From: Candidatus Poribacteria bacterium
Lineage (GTDB): Bacteria > Poribacteria > WGA-4E > WGA-3G
Length of the DNA: 64,000 nucleotides
Assembly (NCBI GenBank): GCA_965197475.1
Contig: CBDANF010000003.1
Location: 1,632,001-1,696,000, forward strand
Reading direction: 5' to 3'
Position numbers and translations under genes: made by a program. The notes beneath the pieces are model-generated. The model was not told the origin of the DNA and searched no databases. It saw nothing but the letters and a program-made list of their open reading frames with translations. Positions 1-64,000 of this stretch are shown here, in pieces; position 1 is the stretch's first letter, and each line of letters begins with the position of its first letter.

Positions 1-58
1 CCGCACCATAAGTGTCAATTTTAGAAAAACCGCGGGTTTGTAGTCGCGCACTTCATTA
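1..58. repeat. Partial MITE/REP-like repeat (CCATAAGTGTCAATTT terminus family)
   Basis: ccgcaccataagtgtcaattt at 1-21 matches the junction aaccgcaccataggtgtcaattt at about 32896-32918. Confidence 0.5.
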
Positions 59-61
59 AGA

Positions 62-2542
62 TTAAAAGGTGCGGGACCATTTGAAATTGGCTTGGTATCC
101 GTGATCCTCCTCAAGGGCTCTTGCGAAGTTCAATCTGAAGATGCCGAGTTGGAAACCGATCCCAAGGTTAACTTTTGGATGCACATTTTTTATATCTTCC
201 AAGTTGTGCCACGCTTGTCCGATATCTACGAAAGGTACAACGTAAATACCTTTTGCTAAACTATGAACATATTCCAAATTGAAGAGGAACCCGTGGTTCC
301 CCTCAAATTCATAGAGTGAGTATCCGCGTAACGTTCCTGTGCCACCAAGAACAAATTGGCGTTGGTAAGGCAACATGTATGAGGTAGATGCAATTCCGAC
401 TTTTAGACGTGTATCAAGCCTGTTTTCTCCGATAGGATGATAGTTGCGAAGATGTATCACAAAACGTGTGAAATCATACTCTGAACCGATTGCAGAATTA
501 GAGTGTTCTACAAGAAATGTGTTATACCACTCGTTTTTATTTCCTCGGTTCTCAAGATCGTATCTGACTTCAGTGTTTTCTCGAGTGTCAAAATCATATT
601 TTAAGGAGATACTATGCATTCTTCCATCATATATTGGTGAATTCTCCCTTGGTGCGTCTAAGTCGTACTTCCCGATTCTGAAGTAAATATGACTCTCTTG
701 TATGCTTTCATGTTCTTCTAAAAGCATTGATAGTCCGAGTGTATGCTTCAGTGTTGCATTCTGCCATTGAAGTGCCATCACGCCACCTTGCCTGATATAG
801 TAGTCTTGAAAATCGGAATTGAAGAATGCTCGCCAGAATTGCTCGCCGCCGCTCAGCAAGATGTCTCTATCTCTGACAGATGTTAACCGATGAATTTGGG
901 TACTATATGTCAGATTTGATTTTTCACCGAATGTGACACCACCACCCAATCGATAATTGGGGGCTTTTGTCCGAAGCGAAAAACTCATACTGCCATATAC
1001 GAAGGGATTCGGTGTAAAGCGAGACCACATTCCGAAATTGTTTTCATTAAACTCAATTGATGCAGAATTAGCGTCAACATTTCGTCGAATCGTTTCCCCA
1101 GATCTATCAAAATAGAGCGGATCATGATACCATTGTTTTCCGAGTTCAAAGCCGCCACCGAGTCGCAGCATGTCAACAGGATTTAAACCGCTGGTATTCA
1201 CGAGGCGAAAAATGTTCCTACTTGTAGGGGAGACATCGTTGCCGTTAATATATATGCCAGACTCACGGTATTTGTTCTTTTCAAACGTATCTAACATTCC
1301 TTGCATAAGGGACGATTTTGAGGGTGGTAACACCCGCAGCCAATTTCCATCATTTTGGTATGACTTGTCTGCTCCGATATTTGACCACCAGGAATTTTCA
1401 CCTGTCCGTTGTTGTTTTCGGTCGAAGTTAATACCCATATGAGTCGGATCGGTAGTTTCTGGATAATCAAGTATCTGCCATGGGATTTGCATCTCTACAA
1501 CCCATCCGTCATCAACAATTTTAGATGCGACTTTCCATCGGTTTGACAAATTGGCTTTCTTTGATCGTCCAGACGCTAATTGAACATATTTCTTGCCATG
1601 TGGGTTTGCCATAAATAAAGTCCGATGTGCAGATTGATGTGTATGAAACGGGTCAATGCTAAAACATACTGTATCCTCGTTTACAAAACGGATGTTATCT
1701 TTGGTTTGACTGGCTACGATTTTCTTCGGTTGAGAATCGGAGAGGTGCCATGCGACGTAGATTGATTTGTCGGTGTAAACAATTTTAACTATTGTTTGGT
1801 CTTTGACTGGTTTATCAGTTTTTACATCAGTGAAGCCAGATGCTTGAGGTGCGATCTTCCAACATTTATCATCAAGCTTACCGTCAATGGTTGGCGGTTT
1901 TTCGATTTTTACAGCAAGCAACTCTTTTTGGGACGTTTCACTGTGCAAGTCAGATCCTGCCTTTGCCTTTAATGTGCTGTCAAGGTCAATATCAGTCATA
2001 CCGAAATTGCTTAAGTTTCCGAGCAATTCACTAATTCTATCTGGTGCGATTTCGCCGACAATATTAACAAAGGTGACCTCCCGCGGTTTTGAAGACATCA
2101 CGATGACAAAGATCCCGTAAACCAAATCATCATCAAACAGCAAACTGATTTCAACGATTTCATCTGATTCCTTGATTTTAACAAGAACTGCCCACTGATT
2201 TTTCTTCAGTACATTTCGGTAATAATTAACCAATGTGTTTGCGACAACTTCATCATCATCAGTTGTTTCGTAGGTTCGGACATAGATACCGTCAATCATC
2301 TGAATCAACTCTGTGACCTCTGGTTTTGCACTCATAGATTTGGTTACCAAATTAATGAGATTATCTGTCAGGTTGACTTCCACTTTTGGTTCGGGAGCAT
2401 TCGGTAAGTCAAAGCGAATACGTCCTTTTTGCTCCGTTTCATCCGGGCGTTCTTTTTGCGCTAATGCCTGGTGGATCGGTGCAATCCACAATCCAACACA
2501 AAACGCCGCGAACAACAGTATAAGGTGTCTTTGCAGTTTCAT
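62..2542 (-). CDS. Secreted DUF4252 + CBM9/DOMON-like sugar-binding domain + Omp85/BamA-TamA-like beta-barrel fusion
   Basis: Signal peptide; N-terminal domain paralogous to 2746..3288; PPTIDGKLDD..W and GWVVEMQIPW motifs of CBM9-like domains; LGGTGTLRGY and a terminal beta-signal (FKWSRTF) typical of Omp85 barrels. Confidence 0.7.
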   Translation of the reverse strand: MKLQRHLILLFAAFCVGLWIAPIHQALAQKERPDETEQKGRIRFDLPNAPEPKVEVNLTDNLINLVTKSMSAKPEVTELIQMIDGIYVRTYETTDDDEVVANTLVNYYRNVLKKNQWAVLVKIKESDEIVEISLLFDDDLVYGIFVIVMSSKPREVTFVNIVGEIAPDRISELLGNLSNFGMTDIDLDSTLKAKAGSDLHSETSQKELLAVKIEKPPTIDGKLDDKCWKIAPQASGFTDVKTDKPVKDQTIVKIVYTDKSIYVAWHLSDSQPKKIVASQTKDNIRFVNEDTVCFSIDPFHTHQSAHRTLFMANPHGKKYVQLASGRSKKANLSNRWKVASKIVDDGWVVEMQIPWQILDYPETTDPTHMGINFDRKQQRTGENSWWSNIGADKSYQNDGNWLRVLPPSKSSLMQGMLDTFEKNKYRESGIYINGNDVSPTSRNIFRLVNTSGLNPVDMLRLGGGFELGKQWYHDPLYFDRSGETIRRNVDANSASIEFNENNFGMWSRFTPNPFVYGSMSFSLRTKAPNYRLGGGVTFGEKSNLTYSTQIHRLTSVRDRDILLSGGEQFWRAFFNSDFQDYYIRQGGVMALQWQNATLKHTLGLSMLLEEHESIQESHIYFRIGKYDLDAPRENSPIYDGRMHSISLKYDFDTRENTEVRYDLENRGNKNEWYNTFLVEHSNSAIGSEYDFTRFVIHLRNYHPIGENRLDTRLKVGIASTSYMLPYQRQFVLGGTGTLRGYSLYEFEGNHGFLFNLEYVHSLAKGIYVVPFVDIGQAWHNLEDIKNVHPKVNLGIGFQLGIFRLNFARALEEDHGYQANFKWSRTF

Positions 2543-2586
2543 TGTGTTATTCTCCTTGCTGTATAGTGCTTCAATAGATAGGATAC

Positions 2587-2706
2587 TATTGGTCTGTCCA
2601 TCCTAAAATTACGGGTATGTGATTTGCTATAGGGCGAGGAAACAGCTATCGAAACCTCGCCCCTACGATCAACTTACCCTAAAAATAAAAGTGGACAGAA
2701 CACTAT
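2587..2706. repeat. MITE-like element with internal REP-like hairpin
   Basis: Inverted termini TCTGTCCA / TGGACAGA enclosing the palindrome AGGGCGAGG...CCTCGCCCCT. Confidence 0.5.
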
Positions 2707-2745
2707 GTTTATATGTAATATTGTTTCGGTTTATGAAGCATTTCG

Positions 2746-3288
2746 TTATTGTGATATTCCGATTTTTGTGTCAATTTTGAGGTTTTTCAAGAACTCAAGA
2801 TCGGATTTCATAACTTCCCCAAAGAGAATTCCGAGTTTCTGAAAATCGATTTTCCCGAAAATGTTCACGAAAGTAGTGTTATGCTCGTCAGTAAAGGATA
2901 TGAAAATGCCGTGGACTACACCAGGATCATCAGCGAAGAGTAGACTGACGCAAAGTTGGTCCTTAACCTTGATAAGGTTCTCCCATTTTTCCTTTTCGAG
3001 TGTGTTCTGATAGTGTTGTGACATTTCAGTCAGGTTTTCGGACTCTTTTTCATAAGTGTGAATGAAAACACCCTCAATCATCTCCGCGTATTCCGCATAT
3101 TCAGGCAGATTTATCGTGAAATTGATAAAGAGGTTGAAAAATTCTTTGTCCAAGTTGATTTCGACTGTAGGTGTTGGCGCATTTGGTAAGTTCATCTCAA
3201 TTTTTCCACGAATTGCATCGGTTTCCGCAATTCCGCTACCAAAAAAGCAGAATGCGAATAAAAGGGTTATGAGGCTAAGCTTTTTCAT
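2746..3288 (-). CDS. DUF4252 family secreted protein
   Basis: Signal peptide; WENLIKVKD and FVNIFGKID motifs typical of DUF4252; ECF sigma/anti-sigma context. Confidence 0.7.
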   Translation of the reverse strand: MKKLSLITLLFAFCFFGSGIAETDAIRGKIEMNLPNAPTPTVEINLDKEFFNLFINFTINLPEYAEYAEMIEGVFIHTYEKESENLTEMSQHYQNTLEKEKWENLIKVKDQLCVSLLFADDPGVVHGIFISFTDEHNTTFVNIFGKIDFQKLGILFGEVMKSDLEFLKNLKIDTKIGISQ

Positions 3289-3968
3289 TGAGTATTTTCT
3301 CCTTCAATAGTTGAGGTAGATTCTGCTGGATTACCAGCAGTGCTGTTGAATTTAGGCATAATTGTATCTGTATATGGTATATCGCCGGTTAAGTGGTTAA
3401 GTATGCCCAGACTCCGATGAATTGCCGAAGAGATTTTTGCAGTCGGTTTTAGGGCACGACGCGGTGCCTCGTCAACCTTGAGAGATCCGAAACTATCGTT
3501 TACTGCAAGACCTGTTTTCTGAACCGCGTAATTCATCTTACTAAGTGCATAGTTGAAGTCACTTTTTGCTTGTTCAACAACAATATGTTGTTGATGTTGA
3601 TGAACGCCAAATACCACTATACCAACGAGACAGGCTATCGCGCTAAAGCGAAGAAACGGTATGCGTAAGAAATCAGAGAACGTAGATAATTGAAAAATCC
3701 GATGTATCCAACCACTGTTATTGGGATGTGCGCGAACATAAGCCGTAACCTCTCTTAAAATGTCGGGAGGTGACGTAGGTTTGGGAAGATCGTCTAAAAC
3801 CGTATCAATCGCTTGCGCCAAATGTAATTCGTGACTGCAGGTGTCACATGTGGAGAGATGAGATGCGATTGCGGATTCGGTGTCAGTATCCAAATCACCC
3901 GCAATGTATTCTTCCATGCATGTTTGGCAATCTGTGCAAGTTATGTCGCGTAGTGGATTCTGGTTCAT
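3285..3968 (-). CDS. Zinc-finger (zf-HC2/ZAS) membrane anti-sigma factor
   Basis: HLSTCDTC (HxxxCxxC) motif followed by one TM helix; directly downstream of an ECF sigma. Confidence 0.85.
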   Translation of the reverse strand: MNQNPLRDITCTDCQTCMEEYIAGDLDTDTESAIASHLSTCDTCSHELHLAQAIDTVLDDLPKPTSPPDILREVTAYVRAHPNNSGWIHRIFQLSTFSDFLRIPFLRFSAIACLVGIVVFGVHQHQQHIVVEQAKSDFNYALSKMNYAVQKTGLAVNDSFGSLKVDEAPRRALKPTAKISSAIHRSLGILNHLTGDIPYTDTIMPKFNSTAGNPAESTSTIEGENTQ

Positions 3969-3971
3969 CGT

Positions 3972-4505
3972 TTATTTCTCCATTAGGCAGTTCAATATTT
4001 CTCGCAGCTTCTTACGCGCACGAAATATGTTTGATTTCACGGTGTTTTCAGGTTGTTTTAGGACCTCTGCGATTTCCTTATAACTCATTTCTTCTAATTC
4101 CCGCATAACCACTAATGATCGCAAGTTTGGCGGTAATTCCTCAATTGCGCGATGGACTAACTGTTTGAGTTCCTGCTTGATGGAAATCTCATCTGGTGTC
4201 GGATTTGATTGGAATGAATGTTCATGTAGTAACATTTCAAGTGTTTCACCTTCTTCCTCTTCTTCAGATAAATGCACCTGAAATTTTCGGCGTTTCAGTT
4301 GATTAAAACAGAGATTCTGGACGCATTTCAGCAACCATGAGTGAGCAGTTTTGTGTCTTATTTTGGTGCGATGTTGCCATGCTCTGGTAAAGGTTTCTTG
4401 TGTCATATCTTTTGCGTCTTCGCTGTTTTTGAGTAGATAGAAAGCATGCCGATAAATCTTATCTTGATGCTTGCGGACCAGTTCAAGAAATTCGTCTTCT
4501 GTCAT
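3972..4505 (-). CDS. ECF RNA polymerase sigma factor (sigma-70 family)
   Basis: Region 2 (EDAKDMTQETF) and region 4 (SYKEIAEVL...TVKSNIFRAR) motifs; ATG at 4505 has an upstream GGAG (ORF track extends to 4565). Confidence 0.92.
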   Translation of the reverse strand: MTEDEFLELVRKHQDKIYRHAFYLLKNSEDAKDMTQETFTRAWQHRTKIRHKTAHSWLLKCVQNLCFNQLKRRKFQVHLSEEEEEGETLEMLLHEHSFQSNPTPDEISIKQELKQLVHRAIEELPPNLRSLVVMRELEEMSYKEIAEVLKQPENTVKSNIFRARKKLREILNCLMEK

Positions 4506-4536
4506 GTCACAACTCCGCGCGCTCGGGGTTAACACT

Positions 4537-4564
4537 ACTACAAACAAGTAGCAAAAAAGTTGCA
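4537..4564 (-). promoter_or_regulatory. Putative ECF-type autoregulatory promoter
   Basis: TGCAAC-N16-TGTAGT on the minus strand about 30 nt upstream of the sigma ATG, similar to the AAC-N16-CGT ECF consensus. Confidence 0.3.
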
Positions 4565-4806
4565 TCTTTTTGTATTTTTTGAAAATTTTGCGAAAAATGT
4601 AAGAGGTGCCAAATCATGCAGAATGCCACACGCGTATTCTGCCAAGCGTATTTAGCGTTGATTTGGCAATGAATTGCAATTGAACGCTGCAAGAATCAGA
4701 AAAGCCTCAATGCCGATATACAGGATCTAAAACCCATACAACCGACACCGAGGCTTTTGTGAAAAACCTAATTTTGCAATTGGTGAAACTCAGTTATATC
4801 CTTAAG

Positions 4807-6234
4807 TTAAAGCACAAAATCGAGAAGGAGCGATGGCAGAATACCGATGAGTAAAACGCCAATTGCTGCAACAGCTAATCCGATGACTAAGGTTGAGGGA
4901 TATGATTTGAACTCCAATTCCTCTTCCGGTTCACGCATATACATTGTTACGACAACGCGTAAGTAGTAGAACGCCGAAATCGCAGTATTGATTGCCCCAA
5001 CAATAACGAGTAGATAGAGTTTTGCCCCGATTGCGGATTTAAAGAGATAAAGTTTTCCGACAAATCCAGCAGTCGGGGGAAAACCCGTGAGGGAGAGAAG
5101 CATTACCGTCATAAACATGCTGAGTAACGGTTTGCGGAACCCGAGTCCTGCGTAATCGGAAATCATCAAATTCTCACCATCAGCGGTTCTTGCCAAAATA
5201 ACCGCACCGAATGCGCCGATATTCATTACGCAGTAAACAAGCAGATAGAGCATTGCACTTGATGTGCCCTCATCACTTGCTGCTGCTAAACCTATCAACA
5301 CGTAGCCAGCGTGTGCAATGCTTGAATATGCAAGCATGCGTTTGATGTTTGTTTGTGCTATGGCGATGATGTTGCCAACCGTCATTGTCAGCATTGCTAA
5401 TAGGATGATAACCCCGCTCCATTGAGGCTGTATATCTGGCAAAGCTTCCATAAAAATCCTAATAAACGCTGCAAATCCTGCTGCTTTTGGCCCCGCAGAG
5501 ATGAATGCAGCAATCGTGGTCGGTGCGCCTTCGTAAACATCAGGTGCCCATTGGTGGAACGGAACGATTGCAACCTTAAATCCGAATCCAACAATAAGTA
5601 GGAATGTGCCTGCTAAGAGAAGGGGAGATTGGCTCTCGGTGGTAAGTTCTTCAGCAATCTCCGGAATACTCGTTGTTCCAGCGGCACCGTAAATTAATGC
5701 GATTCCGTAGAGGAAAAATGCACTTGCGAACGCACCGAGCAGTAGGTACTTCATGCCTGCTTCGCTTGAAGCGGGACTTTCACGGAAATAGCCTGCTAAT
5801 ACATACAACGATAACGACATCAGTTCCAAGCCGAGGAAAACGATGATCAACTCATTGCCAGCAGCCATTAACATCATACCGAGCGTTGCAAGCAAGATAA
5901 GTAGGTAGTATGGTCCCTGTTTTTTATCACCTCTCCCTAAATAACTAATCGAAATTAAAGCAACCAAAATTGTAGAGACGAGAAAGATAATGTTAAAGAA
6001 GAGGGAATAACTATCCACTCTAAACATATCATTGAATTGGGTTTGATCTGTGCCAGCTTGTAGCATCCGAATGGATACCACTAAGGCAATCCCCGATCCA
6101 ACGATTGTCATCCATCCCAGGACCTTCTTTGAAATAGAGTCAAACATATCAAAGACAAGGACAATAAACAACGTTGTAACGATGACAAGTTGTGGCATTA
6201 ACAGTGACCAATTAATATCAGGTATATCAGGCAT
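4807..6234 (-). CDS. nuoN: NADH-quinone oxidoreductase subunit N
   Basis: EAGMKY, FKVAIVPFHQWAPDVYEGAPT and KRMLAYSSIAHAGY motifs. Confidence 0.97.
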   Translation of the reverse strand: MPDIPDINWSLLMPQLVIVTTLFIVLVFDMFDSISKKVLGWMTIVGSGIALVVSIRMLQAGTDQTQFNDMFRVDSYSLFFNIIFLVSTILVALISISYLGRGDKKQGPYYLLILLATLGMMLMAAGNELIIVFLGLELMSLSLYVLAGYFRESPASSEAGMKYLLLGAFASAFFLYGIALIYGAAGTTSIPEIAEELTTESQSPLLLAGTFLLIVGFGFKVAIVPFHQWAPDVYEGAPTTIAAFISAGPKAAGFAAFIRIFMEALPDIQPQWSGVIILLAMLTMTVGNIIAIAQTNIKRMLAYSSIAHAGYVLIGLAAASDEGTSSAMLYLLVYCVMNIGAFGAVILARTADGENLMISDYAGLGFRKPLLSMFMTVMLLSLTGFPPTAGFVGKLYLFKSAIGAKLYLLVIVGAINTAISAFYYLRVVVTMYMREPEEELEFKSYPSTLVIGLAVAAIGVLLIGILPSLLLDFVL

Positions 6235-6325
6235 TCAATACCTCCGTTTTTAAACTCCAAAATAACAATATAGGTGTAGCATTAAGTTTCAGATAGTGAT
6301 TTTTTCTTTTAGGCAACGCGATCTC

Positions 6326-7813
6326 CTATCGTAAAAACACGAACGTCACAATCACAAAAAGCGGGACTAAAATTCCAACAGACCAGATCATATATCCAAA
6401 GAAACTCGGCATACGGATACCGCTCTGTTCCGCTATCGCCTTTACCATGAAATTTGGTGCGTTGCCGATATAGGTGTTTGCACCCATAAAAACTGCACCG
6501 ACAGAGATAGCAGTTAGCAATCTGACAAACTCAAGGTGTTGCGGATCAGTCAATTGACCAGATAAAATTTGTGGAACAACGGCTTCAGTCAGATGTAACT
6601 TTCCAAGAGCTGTGTTGAAGAACGTCAAATAAGTTGGTGCGTTGTCAAGGAAACTGGACAAACCGCCAGTTATCCAGAAATAGTGGATCGGTTCTTTAAT
6701 CGCGCCGATTAACCCGCTTAATTCGCCATTTTCACCAGCTTTCAGAATTGTCAATGCTGGAATAATCGTCATAAAGATACCAGCGAATACTTTTGCGACT
6801 TCTTCAATTGGTTCCCATGAAAACTCATTTGCTTGGCGCAATTCTCCACTAAATGGCGTAAACTTGAGCGATAATAAACCCATCACGACAATTAATACGT
6901 CGCGAGCAATATTCTGCCAATATACATGTACACCGAAGATATTCACCTCTCCCCACTTGAAAGAGCCACTCATTAAGACAGCGGCAACAATACCGAATAG
7001 GAAAACGAGATTAAAAAGTCCATCCACACGAATTGGTTCGTTGGTTCCATCGTCTGGTACTACACCGCCTTCCCGTTTAAACATAAACGTGTCTATTACA
7101 AAGAAAAGCGCGATCAAAAGGACACTGATGAACAACATGTGTGGGAAAAGAGCTGTCGTTGTCCAGAAGAAAGGCACGCCGTGCAGGAACCCCAAAAAGA
7201 GCGGCGGATCGCCAAGAGGCGTTAAGGATCCACCGATATTGCTGACCAAAAAGATGAAGAAGACAATCAGATGAACTTTATTCTTTCGATATGCGTTTGC
7301 GCGAATCAACGGACGGATGAGAAGCATTGATGCGCCAGTGGTCCCCACCCATGAAGCAATCGCAGTGCCGATTAACAATAGCAATGTGTTGACTATCGGG
7401 GTGCCACGCAACGTCCCTCGTACGAGAATACCGCCTGCTACTGTGAATAACCCCCATAAGAGAATGATGAACGGAATATAGTCTATCAAATAGATGTGCA
7501 GGATATCGTAAAACGCATCACCTCTGAAAACCGCGAGATATGGGATTGCAAAAATTAATGCCCATGCCAACGACATCTTCCCGCCGTGGTGGACAAGAAA
7601 ATGGGAATCCAGCACGAGTGGGAAAATTGCGATTGATAGGAGGATACCAACAAACGGAATAATGCTCCAAATAGGTAATTTTGCGCCATCTACACCATGG
7701 TGAACAGTTTCATCACCGTGTGTTTCGTCTGCTGCTAAAGTTTCTAATGAAACGGATAGCGTAAGACCCAAAATGACACAAAGAATGATACAAAATGCAA
7801 GTTTGGACTTCAC
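6326..7813 (-). CDS. Ion-transporter superfamily putative Na+/H+ antiporter (CitMHS_2-like)
   Basis: About 12 TM helices; SNIGGSLTPLGDPPLFLG, LSSFLDNAPTY and GANTYIGNAPNFMVK motifs. Confidence 0.8.
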   Translation of the reverse strand: MKSKLAFCIILCVILGLTLSVSLETLAADETHGDETVHHGVDGAKLPIWSIIPFVGILLSIAIFPLVLDSHFLVHHGGKMSLAWALIFAIPYLAVFRGDAFYDILHIYLIDYIPFIILLWGLFTVAGGILVRGTLRGTPIVNTLLLLIGTAIASWVGTTGASMLLIRPLIRANAYRKNKVHLIVFFIFLVSNIGGSLTPLGDPPLFLGFLHGVPFFWTTTALFPHMLFISVLLIALFFVIDTFMFKREGGVVPDDGTNEPIRVDGLFNLVFLFGIVAAVLMSGSFKWGEVNIFGVHVYWQNIARDVLIVVMGLLSLKFTPFSGELRQANEFSWEPIEEVAKVFAGIFMTIIPALTILKAGENGELSGLIGAIKEPIHYFWITGGLSSFLDNAPTYLTFFNTALGKLHLTEAVVPQILSGQLTDPQHLEFVRLLTAISVGAVFMGANTYIGNAPNFMVKAIAEQSGIRMPSFFGYMIWSVGILVPLFVIVTFVFLR

Positions 7814-9394
7814 TTACTGCGTCTGTGCCTCCTCTTCAATCAACTGTAAGGTTGCAGTTTTGACTTCCTGGACAAAGTCTTGTATTTCACCGTTATGATT
7901 AGCGTCTCCAACCGCTGGCGTGTTTGTTTTAGTATCTACTTTTTGTACCACTTGGTTCACAGACACTTTCATCGGATCCAAAAACGAATTCGGATGCACA
8001 CCAATCCAGACGATGAACAGAAGTATCGGTAACAGTACAACGATTTCGCGCGGTTTCAGGTCAGGCAAAGATTCGTTCGTCTTGTCCGGTGTTCCAAACA
8101 TGACGCGTTGGAACATCCATAGCATATAAACTGCTGCCAGAATCACGCCCGTTGTTGCGAAAACTACGTACCATTTTGAGAACGCTCCGCCAACAAAACT
8201 ACCGAGTAGAATCATAAATTCGCCGACAAACCCGTTCAAACCGGGCAATCCGATGGACGACAGCGTCACAATCAGAAAGAAGGTAGCGAAAATAGGCATT
8301 CGCTTTGCTAATCCACCGAAATCAACAATCATTCGGCTATGCCTGCGTTCATAAATCATGCCGACTAAGAGAAATAGCGCGCCCGTGCTTAACCCGTGAT
8401 TGATCATTTGCAAAACGCTTCCCTGTATACCCAAATGACTTTGTGAAAAGAGACCTAACACAACAAAACCGAGGTGACTCACACTGGAATATGCGACCAG
8501 TTTTTTCAAATCCGGTTGTACCATTGCTACTAATGCCCCGTAGATTATGCCGATAACTGCCAGTGTCACTATCAACGGGGTGTAGTCCGCTGCTGCTTTT
8601 GGAAAAAGAGGTAAGCAGAATCGTACTATTCCGTAAGTACCCATTTTGAGCAGCACGCCTGCAAGGATTACACTTCCTACAGTGGGAGCTTCAACGTGTG
8701 CATCCGGTAGCCAGGTATGGAATGGGAAGAGAGGAACTTTTATAGCAAAAGCAATGAAGAATGCAAGGAATAGCATGTGGGAATGCTCAAATGGACCGCT
8801 GAGTGTTGTTAAGTCAAAACTATTACCGTTCTGGAAATAAAGTGCTAAAATGCCAACTAACATTAGCGCACTACCTGCCATTGTATAAAGGACGAACTTG
8901 ATAGTGGCATAAATCCGACGTTCCCCACCCCATATTCCGATAAGGAAATACATCGGGATCAACATCGACTCCCAGAATACGAAAAAGAGAAATAGGTCTA
9001 AAGAGCAGAAAACACCCAACATACCTGTTTCCAGTGCAAGGAGCGACATCATAAAACCGCTCAAGCCTTTCTCTACTGAATTCCATGCTGCGAGAATACA
9101 CACCGGTGTCAGGAAAGTTGTAAGTAGCACTAACCACAACGAAATGCCGTCAATACCGATGTGGTAACTTGTACCTAAATCACTAACCCACCCCAGTTTC
9201 TGGTAGAGTTGTGGGTTATTTTGGAATCCGATTATTTCCGCATCAAACCCAGTGTAAAGCCCCAGCGAGATAGCAAATGTCAACAAACTAACGACAAGTG
9301 CGATGCCTTTAATAGCAGACGCGCCTAATCCTCTGAGCAATGCAATCGCTATTACGCCGAGAAGTGGTAAAAAAATAACTATTGAGAGTAGCAA
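7814..9394 (-). CDS. nuoM: NADH-quinone oxidoreductase subunit M
   Basis: FWESMLIPMYFLIGIWG, AIKVPLFPFHTWLPDAHVEAPT and LLKMGTYG motifs. Confidence 0.97.
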   Translation of the reverse strand: MLLSIVIFLPLLGVIAIALLRGLGASAIKGIALVVSLLTFAISLGLYTGFDAEIIGFQNNPQLYQKLGWVSDLGTSYHIGIDGISLWLVLLTTFLTPVCILAAWNSVEKGLSGFMMSLLALETGMLGVFCSLDLFLFFVFWESMLIPMYFLIGIWGGERRIYATIKFVLYTMAGSALMLVGILALYFQNGNSFDLTTLSGPFEHSHMLFLAFFIAFAIKVPLFPFHTWLPDAHVEAPTVGSVILAGVLLKMGTYGIVRFCLPLFPKAAADYTPLIVTLAVIGIIYGALVAMVQPDLKKLVAYSSVSHLGFVVLGLFSQSHLGIQGSVLQMINHGLSTGALFLLVGMIYERRHSRMIVDFGGLAKRMPIFATFFLIVTLSSIGLPGLNGFVGEFMILLGSFVGGAFSKWYVVFATTGVILAAVYMLWMFQRVMFGTPDKTNESLPDLKPREIVVLLPILLFIVWIGVHPNSFLDPMKVSVNQVVQKVDTKTNTPAVGDANHNGEIQDFVQEVKTATLQLIEEEAQTQ

Positions 9395-9527
9395 AAAGTA
9401 ACTCCTTTAATGTGTGGTGCAGCCTTAGCACCCGAAAAAAAACAAGTCCGAGCCAAATTGGGCCTGGAGAAAAACCTAATTTGACATTTATATGATGTAC
9501 ACCTTAAACACGGACATTTTCAAATTA

Positions 9528-9953
9528 CTAACAATCCAATAATAAAAGTAATAGACCTACCCATGACCAAAAGGTGTAATCTCGTTCTTCCTTCGCTAAT
9601 AGTTCACGGCGACGTTTTGAGAAGAAATTAGGAGGCGGGTGTCTCCGGCACCAAGCCATCAGCTGACGATTGAATGCAGTAATTTCCTCATCTGATCTAT
9701 TGCAGTTATCCAAAACCCACGCGCCTAATCTGACATTATTGGTATACTGGACAGCTGCTCCTTGAAAAGCATCCGCTGAAATACCTAAGAAGGATAAAAT
9801 GTGCGTATCCTGCTTGGAGTCAACACCGTATTTGTAAACACCAGTCTTTCCTGCATGTGCGGCTCGTGCTTTGTCTGCCATCCTTGCAACACCACGTATT
9901 CCCGCGACCTCTTTGTTAACAATGTTCCGCGGTCGAAAAGTCTTCTGCTTCAT
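9528..9953 (-). CDS. DUF5069 family protein with hydrophobic C-terminal tail
   Basis: ARMADKARAAHAG..G.YKYG and LSFLGISADAF motifs; tandem paralog of 10072..10497. Confidence 0.7.
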   Translation of the reverse strand: MKQKTFRPRNIVNKEVAGIRGVARMADKARAAHAGKTGVYKYGVDSKQDTHILSFLGISADAFQGAAVQYTNNVRLGAWVLDNCNRSDEEITAFNRQLMAWCRRHPPPNFFSKRRRELLAKEERDYTFWSWVGLLLLLLDC

Positions 9954-10071
9954 CTTCTTCCTCCGTTAGTATTTTGAAAAAAGAAAGATTGTGGAAACTG
10001 CACCAAATCACGAAACAATCAAATAACAAAATTTCCTTCTAATAGGCAAGTTTTAACAAAACTGCCAATTA

Positions 10072-10497
10072 CTATCTTTTGAAGATTTTCCAAAATACCC
10101 ACCAAAAAGGTGACAGCCAAATTGGAAAAGGCGGTTCTCCATCAGTTAATTCGTGGCGGCGTTTTGAGAAGCCGTTCTGCGGCATTTTACGCTGCCACTG
10201 AATTTTTAACTTACGGTTGAACGCGGATATTTCCTCAGATGACCTATCACAATTCTCCAAAATCCACGATGCCAGTTTGACATCGTTCTTAATTCGCGCA
10301 GCAGCCTCAAAAAAAGTATCTGCTGAAATACCGAGGAAGGACAAAATACCACTATCTTGCTTGGAATCAGTACCGTATTTATAACTTCCAATTTCTCCAG
10401 CATGGGCAGCTCGTGCCTTATCTGTCATCCTTGCAACACCGTAGATACCAGCAACTTCTTTGTTGAGTAAATCTCGTGGTCGAAAAGTATTCGGCAT
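10072..10497 (-). CDS. DUF5069 family protein with hydrophobic C-terminal tail
   Basis: ARMTDKARAAHAGEIGSYKYG motif; shares the upstream RBS segment aaaatactaacggaggaagaa with 9528..9953. Confidence 0.7.
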   Translation of the reverse strand: MPNTFRPRDLLNKEVAGIYGVARMTDKARAAHAGEIGSYKYGTDSKQDSGILSFLGISADTFFEAAARIKNDVKLASWILENCDRSSEEISAFNRKLKIQWQRKMPQNGFSKRRHELTDGEPPFPIWLSPFWWVFWKIFKR

Positions 10498-10548
10498 CGT
10501 TTTCTTCCTCCGTTAGTATTTTTCCATAAAAGGAAGGTTTTCAAAACA

Positions 10549-11706
10549 TTAGAACGCCATATTACATTGATGATACTTTCCTAAAAGTAATTTGAAATAT
10601 ATATCAAGTTTGGGTTCCACCTGCTCCTTCTCTATCGGATCTATCTGAAAGTGTTTTTCCAAAAAAGGATGGTGTCTAATAGTATCACTGATGAAACAGT
10701 GTTTATATTGCTTGAAAAGCTTATCATCAATAGGAACATCGCAGTTCCCAAAGTAGAAGGGTAGCCTATGGAGGTTTCTTTTGAACACATCAACATAAGC
10801 ATAATAATCCAGCTTTTTTTTGTCAAGGACAATCGTGTTATTGCTATAGTTTTGGACAAAAGTCCGATTCCTTTTTAATGCGTTAATATCTCTCATTGTC
10901 CAGAAAAACAGCGAATCATCAGATAACGGTTGATGCTTTTTGCTGGGATATTTGCGTATATAACTTGTGATATAATCAAAATCACTAAGGCAGAAACGAG
11001 TCCCGTCTACTATTCTAAATGGGAAGGAACGGATATAATCGTATTCCATTCCCTTGTTATCACGTTGATAAAATCCAATAATAATTGGAAAAGGTGTATG
11101 TTTAGCCGATTCCGGAAATTCCCCACTACTAATAAGTATGCCATCTATCAATTTATAATTTGCAGTAAAATCCTTTAATTGTCTGAAATTAGTTTGTTTA
11201 ATTAAGTAGGATAATGGATGCAAAATACAGATAAAGTCCGCTTCAAGTTTATTATAGGAACGGAGAAATGATATGCCCAAATCACGACTTGCTATATCTT
11301 CATCAACGTCAAAATCAACATGTTTAATCTTTTTACGAATAAGCGAAGTTTTATCATTATAGGGTGGGTTTCCTACAACTATCAGTCTTGTGGACTGCTG
11401 AGGAATACCAAATTTTTCCCTTGAAACGTTGCATAAAGAGTTTGTCCGAAAGAACCGGACTTTATCCGTGTTCTTTCTTGCTGTATCTATTGCATCTTCG
11501 TCTATATCACACCCGATTGTAAGAGACTGCCCATAATTTTTTAGAAAATCTCCGTATCCACATGCGCTGTCAATTATGGTAGTCTGTGAATCTATGTATG
11601 ATTCAATTAATCCCCATGCTAACTCCACAATTTTAGGTGGCGTATAATAACTCCCCAAGTTGACCCTATCTTTATATTCTAAATGTTCTTGACTCATTTT
11701 CAGCAA
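10549..11706 (-). CDS. Orphan N6-adenine DNA methyltransferase (gamma class, M.HpyAXII/M.PabI-like)
   Basis: GSYYTP (motif X), IIDSACGYGDF (motif I), VGNPPY (motif IV); AT-richer than flanking nuo genes. Confidence 0.8.
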   Translation of the reverse strand: MLKMSQEHLEYKDRVNLGSYYTPPKIVELAWGLIESYIDSQTTIIDSACGYGDFLKNYGQSLTIGCDIDEDAIDTARKNTDKVRFFRTNSLCNVSREKFGIPQQSTRLIVVGNPPYNDKTSLIRKKIKHVDFDVDEDIASRDLGISFLRSYNKLEADFICILHPLSYLIKQTNFRQLKDFTANYKLIDGILISSGEFPESAKHTPFPIIIGFYQRDNKGMEYDYIRSFPFRIVDGTRFCLSDFDYITSYIRKYPSKKHQPLSDDSLFFWTMRDINALKRNRTFVQNYSNNTIVLDKKKLDYYAYVDVFKRNLHRLPFYFGNCDVPIDDKLFKQYKHCFISDTIRHHPFLEKHFQIDPIEKEQVEPKLDIYFKLLLGKYHQCNMAF

Positions 11707-11716
11707 TTAAATCCTT

Positions 11717-11748
11717 TAGGACTTACACACAAATTGCGTAAGTTCTAA
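11717..11748. repeat. Minimal MITE remnant (AGGACTTACGCA terminus family)
   Basis: taggacttacaca...tgcgtaagttcta inverted pair; same termini as the elements at 30886-31838. Confidence 0.55.
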
Positions 11749-11755
11749 CAATCAC

Positions 11756-13666
11756 CTAAGCAAAAAACAGATAGTATGCAAGGAATAACACGATTCCCAC
11801 AACCATTGACACAATATATGCTTGGACAAGTCCTGTTTGTAGCCGTCGTAAGATGCCTCCAATTAATCGGATAAGTGAAGCCACACCATTGACAATTCCG
11901 TCAATAACCCCAGTATCAAAAAGTTTCCACAACAGAAAGTGAGAAGCGTTTTTGATCGGCTGAACGATAAAAGTATTGTATATCTCATCAACATAGAACT
12001 TGTTCGCAACAAGTTTCTGTAATGCGTTAGTAGGTTCCGCAGAAGGAACTCGATCTTTATAGCGCGCCCATGCAAACGCAATACCTGCCAAACCGACGAT
12101 TGTTGAGATTCCCATAAACAGCCATACGTTCCCGCCGGCTTCCTCGTGTGTATCAACCACGTGTGCTGCTGCAGAAAAAACGTTTTCTGTGAAGTGGTGG
12201 AACCAACTCTCATGTCCGCCCCATCCTAACAGTAAACCGATAAGTGCAGAAGGAATAGCGAGTATAGCCAACGGAATCCACATCACTGCTGGTGATTCAT
12301 GTAGATGTGATTCAACATCTGATTCTACGCGCGATTTACCGTAAAAAGTTACGAAAATGAGGCGGAACATATAGAACGCTGTCAGGAATGCTGTGACTAA
12401 TCCGATGATGTAAATTATTTTTGAACTTCCCCACGCACTGTGCAGAATTTCGTCCTTGCTCCAGAACCCGCTTAGGAATGGGGCACCTGCAATTGCCAAC
12501 GCACCGACCAAGAATGTGGCATGGGTAATCGGCAGTTTTTTTCGCAAACCGCCCATTTTTCGTATGTCTAATTCATTTGCCATTGCGTGCATCACACTAC
12601 CAGCGGTAAGGAACATTAGTCCTTTAAAGAACGCATGTGTTACTAAGTGAAAAATACCGGAAGCATACGCTCCGACACCGACACCGACAAACATATAACC
12701 GAGTTGACTAACGGTGGAATATGCGAGAATTCGTTTGATATCGTTCTGTTTGAGGGCGATTATTGCGGCGAACAAAGCGGTTAACACCCCTATCCACGCG
12801 ACAACCTGTCCAGTATGTGCGATCTCATATAGCAAAGCGGAGCGTGCGATCATATAGACACCCGCGGTAACCATTGTAGCGGCGTGTATTAACGCACTGA
12901 CAGGGGTAGGACCTTCCATTGCATCCGGGAGCCATACATAAAGCGGAATCTGTGCCGATTTACCGATTGCTCCAACGAAGAGGAGTAAGGTCGCCAGCAT
13001 AATTCCGTTTACTCCGAAAACTTCCACAGCACTTTTTGCCTCTGCGTCCGAGAATATTGTCGTGAAATCGAGGGTGTTGAACACAAAGAACAACGTGAAC
13101 ATTCCAAGTAGGAAGCCGAAATCACCAATTCTGTTGACAATAAACGCCTTTTTACCGGCATCGGTAGCAGACTGCTTCTCATACCAGAAGCCTATCAACA
13201 GATAGGAGCAGAGTCCAACGCCTTCCCATCCAACAAACATCATCAAGTAGTTGTTGCCGAGAACGAGGATTAACATTGCGAAAACAAACAGATTTAGATA
13301 CGCAAAATAGCGGGTATACCCTTCATCGCCGTGCATGTATCCGATTGAATATACATGGATGAGAAATCCAACACCTGTGATAACCAACAACATCACAGTC
13401 GTCAAAGCATCAACATGAAATCCGATGTTGAAATTGAACACTGTGCCTGAAATCCATTTATAGAGGATCTCATCCTCAAGCGTATTTCCACCCTGAACAC
13501 TAACAAAGGCGATAATTGAACAGATTAAGGAGACAAGCACCGCAAGCGAACTGATCGCGCCGCTCAGTTTCTCCTTACCTTTTAACCATTTGCCAAACAA
13601 CCCGTTAATCAAAAACCCAACCAGTGGTGCAATTAACAGGACAATAATCAGATGTTTAAGTGTCAT
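11756..13666 (-). CDS. nuoL: NADH-quinone oxidoreductase subunit L
   Basis: GWEGVGLCSYLLIGFW and GKSAQIPLYVWLPDAMEGPTPVSALIHAATMV motifs. Confidence 0.97.
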   Translation of the reverse strand: MTLKHLIIVLLIAPLVGFLINGLFGKWLKGKEKLSGAISSLAVLVSLICSIIAFVSVQGGNTLEDEILYKWISGTVFNFNIGFHVDALTTVMLLVITGVGFLIHVYSIGYMHGDEGYTRYFAYLNLFVFAMLILVLGNNYLMMFVGWEGVGLCSYLLIGFWYEKQSATDAGKKAFIVNRIGDFGFLLGMFTLFFVFNTLDFTTIFSDAEAKSAVEVFGVNGIMLATLLLFVGAIGKSAQIPLYVWLPDAMEGPTPVSALIHAATMVTAGVYMIARSALLYEIAHTGQVVAWIGVLTALFAAIIALKQNDIKRILAYSTVSQLGYMFVGVGVGAYASGIFHLVTHAFFKGLMFLTAGSVMHAMANELDIRKMGGLRKKLPITHATFLVGALAIAGAPFLSGFWSKDEILHSAWGSSKIIYIIGLVTAFLTAFYMFRLIFVTFYGKSRVESDVESHLHESPAVMWIPLAILAIPSALIGLLLGWGGHESWFHHFTENVFSAAAHVVDTHEEAGGNVWLFMGISTIVGLAGIAFAWARYKDRVPSAEPTNALQKLVANKFYVDEIYNTFIVQPIKNASHFLLWKLFDTGVIDGIVNGVASLIRLIGGILRRLQTGLVQAYIVSMVVGIVLFLAYYLFFA

Positions 13667-13669
13667 TTT

Positions 13670-13975
13670 TTACCCTTTCAGCGAATTAACCTCATCCACA
13701 TTAACCGTTTCCCGATGTTTAAAAACACTTACAATAATTGCTAATCCAATTGCGACTTCGGCAGCAGCAACAGCCATGACAAAAAAGACAAACAACTGTC
13801 CCTCAACTTGACCGAGGCTACGACTAATTGCTACAAAGGCGAGATTCGCTGCATTCAGCATTAGTTCAATACACATAAAGATGATAATCGCGTTTCTGCG
13901 GATGAGGACACCGATTACGCCTGTTGTAAACAGAAGTGCACTTAAAACGAGATAATATTCTAAATCTAATGGCAT
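13670..13975 (-). CDS. nuoK: NADH-quinone oxidoreductase subunit K
   Basis: [19 protein letters not shown] and [12 protein letters not shown] motifs. Confidence 0.97.
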
Positions 13976-14014
13976 ATAAAATCCTTTTATCTAAATATAT
14001 TGTAGGTGCCCTTG

Positions 14015-14557
14015 TTAGTTTTCGGCTTGGTTTTCACGTTTTACCAACACGATGACACCTATCAATGCTGCCAACAAAATAAGTGAGGTAACTTCAAACG
14101 GTAAAAGGTAATCCGTGAACAAAAGATCACCAATTTTATAAGTTGTGATCGGTTCCTGTAAGAGAGCAGCTGCCTTTTCCTTCGCTTCCTCGGATGCGAC
14201 AGCAGTATTTTTTAACGCATTCACGGCTATATAAATACCTTCTGCAGCCAAAAGGATACCCAAGACTATCGCAATACCTTTCAGTTTTCCTGTCATAACC
14301 CCTTTCGCAGAAAGTGTGCCGAGGTTCAGTAGCATAATCACAAAGAGGAACAGCACCATAATTGCCCCAGCATACACAATTACTTGAACAGCAGCAACGA
14401 AGTGTGCGCCTAAAAGCACAAACAATCCCGCTTGTGCAAAAAACGTAACGATAAGAGAAAGCGCACTATAAATCGGGTGCCGAAAGGAGATAACAGCAAT
14501 CGCACCAATTAGCGAGACTCCCCCAAACATGAAAAATAATATCATTTCTGCATTCAT
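14015..14557 (-). CDS. nuoJ: NADH-quinone oxidoreductase subunit J
   Basis: QVIVYAGAIMVLFLFVIMLL and YLLPFEVTS motifs. Confidence 0.96.
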   Translation of the reverse strand: MNAEMILFFMFGGVSLIGAIAVISFRHPIYSALSLIVTFFAQAGLFVLLGAHFVAAVQVIVYAGAIMVLFLFVIMLLNLGTLSAKGVMTGKLKGIAIVLGILLAAEGIYIAVNALKNTAVASEEAKEKAAALLQEPITTYKIGDLLFTDYLLPFEVTSLILLAALIGVIVLVKRENQAEN

Positions 14558-14567
14558 TGCACGTCTC

Positions 14568-15758
14568 CTATTCTATTGCGTCTAAGCCGCGTAGTGGTGA
14601 TGCAGCAGGAGTGGTCTGCGCTGCAGATTTACTGTTATTATCCATCGCAAGCATCCCAGCTACTATTGATACAACGATAAACGCTGCAACCACGTTGCCG
14701 ATACCTATCCAAAGACGATTACCGTTCGTTGCTATCCATAAGGTACCAGTAACAACGATTGATGTTAGCGCAACGGGCAACAGGAATTTCCAACCTAAAT
14801 TCATCAGTTGATCGTATCGGAATCGTGGAAGTGTCCAGCGAACCCAAATAAACACGAACAGGAAAATGCCCGTTTTGGCAAAGAAGATAGCAAATGAGAT
14901 AACTCCACTCCATATAGGTCCGCCCATATTTTCCAATCCAAAGAAATGCCATCCACCTAAGAAGAGCGTTACCGTCACTGCAGAACCGACAATCATGTTC
15001 ATATATTCAGCCATAAAGAATATAGCGAATTTCATACTGCTATATTCGGTATGATACCCAGCGACAAGTTCCTGTTCCGCTTCCGCAAGATCAAACGGCA
15101 ATCGGTTCGTTTCCGCGAACATAGCAGTCGTAAAGGCAAGAAATGCAGGGAAGTGTATCAGGAAGTTCCATTTCCACGGATATGGACCCTGTTCTACAGC
15201 GATTGTACGAAGACTGAGCGATGAGGAGAGCATTAGAATACCGATAATTGCCAACCCGAGTGTCAACTCGTAACTAATCATTTGTGCTGATGAACGTAAG
15301 CCACCTAAAAGCGAGTATTTATTATTTGATGCCCACGCACCTATAACAACACCGTACACACCGAGGGATGATATCGCCAAGATATACAGAATACCGATGT
15401 TTATGTCTGCAATCTGGAGATTGATAGTTTGTCCAAACAGTTCAATTGTACCTCCAAACGGTACGACTGCAATGGTAATCATAGCCGGTACCAGGAGCAT
15501 TGCGGGGGCAAGTACGTAGAGTGGCTTATCTACATGATTTGGGATGAGGTCTTCTTTAAACAGGAACTTAATCCCATCTGCGATAGGTTGGAGTAGTCCT
15601 TGCGGTCCGACGCGATTCGGTCCGAGCCGATCCTGCATCCATCCACTCACCCGGCGTTCTGACCAAATCATTGCCATCACACCGATAATTAGCAGATGGG
15701 CAATAAAAAGAATTTTGATAATTGGAATAATTATATGTTCTACTAACTCTATGTCCAT
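14568..15758 (-). CDS. nuoH: NADH-quinone oxidoreductase subunit H
   Basis: QDRLGPNRVGPQGLLQPIADG and AETNRLPFDLAEAEQELVAGYHTEYS motifs; extra C-terminal hydrophobic segment. Confidence 0.97.
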   Translation of the reverse strand: MDIELVEHIIIPIIKILFIAHLLIIGVMAMIWSERRVSGWMQDRLGPNRVGPQGLLQPIADGIKFLFKEDLIPNHVDKPLYVLAPAMLLVPAMITIAVVPFGGTIELFGQTINLQIADINIGILYILAISSLGVYGVVIGAWASNNKYSLLGGLRSSAQMISYELTLGLAIIGILMLSSSLSLRTIAVEQGPYPWKWNFLIHFPAFLAFTTAMFAETNRLPFDLAEAEQELVAGYHTEYSSMKFAIFFMAEYMNMIVGSAVTVTLFLGGWHFFGLENMGGPIWSGVISFAIFFAKTGIFLFVFIWVRWTLPRFRYDQLMNLGWKFLLPVALTSIVVTGTLWIATNGNRLWIGIGNVVAAFIVVSIVAGMLAMDNNSKSAAQTTPAASPLRGLDAIE

Positions 15759-15800
15759 AATTTCTCCTTCTTGATGACGCGCATTATTGAAGTTATAGGC

Positions 15801-17438
15801 TTAAGCCAACTTAATTCCCGCATCTCCAATATTTTGATGTGTTGCGTCACCATATCCCGCTACATTTTCTGCAATTGCGATCGCTATCTCGCCAGCGAAA
15901 TGGTAGTCAATCTCACCACCCAGCTGCTTCGCAAGTTGCTGTGTAATTTCCCAATCAACCTTGGCTTCACCTGGTGGATCAATCGCTTTGCGAATCCGTT
16001 GTACCCATCCTGTTGAATTGGTGAAGGTGCCGTCTTTTTCAGCGAAAGTTGTCCCCGGTAGCACTACATCGGCTAACTGTGTAATCTCTGATGGCAAAAT
16101 ATCTTGTACGATGAGGAAATCAACCTTTTCTAATGCATCTTTTTCGGCATCTTCAAGAAAACGTTCAGGCGCACCGCTAACAAGATATACAACCTTCACA
16201 CCTGCAACCTTTTCCCAGAGTGCATCGCCTTCTAAAACAACATTTCCATTAGCAGAACCGAGTATTGTTCGCGCACCCGCTGTGTTTGGATTCTTGTCCG
16301 CTTCAATGGTAAATTGTGGGAATTTATGTTCTTCACCGGGCAGCTGCCCAAAAAGTCCCAACGGCGTTGTTTTCAATACATCGTGTGCGAACTGCTGCAG
16401 GACGTAGTTATCTTCATTCGTGCCTTGTGCAGATCCAACAACCACAATATCTTTAGCATCAGTTTCCGATAATTTTTCAGAAATCAGAGTCAGCGCATCT
16501 GCCCATTGTGTTGTGGCGAGTTCACCGTCAACCCGTTTGAGCGGAAGTTGGAGTCGATCGTCGCTGTTGACATAGTGGTAACCGAGCCTCCCATCATCAC
16601 ACATCCAGTGTTGGTTAATATCTTCATGGTAACGGGGTTTGATGCGGTAGAGTCCATCTGTTTTATACTCAACCGTGACGTTACAACCGACACTGCATCC
16701 TGTACAGATGCTATCTGCCTTTTCCATAAACCACGGACGAGATTTGAAAAGGAAATCCTTGCTAATCAATGCACCGACAGGACAGATATCAACGACATTT
16801 CCTGCAAGTTTATTATCAAGCAGCTGGATGGGTGTTCCCTCATGGCTTCTCGGAATGTCAATTTCGTCGTGAGAACCGCGATTTATCAATCCAAGTTCAC
16901 CACTACCTGAAACTTCCTCACAGAATCGAATGCACCGCGTACAAACGATACAACGTGTTGAATAGAGCAGCACATCCGGTCCCAAATCCTTCTTCGGTGG
17001 AACGTTTTTGACTTCCAGATACCGACTCTTATCGTGTCCATGCCGATAACTAAAGTCTTGCAAATCACATTCGCCTGCCTGGTCACAGACGGGGCAATCA
17101 AGCGGGTGATGTACGAGCAGAAATTCAAGGATATCCTCTCTCGCCTTTATAACACGGGGACTATCTGTCCGAACAATAATGTCATACTTTCCATCCAGTT
17201 TTTTCTCTGGTGGAGCGGATCGGACGGTCGTTGTGCAGCCCGTTGCTAATTGTCGCTCTGGCATCTCCGAACTTCTAAGGTAAACGTCAATGAGACACAT
17301 TCTGCAATTCGCTGGACGGCTCAATCCTGGATGATAACAGTAGTGAGGCACCTCAATGCCGTGTTGCCTTGCAATCTCAACTACATTTGTTCCGTCTTCA
17401 ACCTCTACTTCAAGGTCATTCAGTTTAATAAATGCCAT
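15801..17438 (-). CDS. nuoG: NADH-quinone oxidoreductase subunit G (short form)
   Basis: Fe-S motifs CYHPGL..ANCRMC, HPLDCPVCDQAGEC, CIVCTRCIRFC and CTGCSVGC; shortened molybdopterin-type domain. Confidence 0.93.
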   Translation of the reverse strand: MAFIKLNDLEVEVEDGTNVVEIARQHGIEVPHYCYHPGLSRPANCRMCLIDVYLRSSEMPERQLATGCTTTVRSAPPEKKLDGKYDIIVRTDSPRVIKAREDILEFLLVHHPLDCPVCDQAGECDLQDFSYRHGHDKSRYLEVKNVPPKKDLGPDVLLYSTRCIVCTRCIRFCEEVSGSGELGLINRGSHDEIDIPRSHEGTPIQLLDNKLAGNVVDICPVGALISKDFLFKSRPWFMEKADSICTGCSVGCNVTVEYKTDGLYRIKPRYHEDINQHWMCDDGRLGYHYVNSDDRLQLPLKRVDGELATTQWADALTLISEKLSETDAKDIVVVGSAQGTNEDNYVLQQFAHDVLKTTPLGLFGQLPGEEHKFPQFTIEADKNPNTAGARTILGSANGNVVLEGDALWEKVAGVKVVYLVSGAPERFLEDAEKDALEKVDFLIVQDILPSEITQLADVVLPGTTFAEKDGTFTNSTGWVQRIRKAIDPPGEAKVDWEITQQLAKQLGGEIDYHFAGEIAIAIAENVAGYGDATHQNIGDAGIKLA

Positions 17439-17482
17439 AAATATTACTCCAATGTGTTCCTACCAGGGAAGTTAAGCTTACG

Positions 17483-17893
17483 TCAACTTAACATTTTTTC
17501 AAGTGACTCAATTTTCTCCCGCAAAGCCTGAATCTCCGTTGCTTGTGCTTTTATGGTATCGTCTTGTTGTGTGCGTCTGTTCTGCTGATATGCAATGAGG
17601 ACTAATGGCACACCTACAAAGGCTATAAGCGCGCCGATGAGTGTTATTATCAATGTTGCATGAAAGTCTAACCTTTTGCTTTGATCTGCGATGCGTTTCT
17701 CTAAATGCCCTTCAATTTCGGTGATACGCTTCTCCAAACGCACTTCAGTTTCGGTGATACGTTTCTCTAAACGCACCTCAGCCTCGTTAACAATCTGGCG
17801 GATCTTCTCTAAATCCTCAACACTCAGTTCCGCAGCCACGACAGTGCTCAGGCATAAAAATCCCATAATGGTAAAAAACAACGTCTTCATCAT
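17483..17893 (-). CDS. Hypothetical secreted/membrane-anchored coiled-coil protein with 11-aa repeats
   Basis: Signal peptide, repeated E(V/G)(R/H)LEKRI(T/A) units, one TM helix, C-terminal coil. Confidence 0.7.
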   Translation of the reverse strand: MMKTLFFTIMGFLCLSTVVAAELSVEDLEKIRQIVNEAEVRLEKRITETEVRLEKRITEIEGHLEKRIADQSKRLDFHATLIITLIGALIAFVGVPLVLIAYQQNRRTQQDDTIKAQATEIQALREKIESLEKMLS

Positions 17894-17929
17894 AGATGTT
17901 CCTTGGGCGATCGCCAGTTATGTCCTACA

Positions 17930-19405
17930 TCATTCTGATTCTAACTCCCGTGGAATAAACCGCTGTTGGAACGCGTAATTTTCTTCCGGTGGAACTGTCG
18001 CTTCAGCAACAGGCAGGGTGACCAATTTGCCTTCTCGGATAGCGGCTTCAAATTCAGGTCGGAACTTGCGCATATAACTGACAGCGGGCCACGAGACAGC
18101 AATGCCAAAGACACAGATAGTATTCCATGTCATTGTATCTACATTAGCGATGTTGTTCGCAACACTCTCCAGCAGATCAAGGTCTTCGTAAATCTCTTCA
18201 GTCTCACCGGTATCACCCCATCTGCCACTTTCGGTGATGCCAAACCTCGGTCGTGTGATGGTGTCTTTCCTGCCCTCTCCATCAGCAATACGTTGCACAA
18301 TGTCACGCACCCATGGGGTGCCCCATCGACACGGTGTGCACTGTCCACATGATTCATGCGCGTAGAATTTCATAATATTTAGCAAACAATCAACGATATT
18401 CCGGGTCTCATTCATCACAATGATACCCCCCGAACCTAACATCGATTTGGCAAGTCCGAGCGACGTAAAATCAAGCCGTGTATCCAATTCATAATGCGTC
18501 AAAATTGGTGCTGAACTACCGCCAGGGATAACCGCTTTGACCTCTTCACCACGCAAACCACCTGCTACTTCAATGAGTTCTGTGCATGTCAAACCGAGTT
18601 CCAATTCATAGACTCCTGGTTCGTTAACATCGCCGCTGATACAGTAAAGTTTTGTGCCTGTGTTGGGATCAGGTGCCGGCGGATCAGATCGCGTATCAGC
18701 ATACGTTGGTCCCATCTGTGTGTACCATTCAACACCATTACCGACAATGAAGGGTAAGTTGCACAAGGTTTCCACATTCTGTACGACAGTAGGTTTCATG
18801 AACACACCTTGAACAGCAGGAAAAGGTGGTTTATTACGGGGTTGTCCGCGTTTTCCCTCAAGCGATTCAATCAACCCTGTTTCTTCACCACAAATATATG
18901 CACCTGCTCCTGGGTGGGAATAGATGTCAACATTTAGTCCAGTGCCGCGGATATTTTTGCCGAGATACCCCTTCTCGTAAGCTTCCTTAAGCGCGGCATC
19001 TAACATCTTTTTTCCAAGCGTAAATTCACCACGAATGTAAATATAAGTGGTCTCAATTCCCATAGCGTAGCAACAGATAAGGATGCCTTCTATCAACAGA
19101 TGTGGATTTTTCTCCAAGACATAACGATTACTGAATGTCCCAGGTTCACTCTCGTCAGCGTTGCAACAGAGATAACGGGGTTCAATATCCTTGGGGACAA
19201 AACTCCATTTTAACCCTGTTGAAAATCCTGCACCACCTCTGCCTTTTAACCCAGAATCCTTCACCATTGTAGCGATATCTTCTGGTTGATATTCGGCAAT
19301 AGCCTTTTCAAAACGTGTGTAGCCTTCATATTGTCGAAAGACATCAAAGGTGTTTATATTCGGTACATCCAGATGCTCATAGAGAATCCGTTTTTCTTGA
19401 ACCAT
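17930..19405 (-). CDS. nuoF: NADH-quinone oxidoreductase subunit F
   Basis: SGLKGRGGAGF, NADESEPGTF, GAGAYICGEET and HESCGQCTPCR motifs. Confidence 0.97.
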   Translation of the reverse strand: MVQEKRILYEHLDVPNINTFDVFRQYEGYTRFEKAIAEYQPEDIATMVKDSGLKGRGGAGFSTGLKWSFVPKDIEPRYLCCNADESEPGTFSNRYVLEKNPHLLIEGILICCYAMGIETTYIYIRGEFTLGKKMLDAALKEAYEKGYLGKNIRGTGLNVDIYSHPGAGAYICGEETGLIESLEGKRGQPRNKPPFPAVQGVFMKPTVVQNVETLCNLPFIVGNGVEWYTQMGPTYADTRSDPPAPDPNTGTKLYCISGDVNEPGVYELELGLTCTELIEVAGGLRGEEVKAVIPGGSSAPILTHYELDTRLDFTSLGLAKSMLGSGGIIVMNETRNIVDCLLNIMKFYAHESCGQCTPCRWGTPWVRDIVQRIADGEGRKDTITRPRFGITESGRWGDTGETEEIYEDLDLLESVANNIANVDTMTWNTICVFGIAVSWPAVSYMRKFRPEFEAAIREGKLVTLPVAEATVPPEENYAFQQRFIPRELESE

Positions 19406-19477
19406 ATTTTTCCTCTACATATTGTCTCGTAATAACAAATAAAGCAATTTTTAATTTAGTATCTTCTTGGCACAAAT

Positions 19478-20002
19478 TTAGTTTGGAAGCTGCTCTAATA
19501 GTTCATCAACTTTTTCTGGTGTCAAATTTTTATGTAAATCGTCATTCACCATGATAACAGGGGCGACATCACAAGATGCAAGGCACTCTACTTTCATCAA
19601 GGTAAACTTGCCATCATCAGTTGTCCCTTTTGCGAGGTTCGTTTCCGAAGCAATGTCTGTGCCGAGTTTTGCTTTGAGATGATCCAAAACTACTTTGCAG
19701 TCTCGCAGTGCACAAGGCAGCGTATGACAGACGCGGATAACATACTTGCCAACTGGTTCCTCAAAGAACATTGGATAGAAGGTCACCACGTCTTTTACCT
19801 TCATCACAGAAAGTTCCAACAATTCTGCTACATACTTCATGACAGCAGGACTAATATAACCTGCTTGCCTTTGAGCAAGGTGAAGTGTTGGAAGCATCGC
19901 TGCTTCTTTAACAGGGTACCGACCAATCAGGTCGTCGAATTCTCTTTGATTTTCTTCGTTAAACTGAAATGGTGTTTCGATTTGTATAATTTCATCTGAC
20001 AT
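19478..20002 (-). CDS. nuoE: NADH-quinone oxidoreductase subunit E
   Basis: VVTFYPMF, CHTLPC and VECLASCDVAP 2Fe-2S motifs. Confidence 0.95.
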   Translation of the reverse strand: MSDEIIQIETPFQFNEENQREFDDLIGRYPVKEAAMLPTLHLAQRQAGYISPAVMKYVAELLELSVMKVKDVVTFYPMFFEEPVGKYVIRVCHTLPCALRDCKVVLDHLKAKLGTDIASETNLAKGTTDDGKFTLMKVECLASCDVAPVIMVNDDLHKNLTPEKVDELLEQLPN

Positions 20003-20095
20003 CTATGTTTCCTTTTATTGGCTATCAGCGGTCAGCAATCAGTGTATAGAGTAGGTTAGTTGAATAACATGAAGCCTAACCTAATTGCTTAACTA

Positions 20096-20959
20096 TCAGT
20101 CAATTAAAGTTGTTCCAATAATGACAACACCAACCATTATTGCTACAAAGGCTATAAAGATTATAGGTGCATCTTCGGTTTTTTTTCCTTCTGTAGTTGC
20201 CATTTGCTCAGGTGTTGGTTTTTTTGCTGGTGGCAAAGCAAAAGTAAGTCCGTCGCTAACATTTTGTCCTTGCAATATGATCTTAATAGGTCCAGGGGTA
20301 TAATGATAGTACTGTACCCAATCAGTAGAAACACCGCTGGGTAACGAACTCGGTTCAAAACCTTGGTGAAAAATATCGTATGCCGCGTACTCTTTCTGAT
20401 ACATTTCATTAATAATAAACGCCTTTGCATCCGCTCTTTGTGCTGCGATATAACCAGCAAGAATCGCACCAAAAAATGTTGAACTTGTGCGAACAGGTTG
20501 GTTGAGTTCCTCAAGTTGTGCTAATTGGGAAGCTTCTCGCATTCTTCCACCATAAAGTTTGAATACTACCTCTTCTTGGATCAATTTTTTCGCGAGTGTT
20601 TGAGACGCATCTATCATTTGAATCGGATTGGCATCTAATATCAGGGTTCCATTTGACTTATTTCCACATCTCACAGCCACAGCAATCAGTGCTTTAGGGT
20701 GTTTGGTTGCGACTAATCCTTGAAGGGCATCATAAGACCTGACCACTTTGCGTAGATCGGTTACAATAATGTAATAATCAAATTGTACGTCCTGCAACTT
20801 GCCAATTCCTGGAACGTTATTCGCAGATCCTTGGACGTGCCACGCCGTAGGCTCCCAACTTGATCGCGTCGTAGGAGCACACCCCACAACTGCTGCTGTC
20901 AAAATTACCATTAAAGGTATTATAATTGATTTCATTTTTTCTTTCTTATGAAAATTCAC
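20096..20959 (-). CDS. Hypothetical lipoprotein with C-terminal TM helix
   Basis: Lipobox-like VVGC after a hydrophobic leader; C-terminal hydrophobic helix. Confidence 0.65.
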   Translation of the reverse strand: MNFHKKEKMKSIIIPLMVILTAAVVGCAPTTRSSWEPTAWHVQGSANNVPGIGKLQDVQFDYYIIVTDLRKVVRSYDALQGLVATKHPKALIAVAVRCGNKSNGTLILDANPIQMIDASQTLAKKLIQEEVVFKLYGGRMREASQLAQLEELNQPVRTSSTFFGAILAGYIAAQRADAKAFIINEMYQKEYAAYDIFHQGFEPSSLPSGVSTDWVQYYHYTPGPIKIILQGQNVSDGLTFALPPAKKPTPEQMATTEGKKTEDAPIIFIAFVAIMVGVVIIGTTLID

Positions 20960-20995
20960 ACCGATTTTAGAAAACTTATAAGCCTATTTATAGTT

Positions 20996-21919
20996 TTAAA
21001 ATACGGCAGGTTTAGCAATGCCGCTGTAAATTGTTCGGACAAGTTTCGGCAGCAAAGGTGACATATCTGTGTTACGTATATAGGTGAATTCAAATCCTTT
21101 TTCCTTTACGTCCCACTCATTTGCAATTATCATGATGTGTATGTTTCCGCCAGATGTAGTCTCAATAAACGTCACGAAATTGTCATCTTTGACTAATTTC
21201 ACTTTTGCGGAACCCACGTTTCCTGACATAATTGCACTGTTGGTACCGGTAATCATGAACATTATTTCACCATTACGGAAATCTTTTGCCTTGTCGTTTT
21301 CAAGAAGTTTTCCGCTCTCTATATTGAAAGTCTTAACGTTTCCTTCTTGGGCGAAAACAGTAAAAATCTTTGTACCCTTGAGAGAAGGATTGACTTGATT
21401 AGGGTGTTTTGAAATCTTGTAATGTAAAGTTGGTTTCGCAATTCCTGTATAGGCAGATCTCAGATTTTCCCCCAACACTTGAATATTTCGGGTATATGTG
21501 AACTTGAAGCCACCTTCTTTTACATCCCACTTATCTTCAATAATCATAACGTGCTTATTTCCGGTAGGTGTTGTTTCAATAAATGTCACTGAATTGGTAT
21601 CTTTGACAAATTCAACTTCCGATATACCAGTGTTAGCTGAAAAGATTGCCCTCTTAGGACCCGTAATTATAAATAGCAGTTCGCCATTACGAAAATCCTT
21701 AGACACTTCATTTTTAACGAGTTTTCCGGAGAAATCGAAGACTTTGAAGTTCCCCTTTTTAGCGTAGATTAGAAACGTCTTTGTCCCATGAATTGAAGGA
21801 ATATCATCTGACTTTTTTAATAATCCCTGAGCGTGTGTATACGTAAATACTGCCGAAACCGATAAAGCCGTAATTACCACCAATACTCTAAACCAGATAC
21901 TTTTAAGCATGAGAATCAT
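20996..21919 (-). CDS. Hypothetical secreted protein with two tandem homologous beta-rich domains
   Basis: Signal peptide; duplicated KDFRNGE...ITG...VTFIETT..GN.H.MII...WDVKE.GF.FTY.RN...Y.GIAKP. Confidence 0.75.
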   Translation of the reverse strand: MILMLKSIWFRVLVVITALSVSAVFTYTHAQGLLKKSDDIPSIHGTKTFLIYAKKGNFKVFDFSGKLVKNEVSKDFRNGELLFIITGPKRAIFSANTGISEVEFVKDTNSVTFIETTPTGNKHVMIIEDKWDVKEGGFKFTYTRNIQVLGENLRSAYTGIAKPTLHYKISKHPNQVNPSLKGTKIFTVFAQEGNVKTFNIESGKLLENDKAKDFRNGEIMFMITGTNSAIMSGNVGSAKVKLVKDDNFVTFIETTSGGNIHIMIIANEWDVKEKGFEFTYIRNTDMSPLLPKLVRTIYSGIAKPAVF

Positions 21920-21961
21920 CCTTATTTTTATGCAAACTCATCATCTCTTAGTACAAAACTG

Positions 21962-22168
21962 CTACAATTCACTTTCTTCAATCCCACTGATTTTCATAAT
22001 ATGTCTCTGTAACCCACGCTTAAGCGTTTTATTCCCGTGGACAGGCACGGAGATCCGCACATTTATGCCATCTTTGGCATAAATGTGATGACTGCCTTTA
22101 ATTCGCTTTAACTGCCAATTGTGCTTTTCTAATAAACGGCAAAACGCTTTACCAGTTAACACCTTCAA
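21962..22168 (-). CDS. hicA: HicA family toxin (mRNA interferase)
   Basis: RIKGSHHIY...[12 protein letters not shown] signature; overlaps hicB. Confidence 0.9.
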
Positions 22169-22383
22169 ACAGCTATCTCCATCACTCTATCATCTTCTGC
22201 GATTTCAAGGGCGTTAACATCTACTGATAAACACCCTTCAATTGCTTCATAAATGTTTTCAAGTAATTCTTCAAAAGTGTCACCTTGTGTAGCACAACCG
22301 ATGATTGATGGCACTTCCGCCCAATATCCACCCTCTTCAGCTTTGTGAATAACAACTTTTAGTTTCATGGCACTTAAGTCCAC
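22165..22383 (-). CDS. hicB: HicB family antitoxin (short form)
   Basis: [33 protein letters not shown] signature; probable ATG at 22368. Confidence 0.9.
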
Positions 22384-22423
22384 TCCTTCAAAATTATTTA
22401 TCTTTGTGAGAAAGCTCCCAAAA

Positions 22424-23119
22424 TTAACGGCGTGCTTTCAAACGTGCAAGTTCTTCACGGAGTTGTGCTGCTTCTGCTTCTGCGTTTTCAGCGCGTGCTT
22501 CTGCAGTCTCTGTCCGTTCTGCGCGTGTCTGAACCCATTCACCTGCAACAAGGTCATAAATCGCTATCTCTCCATCGCGAAGATGGAAATCCAAATCCAA
22601 AACCGAGGCGCGAAAACCTCCCTGTTCCCCCGGCAGAATCGCTACATAGACACCATCCACTAACGTAAATCCCATCAGCGGAGATGGTAAATACAACCCT
22701 TCCGCATCATATAAGAAATAATCCTGTATCCCCAGTGAAGCGTAAACATCCATCTTCTCACCTAAGTCTTTATCATAAGTGCTTTTACTGGAGAACTCCA
22801 TCACGAAATCAGGTGCTTTCTCTTCCTCCCATATTTTATACGTCAGACGTAGCTTTGGGTTTATGCCAAAACAGACGAGTACATCCGGAGATATAGACTT
22901 CCGGGGATCCCCCTCTCTGTAATACATCATTATGTCGCCGGAGATATAGACTTCCGGTTTTTGTGCAAAATGTTCCTCAAGAGCTTGCAACGTCCATATT
23001 AGTAATCGTCTATGATAGTCGCTTGCTGCCATAGGTTTTCCATCCGTTTCAGGGTAAAGGATCGCAGCGTCTGTAGGGACATAAGGGATAGAGGTATCTT
23101 TTGCATAGGGGCGTGCCAT
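22424..23119 (-). CDS. Uma2 family endonuclease with C-terminal coiled coil
   Basis: [19 protein letters not shown] and PDFVMEFSS motifs; ATG 23119 follows AAGGAGA (ORF track extends to 23218). Confidence 0.9.
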
Positions 23120-23202
23120 TATGTTTCTCCTTAAAGGTTTATAGTCCTTTCGTTTCCTACTTCCCAACACCAATATCCTACCTTTCCAATTGCAACCATA
23201 AG

Positions 23203-23544
23203 TTAGTATTTTCCCCAAAACTGAATTCGGTTTTTCTCTGGGTCTTTAATGTCAAAACACGCAATGCCGTTGTCGTTTTCTAACGGTCTTAACCGCAGCC
23301 CTTTCGCTTTCAAATCCTGATGAACAGCATGGACGCTTTCAACATGAAATACAATCTTTTGTCTTCCTTCGTTCGGTTTGCTCGCACTGTGCAGGCATAG
23401 TTTACAGTCCCCAGTGTCAAAACGAAAAAACCGATGTTCAGGAAATGGCTGATCTTCGTCAGGGGTTAATCCTACAACATCTCTATAAAATGCGGTTATA
23501 GATTTCATGTTTTTGACAAAAAGGATTATACCGCCAAGATGCAT
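23203..23544 (-). CDS. VOC/glyoxalase family protein
   Basis: FYRDVVGL ... FDIKDPEKNRIQF pattern. Confidence 0.8.
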   Translation of the reverse strand: MHLGGIILFVKNMKSITAFYRDVVGLTPDEDQPFPEHRFFRFDTGDCKLCLHSASKPNEGRQKIVFHVESVHAVHQDLKAKGLRLRPLENDNGIACFDIKDPEKNRIQFWGKY

Positions 23545-23553
23545 AATTGTCTG

Positions 23554-24270
23554 TTACTCCGCACGAAGACGTTCAATTTCAGTTAAAGCCTTAGCGAGTT
23601 CTGCCTCAGCGTTTTGTGCGCGTGCCTCAGCGTTTTGTGCACGTGTTCTAACTTCTTTTACCTCTTCCGATGGTGTTTGCAACCACTGCAATGTGTCGGG
23701 GTTATAGAGTCTCAATTTACCGTCATGTTCACCCAATTCCAAACCTAACGTCTTTGCGGGTAAACGTTCATTTACAAAATCAATTTCTTGATATGCGCCA
23801 TCAATGAGCAGGTATCCGACAAAACTCGGCACGATTTGACCAAGCGGATCATAGATATAGTATTCTTTGACCTCAAGCACGGAAGCGTAAAGTTCTTTCT
23901 GCTTCCCCATATCATTTGGAAAAGTGCTCGGACTTGCTATCTCCAGCACGAAATCGGGAGTGTTTGCTTCTGCCCACGTCAGATAGGTGTTCCGCAGTTT
24001 CTTTTCAACCCCAAAAACCACGAACACATCAGGAGATATAGATTTCCTCCTGTTTCCCTTTTCGTAATACATAAGTAAGTTGCCAGACACATAAACATCG
24101 TCATTATTTTCGAAATAGTCTTCAAGCATCAGGATGAAATCCATCATCAACTTGCGATGTGTGTCTGTTTCTGCCATCGGTTTACCGTCTGATTCCGGAT
24201 AGAATATTGTCGGCGCAGACTGTATCTTTTTCCGCATCATGTCATCTCCCAGCATCAAGCTAAATGTCAT
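23554..24270 (-). CDS. Uma2 family endonuclease with C-terminal coiled coil
   Basis: YPESDGKPMAETDTH, SPDVFVVFG and PDFVLEIASPST motifs; likely start 24240. Confidence 0.9.
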   Translation of the reverse strand: MTFSLMLGDDMMRKKIQSAPTIFYPESDGKPMAETDTHRKLMMDFILMLEDYFENNDDVYVSGNLLMYYEKGNRRKSISPDVFVVFGVEKKLRNTYLTWAEANTPDFVLEIASPSTFPNDMGKQKELYASVLEVKEYYIYDPLGQIVPSFVGYLLIDGAYQEIDFVNERLPAKTLGLELGEHDGKLRLYNPDTLQWLQTPSEEVKEVRTRAQNAEARAQNAEAELAKALTEIERLRAE

Positions 24271-24280
24271 TTTAAGACAA

Positions 24281-25477
24281 TTACCGATCCAATTCTCCGG
24301 CGATCACGTTCAAACTACCTAACACAGCCACGGTATCCGATACCGTACCACCCTCCAACATGTGAGGCAGTGCTTGGAAATGAAAGAAACTGGGCGGCCG
24401 AATTCTAATGCGATAGGCGGTTCCACTTCCATCGCTCACAATGTAGAAACCTAATTCTCCATTTGGCGATTCTGTTGCACAATAATGCTCTCCTTGCGGC
24501 GGCTGCACACCGTGCCCATCCATAACAATCTTAAAATGATGGATTAATCCTTCAATGTGACCATACGCATCCGATTTATTAGGCATCGTGATCTTGTTAT
24601 CTTCAACATTTACTGGACCATCTGGCAGATTATCTAATGCCTGCCCGACTATACCGCAGCTTTGAATCATCTCCTCCATCCGCACCAGATACCGGTCATA
24701 AGCATCACCATTAGTCCCAACAGGCACTTCAAAGTTGAATTTTTCGTAAGAGGAATACGGTTCAGCCTTGCGGAGGTCGTGTGCGACACCGGTTGCTCGT
24801 AGGCAGGGGCCGGTTAATCCGTAACTAATCGCATCTTCCGGTGAAATTGTGCCAACGCCTTTTGTCCTGTCCATCCAAATCCTGTTTCGGGTTAGCAAGG
24901 TATGTGTTTCTTTTAACGCCTTTGGAAAATTGGTGATGAAATCACGTGCATCAGTTTCAAACCCATCATAGAGGTCGCGAAATACACCGCCTACACGGGT
25001 ATAACTTGTTGTCAACCGTGCGCCTGTTGTCTTTTCGAAGATGCTGTAAAGTTTTTCGCGTTCGCGGAAGCTATAGAGAAAAACTGAAAATGCCCCTAAA
25101 TCTAACGCTGCAGTTCCGAGCCACAGCAGATGGTCAGCCAGTCGAGAAAGTTCTGCCATCAAAATTCGGATGTATTGACACCGTTTCGGCACTTCAATAC
25201 CGAGCAATTGTTCCACTGCAAGCACATATCCGAAATTGTTAGACAACGGCGACAGATAATTCATCCGGTCTGTTACAACGATGTACTGGTTATAATCTAA
25301 GTGTTCACCGAGTTTTTCGAATCCGGTATGTAAGTATCCGAGGTGTGGCGTTGCCTTCAAAATGGATTCACCGTCAAGTTCTAGGACGATGCGAAGGGTG
25401 CCGTGTGTCGCAGGGTGTTGCGGTCCGAAGTTGAGAACCATCTTCTCGCCTGTTGTGCGTTCCATCCCATCTTGCAT
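24281..25477 (-). CDS. nuoD: NADH-quinone oxidoreductase subunit D
   Basis: LNFGPQHPATHGTLR, GYLHTGFEK and C-terminal GELDR. Confidence 0.97.
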   Translation of the reverse strand: MQDGMERTTGEKMVLNFGPQHPATHGTLRIVLELDGESILKATPHLGYLHTGFEKLGEHLDYNQYIVVTDRMNYLSPLSNNFGYVLAVEQLLGIEVPKRCQYIRILMAELSRLADHLLWLGTAALDLGAFSVFLYSFREREKLYSIFEKTTGARLTTSYTRVGGVFRDLYDGFETDARDFITNFPKALKETHTLLTRNRIWMDRTKGVGTISPEDAISYGLTGPCLRATGVAHDLRKAEPYSSYEKFNFEVPVGTNGDAYDRYLVRMEEMIQSCGIVGQALDNLPDGPVNVEDNKITMPNKSDAYGHIEGLIHHFKIVMDGHGVQPPQGEHYCATESPNGELGFYIVSDGSGTAYRIRIRPPSFFHFQALPHMLEGGTVSDTVAVLGSLNVIAGELDR

Positions 25478-25480
25478 AGA

Positions 25481-26359
25481 TTACTCCTTTTCAGTTCGCC
25501 TCAAAACGATGTCCTCTTGCCCCTGAGAATAAAGTCGAAGCGTATAGCGAACAAGTGGACCTAAGACTATATCGTCGCTTACCCCATAGCCCCTTTCGCT
25601 CCAGTAATCCTCTGGCGTGCCCTCAGAAGTAACCATATCCCATGTATACACTGCAGGGGTACCGCTCTGGGTGTCAAAAAGTGGTGATGAAAATAATTTT
25701 GATAACGGTGCCTCATCAAAAATACTCCAATCAAGGTCTGCTGTGAACGCAGGGTAAATTATTGAAGATGGGCAATCAGATTCAAAAAGACAAATGTACA
25801 CTTCGCTATACGGATTTGTATGAGATATGGTGCCTCGCGTGTGTTTTTCGGTCTCAAAAATCAGCACATGAGCCTGTTTTTCTGTGTCAAAGCCAGCGAG
25901 GTATGTGCCACTGACCGAAAGATCGACAAAAACAAGCGAACTATTTTCATCGACAAAAACAAGCGAACTATTTTCAATGGGGTCAACAGGTACAAGAGAA
26001 CTTTGTTCAGAGTTGCGGTCACAGAGAAGGTAATAGTATACAGACAACTTCCACGTTCCATCTGTATTAAGCCTGAAATCTGGGTTGATGACTGTGCCAA
26101 AAGATATGTTTATATCTTCACTGACATATTTGGTAACGAGGGTTTGCATCTGCAATACACTATCGGAAATCGCAGTGCCATCAATTGATGTAACCCGCCA
26201 GTTGTTTCCCATCAACGTTTGACTCATTTCCGGTGACAATGGAACGATAGTATCTGCTGGCATCAACAGGGACTGTGTCCTTTCGCAACCTAAATGTCCT
26301 ATGACGAAAACTATAATCACCAAAACTATCCCAAACTTTATCCATTTTTCAAAAATCAT
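25481..26359 (-). CDS. Hypothetical lipoprotein
   Basis: Hydrophobic leader ending in LGC; contains a 27-bp tandem duplication (ENSSLVFVD twice, 25922-25975). Confidence 0.65.
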   Translation of the reverse strand: MIFEKWIKFGIVLVIIVFVIGHLGCERTQSLLMPADTIVPLSPEMSQTLMGNNWRVTSIDGTAISDSVLQMQTLVTKYVSEDINISFGTVINPDFRLNTDGTWKLSVYYYLLCDRNSEQSSLVPVDPIENSSLVFVDENSSLVFVDLSVSGTYLAGFDTEKQAHVLIFETEKHTRGTISHTNPYSEVYICLFESDCPSSIIYPAFTADLDWSIFDEAPLSKLFSSPLFDTQSGTPAVYTWDMVTSEGTPEDYWSERGYGVSDDIVLGPLVRYTLRLYSQGQEDIVLRRTEKE

Positions 26360-26381
26360 AAAAAAATTCCTTTATAACGCG

Positions 26382-26583
26382 TTGTGCTAGTTAACATTTG
26401 GTATATTTATCTTTCACATGTTTGTCTCGTTTGGGTTTGAATTCAGCAACTTTTTCAATTCACGACACCGTTCAAAGGTAGGAGGGAATTCCGATTCCCG
26501 GCAGGGTATCGCGATTCGGAGATCGCTCCTATAAAATGTGAACAGATGTGAAAAACAACAAAACTATTACGTAACTAGCACAA
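26382..26583. repeat. MITE-like element with nested GTAG-type REP hairpin
   Basis: Perfect 12-bp inverted termini TTGTGCTAGTTA / TAACTAGCACAA; internal GTAGGAG...CTCCTA; a related terminus lies near 33338-33358. Confidence 0.6.
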
Positions 26584-26607
26584 GTCGTTTTATAAGTTAT
26601 GTTTATG

Positions 26608-27153
26608 TTAAAAATTCTGCTTATCAAAGTTGAAACTTTCGCGCTCTCCACGTCCACGCAGCGGATAATCCTTGCGGAGTGGATGTCCCTCAAAATCGTC
26701 GGGCATTAAAATTCTACACAGGTCAGGATGTCCTTCAAAGTCTATTCCAAACATATCGTAAGTTTCTCGTTCCAACCAATCCGCACCTTTCCACAACTTT
26801 GTCACTGAACGAACTCTCAAGTCCTTTTCATGCACAGGTACTTTAACCCGGATACGCGAGGTTTCCCCCTCAAAGGTATAGAGATGATAGACGACCATGA
26901 ATCTGGCATAGTCGTACTGCATCAATTCTGATTCTAAATTAGAATTGTCAACCGCTGTGACATCCACAAGAAACGTATACGCGAGTTCTGTTTTCAGGTA
27001 TTCCAGCAGTGCGAAACTGTTTTCTTTGTTGATAACAACTGCAACACCATTACGGACTTCCGCGTCTGCTAATAGTGCATCCGAGAATTTTTCGCGTAGT
27101 TTCTCAAGGACAAGTGGTTGCGTCTCTTCCGTAACCTCTTTTTCTTCATTCAT
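26608..27153 (-). CDS. nuoC: NADH-quinone oxidoreductase subunit C
   Basis: [22 protein letters not shown] and [10 protein letters not shown] motifs. Confidence 0.96.
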
Positions 27154-27671
27154 TATGCGACCTCAACCCCTTTAGGTAGCTCACCTTTTTGGATTTGTCG
27201 TTGCACTTGCATCACAGCATCGATCAAATCTTCGGGTCGTGGCGGGCATCCAGGAATGTAGACATCAACCGGAAGGAATTGGTCAACACCCTGTATTAAG
27301 GTATAGGTATCAAACACGCCGCCGCAGGATGCACATGCCCCCATTGAGATAACCCACTTCGGGTCTGGCATCTGATCGTAAATACGTTTCAGTACCGGCA
27401 TCATTTTAATTGAAATCCGCCCCGAAACGATCAGCAGATCGGATTGGCGTGGAGAGAAACGAATTGCCTCAGAACCGAATCGGGAGAGGTCGAATTTTGA
27501 AGCCAAGGTTGCCATCATCTCTATCGCGCAGCAGGCGGTACCGAACGGCATTGGCCACAGAGAATTCTTTCGTCCCCAGTTGACGACTTTGTCAATAGTC
27601 GTTGTGATGATATTACCATCAGTTTGTTCGGTGCTTGCTCCACTTTGAATATGGGTTTTGGCTAATCCCAT
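27153..27671 (-). CDS. nuoB: NADH-quinone oxidoreductase subunit B
   Basis: [17 protein letters not shown] and [14 protein letters not shown] motifs; ATG 27671 preceded by GGAGG. Confidence 0.97.
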
Positions 27672-28036
27672 GTTAAGCCTCCTTTTTTCCAAGCGTAGAT
27701 GTAGCCCAGAAGGAGAATACCGATAAACACCAGCATCTCAACTAAAATAAATGTCCCATTTGTTTCAGACATCTTCTTAAAAACCACCGCCCACGGGTAG
27801 AGAAAGACGACCTCAATATCAAAAATGATAAAGAGCATCGCGATAAGGTCAAACCGTATGGTGAACCGTTGTCTTGCATCACCGACGGGTTGCACACCAG
27901 ATTCGTAGACAGAAAGTTTTGCGCGTGTGGGTTTTTTGGGTCCAAGAAGATGGGTCAGGGCGAGATTAACAGCTGCAAATAGGACTGCGAATATCCCTAA
28001 AAACACTATCGGAAGATACTTAGCTAATTCAGACAT
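27662..28036 (-). CDS. nuoA: NADH-quinone oxidoreductase subunit A
   Basis: [16 protein letters not shown] and AWKKGGLTW motifs. Confidence 0.97.
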
Positions 28037-28189
28037 TTGCTTGAATCTATTTTAAGCCTCCGGCAACATTCAGATTATATTATCCGTTATTTCCCTGTTA
28101 TAGGATGAACTTCTGACGTTGCCAATAATTTACGCTAATTAATAGTTTTGTGTTCAAATTTACAAACGAGTATATTAAACGTCCTTATA

Positions 28190-28217
28190 ATTTTACATAT
28201 TCAGAGAAAAGTGTCAA
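28190..28217 (-). promoter_or_regulatory. Putative sigma70 promoter of the nuo cluster
   Basis: TTGACA-N16-TAAAAT on the minus strand about 150 nt upstream of nuoA. Confidence 0.45.
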
Positions 28218-28280
28218 GTCTTTTAATGAAAATTAGGAATTATTCTTATTTACATACAAATTTTTTGAAGCAGTAGAATA

Positions 28281-29939
28281 TTATGGTTTTGCCTTCTTCA
28301 CACAACGAAATCCGAGAATGGATTCCGTTCGATTCGGCAGGTTATAATCGCGATGAAACACGGCTATAAACCTTTTGGCATTGTTCCATGCTCCACCACG
28401 TCTTGCTCGATGCGACAAAATTTCTACGTTTTTGAAATTAGATACAAGTTCGGTAATACTTTTATCCCCCTCAATTGGATTTTTATAGGGAGAATTCATA
28501 TAAAATTGCCAACTTGCACCGTCAAGACACCATTCCGAGACGTTTCCTGACATATCATAGAGGTCATAAGCATTTTCAAGAGATGCACCGACAGGTACGG
28601 TATCACCTATATTACTACTTCGGTAGTTTGCTTGATTAGCATCAATTGAATTGCCCCATGGATAATATTTTCCATTCAAGCCGCCTCGTGCTGCTTTTTC
28701 CCATTCTGCTTCGGTTGGTAGACGTTTGCCTACCCATTTTGCGTAAGCCATCGCAGCATACCAACTTACGTAAGTGACAGGATGATTTGCTTTCCCGTGC
28801 GGATAGTTGTTTCCGTTCCAATCGAATAGATAATCTCCATCGTGAAATTTTTTGTCAATGTTCATTTTTCGCCATTCTGGATTTGCAAGAATAAATTTCT
28901 TATATTGTGCATTGGTCACTTCATATTTGTCCATGTAAAATGCATCAACGTAGACTTTATGCACTGGTATTGTGTCTTTATACGCCCCTTCTCCTTCATA
29001 TCCCATGTTAAATTCGCCAGCAGGAATCAGTACCATCTTATCGTTTTCGACCACATCTACTACACAACGAAATCCGGTATCCGCTTTCGTTTGATTTGCC
29101 GATCTACCGGAACGACTAAATACAGTTATTTCTCTTGGACTACTTATCCAGCCACCCCCACGTGTTACTCGTTGGCCTCGCCACCGAACTGCAGGGAGTA
29201 CATTTTCAAAATTAGATATGACATCTGTAATGCTGTCTGCGCCCGCAATCGGATTATTAAGCGGTCTGCCTCGTGGATATACTTTATAAAAAATATCAAT
29301 ATATTCATCAAGACACAGCTCCGAAACATTTCCTGAAACTTCATGAAGCCCATACCCATTTCCAGGATATGTGCCAATAGGCACAGTATCACCTACAATA
29401 TCATGATCAATACCAATGCGATAGTTTGCCTTATTTTCATCGTTCACATTGCCCCATGGAAAAGGTTGCTCTTTTGTACCGCCTCGCGCTGCCTTTTCCC
29501 ATTCTGCTTCAGTTGGTAAACGTTTCCCTGCCCACTTTGCATAAGCCATCGCTGCATACCAGCTTACATAAGTTACAGGATGATTTTCTTTGTCGGCAGG
29601 ATAATTATTGTCTGTCCAATGGTGTAGATATTTTCCATCGTGAAATTTTTTGTCAATGTTCTTTTTCTGCCACTCTGGATTTGCGAGGATAAACTTTTTA
29701 AATTGCGCGTTAGTTACCTCATATTTGTCTATGTAGAATGCGTCAACATAAACCATGTGTGCAGGTTTTGAAGGTTTTAATACACCAACCTTATCGGATC
29801 CCATCTCAAATTCACCTGGAGGAATTAACACCATATCTTTGGTGTCAGCTTTGCCGTTTTTGGCGGAAAGGCAGTCAGTTGTTGCAACGATAAGAAAGCA
29901 TATCATTATTAATACGAAACGGGAAATTATTTTCATCAT
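28281..29939 (-). CDS. Secreted protein with two tandem FGE-sulfatase/SUMF1 (CLec-fold) domains
   Basis: Signal peptide; two copies of the [35 protein letters not shown] and GFRCV motifs; no catalytic FGE cysteine pair. Confidence 0.9.
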   Translation of the reverse strand: MMKIISRFVLIMICFLIVATTDCLSAKNGKADTKDMVLIPPGEFEMGSDKVGVLKPSKPAHMVYVDAFYIDKYEVTNAQFKKFILANPEWQKKNIDKKFHDGKYLHHWTDNNYPADKENHPVTYVSWYAAMAYAKWAGKRLPTEAEWEKAARGGTKEQPFPWGNVNDENKANYRIGIDHDIVGDTVPIGTYPGNGYGLHEVSGNVSELCLDEYIDIFYKVYPRGRPLNNPIAGADSITDVISNFENVLPAVRWRGQRVTRGGGWISSPREITVFSRSGRSANQTKADTGFRCVVDVVENDKMVLIPAGEFNMGYEGEGAYKDTIPVHKVYVDAFYMDKYEVTNAQYKKFILANPEWRKMNIDKKFHDGDYLFDWNGNNYPHGKANHPVTYVSWYAAMAYAKWVGKRLPTEAEWEKAARGGLNGKYYPWGNSIDANQANYRSSNIGDTVPVGASLENAYDLYDMSGNVSEWCLDGASWQFYMNSPYKNPIEGDKSITELVSNFKNVEILSHRARRGGAWNNAKRFIAVFHRDYNLPNRTESILGFRCVKKAKP

Positions 29940-30083
29940 TGGTAAATCCTCATAAAAATAAGTGTTGTGTGAAAATAGTATACATCCTACAAATTAAAAA
30001 AGCAAATTCTTTCGGTGTGTATCAAGACATGTTCCACAATCTTTATGGCGATAACCTCTCTATTTCCCAGCTGCCATCCTCTT

Positions 30084-30653
30084 TCAAAGTATAACGGAGT
30101 CGATCATGAAGGCGACTTGGACATCCTTGCCAGATTGTAGACCCCGCATATCCATCGCCATGAACCGGTAAGCAAGTATCATTTCACCTGCTTTATGCCC
30201 ATGTTCACCCATAACACTAATCGGCGCGTGACCATCAAGGCGGGATGTCGCGGTATCTGAAGCCACATCAAAAGTTGTGGGTTCTGTTTCACGAGAGGGT
30301 AACTCTCCGAGTTCTGCTAACGCCTGGTTCAATATCGGTAAAAGCAAGTGAACCCCTCTATTAGTAAGAGGTTGAGACATATCAAAGAGTTCACCGAGCA
30401 CATCTTGTGTCATCGCTTTTCGCAAGTAAATCAATGTAAATAACAACATATCTTCAATCGTATCAAAACAACTATTTCTATATGGGGTATATCTTCGTTT
30501 TTTGCGTTGTTTCCCATCAAGAGTATGTGTATGAACAAACTCTAAAAAACATTTAGAAAAACAAGGGAACAACTCAGAAAACTCTTCTGGCGTATATCCT
30601 GTCAGTGCCAGAAACCTTTTAGGTTTGTCCTTTAATCTTTGATAACTGGCCAT
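30084..30653 (-). mobile_element. Truncated IS5-family-like transposase (HTH_Tnp_4 N-terminus) fused to an unrelated gene fragment
   Basis: FLALTGYTPEEF and LLFTLIYLR..TQ..LGELF.MSQ motifs; no DDE domain follows; tail [18 protein letters not shown] is unrelated. Confidence 0.7.
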
Positions 30654-30776
30654 GAGTTAGCCTCCAAATTGTAGATTGATACAAGTTTAACAGAGACTAA
30701 CTAATATTTATTAACAATTAATTCATTATAATGTCTATTATAATGAATTATGATGTATTTTTCAATGAAAAAAGTG

Positions 30777-30805
30777 TTGACGTTACTTATTTTTTAGAGT
30801 ATAAT
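30777..30805 (+). promoter_or_regulatory. Putative sigma70 promoter
   Basis: TTGACG-N17-TATAAT upstream of the duplicated leader of the discoidin-like gene. Confidence 0.55.
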
Positions 30806-30885
30806 AGCGTCAGATAATTCTTTGCGTTGTTTTCTATATTTATGAAAAATGATATTGAATTTTCTATAATAATATGAAATAATAT

Positions 30886-31838
30886 CAGGACTTACGCAAA
30901 ATGAGCAGAGAAGGGACATATTTTATCAAAAAGTCGTTATTTCGGTGTTTTAACCCTAAATCCTACTTATCCGGGGGATTTTTGAACCTATTGCGTAAGT
31001 CATCATCATGTATAAACAATTATTTTTAATCAGGACTTACGCAAATTTGAAGTGGCAGCAAAATTGAGTCTGCATTTCTAAAGAACGCGCAATAAATTGT
31101 GCTACTACAAACACAGAAACGCTTGAAAACAAGCAGAATGCGTAAATCAATAATATATTTTAAAAATTATGTTTGACATTTTTTTGAAAGTTTTGTATAA
31201 TTGTAAACAAGTTCAAGAAATTAGTGTGATGGAACTCTTGACATGGCTTGTCTGCAAAAAAACTTTCGCTTATGTAAAAAATGTGTGCGGTTGTTTTTAG
31301 TGAAGGCAATGGCCACGCGGGTTAAATGTTTTCATTTGCACTCATTCTTTACATGAGAAAAAACTTTTTATCCATTTTAGGCAGATATAAAGGGATTGTT
31401 GTTTGATGGTATCGGGACAGATGCTCAAACATGGCAAAGGATAATGCAAAATACTAATACTAACCGCAATGTTGAAAAAGCGTCCTCAATTAGATTAGGT
31501 CAACACCACAGTTGGTCTATTCCTACTTCTTCCACGCCTTCAGCATCACTCATTTTGCGACCCCCCCCCCCCCACAGTTAACGATTGTAATAGTATTTCA
31601 GTTACAAATAGGCGAATATCGGTTCGGACCATCAGTCTTTTGTCGCGCCCGCACGCTCTCAATTGGACATTGTGAGTTTTGTTGCGGGCTATTTTGTTTG
31701 CAGAAGGTGGGTATTCCCACCCAATATTCATGAACACAACGCACGAGTGTTTTTAGTGTTATTTTAGGAACTCTAACCGTAAACTTAATCAGGACTCACA
31801 TAGATTTGGGTGCCTACTTTTAAAGTGCGTAAGTCCTA
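30886..31838. mobile_element. Non-autonomous composite MITE element with 12-bp target-site duplication
   Basis: Termini CAGGACTTACGCA / TGCGTAAGTCCTA; flanked by ATGAAATAATAT (30874-30885) and ATGAAGTAATAT (31839-31850); the paralogous leader has a single empty site (33424-33435); three internal MITE units at about 30886-31001, 31031-31148 and 31790-31838. Confidence 0.75.
31173..31201 (+). promoter_or_regulatory. Consensus sigma70 promoter inside the composite element
   Basis: Exact TTGACA-N17-TATAAT. Confidence 0.6.
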
Positions 31839-31974
31839 ATGAAGTAATATGTTATTATGGAACACAGATTAGTAAAGATTGGTATGGTAAAATGGGTGCA
31901 GTTTATTCAAACTCACCTACTTAACGCGAAACTCACGTAAAAGTGAGATTCATTTCTATAGGAGGTTTAACGGC

Positions 31975-32655
31975 ATGAAAAATATATTGGTATTAGCAGG
32001 ATTTGTGTTGATGATAGCTTGTTTTGTTATCAGCACGAGCGACATGGCACAGGCGGAGGAAGTCTTGGGAACAGGAACGGCGGCACTGCTCGGAGGAGAC
32101 CTAACCGACCCAGAAGACGATGGTGCTCCTGATTCAGATGACGGTTACAACGCCATTTTCTCAGCCAACGAAGAACCCGGATTCGGGGGTGGGGAATTTG
32201 CGTTTAACGTCTTCGATAACATCCTTGGCGGCGGCAATGCCAAATGGTGCTGAGGACGTGGAGGCGGCTTTCCGGAGGAAGGCCTACACGTGACAGCTGA
32301 GTTTGAGGAGCCGTACGCATTGACACACTTTACCGTATCTTCAGCGAACGATGTTCCTGCAAGGGACCCTACAGTATGGGAGGTTCAGGGGTCGAACGAC
32401 GGCGAAGAGTTTACGACCATCTTTTCTCACGACGGGGCTAGCTTTTGGGATCAGCGACTGCAAGTCGTCCTTTTTGAGGCAGGGGAAGATTACGACGATC
32501 AAAAAATCGGGTATCTGTTTTTTCGGCATGTTACTTTTGCCACCGGGGGGGGCTTTCAAATTGGCGAAATTGAGTACTTCGGCGATGATAGTTATGCCGT
32601 AGACCCTAAAGCCAAGCTTACAACCACATGGGGAAGCATCAAAAACGTCCGATAA
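31975..32655 (+). CDS. Secreted discoidin/F5-8 type C-like protein with in-frame TGA (candidate selenoprotein, Cys-Sec motif)
   Basis: RBS AGGAGG and signal peptide; TGA at 32251-32253 aligns to TGC (Cys) of the paralog at 33836-33838; the frame continues uninterrupted to 32655; SECIS-like hairpin immediately 3'. Confidence 0.7.
32256..32291 (+). promoter_or_regulatory. Putative bacterial SECIS element
   Basis: Stems ACGUG/CACGU, AGGC/GCCU and UUUCC/GGAAG with apical loop GGA starting 20 nt after the UGA. Confidence 0.55.
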
Positions 32656-32723
32656 GTGAAGTGCCATCGATTTTTTAGACCAGAATTTCGTAAAGTTAAG
32701 ATCAAGTGTTCTTTCTCAAATTC

Positions 32724-33218
32724 AATAGGTGTCAAATAGCCTAACGCTGAGCCCTGATCCCGCCGACTGGGGCTAAAGAGTATGTCTTACACCGTTTTCT
32801 GGACACATTCCGCACCGCTGGGGTTGCTACCATTACAAATTAGCACCGTTTTGCTAATACCACACACTAAATTGACGCTTATGGTGTGATTAGGAAACCG
32901 CACCATAGGTGTCAATTTAAGGAATTGAACCAGTTTTTGTGAATGTTTATAGCCCCAGAGGGCGAAAGGTGTATAGACACGCGACTCTACCAAACTCAAG
33001 CCCCAGCGGTGGCAGCATGCGCGTGTGGCATGCTGCATGAGGTGTCCATGTTGTGTGTGATACACCTGTCGCCCCTCCGGGGCTAAAGAGTATGTCTAAC
33101 ACCGTTTTCTGGACACATTCCGCACCGCTGGGGTTGCTACCATTACAAATTAGCACCGTTTTGCTAATACCACACACTAAATTGACGCTTATGGTGTGAT
33201 TAGGAAACCGCACCTACC
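32724..33218. repeat. Mosaic of nested MITE/REP elements with a 136-bp direct repeat
   Basis: Direct repeat at 32769-32904 and 33079-33214 (one mismatch); inverted termini CCATAGGTGTCAATTTA (32903) / TAAATTGACGCTTATGG (33194); hairpin motif at 33011-33048 recurs at 59043-59080. Confidence 0.75.
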
Positions 33219-33559
33219 GGTAAGGAGAAAATAAGAATTACCAAAAGAATAAGTTAATCTTCATATAAGGGGCAGGGGGTTGGAAATTTAGGGATTTCAA
33301 AACATAGTATACTGAAATTACTTACCGAGTCAACCACTAACTAACACAAGTCGTTATGATGATCTAATTCTTTGCGTTGTTTTCTATATTTTTTAAAAAT
33401 AATATTGAATTTTTTATGATAATATGAAATAATATGTTATTATGGAACACAGATTAGTAAAGATTGGTATGGTAAATGAGTGCAGTTTATTCAAACTCAC
33501 GTAACTTAACACGAAACTCACGTAAAAGTGAGATTCATTTCTTTAGGAGGTTTAACGGC

Positions 33560-34243
33560 ATGAAAAATATGTTGGTATTAGCAGGAATTGTGTTGATGAT
33601 AGCCTGTTTTGTTATCAGCACGAGCGACATGGCACAGGCGGAGGAAGTCTTGGGAACAGGAACAGCAGCACTGCTCGGAGGAGACCTAACCGACCCAGAA
33701 GACGATGGTGCTCCTGATTCAGATGAAGGTTACAACGCCATTTTCTCAGCCAACGAAGAACCCGGATTCGGGGGCGGGGAATTTGCGTTTAACGTCTTTG
33801 ATAACATCCTTGGCGGCGGCAATGCCAAATGGTGCTGCGGACGTGGGGGCGGCATTCCGGAGGAAGGTCTACACGTGACAGCTGAGTTTGAGGAGGTGTA
33901 CGGATTGACACACTTCACCGTATCTTCAGCGAACGATGCTGCTGGGAGGGACCCTACAGTGTGGGAGGTTCAGGGGTCGAACGACGGCGAAGAGTTTACG
34001 ACCATCTTTTCTCACGACGGGGCTAGCGTTTGGGATCAGCGACTGCAAGTCATCCGTTTTGATGCAGGGGAAGATTTCGACGTGCAAACCACCGGGTATC
34101 GGTTTTTTCGGCATGTTACTTTTGCCACCGCGGGGGGCTTTCAAATTGGCGAAATTGAGTACTTCGGCGATGATAGTTTTGTCGTAGTAGACCCTAAAGC
34201 CAAGCTCACAACCACATGGGGAAGCATCAAAAACGTCCGATAA
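33560..34243 (+). CDS. Secreted discoidin/F5-8 type C-like protein, Cys-Cys paralog
   Basis: AFNVFDN...KW and SANDAAGRDPTVWEVQGSNDG motifs of discoidin/galactose-binding-like domains; RBS AGGAGG before ATG 33560; C-terminal VDPKAKLTTTWGSIK. Confidence 0.85.
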   Translation: MKNMLVLAGIVLMIACFVISTSDMAQAEEVLGTGTAALLGGDLTDPEDDGAPDSDEGYNAIFSANEEPGFGGGEFAFNVFDNILGGGNAKWCCGRGGGIPEEGLHVTAEFEEVYGLTHFTVSSANDAAGRDPTVWEVQGSNDGEEFTTIFSHDGASVWDQRLQVIRFDAGEDFDVQTTGYRFFRHVTFATAGGFQIGEIEYFGDDSFVVVDPKAKLTTTWGSIKNVR

Positions 34244-34581
34244 GCGCAAATATCGGACATTTTCTAAATCGGCTTGAATCCAGTAATAACTGGGTTTGAG
34301 CCGTTTTTCATATCCGCTTGAAACCGTATGGACTATACTGGGGAGGACCTTTTCGATTATGAACCGCGAAAATCTTCATGCTCATATTGATTATGAGCTT
34401 ATAACAGCGGTTCATCTTGGCGCAAATGCCAGCAAGAAAGCGAAGTCAACAACGAATGCAACGATCGTGAGTCGTGCCGCTGTGGGTAACCTACTCTAAT
34501 ATAGCAAAATAAGCCAAACCTGTCCAAAATGTTTTTACGTTTTTTAGCATTTGATTGTCTCCGATAAGAAGATCATATCCA

Positions 34582-34794
34582 CTATTTTTTCTCTGTAGGA
34601 ATTATAGATGTAATCGTCCATGGAATCTTTTTATAGATATAGGTTGATAACCAGGAGAAGTAAACTATTGTTACAATAGTGGCCGCAATGGTAGTAGTGC
34701 TTCCCTCAAAAAGACGAAAGACCTCAATAAGAATACCAAAAATACTGAAAGCAACAAACCAATAAACATATTTCCATTTTCGGGATATAGACAT
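34582..34794 (-). CDS. Small two-TM membrane protein
   Basis: Two hydrophobic helices; GGAG RBS; paralogous to the N-terminal part of the upstream gene. Confidence 0.55.
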   Translation of the reverse strand: MSISRKWKYVYWFVAFSIFGILIEVFRLFEGSTTTIAATIVTIVYFSWLSTYIYKKIPWTITSIIPTEKK

Positions 34795-34835
34795 ATTACA
34801 TACTCCATTAAACGAATGAGGAACTGTAGTATTAT

Positions 34836-35381
34836 CTAATAAGTTCCTGTTATTTCTGTACTACATACGCGATATAGTATTCCACCTGGCTGCGAACGCC
34901 TAATTTGGTTATGTTTTACTTTGTCCATATGACATTGATAGACATTTTTACTGCAGCCTCTGGTTTCCTCGTCTCCTTTGCATGTATACATGAATCTATG
35001 TCCCCTGCTCGCCAAACTAGATAGATAACGCGATGTCTCGCCACATTGCAAACATTTCCACTTATTTCCCGCTATACGAACTATGTTCCATATACCCCAT
35101 TGCACTTTCCCTTCAATATAAGTCGCGATTCCCGAAACACTGAGTATTGTTACAACAATCGCTGCGGTAGTTGCGATGGGTTCATCAGCAAAAGTTAGGT
35201 AGGTTTTAATGATTTTAATGAGAAAAGCATAAAGTCCGAAAACGGCAAACCAGAAAACATATCGCCATCCAGGATGTATCATAATAGACATATAAGACCC
35301 CATTATGTCAGTAGGACAGTTCCGGAACTGTGTTGACATCCGAAACTGCCCAGACAAGTTACCTTGTTGTGGATTAATCAA
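34836..35381 (-). CDS. Two-TM membrane protein with Cys/His-rich C-terminal domain
   Basis: WRYVFWF...IATYIEGKVQW helices followed by CxxC...H...C...C...CH; true start probably near 35290. Confidence 0.55.
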   Translation of the reverse strand: MINPQQGNLSGQFRMSTQFRNCPTDIMGSYMSIMIHPGWRYVFWFAVFGLYAFLIKIIKTYLTFADEPIATTAAIVVTILSVSGIATYIEGKVQWGIWNIVRIAGNKWKCLQCGETSRYLSSLASRGHRFMYTCKGDEETRGCSKNVYQCHMDKVKHNQIRRSQPGGILYRVCSTEITGTY

Positions 35382-35630
35382 CTAATTACGCCCAACATCG
35401 CTACCAATACTGTCCGTAGTAATAGCCACCATCATTACAACCACGCTAAATGTCAAACTTTTTTCTAAAAATTCGCAAAATTTTATGGTATTTATACCAT
35501 TTTTAGAAATTATATACGGAATTCCCTGGTTTTGTCAAGTTTTTTTGAAGAAAAAAATTATTGTTTTCGGAATTATTTTGAATTTCAGCGCAAATTTATA
35601 TTTTTACGGTGGTTTGAAACAATTCATACA

Positions 35631-36272
35631 TCATGGCGATAACCTTTCGATTTCCCAATCGCCACTCTCTTTCAAAGTATAACGGATTCTATCGTGAAGA
35701 CGGCTTGGACATCCTTGCCAAAATTCAAGCATATTTGGAATAAGTCTGTAGCCTCCCCAGTGTGACGGGCGCGGAATGCCAATGTCTGAATACTTTTGTT
35801 CTGCTTTTTTGAAGTTTGTTGTCAGATGTTCTCGCCCAGAAATAACAACGCTTTGCCGTTCTGCCCATACAGCGAGTCGACTGTCAATTGGACGGTTGGC
35901 GAAATATGCATCCGATTCAGCGGCTGTCATCTTTTCAACCGTGCCGTTGCTTCTCACCTGACGATCAAGTTCTCGCCAATAGAATACAAGCGCGGCATGC
36001 GGGTTCTCTGCCAATTCCTTCCCTTTTTGGCTGTCATAGTCTGTATAGAAACAGAAGCCGTTTGCGTCAAAACCTCTAAGGACAACCATGCGGGCAGAGG
36101 GGATACCGTCTGGTGTTGCGGTCGCTAAAGTCATTGCGTCTGGCAGATCAATCCCTGCTTCTATTGTCTCGTTAAACCATTTTTTAAACTGTTCAAAAGG
36201 ATTTTTAGCAGCACTGATTTCGGTTAATTCGCCATGTGCTTGATATTCCCTGCGGAGTTTGTTAGCGTTCAT
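35631..36272 (-). CDS. pdxH: Pyridoxamine 5'-phosphate oxidase
   Basis: LRREY, PSARMVVLR and EFWQG..RLHDRIRY...ERLSP motifs. Confidence 0.96.
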   Translation of the reverse strand: MNANKLRREYQAHGELTEISAAKNPFEQFKKWFNETIEAGIDLPDAMTLATATPDGIPSARMVVLRGFDANGFCFYTDYDSQKGKELAENPHAALVFYWRELDRQVRSNGTVEKMTAAESDAYFANRPIDSRLAVWAERQSVVISGREHLTTNFKKAEQKYSDIGIPRPSHWGGYRLIPNMLEFWQGCPSRLHDRIRYTLKESGDWEIERLSP

Positions 36273-36273
36273 T

Positions 36274-37782
36274 TTATTTCTTCCAGAAATTTGGTGAAAA
36301 AAGAATAAGCACGGTATAGATTTCTAAACGTCCTAATAACATGCAGAAAGACAAAATAAATTTACCAGCAGTAGTGATATGTGCATAATTATCAATCGGC
36401 CCTACGTCACCGAGTCCGGGACCGATGTTACCCATCGATGCTATTGTGCAGCTGGCAGCAGTAATTAAATCTAATCCCAAGGTTGCCATGATACACGTCA
36501 CAATCGCAAATATGCCGATAAAAAAGAAGAAAAAACCAAGGACATGTGTAAGTACTTCAGGGGGTACAACTCTGTCATTAACGCGTACGGGAAGGACAGC
36601 GTGTGGAAAGATAAGTCGTTTAATTTCTGCCCCACTCTGCCTGATAAGAAGTAGGAAGCGAAGCTGCTTCATTCCGCCACCTGTTGATCCAGCGCACCCA
36701 CCATAAAACATGAGCGTTACTAAAACGAATTGGGATAAGTAGGGCCACATTTCAAAATTAGCAGTGCCATAGCCTGTTGTTGTAGTTATAGACACAACTT
36801 GAAATGCGGCATAACGAATGGAATCCCACACGGAATCATAGGGAATCAGTCCATCCTTGTTTTGAAATCGAACAATGTTCCAAGAAACGAGAAAAATGCT
36901 CAAAAGAATCACGATACAATAGAATCGGAATTCGGTGTCTTTGATGTAACTTTTGACATCACCTCGAAGGGCGCGATAGTGCAAGGCAAAATTAGTTCCT
37001 GCGAGGAACATAAAAACAATGATAACAACTTCAATATAAACACTATTGTAATCTGCGATGCTACCATTTTTGGTTGAAAATCCGCCAGTTGCCATTGTCC
37101 CAAAGGTATGACAGAGCGCGTCAAAAAGAGTCATGTCGCCAAGCCAAAGCAGCAATGTTTCAAGGACTGAGAGCAGGATGTAAACACCCCAGAGGAGTTT
37201 TGCTGTTTGTGCAATACGTGGTGTAAGTCTATCTGTTTGTGGACCTGGTGCCTCCGCACGAAACAGCTGCATTCCGCCAACACCGAGCATTGGGAGTATT
37301 GCTACAGCAAGCACAACAATCCCCATACCGCCAAGCCAGTGGCTGAAGCTGCGCCAAAACAGCATTGCATGCGAAAGATGTTCAATCTCTGTCAGTACTG
37401 TAGCACCGGTTGTTGAAAAACCGGACATAGATTCAAAATAGCAGAAGGAAAATTCTGCCCAAGAAGTGCGCCCTTCTGCAGAGAAAATCCCTGCGAAAAG
37501 ATAAGGAAACGACCCAAAGAGGGCGACAATCACCCAACCTAAAGCAACAACCGCGAAACCTTCACGTATGCCGAGTTCCGGTTCTGCCGGTTGAATAGTG
37601 AAGCGGAGAATTAAGCCGACACATAGGGTTATAACGGTAGCGTAAACGAACGCCAGCATATCGTCTTTCGGTTCGCCTGCGCTTACAAAATAATAGATAC
37701 CTATGCACAACGGCAATAACATTGTGCCAGCGAGACAAATTAATAGGTTGCCAAGTGTGTGAAAAATGAGTTTTCGACTCAT
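36274..37782 (-). CDS. trkH: Trk potassium uptake membrane protein
   Basis: FESMSGFSTTGAT, ATGGFS, TTTGY and GNIGPG selectivity-filter motifs; GRLEI. Confidence 0.95.
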   Translation of the reverse strand: MSRKLIFHTLGNLLICLAGTMLLPLCIGIYYFVSAGEPKDDMLAFVYATVITLCVGLILRFTIQPAEPELGIREGFAVVALGWVIVALFGSFPYLFAGIFSAEGRTSWAEFSFCYFESMSGFSTTGATVLTEIEHLSHAMLFWRSFSHWLGGMGIVVLAVAILPMLGVGGMQLFRAEAPGPQTDRLTPRIAQTAKLLWGVYILLSVLETLLLWLGDMTLFDALCHTFGTMATGGFSTKNGSIADYNSVYIEVVIIVFMFLAGTNFALHYRALRGDVKSYIKDTEFRFYCIVILLSIFLVSWNIVRFQNKDGLIPYDSVWDSIRYAAFQVVSITTTTGYGTANFEMWPYLSQFVLVTLMFYGGCAGSTGGGMKQLRFLLLIRQSGAEIKRLIFPHAVLPVRVNDRVVPPEVLTHVLGFFFFFIGIFAIVTCIMATLGLDLITAASCTIASMGNIGPGLGDVGPIDNYAHITTAGKFILSFCMLLGRLEIYTVLILFSPNFWKK

Positions 37783-37893
37783 AGTTTTCTATGGTGATCA
37801 GTTATAGTGAACTTGTAATTATTGAAAACTATTGACAGCGCGCTTACAAAGCGCGCCTACAGGTGGGTGTCTACTTATTTGAACTTTATTCAG

Positions 37894-39267
37894 TTAGACT
37901 CTCCGAGCTGCAAACATATCTTCCACAATTGGTATTGCATCTGGCATACTGAAGACAATAACGCGATCAGCAGGTTGAATGGCGGTTTCACCGTGTGGAA
38001 TAATAAGGTTTTCGCGACGGAGTATTGCCCCGATAAATGCGTTGTCAGGAAATTTGGTTTTCAACGAACCGAGTTCTTTGTGTGCAATTTTCGCGTTTAC
38101 ACCTGTGATGATCTCAATGACTTCTGCGTCAATTTCATGCAGTGAAGCAACTGAGACGATATTTCCTCGACGAATCAGACGCAATAGGTTGCTGACAACG
38201 GTCAAGTGTCTACTGACTGCGCCATCCAAACGGGGAATCCGAGCCAACAACGGAAGATATCGCGGTTGTTGAATTAAAGCGAGGGCACGTTGCGCTCCGT
38301 GTTCCTTAGCGGTCATGCATGCCATAATATCGTTTTCATCATCGCCAGTTACCGAAACAAATCCGTTAACGTCCTCTACGCCAGCTTCTTCTAACAATTG
38401 GAATTGAAGGTAATTTCCACGCAGAACGGTTGTCCGTTTTAAGGTCTGCGATGCGAGTTCTGCCATTTTCTCATCTGACTCAATGAGCTTTACATCAGTG
38501 CCATTTCCCTCAAGAACGCGTGCAAGCTCAATACCGATAGCACTTGCCCCAACAATTAAAACACGGTTAAGATGTCTGTTGAAAATTATGCCGAAAAGCC
38601 GGAACAGCTGCTCAATAGCCAATGCGCTTCCGATGACGAAGACATCATCACCCTGTTTGAGGATATCATCACCTCTCGGAATAATAACGTTTTGTTGACC
38701 GCGCCTTTTGATCGCTGCAAATCGGATATCGGAGATAACACCTTTCGTATCCAATTCAGCAAGAGATTTTCCTATGAAAGGATTCCGCTGTTTTATTCGG
38801 AAAGCAGCAAGCTGAATCCTGCCATCTTCAAATTCAACAATTTCTCGAGCTTCGGGGGTTTTCAAGAGACGGGTAAATTCCTCAACGCACAAATGCTCAG
38901 GATTAACAAGGAGGTCTATCCCGAAGTCTTTCGGTGTCAATCCACTTTCATCGGAGAAATAATCTGGATTTGAAACGCGTGCGATTTTAGTTTCAACCTC
39001 GTACCGATCTGCAATTTGACATGCGAGCATGTTGATCTCATCGCTGTTGGTGACAGCAATGATGATTTCGGCATCACTGATACCCGCATCTTTGAGCAGT
39101 ACCGGTGATGCACCTGACCCGCAGAGGGTTTGCAAATCTAACTGTTCGTTGACGCGTTGACACGCTTCTTCGGACTCATCAATTAAGACAACATCGTTAT
39201 CATCAACAGTTAGCAATTTGGCTGTATGAAATCCGACTTCACCTGCGCCTATGATGATTGCTTTCAT
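37894..39267 (-). CDS. trkA: Trk potassium uptake NAD-binding protein
   Basis: IIGAGEVG Rossmann motif, two RCK-N/RCK-C repeats, adjacent to trkH. Confidence 0.95.
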   Translation of the reverse strand: MKAIIIGAGEVGFHTAKLLTVDDNDVVLIDESEEACQRVNEQLDLQTLCGSGASPVLLKDAGISDAEIIIAVTNSDEINMLACQIADRYEVETKIARVSNPDYFSDESGLTPKDFGIDLLVNPEHLCVEEFTRLLKTPEAREIVEFEDGRIQLAAFRIKQRNPFIGKSLAELDTKGVISDIRFAAIKRRGQQNVIIPRGDDILKQGDDVFVIGSALAIEQLFRLFGIIFNRHLNRVLIVGASAIGIELARVLEGNGTDVKLIESDEKMAELASQTLKRTTVLRGNYLQFQLLEEAGVEDVNGFVSVTGDDENDIMACMTAKEHGAQRALALIQQPRYLPLLARIPRLDGAVSRHLTVVSNLLRLIRRGNIVSVASLHEIDAEVIEIITGVNAKIAHKELGSLKTKFPDNAFIGAILRRENLIIPHGETAIQPADRVIVFSMPDAIPIVEDMFAARRV

Positions 39268-39337
39268 TTGTTTATTAGTTTTTAGTTGTCGGTTATCAAT
39301 AAGAGTTCTTTTGTAACTAGATACGGATAACCTTTTG

Positions 39338-42205
39338 TTAGTATTGTGTTAGTGGTGGGCAGGAACATAAAAGATTTCTGTCTCCGTGGACTTCGTTAAT
39401 GCGTGCGACTGCAGGCCAAAACTTTGTTTGACGTACCCACGGTTTTGGAAATACTGCATTTTCACGTGAATAGGTGTGGTTCCAGTCAGTCTGTGTAACA
39501 GTTTCAACAGTATGCGGAGCATTCTTTAGTACATTGTCGTCCTTGTCGGTGTTCCCATTTTCAATTTCAGCTATCTCTTCGCGTATGGAGATGAGCGCGG
39601 AACAGAAACGATCTAATTCTGCTCTGGATTCGCTTTCGGTGGGTTCAATCATCATCGTTCCGGGAACAGGCCATGACACTGTTGGCGCGTGAAAGCCGTA
39701 ATCCATAAGACGTTTGGCAACATCCGTTACATCTATTCCGGCAGTCTTCTTAAAGTTGCGTAAATCAATAATGCATTCATGCGCGACCAACCCGTTTTTA
39801 CCTGTATAAAGCACAGGATAGTGGGGTTCCAGTTGTTTCGCGATATAATTGGCGTTAAGGATGGCGACTTCTGTTGCAGATTTTAGCCCTTCTGCCCCCA
39901 TCATAGCAATGTATGCCCAAGAAATTGGAAGAATCCCCGGACTTCCCCACGGTGCTGCGGATACAGGTCCAATTCCATCCTTCCCTCCGACTGTGACAAT
40001 CGGGTGTGTGGGTAAAAAATCGGTGAGGTGTGCCTTCACACCAATCGGTCCCATTCCTGGACCGCCACCACCGTGAGGTATACAGAATGTTTTATGTAAA
40101 TTGAGATGACAGACATCCGCGCCGAGGTCGGCTGGACGACTTAGTCCGACAAGTGCGTTGAGATTAGCACCGTCCATATATACCTGCCCGCCGTGTTGAT
40201 GAATAATATCACATATTTCACAGATATGTTCTTCAAACACACCGTGTGTTGAAGGATAGGTCACCATCGCAGCAGCAAGTGTTTCGCGATATGTCTCCGC
40301 TTTTTCCTTTAGATCAATGAGGTCAATGTTGCCTTCTGAGTCGCATGCAACGACAACGACTTGCATGCCTGCCATAACTGCGCTGGCAGGGTTCGTTCCG
40401 TGGGCAGATGTCGGAATTAAACAGACATTCCGATGTTCTTCGTTTCGGCTTTGGTGGTATTTTCGTATGACTAACAACCCAGCATATTCACCCTGTGAAC
40501 CGGCGTTCGGTTGCAGTGAAATTGCGCTATAGCCAGTTATCTCGGCAAGCCATGCTTCAAGTTGTTTGAAGAGGGTATGATAACCTTGTGCTTGGTCACT
40601 TGGAACAAAGGGATGTAACCCACCGAACGCTTGCCATGTGACAGGCACCATCTCTGCCGTAGCATTGAGTTTCATTGTGCAAGACCCCAACGGTATCATT
40701 GCGTTCACAAGAGAAAGGTCTTTAGCTTGCAGCCTGTGGATATACCTAAGCATCTCCGTTTCAGAATGATAACTATTGAAAACAGGATGTGTAAGGCATG
40801 GAGATTTTCGTAGCAAATCTGCTGGGATTTCTACATTTTGGGCATCGTGTCCGCCGGTCTTATTGACTGCAAAAAGTTGTATCAAATCTTCAACATCGGC
40901 ATGTGTGGTAGTTTCATCTAACGATATGCCAACATGCGTTGAATCAATAGCGCGAAGATTCATCTGTCTCTTAAGGGCAGAAGTAAGCAATTCTTGAGTC
41001 CTTTCTGGACCAACGTCAACAGATAGTGTATCAAAACAGGGAGAATCGCCTGTGTTATAACCGAGATTTTCCAGTTTAGCACGGAGGCTGTGGGTAAGCG
41101 AATGGACGCGTTCAGCAATTTGCTTAAGTCCTTTAGGTCCGTGATAGACAGCATACATTCCTGCCATAACAGCAAGGAGTACTTGTGCTGTGCAGATATT
41201 GCTCGTAGCTTTTTCACGGCGGATATGTTGCTCGCGCGTTTGAAGTGCTAATCGGATGGCGGGTTCACCATTTGCATCATGGGAAACGCCGGCAATCCGT
41301 CCGGGAATGTTACGTTTAAGTTCCTCGCGCGTGGAGAGGAAAGCAGCATGAGGACCTCCATAACCGAGCGGAACACCAAACCGTTGAGAGTTGCCGATGG
41401 CAATATCTGCTCCAAATTCACCTGGAGGTTTTAATAGCATCAGTGCTAATAGGTCTGTGGCTGCAACGAACAAACCTCCAGCGGCATACACTTGTTCAGC
41501 AAATTGACGGTAATCGTAGATCGCACCATCTGTCGCTGGATATTGCACGATTGCGCCTAAGATAGGTTTATCAAAATGCGTTTTCCTGTGGTCCCCGATG
41601 TACAATTTAATACCGAGGGGTTCGGCACGTGTTTGTAAAACAGCAATTGTTTGCGGATGACAGGTTTCTGAAACAAAAAAGTTGTACCAGTCCTTCGGCG
41701 TTGAATTTCCTATACACATTGTCATAGCTTCAGCGGCAGCTGTAGCCTCATCAAGCAGGGATGCGTTTGCAATAGGGAGGCCGGTCAAATCTATAACCAT
41801 TGTTTGGAAGTTTAGCAACGCTTCTAAGCGACCTTGTGAAATTTCGGCTTGGTAAGGGGTGTATTGGGTATACCAACCGGGGTTCTCCAAAATGTTTCGT
41901 TGAATAACCGGAGGGACAAAACAGTCATAATAACCCATTCCGATATAGGAACGGTAGACTTGATTTTGAGAGGCAAGTTGTTTTAAGGCATCAAGTGCTT
42001 CATATTCTGAAAGACCTTGTGAGTATGCGGTTTTCCCATCAATATCTAAACTGAACGGTGATGATAAACGAATGTCTGCTGGCACAACGTCTTCAATGAA
42101 ATCTGCCATTGAAGAATAGCCGAGCGTTTCCAGCATCTGTTCAATGTCTTCAGGACGAGGACCGATGTGCCGGTTCGCGAAGTTTATCTTTTCTGTTTCA
42201 AGCAT
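39338..42205 (-). CDS. gcvP: Glycine dehydrogenase (aminomethyl-transferring), P protein
   Basis: [16 protein letters not shown] and [18 protein letters not shown] motifs; ATG 42205 overlaps the gcvH stop. Confidence 0.97.
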
Positions 42206-42584
42206 GCTCCGCCTCAATATGTGATTGATAATTATCGGCATCAAACAGTGCGTCAAGTTCACTCGGATCAGTCATCCTGATTTTGAGAAACCACCCATCA
42301 TCATAAGGGGATTCATTCACTTGTTCGGGAGCGTCAAGGAGGGATTCGTTTACCTCAACAACTTCTCCACTAACGGGGGCGTAGAGGTCAAATGCTGCTT
42401 TGACAGATTCTATCACCCCGAATTCTGTTTTATGTGTTAATTGGGTGCCTACTTCCGGCAATTCGACGTAGACAATATCTTGAATTTCGGATTGCGCATA
42501 GTCTGTGATGCCAATAGTGGCGATGTCGTCTTCTTGCCTAACCCATTCATGGCTTTCCATGAATCTTAAGTTTTGTGGAATCAT
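42198..42584 (-). CDS. gcvH: Glycine cleavage system H protein
   Basis: [13 protein letters not shown] and lipoyl-lysine motif IESVKAAFD. Confidence 0.97.
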
Positions 42585-44450
42585 TTAATCTTCCTTCACG
42601 TGTTTTTTTGTTCTCACATTTGAGTCTATCTCTTTTGCCTTCTCAAAGTCAACTTTCGCTGCGTCATGTTGCCCAAGTGCTTCCTTTGCCAGTCCACGAT
42701 TGTGATAGGCATCAGCATATTTCGGGTTAAGTTCAATGGCTTTATCGTAGTCAGCAATCGCACCAGCATAGTCCTTGAGAGCAACCTTTGCCAGTCCACG
42801 AACATTGTAGGCGTTGGCGTATTCAGGTTTGAGTTTAATTGCTTCCGTAAAATCTTCTATCGCACCAGCATAGTCACCAAGTAGCTCCCTTACAGATGCT
42901 CGACTGTTGAAAGCACGGATATCATCAGGTTTTATTTTTATCGACGCCGTAAAATCTTCTATCGCACCTGTGTGGTCACCAATTCGTCGTTTTGCCCCAC
43001 CGCGAAAATTGTATGCAATAAAATCGTCAGGTTTGACTTTGATTGCTTGTGTATAATCTGCTATTGCTCCAATATCGTTGTCAAGTGCCTCCTTTGCATG
43101 ACCGCGATGTCTGTATCCGTAGGCATGATTAGGTTTTAGTTTGATTGCCTGCGTAAAATCTTCTATCGCACCGGCATGGTTGCCAATATAGTTCTTTACC
43201 CAACCGCGAGCATCGTATGCATAAGTATCGTACGGTTTTAGTTTGATCGCCTGCGTAAAATCTTCTATCGCACCGGCATGGTCGCCAATATGGTTTTTTG
43301 CCCCACCGCGAAAATTGTATCCAAAAACATCGTCAGGTTTGACTTTGATCGCCGCTGTATAGGCCTCTATTGCACCGGCATGGTCGCCAATGGATTGTTT
43401 CATGTGCCCGAGTTCGATATATGTATTGGCATCATCAGGTTTGAGTTGGACAGCATCAGATTTGAGTTTTAGGGCATGTGAATAGTCATCTATCTTCCCT
43501 GCATAGTCGCTAAGTTGCCCTTTTGCCTCCCCGCGTTTCTTATAGGATTCTGTATCGTCCGGATTCAGTTTTATAGCCTGATTATAATCTTCAATTGCAC
43601 CTATATGGTCGCCAAAGCCGGTTTTCACCTTCGCCCTAAACTTGTAGGATTCTGCATCATCAGGGTTAAGTTTAATCGCTTGATCGAAATCTTTTATCGC
43701 CTCTTTAGCATTCCCATCATTATATTTTTTCCAACCTTGCTTGTAATAGACATAAGCACGGACAATTTTTCGCTCCTGCCACTGTTCCATAGGTTCCGTA
43801 GATGTAGAACCAGCGAGTAATGCCTTAAGTGCGCTTGAAGGCATAGCGTCGTAACTATGTCCAACGTGGATTCCAATGACTTCACCTTTACTGTTTAGTA
43901 CAGGACTACCACTGTTCCCCGGATGAACTTCAAGTGCCATTTTAATCAATTTATCGCTACTTCGTACATCTTTTACGATTCCTTCCGTAACTTTGTATTC
44001 TTCTGCATCAGGGTAGCCCGCGAGAAAGACAGTCTCACCGATTTGAAGTGTATCAATGTCACTGAAAGGCATCGGTATGCCTTCACTTTTTACTTTCAGG
44101 ATGGCAATGTCACTCTTGACATCAAATGCCATAACACCTTCTATCACCCAAATTGCTTCTTTGTGACCTAATTTGGCGAAAATAGGTACAGTTATAGGGC
44201 CTGCGGCAACGTGAAAACTTGTTGCGATCTTATCTGGTGCTACAAAGAATCCCGTACCGCCATCTAATAGAAAATCCGATTTTTTGCGCGCTAACCCAAC
44301 TATGCGCACTGTAGATTCTTTTGCCTTTTCGGATATTAAGTCAGTTTCTATTGCCTTTTCAATGTTTTCGGCAGTTTCCTGCGCATAAGAAAGTGAGAGA
44401 AATAACCCCAGAATTAAGAAGCAAAACAAAAGTTTTGTGTAGTGTCTCAT
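42585..44450 (-). CDS. Secreted trypsin-like serine protease with C-terminal TPR array
   Basis: Signal peptide; GTGFFV, SFHV, SDIA and PGNSGSPV catalytic motifs; about 10 34-aa TPR repeats (GDHAGAIEDFTQAIKLKP). Confidence 0.9.
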   Translation of the reverse strand: MRHYTKLLFCFLILGLFLSLSYAQETAENIEKAIETDLISEKAKESTVRIVGLARKKSDFLLDGGTGFFVAPDKIATSFHVAAGPITVPIFAKLGHKEAIWVIEGVMAFDVKSDIAILKVKSEGIPMPFSDIDTLQIGETVFLAGYPDAEEYKVTEGIVKDVRSSDKLIKMALEVHPGNSGSPVLNSKGEVIGIHVGHSYDAMPSSALKALLAGSTSTEPMEQWQERKIVRAYVYYKQGWKKYNDGNAKEAIKDFDQAIKLNPDDAESYKFRAKVKTGFGDHIGAIEDYNQAIKLNPDDTESYKKRGEAKGQLSDYAGKIDDYSHALKLKSDAVQLKPDDANTYIELGHMKQSIGDHAGAIEAYTAAIKVKPDDVFGYNFRGGAKNHIGDHAGAIEDFTQAIKLKPYDTYAYDARGWVKNYIGNHAGAIEDFTQAIKLKPNHAYGYRHRGHAKEALDNDIGAIADYTQAIKVKPDDFIAYNFRGGAKRRIGDHTGAIEDFTASIKIKPDDIRAFNSRASVRELLGDYAGAIEDFTEAIKLKPEYANAYNVRGLAKVALKDYAGAIADYDKAIELNPKYADAYHNRGLAKEALGQHDAAKVDFEKAKEIDSNVRTKKHVKED

Positions 44451-44511
44451 TTTTATTACCTCAACGGGTTACGGCACACGGAGTGTGCCTACTACTTTTA
44501 AGCGTTCATTT

Positions 44512-45618
44512 CTAAATAAAAGGCACCTTCACGATTTTCGCGGGGTGCAGTTTACCTCGGATGTCAATTTCTATGCTTTTCCCAGTATTTTTAGAGATGG
44601 AAGCGAAACCGATATTGCATTTCAGACTCGGCGACGGTGCACCGCTCGTCACTTTACCGATAGAATTACCGTTTTGATACACAGCATACCCGCAACGCGC
44701 AACAGCACGGTCAAGCATTTGAAAACCAACTAATTTTTTGTTTAGGTTTCCCTTTTCTTTCTGTGCAAGGAGAACGTCCTTACCGATAAAATCTCCTTTA
44801 TCCAACTTGACAAACCGACCGAGACCCGCTTCAAAAGGTGTCGTGTTTTCGTCCATATCCATGCCATATAGACGAAGTCCAGCTTCAAGTCTTAAGGTAT
44901 CTCGTGCGCCAAGTCCTACCGGTTGTCCTTCTGCTTCCATCACAGCAGGATAGATCACATTCCATAAATTTTCTGCATTGCTTGACTCAACGTATAACTC
45001 AAAACCGATTTCACCCGTATACCCGGTTCGCGAAATTGCGGTAGGTATTCCTGCAATCTCGCCTACAGCAAACCGAAAAAATGAAATTTCGGAGACATCC
45101 CGCTCAGGAACAAAAGGATTCAGAATGTCTACTGCTTTTGGTCCCTGTAGTGCAATGAGAGTTGTGTCTTCGCTATCGTCAGCCACCTCTGCTCCCATAT
45201 CATTATGGTTTTCCACCCATGCGAGGTCTTTTTGAATGTTGGAGGCGTTGACTACCAACGTATAATTGTTATCAGCGTGCTTATAAATCAGAATGTCATC
45301 AACTATTCCGCCGGTTTCATCGCATAGTAGTGTATATTGCACCTGTCCATCGGTTAAGCGGCTCACGTCGTTTGTGCTGAGTTTTTGCACCAAGTCGTTT
45401 GCCCCCTTGCCGCAAACGTCAATTTCTCCCATGTGCGATAGGTCAAACAAGCCAGCAGTAGTTCGGACAGCAAGATGTTCCTTTACAATACTGTTATATT
45501 GTAAAGGCATCTCCCATCCACCGAATTCGGTGAATTTGGCGTTGAGGGATTTGTGGACTTGATAAAGCGGTGTTCTTTTCATTTGTAGTGTCTTTAAAGG
45601 AAGCGCGCTTACTGCCAT
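44512..45618 (-). CDS. gcvT: Glycine cleavage system aminomethyltransferase T
   Basis: FGGWEMPLQY, FDLSHMGE, SRTGYTGE and GLGARDTLRLEAG motifs. Confidence 0.97.
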   Translation of the reverse strand: MAVSALPLKTLQMKRTPLYQVHKSLNAKFTEFGGWEMPLQYNSIVKEHLAVRTTAGLFDLSHMGEIDVCGKGANDLVQKLSTNDVSRLTDGQVQYTLLCDETGGIVDDILIYKHADNNYTLVVNASNIQKDLAWVENHNDMGAEVADDSEDTTLIALQGPKAVDILNPFVPERDVSEISFFRFAVGEIAGIPTAISRTGYTGEIGFELYVESSNAENLWNVIYPAVMEAEGQPVGLGARDTLRLEAGLRLYGMDMDENTTPFEAGLGRFVKLDKGDFIGKDVLLAQKEKGNLNKKLVGFQMLDRAVARCGYAVYQNGNSIGKVTSGAPSPSLKCNIGFASISKNTGKSIEIDIRGKLHPAKIVKVPFI

Positions 45619-45640
45619 AGCGTAAGTCTTGTTTATGTTA

Positions 45641-46396
45641 TCATTCTAATTCATAGATACGGGCAAGATTATCGCCAAAAATCAACGCTTCTGCGTCATC
45701 ACCGAGTTCCAACCGTTTTAAGGCGTTGATAACCTGAATCGGTCTGTATTCGGGCAAGTTAGAACCGAAAACTATCCGATCCGGTCCAAGGGTATCAACA
45801 GCAGTCTTCACCTCAGTCGGTACAACCGTGTTTGGATCAGTTCCCCAACGACGATGGAATCGCAGGATTGTCGTTCCGAGTGAGATGTTTTTGTTCGCTT
45901 TTGCTACAGAGATAGCGGCATCTAAATCATCTGGAAATCCCATGTGATCCATAATAATTGGCGTTTCAGGAACCCAACTTGCGACGGTGCCGATCCGATT
46001 CGGATGACAATTGTTAGGTCCAGAATGTATTGAAATAATAAGTTCGCTGTCGCAAGCGGCTTCTACAACAGGACGCACGATTGGGTCATCTACGTTGTAA
46101 TTGTGAACCGCGGGCATCAGTTTAATACCACGCATTCCCCACTGCTCTGCTGCAAGTTTAACTTGTGATACTGGTTCCGGTTCTGTCGGATGCACAAGAG
46201 CACATCCGAGGGCACGCGGGTTACCGCGAATCGCGTCGGCAAGTTCATCGTTCCGAGGAACACGTTGGGTATTCGGCATGATGACTGCCACATCCATAGC
46301 AGCTTCATCTTCTATTGCAAGTAGCGCGTTTAAATCTAACTTCCCAGATTTATCGCGAAATTCATCACTGAGATATGCTTCAAAATCACCACGCAT
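45641..46396 (-). CDS. Amidohydrolase family protein (Amidohydro_2)
   Basis: GMRGIKL.P, IHSG, IIMDHMG and DRIVFGSN.P...IFGDNLARI motifs. Confidence 0.8.
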   Translation of the reverse strand: MRGDFEAYLSDEFRDKSGKLDLNALLAIEDEAAMDVAVIMPNTQRVPRNDELADAIRGNPRALGCALVHPTEPEPVSQVKLAAEQWGMRGIKLMPAVHNYNVDDPIVRPVVEAACDSELIISIHSGPNNCHPNRIGTVASWVPETPIIMDHMGFPDDLDAAISVAKANKNISLGTTILRFHRRWGTDPNTVVPTEVKTAVDTLGPDRIVFGSNLPEYRPIQVINALKRLELGDDAEALIFGDNLARIYELE

Positions 46397-46486
46397 AAGA
46401 AGGTTCCTTTATTTAACTATTTAACGGGCTGAATTCCTTTTTTCTCCATGATTGTTGCAAGGGTGCAGCTTGGGAATTGAAACTTT

Positions 46487-47629
46487 CTACGGTTCAGCAA
46501 ATTGCTCGTCAATGAGAATTGCCCCATTTTGCGAATCAGTTTCAAAAGACACATTTTTTGACATTAAGACGTTACGATACTGTGTGTATGCGGATTGCGC
46601 CTCAGCAACAGTAGGAAAACGGATGAGGAAAACAATATAGGGATTTACCGATTTTTTTGAATGTGTATTACTATATTGTGCTAATATGCCGATCGTTCCA
46701 TCCATCAATTGTGGGATAATGTCGGGGGCAGACTTATAAACCTGGCGCAGAACCCAATTTGAAGTAAACAACTTTTCGCTCCCACGAATGTATTGGGGTA
46801 GCAGTTCAAGAAGCGGTATTTTTTGCGGCGGATCTTGGATATTCTTTGCGGTGACTTGGGCAAGGGCGAGCATCCCCTTTTGAATACCGGTTGCTATCGC
46901 ATATCCCTCTATTTGAATGAAGTATTTTCCTTTCCAAAACCAGAGGTATTTTCCTGAAATAATCGCTTTACAACCAACCCACTCAAATTTTGGTTGTGGG
47001 TAGCTGTTAGTGCTAAAAATCCCGAATGCGTTCTCAGGAGTTCCCATATCGAAAATCTCAAGCAAGATATAAGGGATAGATCCGAATTTCGGACTTTGAT
47101 ATTCCACCTCCGCTTGCCTTTGAAACCCATAATTGAGGTAAATTTCCGGAGAAACGGCTCGATCTTGATAAAGCGTTTCAATATTATACGTTGACGGTTT
47201 ACGCGCACGTACCCAATCTGTTATTTCGTCATCTTCGGGTAAAAGGGTTTCTGGGGCAGCAGTAGTAGAAAAGGGGAGCGTTTTATAAGCTTCTTCCAAA
47301 CCGACAATAGGTTCAGACTCACTGTCTTTTTGTTCTGTATCTATCCGCTGTTCTGTCTCTTCGTTCTGTGTAATTGTAGGTAACGATTGAACCTCGGAAT
47401 GTGCATGAATTCTTGCCGAAACATCTGCCATTACCTCTTTGGCACTTTTCGTTGTAGGTGCTTTCCACACCCCGAAGATATACGCATTCTCTTGGTTAAC
47501 CGATGTTAAATTACCATGTTCTTCCTGACATGAAAGGAGAATCATTATAAAAATAGAACCGAGCAAAACTGTGCTGTGGAGTTTCATAAGTTTACCACTG
47601 TTCTGCGAGTTGATTGTAAAGGTCCTCAA
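46487..47629 (-). CDS. Hypothetical lipoprotein (DUF6599-like)
   Basis: Lipobox LLSC; LEIFDMGTPENAFGIFS and LWFWKGKYFIQI motifs. Confidence 0.6.
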   Translation of the reverse strand: MRTFTINSQNSGKLMKLHSTVLLGSIFIMILLSCQEEHGNLTSVNQENAYIFGVWKAPTTKSAKEVMADVSARIHAHSEVQSLPTITQNEETEQRIDTEQKDSESEPIVGLEEAYKTLPFSTTAAPETLLPEDDEITDWVRARKPSTYNIETLYQDRAVSPEIYLNYGFQRQAEVEYQSPKFGSIPYILLEIFDMGTPENAFGIFSTNSYPQPKFEWVGCKAIISGKYLWFWKGKYFIQIEGYAIATGIQKGMLALAQVTAKNIQDPPQKIPLLELLPQYIRGSEKLFTSNWVLRQVYKSAPDIIPQLMDGTIGILAQYSNTHSKKSVNPYIVFLIRFPTVAEAQSAYTQYRNVLMSKNVSFETDSQNGAILIDEQFAEP

Positions 47630-48212
47630 TAAGTTCCTCTATTATCAAATTTTTTGCTTGATCAGGTGTTTCTGGTGGTTCACCTCGATTATCTACAACA
47701 TAAAAGTCGTGTATCTGCATGTGGTTATCTGTTTGAGCAATTCGATTATTTCTAACCTTATCAAGAAATTCATATTCGACTTGCAAACTCATCCGCAACA
47801 TTTCAACATTGCCACTAGGTCCGAACCCATGTTCTATCAATTCGTAATTCTGTATCCGTATAGTGAGTTCGGAATCGTTACCATCGCTCCATTTCCGATT
47901 AAACCGTTCGGTTAACTTCTCATGGATCACTTCATCAAAAGGACGTTGTGAAACGTTATCATAAGCTATATCTGCATCCTGAATTTCAATAGGTGGGATA
48001 TCAATCGTTCTGATATGCTCCAGATACGATGAGGTAGAGACATATCCACACCCAGCGATCAAACTAAATGATGCTAATAGACTAAAGCACAACAACGTTA
48101 GCACTGCATAGTTGAGATATTGGTATCTTTCTCCTGTTTTCCGCGTCTTTAGAGGAAGTACTGGATTGAGGTGAAAGAATTGTGTGCTACAGTGTATCCA
48201 TTTGGTACGCAT
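47592..48212 (-). CDS. lptE: LptE-like outer-membrane lipoprotein
   Basis: Lipobox IAGCGY followed by HIRTIDIP; size and C-terminal helix ending in W typical of LptE. Confidence 0.55.
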   Translation of the reverse strand: MRTKWIHCSTQFFHLNPVLPLKTRKTGERYQYLNYAVLTLLCFSLLASFSLIAGCGYVSTSSYLEHIRTIDIPPIEIQDADIAYDNVSQRPFDEVIHEKLTERFNRKWSDGNDSELTIRIQNYELIEHGFGPSGNVEMLRMSLQVEYEFLDKVRNNRIAQTDNHMQIHDFYVVDNRGEPPETPDQAKNLIIEELIEDLYNQLAEQW

Positions 48213-48540
48213 GCGAATTTCCTCTTAGTGAAAAAATAAAGAATTGAAAAGGATTTTCAAGTCTAATTTTCGGACGCTCAGGTTTTTTCTCTTCTTTCCC
48301 AAAACGCAAGACTCGCACAAATTCAACAATCTGTTTTTTTACAGAAGGAATTGATAGAATTACAAAGACAACGATAAGTAAGATAAGGATGAGTGCTAGT
48401 AGATTTGTCATCCATTTCTGGGCGAGCAAATCCCCTTTGGCTTTTTGAATTTGCCGCCTTGCCCTGGGATTACGAGTTCTCATTAAGCTCACCTTTAAGT
48501 AAAGTATAGATAATAAAGAGCGAATATCAAAATCGGTCAA
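48187..48540 (-). CDS. Hypothetical single-pass membrane protein
   Basis: One long hydrophobic helix; co-oriented, overlapping the downstream gene. Confidence 0.5.
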   Translation of the reverse strand: MTDFDIRSLLSILYLKVSLMRTRNPRARRQIQKAKGDLLAQKWMTNLLALILILLIVVFVILSIPSVKKQIVEFVRVLRFGKEEKKPERPKIRLENPFQFFIFSLRGNSHAYQMDTL

Positions 48541-48811
48541 ACATCTCTAACTTCAGTCAATAAAGAGAAATCAGACAGTTTTGAAATTCGCCTCGCCGAA
48601 TGCCATAAGCGCATTCGGCATTGATTTGGAAGAAAGATGTTTTCAGACACCTTTCGTTGATTATTTTAATGTGAGCTCGGTATAAGCCTACTTTCACGAG
48701 TTCGCGGGTATTTTTCCACAGATTCTCCCTGTTTGCGGAGTTTAGGAGGTCCGAAATAGGTAAAAACACCCTTCTATCTACACCGAGCTCACGTTATTTA
48801 GGTTGTCCCTC

Positions 48812-51127
48812 TTAAAACCTGCCTTTTGGGAGACGCGGAGACCTTCGGTTTCTGGAGTCACGCGAGCTATCCTGTTGCTGCTCATACCGGTTGTTGCGTC
48901 TGTCACGATTGTCGCGACTATCTCGGGATTCACGGTAAGGACGATTCTCGCGATAATTTGACCTGCCTTGTTCACGTGGTTCGCGTGGTTCGCGTTGATC
49001 TGGTTCGAAATCTGATTCAGAAGAGGTGTTGAGTTCTTCAAGTGGAACACCTTTAGCCGCAATAAGTGACAGGTCAATTCTACCTTGTTCATCTATAGTC
49101 AAAATCTTTACAGTAACCTCATCTCCAACCTGCATGACATCTTCAGCTCGGCGGACATAACCGTCTCCCATCTGAGAGATGTGTACAAGCCCATCTTTCC
49201 CGGGAAGAATTTCTACAAATGCACCAAAAGAAGCTGTTCGAACAACTTTACCGGTGTATTCCTTTCCGATTTCGGGCATAGCCGTAATTTGGCGGATTTT
49301 CTCCTCAGCAAGTTTGACCTCTTCCGCACTGGTTGAGGCTATTTCAACGGTACCATCATCTTGGATGTTGATAGTGGTATTCGTTTCTTCTTGAATACCT
49401 TGTACGGTTTTGCCTCGGGGCCCAATAAGGTCTTTTATCTTTTCGGTTGCGATCTGGAGTGAATAGATACGGGGCGCGTAAGGTGATAACTCTGCACGCG
49501 GTTCGTTAATAACAGCGTTCATCTGCTCAATGACAGCGATACGCGCTTCTCTTGCCTGATGTATAGCACTGCGCATAAGTTCAGGGGTGACACCGTCTAT
49601 TTTGATGTCCATCTGTACCGCAGTTACGCCTTCCGTAGTTCCAGCGACCTTAAAATCCATATCGCCGAGGAAATCTTCGGTGCCGAGCATATCTGTCAAC
49701 ACGACTTCCCGTTCACCTTCTTTAATAAGTCCAACACCAATACCGGCTACAGACTTTTTCAATGGTACACCTGCATCAAGAAGAGCTAAAGTTGCACTAC
49801 AGACGGTAGCCATTGAAGAAGAAGCGTTCGACTCTAATATCTCGGATACAACGCGGATGGTATAGTTAAACTCCTCCTTATTTGGAATAACCGGTTCAAG
49901 TGCTTTTTGTGCGAGCGAACCGTGTCCAATTTCTCTACGCCCGGGTCCCATCATTCGCTTGACTTCGCCAGTGCTAAACGGTGGGAAGTTATAGTGTAAA
50001 AAGAAAGTACTGCGGACTTCACCGTCCAATCCACGCTTTACATCCTCGTCACCAGAAGTACCGAGAGTCGTGACACAGAGTGCTTGCGTCTGCCCACGTG
50101 TGAAAAGAGCGGAACCGTGTGTTCGTGGCAGAAGTGCAACCTCACCCGAAATCGATCGGATATCTGTGACACCGCGCCCATCAACACGCCTTCCTTCAAC
50201 AAGGATGGCTTGCCGCATTTCTTCTTTTTCTATATCACTTAGAATCGAACGTGCCTCTCTTTCTGCACTCGGTTCAATTTCTTCAGGAGCATCCTCTTGG
50301 ATTTCAGAGAGGATATCTGATTGTATCTGTTCAAGGTAATTTTCACGTAACTGTTTGTCCACCATTCCGATCGATTCTCGGATTCGAGCAGTGGCGAGAT
50401 CTCTGATGCGTGTGTTTAACGTATCCTCTACAGTTTTTGCTTCATACTCACGTTTTTTCTGACTACAGACAGCAACGATGCCTTCTTGAAGTTTGATAAT
50501 TTCTTTTATTTCTTCGTGTGCTGCGATGATAGTGTCAATTACTTCATCATCTGGAATCTCATTTCCCCCACCTTCAACTGACATCACAGCATTAGAGGTG
50601 CCACTTACAAAAAGTTCTATATCAGAAGTGTGTAACTCCTCGTAAGTCGGATTTATGATCAATTTTCCATCTATCTTCCCGATAGTCACAGCAGCAACTG
50701 GACCGCTGAATGGAATATCAGACACAGATAGCGCAGCGGAAGTTCCGATTAAAGCAGGAACGTCTGCTGGGTGAATACCGTCTGAAGACAAGACCGTACA
50801 TAGTACTTGTACTTCAGCCTTAAATTCCTTAGGGAAAAGTGGACGAATACAATGGTCAATAAGGCGCGCAACAAGTTGTTCTGATGTTCCGGGCCGTGGT
50901 TCACGCCTTCCATATACGGTCGGGATACGACCACCTGCATAGGCTCTCTCTCTGTAATCTACTGTCAAAGGGAAAAAATCTAAATCATTTTCGCTATCAT
51001 CTGCGACTACAGTCACTAACACAACTGTTCCACCGTATTGTACCCAAACGGCCCCATCTGCTTGTTTAGCAACCTTCCCCATTTCAATCGATAACTTTTC
51101 GTTACCGAGCTGCATTTCAACTTTCAC
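48812..51127 (-). CDS. pnp: Polyribonucleotide nucleotidyltransferase
   Basis: FFPLTVDYRER, HGSALFTRGQTQ and GDMDFKVAG motifs, KH and S1 domains; follows rpsO. Confidence 0.98.
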   Translation of the reverse strand: MKVEMQLGNEKLSIEMGKVAKQADGAVWVQYGGTVVLVTVVADDSENDLDFFPLTVDYRERAYAGGRIPTVYGRREPRPGTSEQLVARLIDHCIRPLFPKEFKAEVQVLCTVLSSDGIHPADVPALIGTSAALSVSDIPFSGPVAAVTIGKIDGKLIINPTYEELHTSDIELFVSGTSNAVMSVEGGGNEIPDDEVIDTIIAAHEEIKEIIKLQEGIVAVCSQKKREYEAKTVEDTLNTRIRDLATARIRESIGMVDKQLRENYLEQIQSDILSEIQEDAPEEIEPSAEREARSILSDIEKEEMRQAILVEGRRVDGRGVTDIRSISGEVALLPRTHGSALFTRGQTQALCVTTLGTSGDEDVKRGLDGEVRSTFFLHYNFPPFSTGEVKRMMGPGRREIGHGSLAQKALEPVIPNKEEFNYTIRVVSEILESNASSSMATVCSATLALLDAGVPLKKSVAGIGVGLIKEGEREVVLTDMLGTEDFLGDMDFKVAGTTEGVTAVQMDIKIDGVTPELMRSAIHQAREARIAVIEQMNAVINEPRAELSPYAPRIYSLQIATEKIKDLIGPRGKTVQGIQEETNTTINIQDDGTVEIASTSAEEVKLAEEKIRQITAMPEIGKEYTGKVVRTASFGAFVEILPGKDGLVHISQMGDGYVRRAEDVMQVGDEVTVKILTIDEQGRIDLSLIAAKGVPLEELNTSSESDFEPDQREPREPREQGRSNYRENRPYRESRDSRDNRDRRNNRYEQQQDSSRDSRNRRSPRLPKGRF

Positions 51128-51167
51128 TCAATTTCCTCCTCATACACAAATGCTTACGGTGGAATAT

Positions 51168-51458
51168 TTAACTTCTCTGTGAACCGATTGTGTCGCGAAT
51201 TCCGAGTTCATTAATTAAACGAAAATACCGTGGGACATCCTTCTTATAGAGATACCTTAATAAACGGCGTTGTTTTCCTACCAACCGAAAAAGTCCGTAT
51301 CGTGAATGATGATCTTTTCTATGGGTCTGAAAATGTTGCGTTAATTCCTGAATGCGAGCATTTAATACCGCGACTTGCGCCTCTGGCGAACCGGTGTCTT
51401 TATCATGTATTTGATGCTTTTGAATTAATTCCTGCTTCCTTGCTGCATCAATTGCCAA
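51168..51458 (-). CDS. rpsO: 30S ribosomal protein S15
   Basis: DTGSPEAQVA and HRKDHHSR.GL motifs. Confidence 0.97.
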   Translation of the reverse strand: MAIDAARKQELIQKHQIHDKDTGSPEAQVAVLNARIQELTQHFQTHRKDHHSRYGLFRLVGKQRRLLRYLYKKDVPRYFRLINELGIRDTIGSQRS

Positions 51459-51959
51459 TCTACCTCACCCCCTCTTTGCTATTCGTGTTTTTCTTGTAAA
51501 CATTAGATAAATCTCATGATAAATAAAGCACGACGGAAACAGATTTGCCGTGCCTAAATCTTTTTTATGAGATGACTTCTACATATTAAGAGTAATTATA
51601 TCATAAATTGGAGCGAATTTCAAGAAAATTTGTGGTTATCCTCCTGAGGGTGTAAAACTTGGACAGAAAGTCTACTCGGCATTTTATACCTATTGCCTGC
51701 CAATCAATGCCTCATACGTGCATGGCACTTGTCGTATAGCATTCGTCAAAGAGTGCCTGCTACTATGCATGTATACACATCTATCAATATTGATTTGAAT
51801 AGAGAGTATCCTGCTACCGTTTTTTACTAATTTTCATTTTTATCTTGATTATTTTTCCAATTATTTGTACAATTATGGAAAATGACGGAACCTAACTATG
51901 GAACGTTTTATGTAAACCTAAGTTTTCACTTTATATTATACAGAACAATAGGAGTTATC

Positions 51960-52932
51960 ATGAAATACTTTCTACGATTTCTCTGTCTATGTCTGATTGT
52001 CCTTCCACTGACAATACATGCCGAACTTACAGGCAAAGTTATCTCTAGGTACCCAGGTAACCCTAACGAGTTATGGATTTCCGATGTGAATGACATAAGC
52101 AAGACACGTCGGATTTGTAAATTTAAACAAGAACATATAATTCGCCATCTATCTGTCCAAAAAAATGGTCCTTTTATAGTTGTCGCTGCTCATCAAGACG
52201 CTAATACTGAAAAACATGATGTTTCCTTGTTAATACAAATCAGCCTAATATAGCCGAGCGCAACCTAACAGATAAGCAATTTGATATCATGTCGGATGTT
52301 GCCATTTCCCAAAACGGAGATATTCTCTTTACAAACATTGCCAAATGGGATAATAAGCGAGGTCTCTATCTCATTCCAAAAAGTGAAATGCTGAAACCAT
52401 CGCCAATAGTCACACGTATAAAAGCAGCTGACATCCAAAGTACTGTCTGGTTACCGAATGGAGATCAGCTTGCTTACGATGCGACCTTTGGAGACGTTTT
52501 TCACCTCAATATTGCAACGGGAGAAGAATTCCGTGTTAGCGGAGGCGGAAATTATCCAGCTATTTCACCGGATGGTAAAAAAATCGCTATTGTTTTCAAG
52601 GCTTGGCATTTCACGGATGAAATTCGCGTTATCTCACTTGAAACCCTACGTCCCTTGAAAATTATAAAAGATTTTGTTCCGCACACAACCTTTAATGACC
52701 TCAAATGGTCACCTGATGGAAAGTATATTGTTTACTCAGTATTCGGTAGGTCTCTATTTAAAAAAGGGACTATACACCACAATATTGCAGTCCCGCTTGA
52801 TGGAGGTCCTCCTGAAAGAATATTGGACATGTTTGAACACGGGGTGGCAAAATTTGATTGGGCGAGCACAGCGGGATATGCCTTGAACCTACGAATCGAT
52901 TGACTACACTCTGGGGTAAACTGAAACAGTGA
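51960..52932 (+). pseudogene. TolB-like (PD40/WD40) secreted beta-propeller, two apparent 1-bp deletions
   Basis: Restoring one base near 52223 and one near 52882 gives one ORF paralogous to 53095..54154, ending AVEPTNRLTTLWGKLKQ; PAISPDGKK and WSPDGK repeats; may be sequencing error. Confidence 0.7.
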
Positions 52933-53094
52933 GTATAGATGTTGGGTTCCGCAAACTCTACCCAACCTACACGGTTGCTAAACCAAGATTAGCAAAGTTA
53001 TTGGATTTCTAAGATTATACATATCTTGGGCGGAAATTCATAACCCTAAAAATCTTGAAATCTTGTGAATCCTGGTTCAGACAAAGGAGTTATC

Positions 53095-54154
53095 ATGAAA
53101 TATTTACTCAAATATCTCTATTTTTGTATCGTTTTTCTCCTGCCACTCGCAACACATGCCGAACTTACAGGTGAAGTTATCTTTAGACATCCGGATAATC
53201 CCAACGAATTGTGGATTACCGACGTAGAAAACACAGGCAATGCACGTTTGTTGTTTACACAGAAACACCCGATTCACAAACTGTCTGTCCAAAAAAATGG
53301 CACCTTCATCGTCACTATTGCCAAGAGCGATGATCCGACTTTTCCATTTGACGTTTACCTTGTTGATAGAAGTAAGGTGCCTGCACAAGAAAACAACTTA
53401 ACACATAAACTATTTACTGAGATACTTGATGTCAAGATCTCAAAATACGGAGATATTTTTTTCACAAACAATCAGATAAGGACAGACATGAGCAAAGGGC
53501 CGCCACCAGCGAGCGGCATCTACCACATTCCAAATTATGATTTAAAGAATTTTTTTCAACCTAAACAAACAGTAATTGTCGTACCTGGACCTGCTCCTGA
53601 TATAGTGGTAACGGTACAAAATCACTGGTTGCTAAAAGGAGTTGAAACGTCTCGTATCGCTCTGTCGCCAAACAGACATCAAATTGCTTATGATACCGAA
53701 AGAAGGCGTATTTCTCTTCAATCTCAATACTGGAGAGGTTGTCCAAATCAGTCGAGGTGGGAGTTTTCCTGCTTTTTCACCGGATGGCAAAAAATTCGCT
53801 TATGTTTATAGGCATTTTGGAATCGCGCATGAAATTGAAATTTACTCAACTGAGACCCTACGTTTCCTGGGGAACATTAGAAGAAGAATTATAGGTCACC
53901 AGCAATTCTTAGACTTTAAATTTTCTCCTGATGGGAAATATTTAGTTTACACAACATACGGCGGAGATTTTTTTAATCCGAATACTTCCTTTAACAATTA
54001 TGCAATTTCACTTGATGGAGAAGAGCAGTTTAAGATTTTGGATGGTATATTTGAAAATGGTGTGCCAATGTTTGATTGGACAACGAGCGAAGTGCCTTAC
54101 GCCGTTGAACCTACGAACAGATTGACCACCCTATGGGGAAAACTGAAACAGTAA
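53095..54154 (+). pseudogene. TolB-like (PD40/WD40) secreted beta-propeller, one apparent frameshift
   Basis: ORFs 53065..53811 and 53642..54154 join at about 53700 (YDTE/EGVFLFNL); PAFSPDGKK and FSPDGK repeats; C-terminal VEPTNRLTTLWGKLKQ. Confidence 0.7.
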
Positions 54155-54229
54155 GTCGTAGGTTAGGTACGGAATGTAATCAATTTTACAGCAAACTTTG
54201 GTGGCACCTCAACAGTCTCTTTCATATCC

Positions 54230-55252
54230 TTACGCATTCCACTCCAAGACAACACCTGTATAAATATCAGATTCGTTAAGGAGTCCATCGTAAGCCTGCT
54301 TAATTTGCTCAGGTTTGAGGCGATGTGAGATTAATGGTTCCACGTGCAACTGCCCGCGTGCCATCCAGTCAAAAATAGTCTGCTGTTTGCTGTGCTGTGA
54401 GGTGCGATTCCCGATATCTGGATACATCGGAACACACCATTCCAAAGCACCACGGATAGTTATCCATCGTAGATGCGTGTCGGAAAGAAGTTCTGTTAAA
54501 TCACCTGTGACAGAAACGCGTGGTGAACCGAGGATGACGAGTTGTCCATGGTTTGCGGTTGCGCGGAGAACCTGCATTACAACACTGCTATGTCCAACAG
54601 CATCAACTGTGATATTGCCCATTTCTCCGTTGGTAATGTCTTGAATCTGTGCTTGGACTTCGTCAGCATCCCTGCCGATAGTATGTGTGATGCCACATTG
54701 TTCTGCTAATTTCCGTCTTTTTTCTACAGGGTCTACACCGATAACACGACACCCGTGAATTTGGAACATCTGTGATGTGAGATTGCCAACAAGCCCTAAC
54801 CCGAAGACGATGACGCGTGGGTTCGTGCCGATGTCAGTGACAATAATTGCAGTCATCGCAACGCCTGCCATCCGAGATGCAGCCACAACACCAGGGTCCA
54901 TTGATTCTCTGACAGGAACAATAAGTGTGTCGTGTGAATACCGAATTGTTGAAGCATGTCGCCCATAAGTAAAGACACGGTCTCCTTGCACTGCGCGGGT
55001 AACGCTTGCCCCGACCTCCCGTACAACCCCGACATTCGCGTAGCCGGAACGCCACGGGTAAGCACACCAAGCTCCTTTCTGAAAAACTTTCGGTTCTCTA
55101 CCAGTATAGTTTGCGAGTTCAGTGCCGCTGCTAATGAATGTATATTCTGTATCTATTAACACTTCGTTAGGTGAGAGCTTTGAATCGTCTATTTTAGTAG
55201 TTTGCAGTTCTACTTGATTCTGCCCAGTTACAACAACCTCTCTAATTTTCAT
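54230..55252 (-). CDS. Zinc-type (MDR) alcohol dehydrogenase-like protein
   Basis: ISSGTE, GYANVG and VFGLGLVG motifs. Confidence 0.88.
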   Translation of the reverse strand: MKIREVVVTGQNQVELQTTKIDDSKLSPNEVLIDTEYTFISSGTELANYTGREPKVFQKGAWCAYPWRSGYANVGVVREVGASVTRAVQGDRVFTYGRHASTIRYSHDTLIVPVRESMDPGVVAASRMAGVAMTAIIVTDIGTNPRVIVFGLGLVGNLTSQMFQIHGCRVIGVDPVEKRRKLAEQCGITHTIGRDADEVQAQIQDITNGEMGNITVDAVGHSSVVMQVLRATANHGQLVILGSPRVSVTGDLTELLSDTHLRWITIRGALEWCVPMYPDIGNRTSQHSKQQTIFDWMARGQLHVEPLISHRLKPEQIKQAYDGLLNESDIYTGVVLEWNA

Positions 55253-55577
55253 CTGAGATTCCTTCAGCTAATTCTTTCTGTTTGATTTCACGAATGAGTG
55301 CCTTCATCTGATTATATCTAAAAAGTCCGACAAAAAAAGTAAGGGTACCGATTAACATAAAAATTCCGCCAATTGCGCCATCAGCCATAGGGGCACTTAC
55401 AATTTTAAAATGTACGAAAGATAATCCTGCAACGAATAGTGTTAAAGCCGTTCGGATATAGGCGAGGAAGGTTCGCTCATTGGCAAGTATAGTTCGGTCA
55501 GCAGCAAGATGGTCACGCAGAATGAGTTGACCTTTGATACTCTGATAGGGGGTTTCTTTTTCTAACATTTGGTTCAA
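55242..55577 (-). CDS. DUF202 (YidH-like) membrane protein
   Basis: RDHLAADRTILANERTFLAYIRTAL signature. Confidence 0.9.
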   Translation of the reverse strand: MNQMLEKETPYQSIKGQLILRDHLAADRTILANERTFLAYIRTALTLFVAGLSFVHFKIVSAPMADGAIGGIFMLIGTLTFFVGLFRYNQMKALIREIKQKELAEGISDEN

Positions 55578-55594
55578 TTCGCTCCTTCCCTAAA

Positions 55595-55918
55595 TCAGAT
55601 AAAAATGAATATGCCTATGATCCAACCACAAAGTATATTCATAAATCGCAACCTTTTGACTATTTTTCGGTATTGATCGGTATAGAGAGCCGGATGTTGC
55701 AAGTAGACCTCTACTCGCTCAGATGTAGACAAATCAATTTTCGGTATTAAGAGACATACAAAAAAATTTGCCATACCGAGTGCTAAAACATTGATAACGG
55801 GTAGAAAACTCAGGCATATTCCTAAAGTTCTCCAACGCCACCTTGAGACATTTCTTTGAGCATCAGCTTTAGCAATGCTGATGAGCAATGCTGAACATGT
55901 CCCAATTGTGTTTGCCAT
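55595..55918 (-). CDS. Hypothetical membrane protein
   Basis: Hydrophobic helices; likely start MANTIG just after the stop of the upstream dioxygenase (ORF track extends to 56038). Confidence 0.55.
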   Translation of the reverse strand: MANTIGTCSALLISIAKADAQRNVSRWRWRTLGICLSFLPVINVLALGMANFFVCLLIPKIDLSTSERVEVYLQHPALYTDQYRKIVKRLRFMNILCGWIIGIFIFI

Positions 55919-55937
55919 GCGTATTATCTTCGCCCCA

Positions 55938-56681
55938 TCAACCTTCGTAGCGAAGATTTTTGCCGTTGTCAGGTCCACCTTGTCCCCACACCCAGACGTT
56001 GCGGAAATATGCTTGTTTTTCAGGTGGTAATCCGTCAATTATGTGTTTTGGCACTGTAGGTTTATGAAATTGACATCCAACAAAATTATAGCAATTGAAG
56101 ACAGCGATTCGGGGGCGATCAGGATTTTTCCACGTATCACCAGAATGACAAAGATTCTCTGTGAAGATAATCGCGGAACCGGGAGGGCAACTATACGTCT
56201 CAAAAAGTGGGGAATCAACTGTGCGATGTGTCTCTGGAATTTGGAAGTTGGCTTTGTGGCTTCCGGGTAGAAAGAGGGTCCCGCCTTCACCTGCTTTGAC
56301 TTCGTTCAGTTCAAAGACAACCCGTGTTAAGGCTGAGTATATCTTTCCGCCTTGACACTGGTAGCTAAAGTTAGGGTTAACGTTTCTCACACCCCCGTGT
56401 GGCAGCGGTCCACCGTTTCCCACAGAACGGTAGGTGAACCAACTTGACTCCATCCGAATTTCTCCCAAAATTTCCTTGAGAATATCAACTATCACAGGGT
56501 GGTCAATCAACAAAGAGGATGCGCCACCTGGAAATTGTCGTTCGTGTGGCGGTAACGCTTCAGCGTTGGTACGGATAGTGTCAACTTGGAATTTAATATC
56601 GGCTACTTCTGAGGGTGTCAGCATTTCTGGAATTAATAGATACCCTTTTAGGTCAAAAATAAATTTCTGTTCTTCAGTCAT
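55938..56681 (-). CDS. Phytanoyl-CoA dioxygenase (PhyH) family protein
   Basis: QKFIFDLKGYL, GGTLFLPGSHKA and FTENLCHSG motifs. Confidence 0.88.
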   Translation of the reverse strand: MTEEQKFIFDLKGYLLIPEMLTPSEVADIKFQVDTIRTNAEALPPHERQFPGGASSLLIDHPVIVDILKEILGEIRMESSWFTYRSVGNGGPLPHGGVRNVNPNFSYQCQGGKIYSALTRVVFELNEVKAGEGGTLFLPGSHKANFQIPETHRTVDSPLFETYSCPPGSAIIFTENLCHSGDTWKNPDRPRIAVFNCYNFVGCQFHKPTVPKHIIDGLPPEKQAYFRNVWVWGQGGPDNGKNLRYEG

Positions 56682-56787
56682 AATAGGATTCCATTCCGTA
56701 AACTATATTTAGGTTATATGGCAGATTGTAACAGAATTCTGTTTTATAGTAAAGTATAAAATACGTACAGATTTAAATGCCCGTTTC

Positions 56788-56816
56788 TTGACATCAACGC
56801 ATAGATATGCTATACT
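56788..56816 (+). promoter_or_regulatory. Putative sigma70 promoter with extended -10
   Basis: TTGACA-N17-TATACT with TGn; about 90 nt upstream of 56908. Confidence 0.6.
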
Positions 56817-56907
56817 AACAAAACAGATTTTAAGGGATGCTTGCAAATCTAATATTGCGAGTTTACAAACAACCTAATTTAAAATAAAAGAAATGGAGTG
56901 CTAATTT

Positions 56908-57498
56908 ATGGATTTCAAACAAGCATTAGACAGCAAAATTTCCAATTCTAATTTGCTTGATCATCCGTTCTATCAAGCGTGGAGTGCCGGCGAATTACCT
57001 GTTGAAGCTTTGAAATGTTATGCGCGTGAGTATGGTGCCTTTATCTCAACACTACCCAAGGGTTGGGAGACATTGAACGATTCTGAGACTGCAGAAGAGG
57101 AAACAGAACACATTGAGATGTGGGCTGATTTCGCAGATGGTCTTAACACTTCGGTTTCGGAAGCAGAGATTCCAGAGGTGAAAACTCTGTTGGAAATGGC
57201 TGAAAAACTTTTTTCTCAAAGTGAAACAGCATTAGGTGCCCTCTACGCTTTTGAAGCACAGCAACCGGAAACTGCGAAGTCAAAATTGGCTGGTTTGAAG
57301 AAGTTCTATCAACTTCCCGAAACGGTGGAACCGTATTTTGAGACGCATTCCCATAATGAACATGAAGCGGAAAAGCTACTTGCGCGAATCGGCGAATTAC
57401 CATCGGATTCTCAGCAAACTGTCGTGCAGGCTTGTGAGCAGATGAGCAGTGCTTTGTGGGATGCGCTCACAGGAATTCATGATGCCAAATGCGCATGA
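56908..57498 (+). CDS. Heme-oxygenase-like diiron enzyme (CADD/PqqC/TenA-like)
   Basis: LLDHPFYQAW..GEL, EE..H..MW..F, ALYAFEAQ.P and YFETH...E.H metal-ligand pattern. Confidence 0.8.
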   Translation: MDFKQALDSKISNSNLLDHPFYQAWSAGELPVEALKCYAREYGAFISTLPKGWETLNDSETAEEETEHIEMWADFADGLNTSVSEAEIPEVKTLLEMAEKLFSQSETALGALYAFEAQQPETAKSKLAGLKKFYQLPETVEPYFETHSHNEHEAEKLLARIGELPSDSQQTVVQACEQMSSALWDALTGIHDAKCA

Positions 57499-57868
57499 TA
57501 CGGTGAAAGCATATTTTGACGCGCTTATTGCCAGAGATGCTGGAACCCTTATTGCGATGATGCTTCCTACTGCACACTATGTGAAGATAGGCACGGATGC
57601 AGGTGAAGTTATTAAAGGTGAGGCAGGAATTGCAGCTTATTACCAAAATCATGTCGCGAGTACTGAGGATTTCAGCATCACATTCATCAACCTTGATGTG
57701 CAAGAACGCGGTGATGTAGCGTGGTTTTATACACAACAAGTCTGGAAGCTTAAATGGCAAGGAACTTCGGAAGAATTTGTGATGCGGATGACAGGTGTTT
57801 TGGAGAGAATTGACGGGTTGTGGAAGTTTGCACAAATACATGCCTCAATCGGTGTTCCTACATATTAG
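57482..57868 (+). CDS. SnoaL-like / NTF2 family protein
   Basis: KIGTDAGE, GDVAW and RMTGVLER.DG.WKFAQIHAS motifs. Confidence 0.85.
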   Translation: MPNAHDTVKAYFDALIARDAGTLIAMMLPTAHYVKIGTDAGEVIKGEAGIAAYYQNHVASTEDFSITFINLDVQERGDVAWFYTQQVWKLKWQGTSEEFVMRMTGVLERIDGLWKFAQIHASIGVPTY

Positions 57869-57886
57869 TGTTTAGAGGAGAGGTTC

Positions 57887-58603
57887 TTGAAAATTTCGGT
57901 TGTCTCTTTTGATGGCGACATGACCTTATGGGATTTTCGGAAGGTTATGCGTCATGCGCTCAAGCACGCATTGATGGAGCTGCAGAGACAGATTCCAACC
58001 CCGCGTATTTTAGACCTTACAATTGACGAGATGATTGTGATTCGGAATCAATTTGCTGAAGAGGTAAAAGGCAAAGTCTGGAACCTTGAAGAAATCAGGC
58101 GGGGCGCGTTTGAACGGACACTTGAACATGTCGGATGTCCAGATAAAAACCTTGCTGCACACCTGAATGCAGTATATCTGAAGCACCGTTTTGAAGATAT
58201 AGAGTTGTATCCTGATGTTATACCTACCCTTGATGTTTTGACACCACATTTCAAGTTAGGGTTACTCTCAAATGGAAACACTTATCCAGAACGCTGCGGA
58301 CTCAAAGACCGCTTCGCCTTTGTTGTCTTTTCCCAAGATGTGCAGATTGAGAAACCAGATCGAAAAATCTTTGAAATAACTGCCCAGCGAGCAGGTTGTG
58401 AACTCGCGCAGCTGCTCCATGTAGGAGACTCACTTGAGAACGATGTTGCTGGGGCACAGAATGTTGGGGCACATGCAGTCTGGCTCAACCGAGAAGGGGT
58501 GTCAAACGACACAAAAACTCAACCTGATTATGAAATAGGTTCCTTGACTGTAATTCTCGCCATTTTAGGGTTGGAAGGAGAAAATTATGATTGCTCTTTC
58601 TGA
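57887..58603 (+). CDS. HAD-superfamily hydrolase
   Basis: FDGDMTL, LSNG, EKPD and HVGDSLENDV motifs. Confidence 0.9.
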   Translation: MKISVVSFDGDMTLWDFRKVMRHALKHALMELQRQIPTPRILDLTIDEMIVIRNQFAEEVKGKVWNLEEIRRGAFERTLEHVGCPDKNLAAHLNAVYLKHRFEDIELYPDVIPTLDVLTPHFKLGLLSNGNTYPERCGLKDRFAFVVFSQDVQIEKPDRKIFEITAQRAGCELAQLLHVGDSLENDVAGAQNVGAHAVWLNREGVSNDTKTQPDYEIGSLTVILAILGLEGENYDCSF

Positions 58604-58865
58604 AGAAATTAGACAAGCAGTTCAGGATTCCAAGGACAACCTTGTACGCTTAGTGGACCCAGAAACTAATGTAGAATATGTTGTGTTACCTGCAGAAGCA
58701 TTCGCCCAGATGCAAGAGAAATTATACGATGACAGTCCGCTAACCGAAGAAGAACAGGATATTTTGCTTGTAGAACTAGGCCTTAGCATAGGTTGGGATG
58801 ATCCGGAGATGGACGTTTACAATGAACTTGATCCACGGAGGGACAATGAAGGTTCAACGCGGTGA
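58587..58865 (+). CDS. Putative antitoxin of the downstream MazF/PemK toxin
   Basis: Small acidic protein (GWDDPEMDVY) overlapping the toxin start. Confidence 0.6.
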   Translation: MIALSEEIRQAVQDSKDNLVRLVDPETNVEYVVLPAEAFAQMQEKLYDDSPLTEEEQDILLVELGLSIGWDDPEMDVYNELDPRRDNEGSTR

Positions 58866-58895
58866 CGTAATTCTTGTGGATTTTCCTTATAGTAA

Positions 58896-59225
58896 TACCA
58901 TATCTAATTGACAAAATATCATAATAGCTTGTTTTATACCATACACCTTTCGCACCGCTGGTGCTTGGTTTCTTGTGGTATACTTTTCTATACACCTTCC
59001 GCACCGCTGGTGCTGAGATACGATTGACTATAGCCTCGGAGAGGCAGCATGCGCGTATGGCATGCTGCATGAGGTGTCCAGCAGCTGATGTCTGTGTTTA
59101 CCAAGCCCAAGAGGGGCGACAGGTGTCCATTTTTTCCACCGCATAACACTAAAATTGACGCGTAAGGGTATCGCAAACTCTACCCGACGGACGAAATAAT
59201 GCAATACAATCTCTTAGAAATGGTA
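58896..59225. mobile_element. MITE (330 bp) with TAA flanks
   Basis: Inverted termini TACCATATCTAA / TTAGAAATGGTA (11 of 12 match); TAA on both sides; carries REP-like motifs shared with 32724-33218. Confidence 0.7.
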
Positions 59226-59228
59226 TAA

Positions 59229-59317
59229 TACCAAATTAACTTGATCCCACTCGGTAGGCGCGCTTTGTAAGCACGCAGTCTGCCCAGAAAAATAAGACTA
59301 ATCCCATTAATTTGGTA
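59229..59317. mobile_element. MITE (89 bp) with TAA flanks
   Basis: Perfect 11-bp inverted termini TACCAAATTAA / TTAATTTGGTA; TAA on both sides; internal GTAGGCGCGCTTTGTAAG REP also present (reverse) near 37840-37860. Confidence 0.75.
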
Positions 59318-59629
59318 TAACCACACGGAGAGTAAAACACGTCCAGCACTTGTTGTACAAGCGGATCCTTGGAATCAACGACTTGATGCCATAGTTCTCG
59401 CTGGTATCACTAGTAGCCGTCATCGGAGGGTCGGAGCACCCACGCAGTATTTTATTGATATTTCAACAACTGAAGGAGAACAACAGGACTTCGTCTTGAT
59501 TCAGTTGTTCAATGTGAAAAGTTAATCACCTTCAGTCAAAGTCGAATCCTGCGCGTTATCGGTAGGCTTTCCGATTCTGCGATGCAGCAGATAGATGTTT
59601 GCCTGAAATCCGCATTAGGCATTCACTAA

Positions 59630-60679
59630 GTGGAATATCAATCCATGGGTAAACAGGTGATGCCAAAACACAACTACTACAGAATTTTGAATGTTTCCCG
59701 CGATGCCTCTGCAGATAAGATTAAGAAAGCTTACCGACAACTCGCGCTAAAATATCATCCTGATAAAAATTCTGGTGATAAAGCAGCTGCTGCAAAATTC
59801 CAAGAGGTGACGAAAGCCTACGAGGTGTTGTCTGATAATGTGCAACGGCAACGTTACGACCGAAATCACTCGTCCAAACCAGGGCACTATGTAAATTACA
59901 ACGTAGTTTTTGGGAATGATGGTGCTGAAATGGTATTGATTCCCGCTGGGGGATTTCTGATGGGAAGCAGCACCGGAGAGGCGGACGAAAGTCCTATGCA
60001 TTCTGTCTACATCGACGATTTCTACATGGACAGATATACTGTGACAAATGTGCAGTATAAAACCTTTGTTGATGATAACCCGCAGTGGTGTAAGGATAGA
60101 ATCCTAAGAGAATATCATGATGGGAATTATTTAAAACTCTGGAATGACGAGAATTATCCAATTGGGAAAGGGAACCACCCTGTGGTTTCAGTTAGTTGGT
60201 ATGCGGCGATGGCTTACGCGCAATGGGCGAGGAAGCGGTTGCCGACTGAGGCAGAATGGGAAAAAGCGGCACGTGGCGGATTAGTAGGAAAAACCTATCC
60301 GTGGGGAGATTCAATTGATAGTAGTAAGGCAAACTACGGCAACCGTTGGGATGGACGAATCGCCACAATTCGCTTGACACCGGTTGGAAGTTATCCTCCG
60401 AACGGATACGGTTTATGTGATATGGTCGGCAATGTGCGTGAATGGTGTCTTGACGCTTATCAATCAGATTTTTATAAGCATTCGCCACGCCACAATCCGA
60501 TTGCTGGTACTAGCATCAAAGAAGTTCTCACTAATTTTACGACAGTAAAAAATTCTCGAGTGTTTCGCGGAGGGACATGGTATTTTTCACCGAAATCCTT
60601 ACGGGTTACGTATCGGTTGAGAGACATCCCCTCTTTTGCTGTTACCAGTGTTGGGTTTCGATGCGTGAAAAAGGAGTAA
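59630..60679 (+). CDS. DnaJ (J-domain) + FGE-sulfatase/SUMF1 domain protein
   Basis: YYRILNV...KYHPDKN J-domain; [15 protein letters not shown] and GFRCV FGE fold. Confidence 0.88.
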
Positions 60680-60686
60680 TGTAATC

Positions 60687-61469
60687 ATGACCCCTGAACA
60701 ACGTTATCTTTTTGATGTTACTGGATATCTTCACCTGAAGAATGTTATTAACGGAGAAGAATTGAAAGCGGCTCAAGAAGCAGCGGATACCTACATCAAC
60801 GCTTCCCCCGAAGAACTTCCAGATGGATTTGACTCCAGCGGCAAACACCTTCCAAATGGTTTTGCGTTCTCCAAATCTCTGGAAGCACTCACAATGCATC
60901 CAGCGACTTGGCCCATCATCAAGGAACTGACCGAAAACAAGCCACAACTTGCTCGCGGCACAATGATCGCGGACCGAATTGGAGTGCCGGAGGGTGGAGA
61001 AGCGTTACGTCTACATTGTGCACGGGAAGATTATGGACGTGACAGAAACTGTTTTGAGAACCGAAACGGTAGAATCTATTGTGATGATTTCGTCGTTTTT
61101 CCTTACCTGACAGATGTGTATCCCGGTGATGGCGGGTTGTTGGTTGTACCCGGTTCTCACAAAGCTGAGTTCGATCGTCCCGAACACATCTTCAACAATG
61201 GAACGATTTCAGATGTCGATCAAATTCCACAAGGTGTTGAAAACATTACGCCAAAAGCGGGTGATGTGTTGATTATCTCTGAACTCTTGACGCATGGTGC
61301 GCTACCTTGGAAACCGAAAGATAGGTATCGTTGCTTCCTTGTTTTGCGGTACAGACCGCAAGGCCGTGGTGAAAGTCGTGTGTCTGAAGCGGTAAGAAAA
61401 CTGTTATCGCCGGAAACGTTGGAGTTAATTGCTCGTGCAGATAATACTCACACGAACAGAGATTGTTAA
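60687..61469 (+). CDS. Phytanoyl-CoA dioxygenase (PhyH) family protein
   Basis: QRYLFDVTGYL, GGLLVVPGSHK and SELLTHG motifs; a possible 1-bp insertion near 61458 would shift the stop to 61494. Confidence 0.88.
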   Translation: MTPEQRYLFDVTGYLHLKNVINGEELKAAQEAADTYINASPEELPDGFDSSGKHLPNGFAFSKSLEALTMHPATWPIIKELTENKPQLARGTMIADRIGVPEGGEALRLHCAREDYGRDRNCFENRNGRIYCDDFVVFPYLTDVYPGDGGLLVVPGSHKAEFDRPEHIFNNGTISDVDQIPQGVENITPKAGDVLIISELLTHGALPWKPKDRYRCFLVLRYRPQGRGESRVSEAVRKLLSPETLELIARADNTHTNRDC

Positions 61470-61510
61470 AAAGGATGTTGTTAGGTTGACGTAAGAGAAG
61501 GATATGCCCT

Positions 61511-62101
61511 TCAAGACTCTGGATGAATTAACTTGTCAAAATAGATTTCAGACCTCTGTGGAATTTTCTTAAAATTCTTAGGGCGGTTATGCAATTTACC
61601 TGTGGAATGGAAAGGTTCAGTTCTTCGTCTGCTCTTGTTAAAGTTAATTTCTACAATGCTTACAAACCTGTACTCATAACTATTGAGGAATGCTTCCGAT
61701 TCCCAGAACGATTTTCCGATACATTTGCAATAACTTATAAAGCAGGATGCGCCTTTTAATTGTTGGACAATTTGCCATGCCTTTTTAGAATCGCTTTCTT
61801 GGGTTTCAATACAAATAATCCACTTTTTCTCATTCTCGTCGTTGGATACAATTACAAAATCAGCTCGCTTACGTTCTCCCTTTGTCCCATTAAAGATAGT
61901 AAGAGGTTCTTCAAAAATTTCCGCTCTGATAACAATGGAGTCATGTGGTACGCCTTTTATCTTTACGGTGGTACCAGATTCTGGATCCGTTAATTCTACA
62001 GAAGGTTTACCCTGTCCAGATTGTAACATAACTTGGACATCATTGTTGAGCATTTCCTGCAGTATTTGTATATCATTCACGAGTCTTACTTTTCTCCCCA
62101 C
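61511..62101 (-). CDS. Hypothetical protein, possible PD-(D/E)XK nuclease
   Basis: RADFVIV...IICIETQ...QL pattern; overlaps the ATPase gene. Confidence 0.55.
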   Translation of the reverse strand: MGRKVRLVNDIQILQEMLNNDVQVMLQSGQGKPSVELTDPESGTTVKIKGVPHDSIVIRAEIFEEPLTIFNGTKGERKRADFVIVSNDENEKKWIICIETQESDSKKAWQIVQQLKGASCFISYCKCIGKSFWESEAFLNSYEYRFVSIVEINFNKSRRRTEPFHSTGKLHNRPKNFKKIPQRSEIYFDKLIHPES

Positions 62102-63468
62102 ACAATATCGTCCTGAATCCTGTTCATGTCATCAATCGTTTTGTCAAAAGTTCGGACTTCAATTCCGAACTTTGGATGAATCTTAGCCGGAACGAGTGTG
62201 TGTGCTTTCTTTCGCCTCTTTTGTCCCTCTTCTAACGGCACTAACGCTTTTTCAGCCACATATAATTTGATCTGATCTGCTTTAATCAACTCGTTGTCCT
62301 GATAACCGTTTTCTTCAGCAATTGCTTTTAGATGTGGTTTGTCGTAGTTAAGCATGATGAGCGTATTCAGCTCCTTGACGATGTAATCGCTATGAGTTGT
62401 GATGAAGACCTTAACCCCCAAATTGACAAGCTGTGCAAAAAGTCTGGCAATGCGGCGTTGATTTTCTGGGTGTAAACTTAATTCGGGTTCGTCTACCATA
62501 AGCAGATCCCCTTTTTCAGCAATGTGCCGCAAATAAAAACTAAGGTCTAATAGTGAACGGACTGCACTTGAACTTTCGACCATAGTCAATTTGGCTTGTG
62601 TGCCTTTTGGGATAAAATAGAGTTGGTCATTTTGTGTAATGGCATATTCACCGCCGACAATATCTGTGAAGTCTTCCAATACTTCCGGATGTTCTTTGGA
62701 GATGAAACTTTTACTCTTCGCGATGTTATCAAGGCGACGCGAATAGTCAACATTGGCTTCTATTGGCAAGGGGTAACTTTGATATCCTTTGGATAGCAAT
62801 TCTCGTAGATCAATCTTTTGGGCATTTCGTTCCATTTCTTTAAGCAGAAGGTTGTGAGCATAATCAAGTTCCTTCCGAAAAATTGAAACCCCGGTACGTT
62901 CAGACGAGAAAATAAAGGTTCTGGGTAAAGAGTCAGAGAAAATATCGTCAGCAATAATAAAATCAATAGCACTTTTTACACTATCAGTATCAATTTTTCT
63001 TTCTCGTTCTTCTCCTATCCCCGAAGCAAGTGTCAGCTCTTCGCTCCCCTTGGACTTTGAAAATATAAGTGACGGGCCTTGGTGAATTTTGATTCTGCTG
63101 TAGAATTCTTTATCTCGTATGTCAATCTCATCTGTCACGAGATGAAATTCGCTATTTTGAAATGCGCCTTCAGACGCTGCAAAAGTTTTATGCAATTGCT
63201 CAGTATATTTCTTACATGCTGCCGTAAACATGTCATCGGTTGCTTGCCCCAATTCAATTTTCACTCGTTCTGTAAGTACCCGTTGGATTTGGGTATTGCT
63301 AATTGGAAGATGGATAAATTCACGCCAAGAACTTAAAAACCCATACAACGCACAAGCTATATAAGTCTTGCCAGTATTATTTTCACCGCAGATGATAGTC
63401 AGATCACCCAGCGAAAATTTTGCCTGTTTTATAATTCCGAGGTTTTTTAAGCGTACTGTAAAGCTCAT
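62086..63468 (-). CDS. ABC-type (AAA_15/AAA_21-like) ATPase
   Basis: Walker A GENNTGKT, signature SSSAVRS, Walker B VDEPELSLHP and H-loop TTHS. Confidence 0.9.
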   Translation of the reverse strand: MSFTVRLKNLGIIKQAKFSLGDLTIICGENNTGKTYIACALYGFLSSWREFIHLPISNTQIQRVLTERVKIELGQATDDMFTAACKKYTEQLHKTFAASEGAFQNSEFHLVTDEIDIRDKEFYSRIKIHQGPSLIFSKSKGSEELTLASGIGEERERKIDTDSVKSAIDFIIADDIFSDSLPRTFIFSSERTGVSIFRKELDYAHNLLLKEMERNAQKIDLRELLSKGYQSYPLPIEANVDYSRRLDNIAKSKSFISKEHPEVLEDFTDIVGGEYAITQNDQLYFIPKGTQAKLTMVESSSAVRSLLDLSFYLRHIAEKGDLLMVDEPELSLHPENQRRIARLFAQLVNLGVKVFITTHSDYIVKELNTLIMLNYDKPHLKAIAEENGYQDNELIKADQIKLYVAEKALVPLEEGQKRRKKAHTLVPAKIHPKFGIEVRTFDKTIDDMNRIQDDIVWGEK

Positions 63469-63554
63469 CCTAACACCTCTACAATCGTCATCGTGTCGTT
63501 GATGTCATGTATCAGAGTAATTTCTGTTGTTCGTAGCAATTCATACCAAATATA

Positions 63555-64000
63555 TCAAAATGGCACACCTGGCCTGGTTAGATCGGAGTTAACAGGCTTC
63601 ACACACCGGAACCCGATGTTGGTATAAATGTTTGTTGAAGGGCTTCCGTTACGATGAGAAACCCGTATTCCACTGGCACTATCTGCCCAAGAACCGCCTC
63701 GACTTACGCGGGCAGTTGTAATATTGTTCGGGGAACTATAAATTATATCTAATATTTCTCCACCTGAAATAGGATTTTCACGTGGAGAATTCGCATAAAA
63801 ATCCGCATCGTATTCATCAATACACCACTCCCACACGTTGCCAGCCATGTCATATAGACCGTAGGCGTTAGGAGAATAATTTCCTATAGGCGCGTTGTGC
63901 TCGTATCCATCATCAACATCCTCATCTGCCCAAGTAATAACTTCTTCTCCCCCTTCAAAATTCTCTACTAAACCGGCTACATGCTTATCCGCATAATTAC
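63555..64000 (-). CDS. FGE-sulfatase/SUMF1 domain protein (C-terminal part; start beyond the window)
   Basis: PNAYGLYDMAGNVWEWC, RGGSW and GFRCV motifs. Confidence 0.85.
   Translation of the reverse strand, partial: NYADKHVAGLVENFEGGEEVITWADEDVDDGYEHNAPIGNYSPNAYGLYDMAGNVWEWCIDEYDADFYANSPRENPISGGEILDIIYSSPNNITTARVSRGGSWADSASGIRVSHRNGSPSTNIYTNIGFRCVKPVNSDLTRPGVPF

Follow-up and report, generated by a model that had tools for sequence, protein, structure and literature searches.

A tandem gene pair that reads TGA in one copy and TGC in the other

The window, a 64,000-nt stretch of the genome of a Poribacteria bacterium, contains two closely similar genes in tandem on the forward strand. The source bacterium is a sponge symbiont. 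The features discussed below are as follows.

31839..31974, + strand: conserved leader of the Sec gene; its ribosome-binding site, AGGAGG, lies 8 nt 5' of the ATG
31975..32655, + strand: Sec-form gene, copy 1 (ATG 31975, TAA 32653-32655; 226 residues, U at position 93)
31975..32055, + strand: predicted signal peptide, residues 1-27, read from sequence, with likely cleavage between ...AQA and EE
32248..32253, + strand: Cys92-Sec93 codons (TGC TGA) of the K-W-C-U-G motif, the TGA being codon 93 (32251-32253)
32254..32291, + strand: SECIS-like hairpin, on the basis of the minimum free energy (MFE) fold, fixed synonymous sites and bSECIS criteria
32599..32652, + strand: C-terminal tag VDPKAKLTTTWGSIKNVR, common to 49 ORF ends in the source genome
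32769..32904, no strand assigned: 136-nt dispersed repeat, copy a, within the spacer separating the two genes
33079..33214, no strand assigned: 136-nt dispersed repeat, copy b, 99% identical to copy a
33560..34243, + strand: Cys-form paralog, copy 2 (ATG 33560, TAA 34241-34243; 227 residues, Cys92-Cys93 at 33833-33838)

A sequence-only reading of this DNA had proposed that copy 1 encodes a secreted selenoprotein kept beside a cysteine paralog that might stand in for it under selenium shortage, and the layout that it described is indeed present: copy 1 reads TGG TGC TGA GGA CGT (TGA at 32251-32253), copy 2 reads TGG TGC TGC GGA CGT (TGC at 33836-33838), and copy 1 is open past the TGA to its TAA with zero other stops or frameshifts. 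The two proteins are 90–91% identical, and the leader of the Sec gene is 95% identical to the segment 5' of the Cys copy (33424-33559). Scanned against Rfam at E ≤ 1, the segment 31000-35000 returned one chance miRNA match and nothing for the leader.

The putative signal peptide of copy 1 has MKN as its n-region, then a hydrophobic h-region and an A-x-A motif kept across the family, and the AlphaFold2 (AF2) model places a helix at residues 3–18. At the other end of the protein, the tag occupies the place of PEP-CTERM in distant homologs, which have a canonical VPEPS...RRR tail. The tail VDPKAKLTTTWGSIKNVR has no hydrophobic helix and so departs from the PEP-CTERM pattern (PEP motif, helix, basic cluster), and PF07589 (PEP-CTERM) gave no match to the window proteins at E ≤ 1. 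From the signal-peptide-like N-terminus, the common C-terminal tag and the extracellular co-domains of relatives, we infer that the product is secreted.

The TGA recurs in homologs and the genome encodes selenocysteine machinery

We assembled 65 intact copies of the family from 33 species, 22 with TGA and 43 with TGC or TGT at the codon in question. The TGA genes, all with the K-W-C-U-G motif at the identical codon, come from 20 species in the source's own Poribacteria genus, and every one (22/22) stays in frame through to the common C-terminus. Selection is not relaxed beyond the TGA: dN/dS among Sec forms is 0.24 downstream as compared to 0.22 upstream (231 pairs). Twelve of the 22 Sec forms make up one starred clade (SH-aLRT 99). 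Because the species are kin, these counts, like the Mann-Whitney p-value, overstate independence. On these comparisons, a one-off nonsense change is ruled out as the origin of the TGA.

Among the genomes searched, Sec forms are confined to one genus; the sister genus (g13) has selA and Cys forms only. A search of the two species closest to the source, G003 and G020, found no Sec form. Cys and Sec paralogs stand in tandem in the window and in four other genomes (G017, G034, G028 and G014).

The machinery that a selenoprotein would need is complete in the source genome: the gene for tRNA-Sec (C3:3883431-3883524) adjoins selB (349.8 bits), and selA (534.3 bits) and selD (370.4 bits) are also present. 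The selD gene itself contains one in-frame TGA, followed by a comparable hairpin 16 nt past its UGA. TGA is otherwise a normal stop in this genome, since 555 of 2402 long ORFs end with it.

A hairpin follows the TGA at the spacing of a bacterial SECIS element

Folding of the RNA downstream of the TGA revealed a lower stem in which 32256-32260 pairs with 32287-32291 (ACGUG/CACGU), an 8-bp upper stem in which 32266-32273 pairs with 32277-32284 (GGCUUUCC/GGAAGGCC), and a GGA loop (32274-32276) lying 20 nt from the UGA. We judged this fold against the published bSECIS consensus, which specifies a loop of 3–9 nt with G within its first two positions, an upper stem of 4–16 bp, a distance of 16–37 nt from the UGA and an MFE of -7.5 kcal/mol or lower (PMC13188914). 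The window copy has all four properties: the GGA loop, the 8-bp stem, the 20-nt distance and an MFE of -17.3 kcal/mol. In shuffled sequences, 9 of 200 were as stable (z -1.74); the corresponding 50 nt in the Cys copy fold at -13.2, a value reached by 98 of 200 shuffles (z 0.15). Taken singly, the window hairpin has only a marginal edge over chance; the case rests on comparative data.

Exactly three positions within 32256-32291 differ between the copies (Sec/Cys): 32262 A/G, 32269 T/A and 32283 C/T. The sequence-only reading held that all three weaken pairing in the Cys copy. This is true of the two in the upper stem, which turn a U.G pair into an A/G mismatch and a G-C pair into G.U, but not of 32262, which the MFE fold places in an internal loop and which changes A-U to G.U only in the alternative AGGC/GCCU register of that reading. 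The hairpin as it had been drawn also stands in part: the G at the start of the loop and the 20-nt spacing hold, whereas its five-bp lower stem is unconserved across the family (pair 17-48 of the lower stem is unpaired in 17 of 24 sequences).

Members of the family place the loop either 20 nt from the UGA (type A) or 17 nt from it (type B). The 24-nt core folds at -7.5 kcal/mol or below in 19 of the 22 Sec forms and more weakly in the other three, with means of -9.1 for type A and -8.9 for type B as compared to -3.2 for Cys forms; the window core, at -12.0, is the strongest of the 22. Codon usage within the hairpin follows the same division. All 10 type-A Sec forms have CCG at codon +7, G(A/C)G at +8 and GGC at +10. 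Among 33 Cys forms from this genus, 16 have CCG at +7, 5 have GAG at +8 and 3 have GGC at +10. As read from these alignments, the synonymous sites of the hairpin are fixed in type-A Sec forms and relaxed in Cys forms. Covariation, which had been put forward as a check, is weak (score 0.091 versus 0.086 in shuffles, with 77 of 500 as high), and only 2 of 13 pairs have changes on both sides; the share of paired cells in the alignment exceeds that of shuffles (83.0% versus 80.6%, reached in 0 of 500). The conserved peptide itself dictates most of the stem.

The Sec copy of the window is a mosaic

The first 300 nt of copy 1 are 97% identical to those of copy 2. Around the TGA (codons -6 to +24), copy 1 is 97.8% identical to the Sec gene of another species, as compared to 92.2% for copy 2 beside it. 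It also has Sec-associated states at codons +96 and +97, and its Sec-lineage states are limited to these two codons and the surroundings of the TGA. We considered whether the C-terminal half as a whole groups with Sec forms; in a tree of downstream columns its nearest rows are Cys forms, those of G020 and G003. Because the Sec copy is a mosaic, a simple recent duplication followed by one mutation is ruled out for the pair.

This history bears on whether copy 1 still works. That it belongs to a true selenoprotein family but was itself recently inactivated, its TGA now a stop in a decaying gene, is a reading we regard as improbable. It draws on a dN/dS of 0.68 downstream of the TGA against the tandem Cys paralog (dN 0.066, dS 0.096), on two non-conservative changes unique to copy 1 (F for I at codon +6, L for R at codon +100), and on Cys forms being its nearest neighbours in the tree. 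Yet mosaic gene conversion, of which the near-identical first 300 nt are a likely trace, can raise dN/dS, and the substitution at +6 improves pairing in copy 1, whose hairpin core is the strongest in the set. Moreover, all 133 downstream codons are intact, the TGA is accompanied by the Sec-specific synonymous states GGA (+3) and GGC (+10), and a near-identical contig with TGA is present in sequencing run X1. Less probable again is that the UGA is not read as selenocysteine at all, so that the gene yields a 92-residue peptide plus a separate 121-codon GTG ORF (32290-32655), or is passed by a near-cognate tRNA. Public gene callers annotate precisely these pieces, cutting Sec genes into two hypothetical proteins: among 117 short database proteins, 62 terminate in ...KWC and 27 represent the C-terminal part. 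Such a split would leave the downstream piece with neither a signal peptide nor half of the beta-sandwich, and it sits poorly with a frame preserved past the TGA in all 22 Sec forms, with Cys at that place in 43 paralogs and orthologs, and with a hairpin kept at SECIS spacing in a genome with complete Sec machinery.

A sequencing or assembly error at the TGA has, in our view, a negligible chance of being the explanation. One base separates copy 1 from the neighbouring copy at this codon, and nothing more than this favours an error; the same TGA occurs across the genomes of 20 species and in contigs of three other runs, and the 62 database fragments ending in KWC imply it as well. We compared four runs at position 32253, all as contigs. 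The A is kept in contigs of run X1 (a 172-nt contig with 3 differences) and of the RNA libraries X15 and X16, and run X4 has C alone. None of the sequencing runs searched contained more than 0.26 of the sampled words. The contigs compared may originate in the source sample or in a related species, and an RNA library can contain some DNA.

Complete machinery, the TGA in 22 genes of 20 species, purifying selection downstream of it and a conserved bSECIS-like hairpin together favour the selenoprotein reading. Taken with the sequence comparisons as a whole, they suggest that copy 1 is very probably a working selenoprotein gene with a putatively exported, discoidin/CBM32-like product in which a Cys-Cys pair has become Cys-Sec.

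The Cys-Sec pair is predicted to lie at the ligand-binding apex of a discoidin-like fold

The assignment to the discoidin/F5-8C group made in the sequence-only reading holds at the level of fold, but the window proteins fall short of the Pfam cut-off, with PF00754 scores of 26.2 and 27.9 bits versus a gathering threshold of 28.2. Many close homologs have a precomputed PF00754 match, and larger relatives score 30.7–118 bits. A structure model built from a diverse alignment reached pLDDT 87.2 and pTM 0.79, superseding a first model from a shallow alignment (pLDDT 58 overall and under 50 in the Cys-Sec loop). Foldseek ranked CBM32 modules, the discoidin domain of muskelin and APC10 highest, with a TM to target of at most 0.74, the value for CBM32. 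The predicted beta-sandwich resembles those of CBM32/F5-8 type C modules such as CpGH89 CBM32-5 (4a41) and CpGH31 CBM32-3 (4lks), with an rmsd of 3.1 Å over 152 columns against CBM32, and it shares with them a D-x-x-x-x-W motif ahead of the apex loop; it differs in having an extra conserved N-terminal acidic segment, LGTGTxxLLGGDLTDPEDDG.

A CC pair occupies the motif in 173 of 189 domain instances from a large extracellular domain family, and is thus near-invariant in the wider family as aligned. Galactose binding by canonical CBM32 modules relies on a His, an Arg, an Asn and an aromatic platform. A weak profile alignment to 4lks (E 0.41) places Cys92 at His1671 and Sec93 at the following residue. 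His1671 is described as the canonical galactose-binding His in PMC5291390. In the window family this sugar-binding His appears to be replaced by Cys.

The Sec forms appear to be a selenoprotein family new to description

That the protein lies outside described selenoprotein families, as originally proposed, agrees with the 2026 catalogue of 119 prokaryotic families, which has no discoidin/PF00754 entry (PMC13188914). The main texts of PMC13188914 and PMC12013277 contain no mention of discoidin, type C domain, carbohydrate, secreted or signal peptide, and Poribacteria are absent from the main text of the former. An NCBIfam search returned no family for either window protein. Literature searches turned up only hydrogenase work among the records retrieved for Poribacteria selenoproteins, and nothing relevant by title or abstract for bacterial selenocysteine with discoidin. 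The Sec-form group thus appears to be a selenoprotein family new to description.

Its nearest parallels are predicted selenoproteins with a CU motif, namely the Csac_0668 2Fe-2S-binding family, MerB-like SaoL, HgcA, SaoC, MbdU and KCU-star/DUF466 (PMC13188914 Table 1). As in the window family, Sec directly follows Cys, Cys-Cys homologs exist, the SECIS lies in the coding region just past the UGA and SelA, SelB and SelD are standard. The window protein differs in being an unrelated discoidin/CBM32 beta-sandwich, predicted to be exported, with K-W-C-U-G in a loop of a lectin-like domain. Its closest relatives, the Cys-Cys paralogs and orthologs of Poribacteria and other phyla, share its architecture at 70–91% identity and often stand in tandem with Sec forms, from which they differ by a TGC or TGT codon at the TGA position, by relaxed hairpin synonymous sites and by weaker hairpins.

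Mammalian thioredoxin reductase, a cytosolic flavoenzyme, ends at its C-terminus in a Gly-Cys-Sec-Gly redox centre, in which an eight-membered selenenylsulfide ring can form and which an internal dithiol of the enzyme reduces. The vicinal Cys-Sec-Gly of the window protein, as read from sequence, is similar; the motif here is internal, in a predicted secreted, non-flavin lectin fold.

A proposed route from UGA to an exported reactive site

In the mechanism that we propose, SelB and tRNA-Sec would decode the UGA at 32251-32253 as selenocysteine, guided by the adjoining downstream stem-loop. The product, of ~200 residues with a discoidin/CBM32-like beta-sandwich, would be exported and then tethered or sorted by its C-terminal tag, with the Cys-Sec pair acting as a reactive centre on the ligand-binding apex, where CBM32 modules have their canonical sugar-binding His. 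The pair may plausibly, if tentatively, serve as a selenenylsulfide or selenolate-thiolate in redox chemistry or thiol-disulfide exchange with a bound ligand; soft-metal or metalloid binding seems rather unlikely, and a purely structural vicinal bridge slightly more so.

The Sec forms would derive from Cys ancestors inside one Poribacteria genus, a gain probably eased by the conserved I-P-E-E-G-L peptide, whose codons already supply most of the hairpin. It is conceivable, though on balance doubtful, that a pocket Cys-Sec pair recently gained on this I-P-E-E-G-L 'pre-SECIS' makes an exported lectin-fold module into an extracellular chalcogen-based reactive site. If so, the protein could capture sponge-matrix ligands through covalent bonds or redox exchange, or could bind metalloids or soft metals, and the 'pre-SECIS' route would permit repeated switching between Cys and Sec.

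Known prokaryotic selenoproteins are mostly redox enzymes that have a thioredoxin fold or use a metal cofactor. If the reading holds, a lectin-fold protein that is exported and has Cys and Sec side by side would widen the range of settings for selenium chemistry. Adjacent Cys and Sec paralogs in many species, together with a Cys-only sister genus that has selA, amount to a natural experiment suited to the study of Sec codon and SECIS acquisition. Annotation pipelines overlook the family because dozens of public records split its genes into two hypothetical proteins; the Cys forms are in public databases under the names 'discoidin domain-containing protein' or 'PEP-CTERM sorting domain-containing protein'.

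A probable selenocysteine gene and its cysteine paralog lie in tandem

Copy 1 of the gene pair is the selenocysteine (Sec, U) form and copy 2 its cysteine paralog; coordinates are those of the window.

31975 to 32653-32655, + strand: copy 1, Sec form, ATG to TAA; sole interruption TGA 32251-32253, codon 93
33560 to 34241-34243, + strand: copy 2, Cys form, ATG to TAA; TGC at the equivalent codon 93
32599-32652 (V-D-P-K-A-K-L-T-T-T-W-G-S-I-K-N-V-R) and 34187-34240, + strand: C-terminal tag
32769-32904 and 33079-33214, spacer between copies 1 and 2: 136-nt repeat, two units 99% identical
28281-29939, - strand, shortly before copy 1: protein of 552 residues bearing a pair of FGE-sulfatase (formylglycine-generating-enzyme-like) domains
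30084-30653, - strand, adjoining the FGE-sulfatase-like gene: 189-residue DDE transposase remnant, HTH_Tnp_4 part alone

The sequence-only reading had set a TGA in copy 1 against a TGC in copy 2, without other lesion, and both reading frames bear this out. The two proteins are 90–91% identical, and a whole-genome search of the source genome, G000, in which the window is C3:1632001-1696000, found these two family members only. The neighbouring genes (FGE-sulfatase-like, transposase fragment, pdxH, trkHA) gave no hint of the pair's function.

The Sec machinery is complete for the four components sought in this 5.7 Mb genome (43% G+C): tRNA-Sec, its immediate neighbour selB, selA and selD (L011, G000:C3:3099237-3100163). 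The last of these is a selenoprotein gene itself, with one in-frame TGA (motif V-K-C-A-G-U) and, 16 nt past the UGA, a hairpin of 6 bp with loop CGGGU whose geometry is similar to that of copy 1. In G000, 555 of 2402 long ORFs end in TGA, which is thus used as a regular stop codon.

The TGA codon recurs in relatives and is followed by constrained sequence

Using copy 2 as the query against 61 related genomes, we obtained matches in 38, and many full-length matches had exactly one TGA each. From the fetched loci a script extracted 77 candidate segments, of which six were unrelated ORFs; K-W-C-U is present in 26 of the remaining 71 family copies. Six broken or partial copies were left out of counts and trees (frameshifted G002_L062 and G028_L061; G015_L060; partial G027_L071, G014_L025 and G033_L059). 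The 65 intact copies come from 33 species and have TGA at the exact codon in 22 cases (20 species) and Cys in 43 (30 species), and all Sec forms stay in frame through to the shared C-terminus. Type A Sec forms (n = 10 including the window copy; about 226–231 residues) read W-C-U-G-(R/P)-G-G-G-I-P, with F-P in the window copy where the others have I-P; type B forms (n = 12; 225–227 residues) read W-C-U-G-(P/F)-A-S-L-P and make up one clade (SH-aLRT 99). Pairwise Nei-Gojobori dN/dS among Sec forms (231 pairs) is 0.24 downstream of the TGA, near the upstream value of 0.22, and therefore the region 3' of the TGA is translated and constrained family-wide; among Cys forms it is 0.18 downstream and 0.15 upstream.

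Two copies have a TGA elsewhere. G001_L036 (G001:C3:623242-623934), counted among the 43 Cys rows, keeps CC, and its one in-frame TGA falls at codon 135, well away from the usual position; a second Sec site, a pseudogene or an error might each account for it. G015_L060 (G015:C170:150716-152009) has TGA at the first Cys codon (K-W-U-C-G), plus a second TGA and a frameshift; this variant is not confined to one assembly, since four database protein fragments (P0364, P0365, P0366 and P0369) end ...N-A-K-W.

Synonymous sites mark a probable SECIS hairpin

A hairpin directly after the TGA, proposed from sequence alone as a SECIS-type element, was confirmed. In copy 1, an 8-bp upper stem (32266-32273/32277-32284) with a GGA cap lies 20 nt from the UGA, above a 5-bp lower stem, and agrees on 4/4 criteria with the bSECIS consensus model as section 5 of PMC13188914 presents it: a 3–9 nt loop on a 4–16 bp stem, a G at loop position 1 or 2, 16–37 nt from the UGA, and MFE <= -7.5. 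The MFE is -17.3 kcal/mol (z -1.74) in copy 1 versus -13.2 (z 0.15) in the Cys copy. The three differences said to weaken pairing in the Cys copy are all as described, but the MFE fold leaves one of them unpaired, within an internal loop. The core hairpin is GGCAUUCC-GG(A/C)-GGAAGGCC at a spacing of 20 nt in type A, and (A/G)CCUUCC-GGC-GG(A/G)AGG(U/C) at 17 nt in type B.

The clearest signal for the hairpin as a SECIS comes from synonymous sites.

Codons counted from the TGA codon, in type-A Sec forms and in Cys forms of the genus
Codon +7: CCG in 10/10 type-A Sec; CCG in 16/33 Cys forms
Codon +8: G(A/C)G in 10/10 type-A Sec; GAG in 5/33 Cys forms
Codon +10: GGC in 10/10 type-A Sec; GGC in 3/33 Cys forms

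Mean folding energy of the 24-nt core is -9.1 in type A and -8.9 in type B versus -3.2 in Cys forms (in the window, -12.0 in the Sec and -5.4 in the Cys copy), and 19/22 Sec cores reach -7.5; the Mann-Whitney p of 6e-10 on these cores is too strong because the species are related. In the proposed covariation check, 83.0% of cells in the SECIS helix alignment are paired versus 80.6% in shuffles; covariation proper is weak (score 0.091 versus 0.086, equalled by 77/500 shuffles; both sides change in only 2/13 pairs), and the lower stem is variable, with no conservation across the family alignment. Because the conserved peptide I-P-E-E-G-L encodes much of the stem, Cys forms carry a weaker "proto-SECIS".

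Origin and status of the window's Sec copy

We rejected a one-off nonsense change as the source of the TGA in copy 1, given Sec-type states around the TGA and at codons +96/+97. Over codons -6 to +24, copy 1 shares 97.8% identity with another species' Sec gene (G012) and 92.2% with its own neighbour. Copy 1 and copy 2 differ at four sites in the TGA-hairpin stretch; three are Sec-typical (TGA, GGA at +3, GGC at +10), and the fourth (ATT to TTT) creates a U.G pair where there had been a mismatch. At +96/+97 copy 1 has K-I: the K is found in 9/9 type-A and 12/12 type-B Sec forms and only 10/32 Cys forms, the I in 8/9, 11/12 and only 6/32, respectively. Trees pair copies 1 and 2, which would be explained by gene conversion between the neighbours, as their 97% identity over the first 300 nt suggests. 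A tree on downstream columns alone speaks against this reading, as it does not group copy 1 with other Sec forms.

On a rival reading, the family is one of real selenoproteins but copy 1 itself would be recently inactivated or decaying; the main point for this is a dN/dS of 0.68 between copies 1 and 2 downstream of the TGA (dN 0.066, dS 0.096), higher than the family value. Set beside the Sec-type states that copy 1 retains, we consider such decay very improbable.

The share of sampled words found in any one public sequencing run did not exceed 0.26. Contigs from four runs were placed on the window at 85% likeness. In run X1, position 32253 is C in three contigs (depth 2402.4/3179.1), the remainder being a 172-nt contig (32173-32344, 3 differences) that spans the TGA and retains A; run X4 has C only. 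The RNA libraries have A, at depth 21.2/286.4 in X15 (a matching 141-nt contig over 32173-32310) and 719.6/1662.7 in X16. These contigs, possibly of related species or the source sample, and in part from RNA libraries that may contain DNA, establish no more than the existence of TGA forms elsewhere and their presence in RNA libraries.

The Cys-Sec pair is predicted to lie at the ligand pocket of a CBM32-like fold

The discoidin/F5-8C assignment held at fold level. Pfam F5/8 type C scored 26.2 and 27.9 bits on the window proteins, slightly below the 28.2 cut-off; AlphaFold gave pLDDT 87.2 and pTM 0.79 from a diverse alignment (58.2 earlier, from a shallow one); and the best Foldseek matches comprised CBM32 modules (4a41 at a TM to target of 0.74 and rmsd 3.1 A) together with the muskelin discoidin domain, APC10 and a GH92 accessory domain. 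The module of ~180 residues (about 28–205) matches 1064 representative clusters at E <= 0.001, many of them long multidomain proteins with 1–3 module copies, and its co-domains (bacterial TSP3 repeats, PA14, cadherin-like, dockerin, PEP-CTERM) point to an extracellular setting.

Across 189 domains (150 proteins), the conserved K-W is followed by C-C in 173, is gapped in 6 and has neither Cys in 10, so that a single Cys was never seen; such all-or-none behaviour is consistent with a pair of residues acting as a unit. In a weak profile match to 4lks (CpGH31 CBM32-3; E 0.41), K-W-C-C-G-P aligns with i-W-H-S-A-Y, whose H and Y have the three-residue spacing of His1671 and Tyr1674, described as coordinating galactose in PMC5291390. 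We infer that, on the binding apex, Cys92 would sit at the canonical sugar-binding His and Sec93 one residue after it.

Sec usually takes the place of Cys where the residue is chemically active, and the selenenylsulfide centre of mammalian thioredoxin reductase is a vicinal Cys-Sec-Gly that the copy 1 pair resembles. The pair also resembles the CU motifs that Table 1 of PMC13188914 gives for a number of predicted, metal-handling selenoproteins of bacteria. Because of these likenesses and the usual role of Sec, we favour the view that Cys-Sec would form a reactive vicinal pair in an exported lectin-like protein, at its ligand pocket. Redox or exchange chemistry would have slightly less than an even chance; soft-metal or metalloid binding would be rather unlikely, and a structural bridge alone unlikelier still. 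As Cys and Sec paralogs are in tandem in several species, a putative backup role for the Cys form under selenium scarcity is plausible.

The N-terminus reads as a candidate signal peptide (MKN, a hydrophobic core, A-Q-A then E-E), and is kept across the family. The pattern of the C-terminal tag, K-(L/V)-(A/T/S)-T-x-W-(G/A)-x-(I/L/V)-K plus basic residues, is found at 49 ORF ends in G000, most of them in ORFs with signal-peptide-like N-termini; the fuller form is (V/A)-(E/D)-P-x-x-K-L-(A/T)-T-T-W-(G/A)-x-(I/L/V)-K, then basic residues. In distant single-domain homologs this position is taken by a canonical PEP-CTERM (V-P-E-P-S, hydrophobic helix, R-R-R), whereas the Poribacteria tag has no helix. 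The tag looks like a lineage-specific replacement of PEP-CTERM and may be a lineage-specific sorting signal.

Distribution, novelty and annotation

Phylum-wide, 99/176 genomes contain the family. In the 150 listed matches out of 186, a single TGA is confined to the window's genus, g1; G108 and G109 are included by number of TGAs, not by position. The sister genus g13 has the family in 60/65 genomes, with no TGA in any full-length match; a TGA is present in a single fragment of 105 residues, and an in-frame TAG in one full-length member (G137:C1:5344447-5345145). SelA is present in 62/65 g13 and 36/39 g1 genomes, and the more distant family f4 has Cys forms only. On the simplest reading, g1 is where Sec would have been gained. 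At least 8 Cys/Sec changes are required on the tree, and well-supported branches force only 2 of them.

Consistent with the earlier remark that this fold is not known among described selenoprotein families, Table 1 of PMC13188914 (May 2026), with 119 prokaryotic selenoprotein families and subfamilies, lists no discoidin, F5/8C, CBM32 or PF00754 family. Neither this review nor the deep-Sep paper mentions "discoidin", "carbohydrate", "secreted" or "signal peptide", and full-text searches of main papers gave nothing relevant on Poribacteria selenoproteins or discoidin selenoproteins. The decoding mechanism is the standard one; noteworthy are the family's fold, location and recent lineage-restricted origin. 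Of 117 short relatives in public protein collections, 62 end ...K-W-C (57 with 92 residues) and 27 are C-terminal pieces. Because Sec forms are thus recorded as two pieces, one of 92 residues ending K-W-C and one of 116–122 residues starting M-T-A-E-F, each named "hypothetical protein", current annotation pipelines miss the family.

The 136-nt leaders upstream of copies 1 and 2 (31839-31974 and 33424-33559) are 95% identical, hold a small hairpin, CUCACGUAAAAGUGAG, and match no known RNA family. The 136-nt spacer repeat, which has no Rfam match, recurs as ~19 more partial units, 76–92% identical, dispersed on contigs C2 and C3; candidate explanations are a small mobile element and an RNA element.
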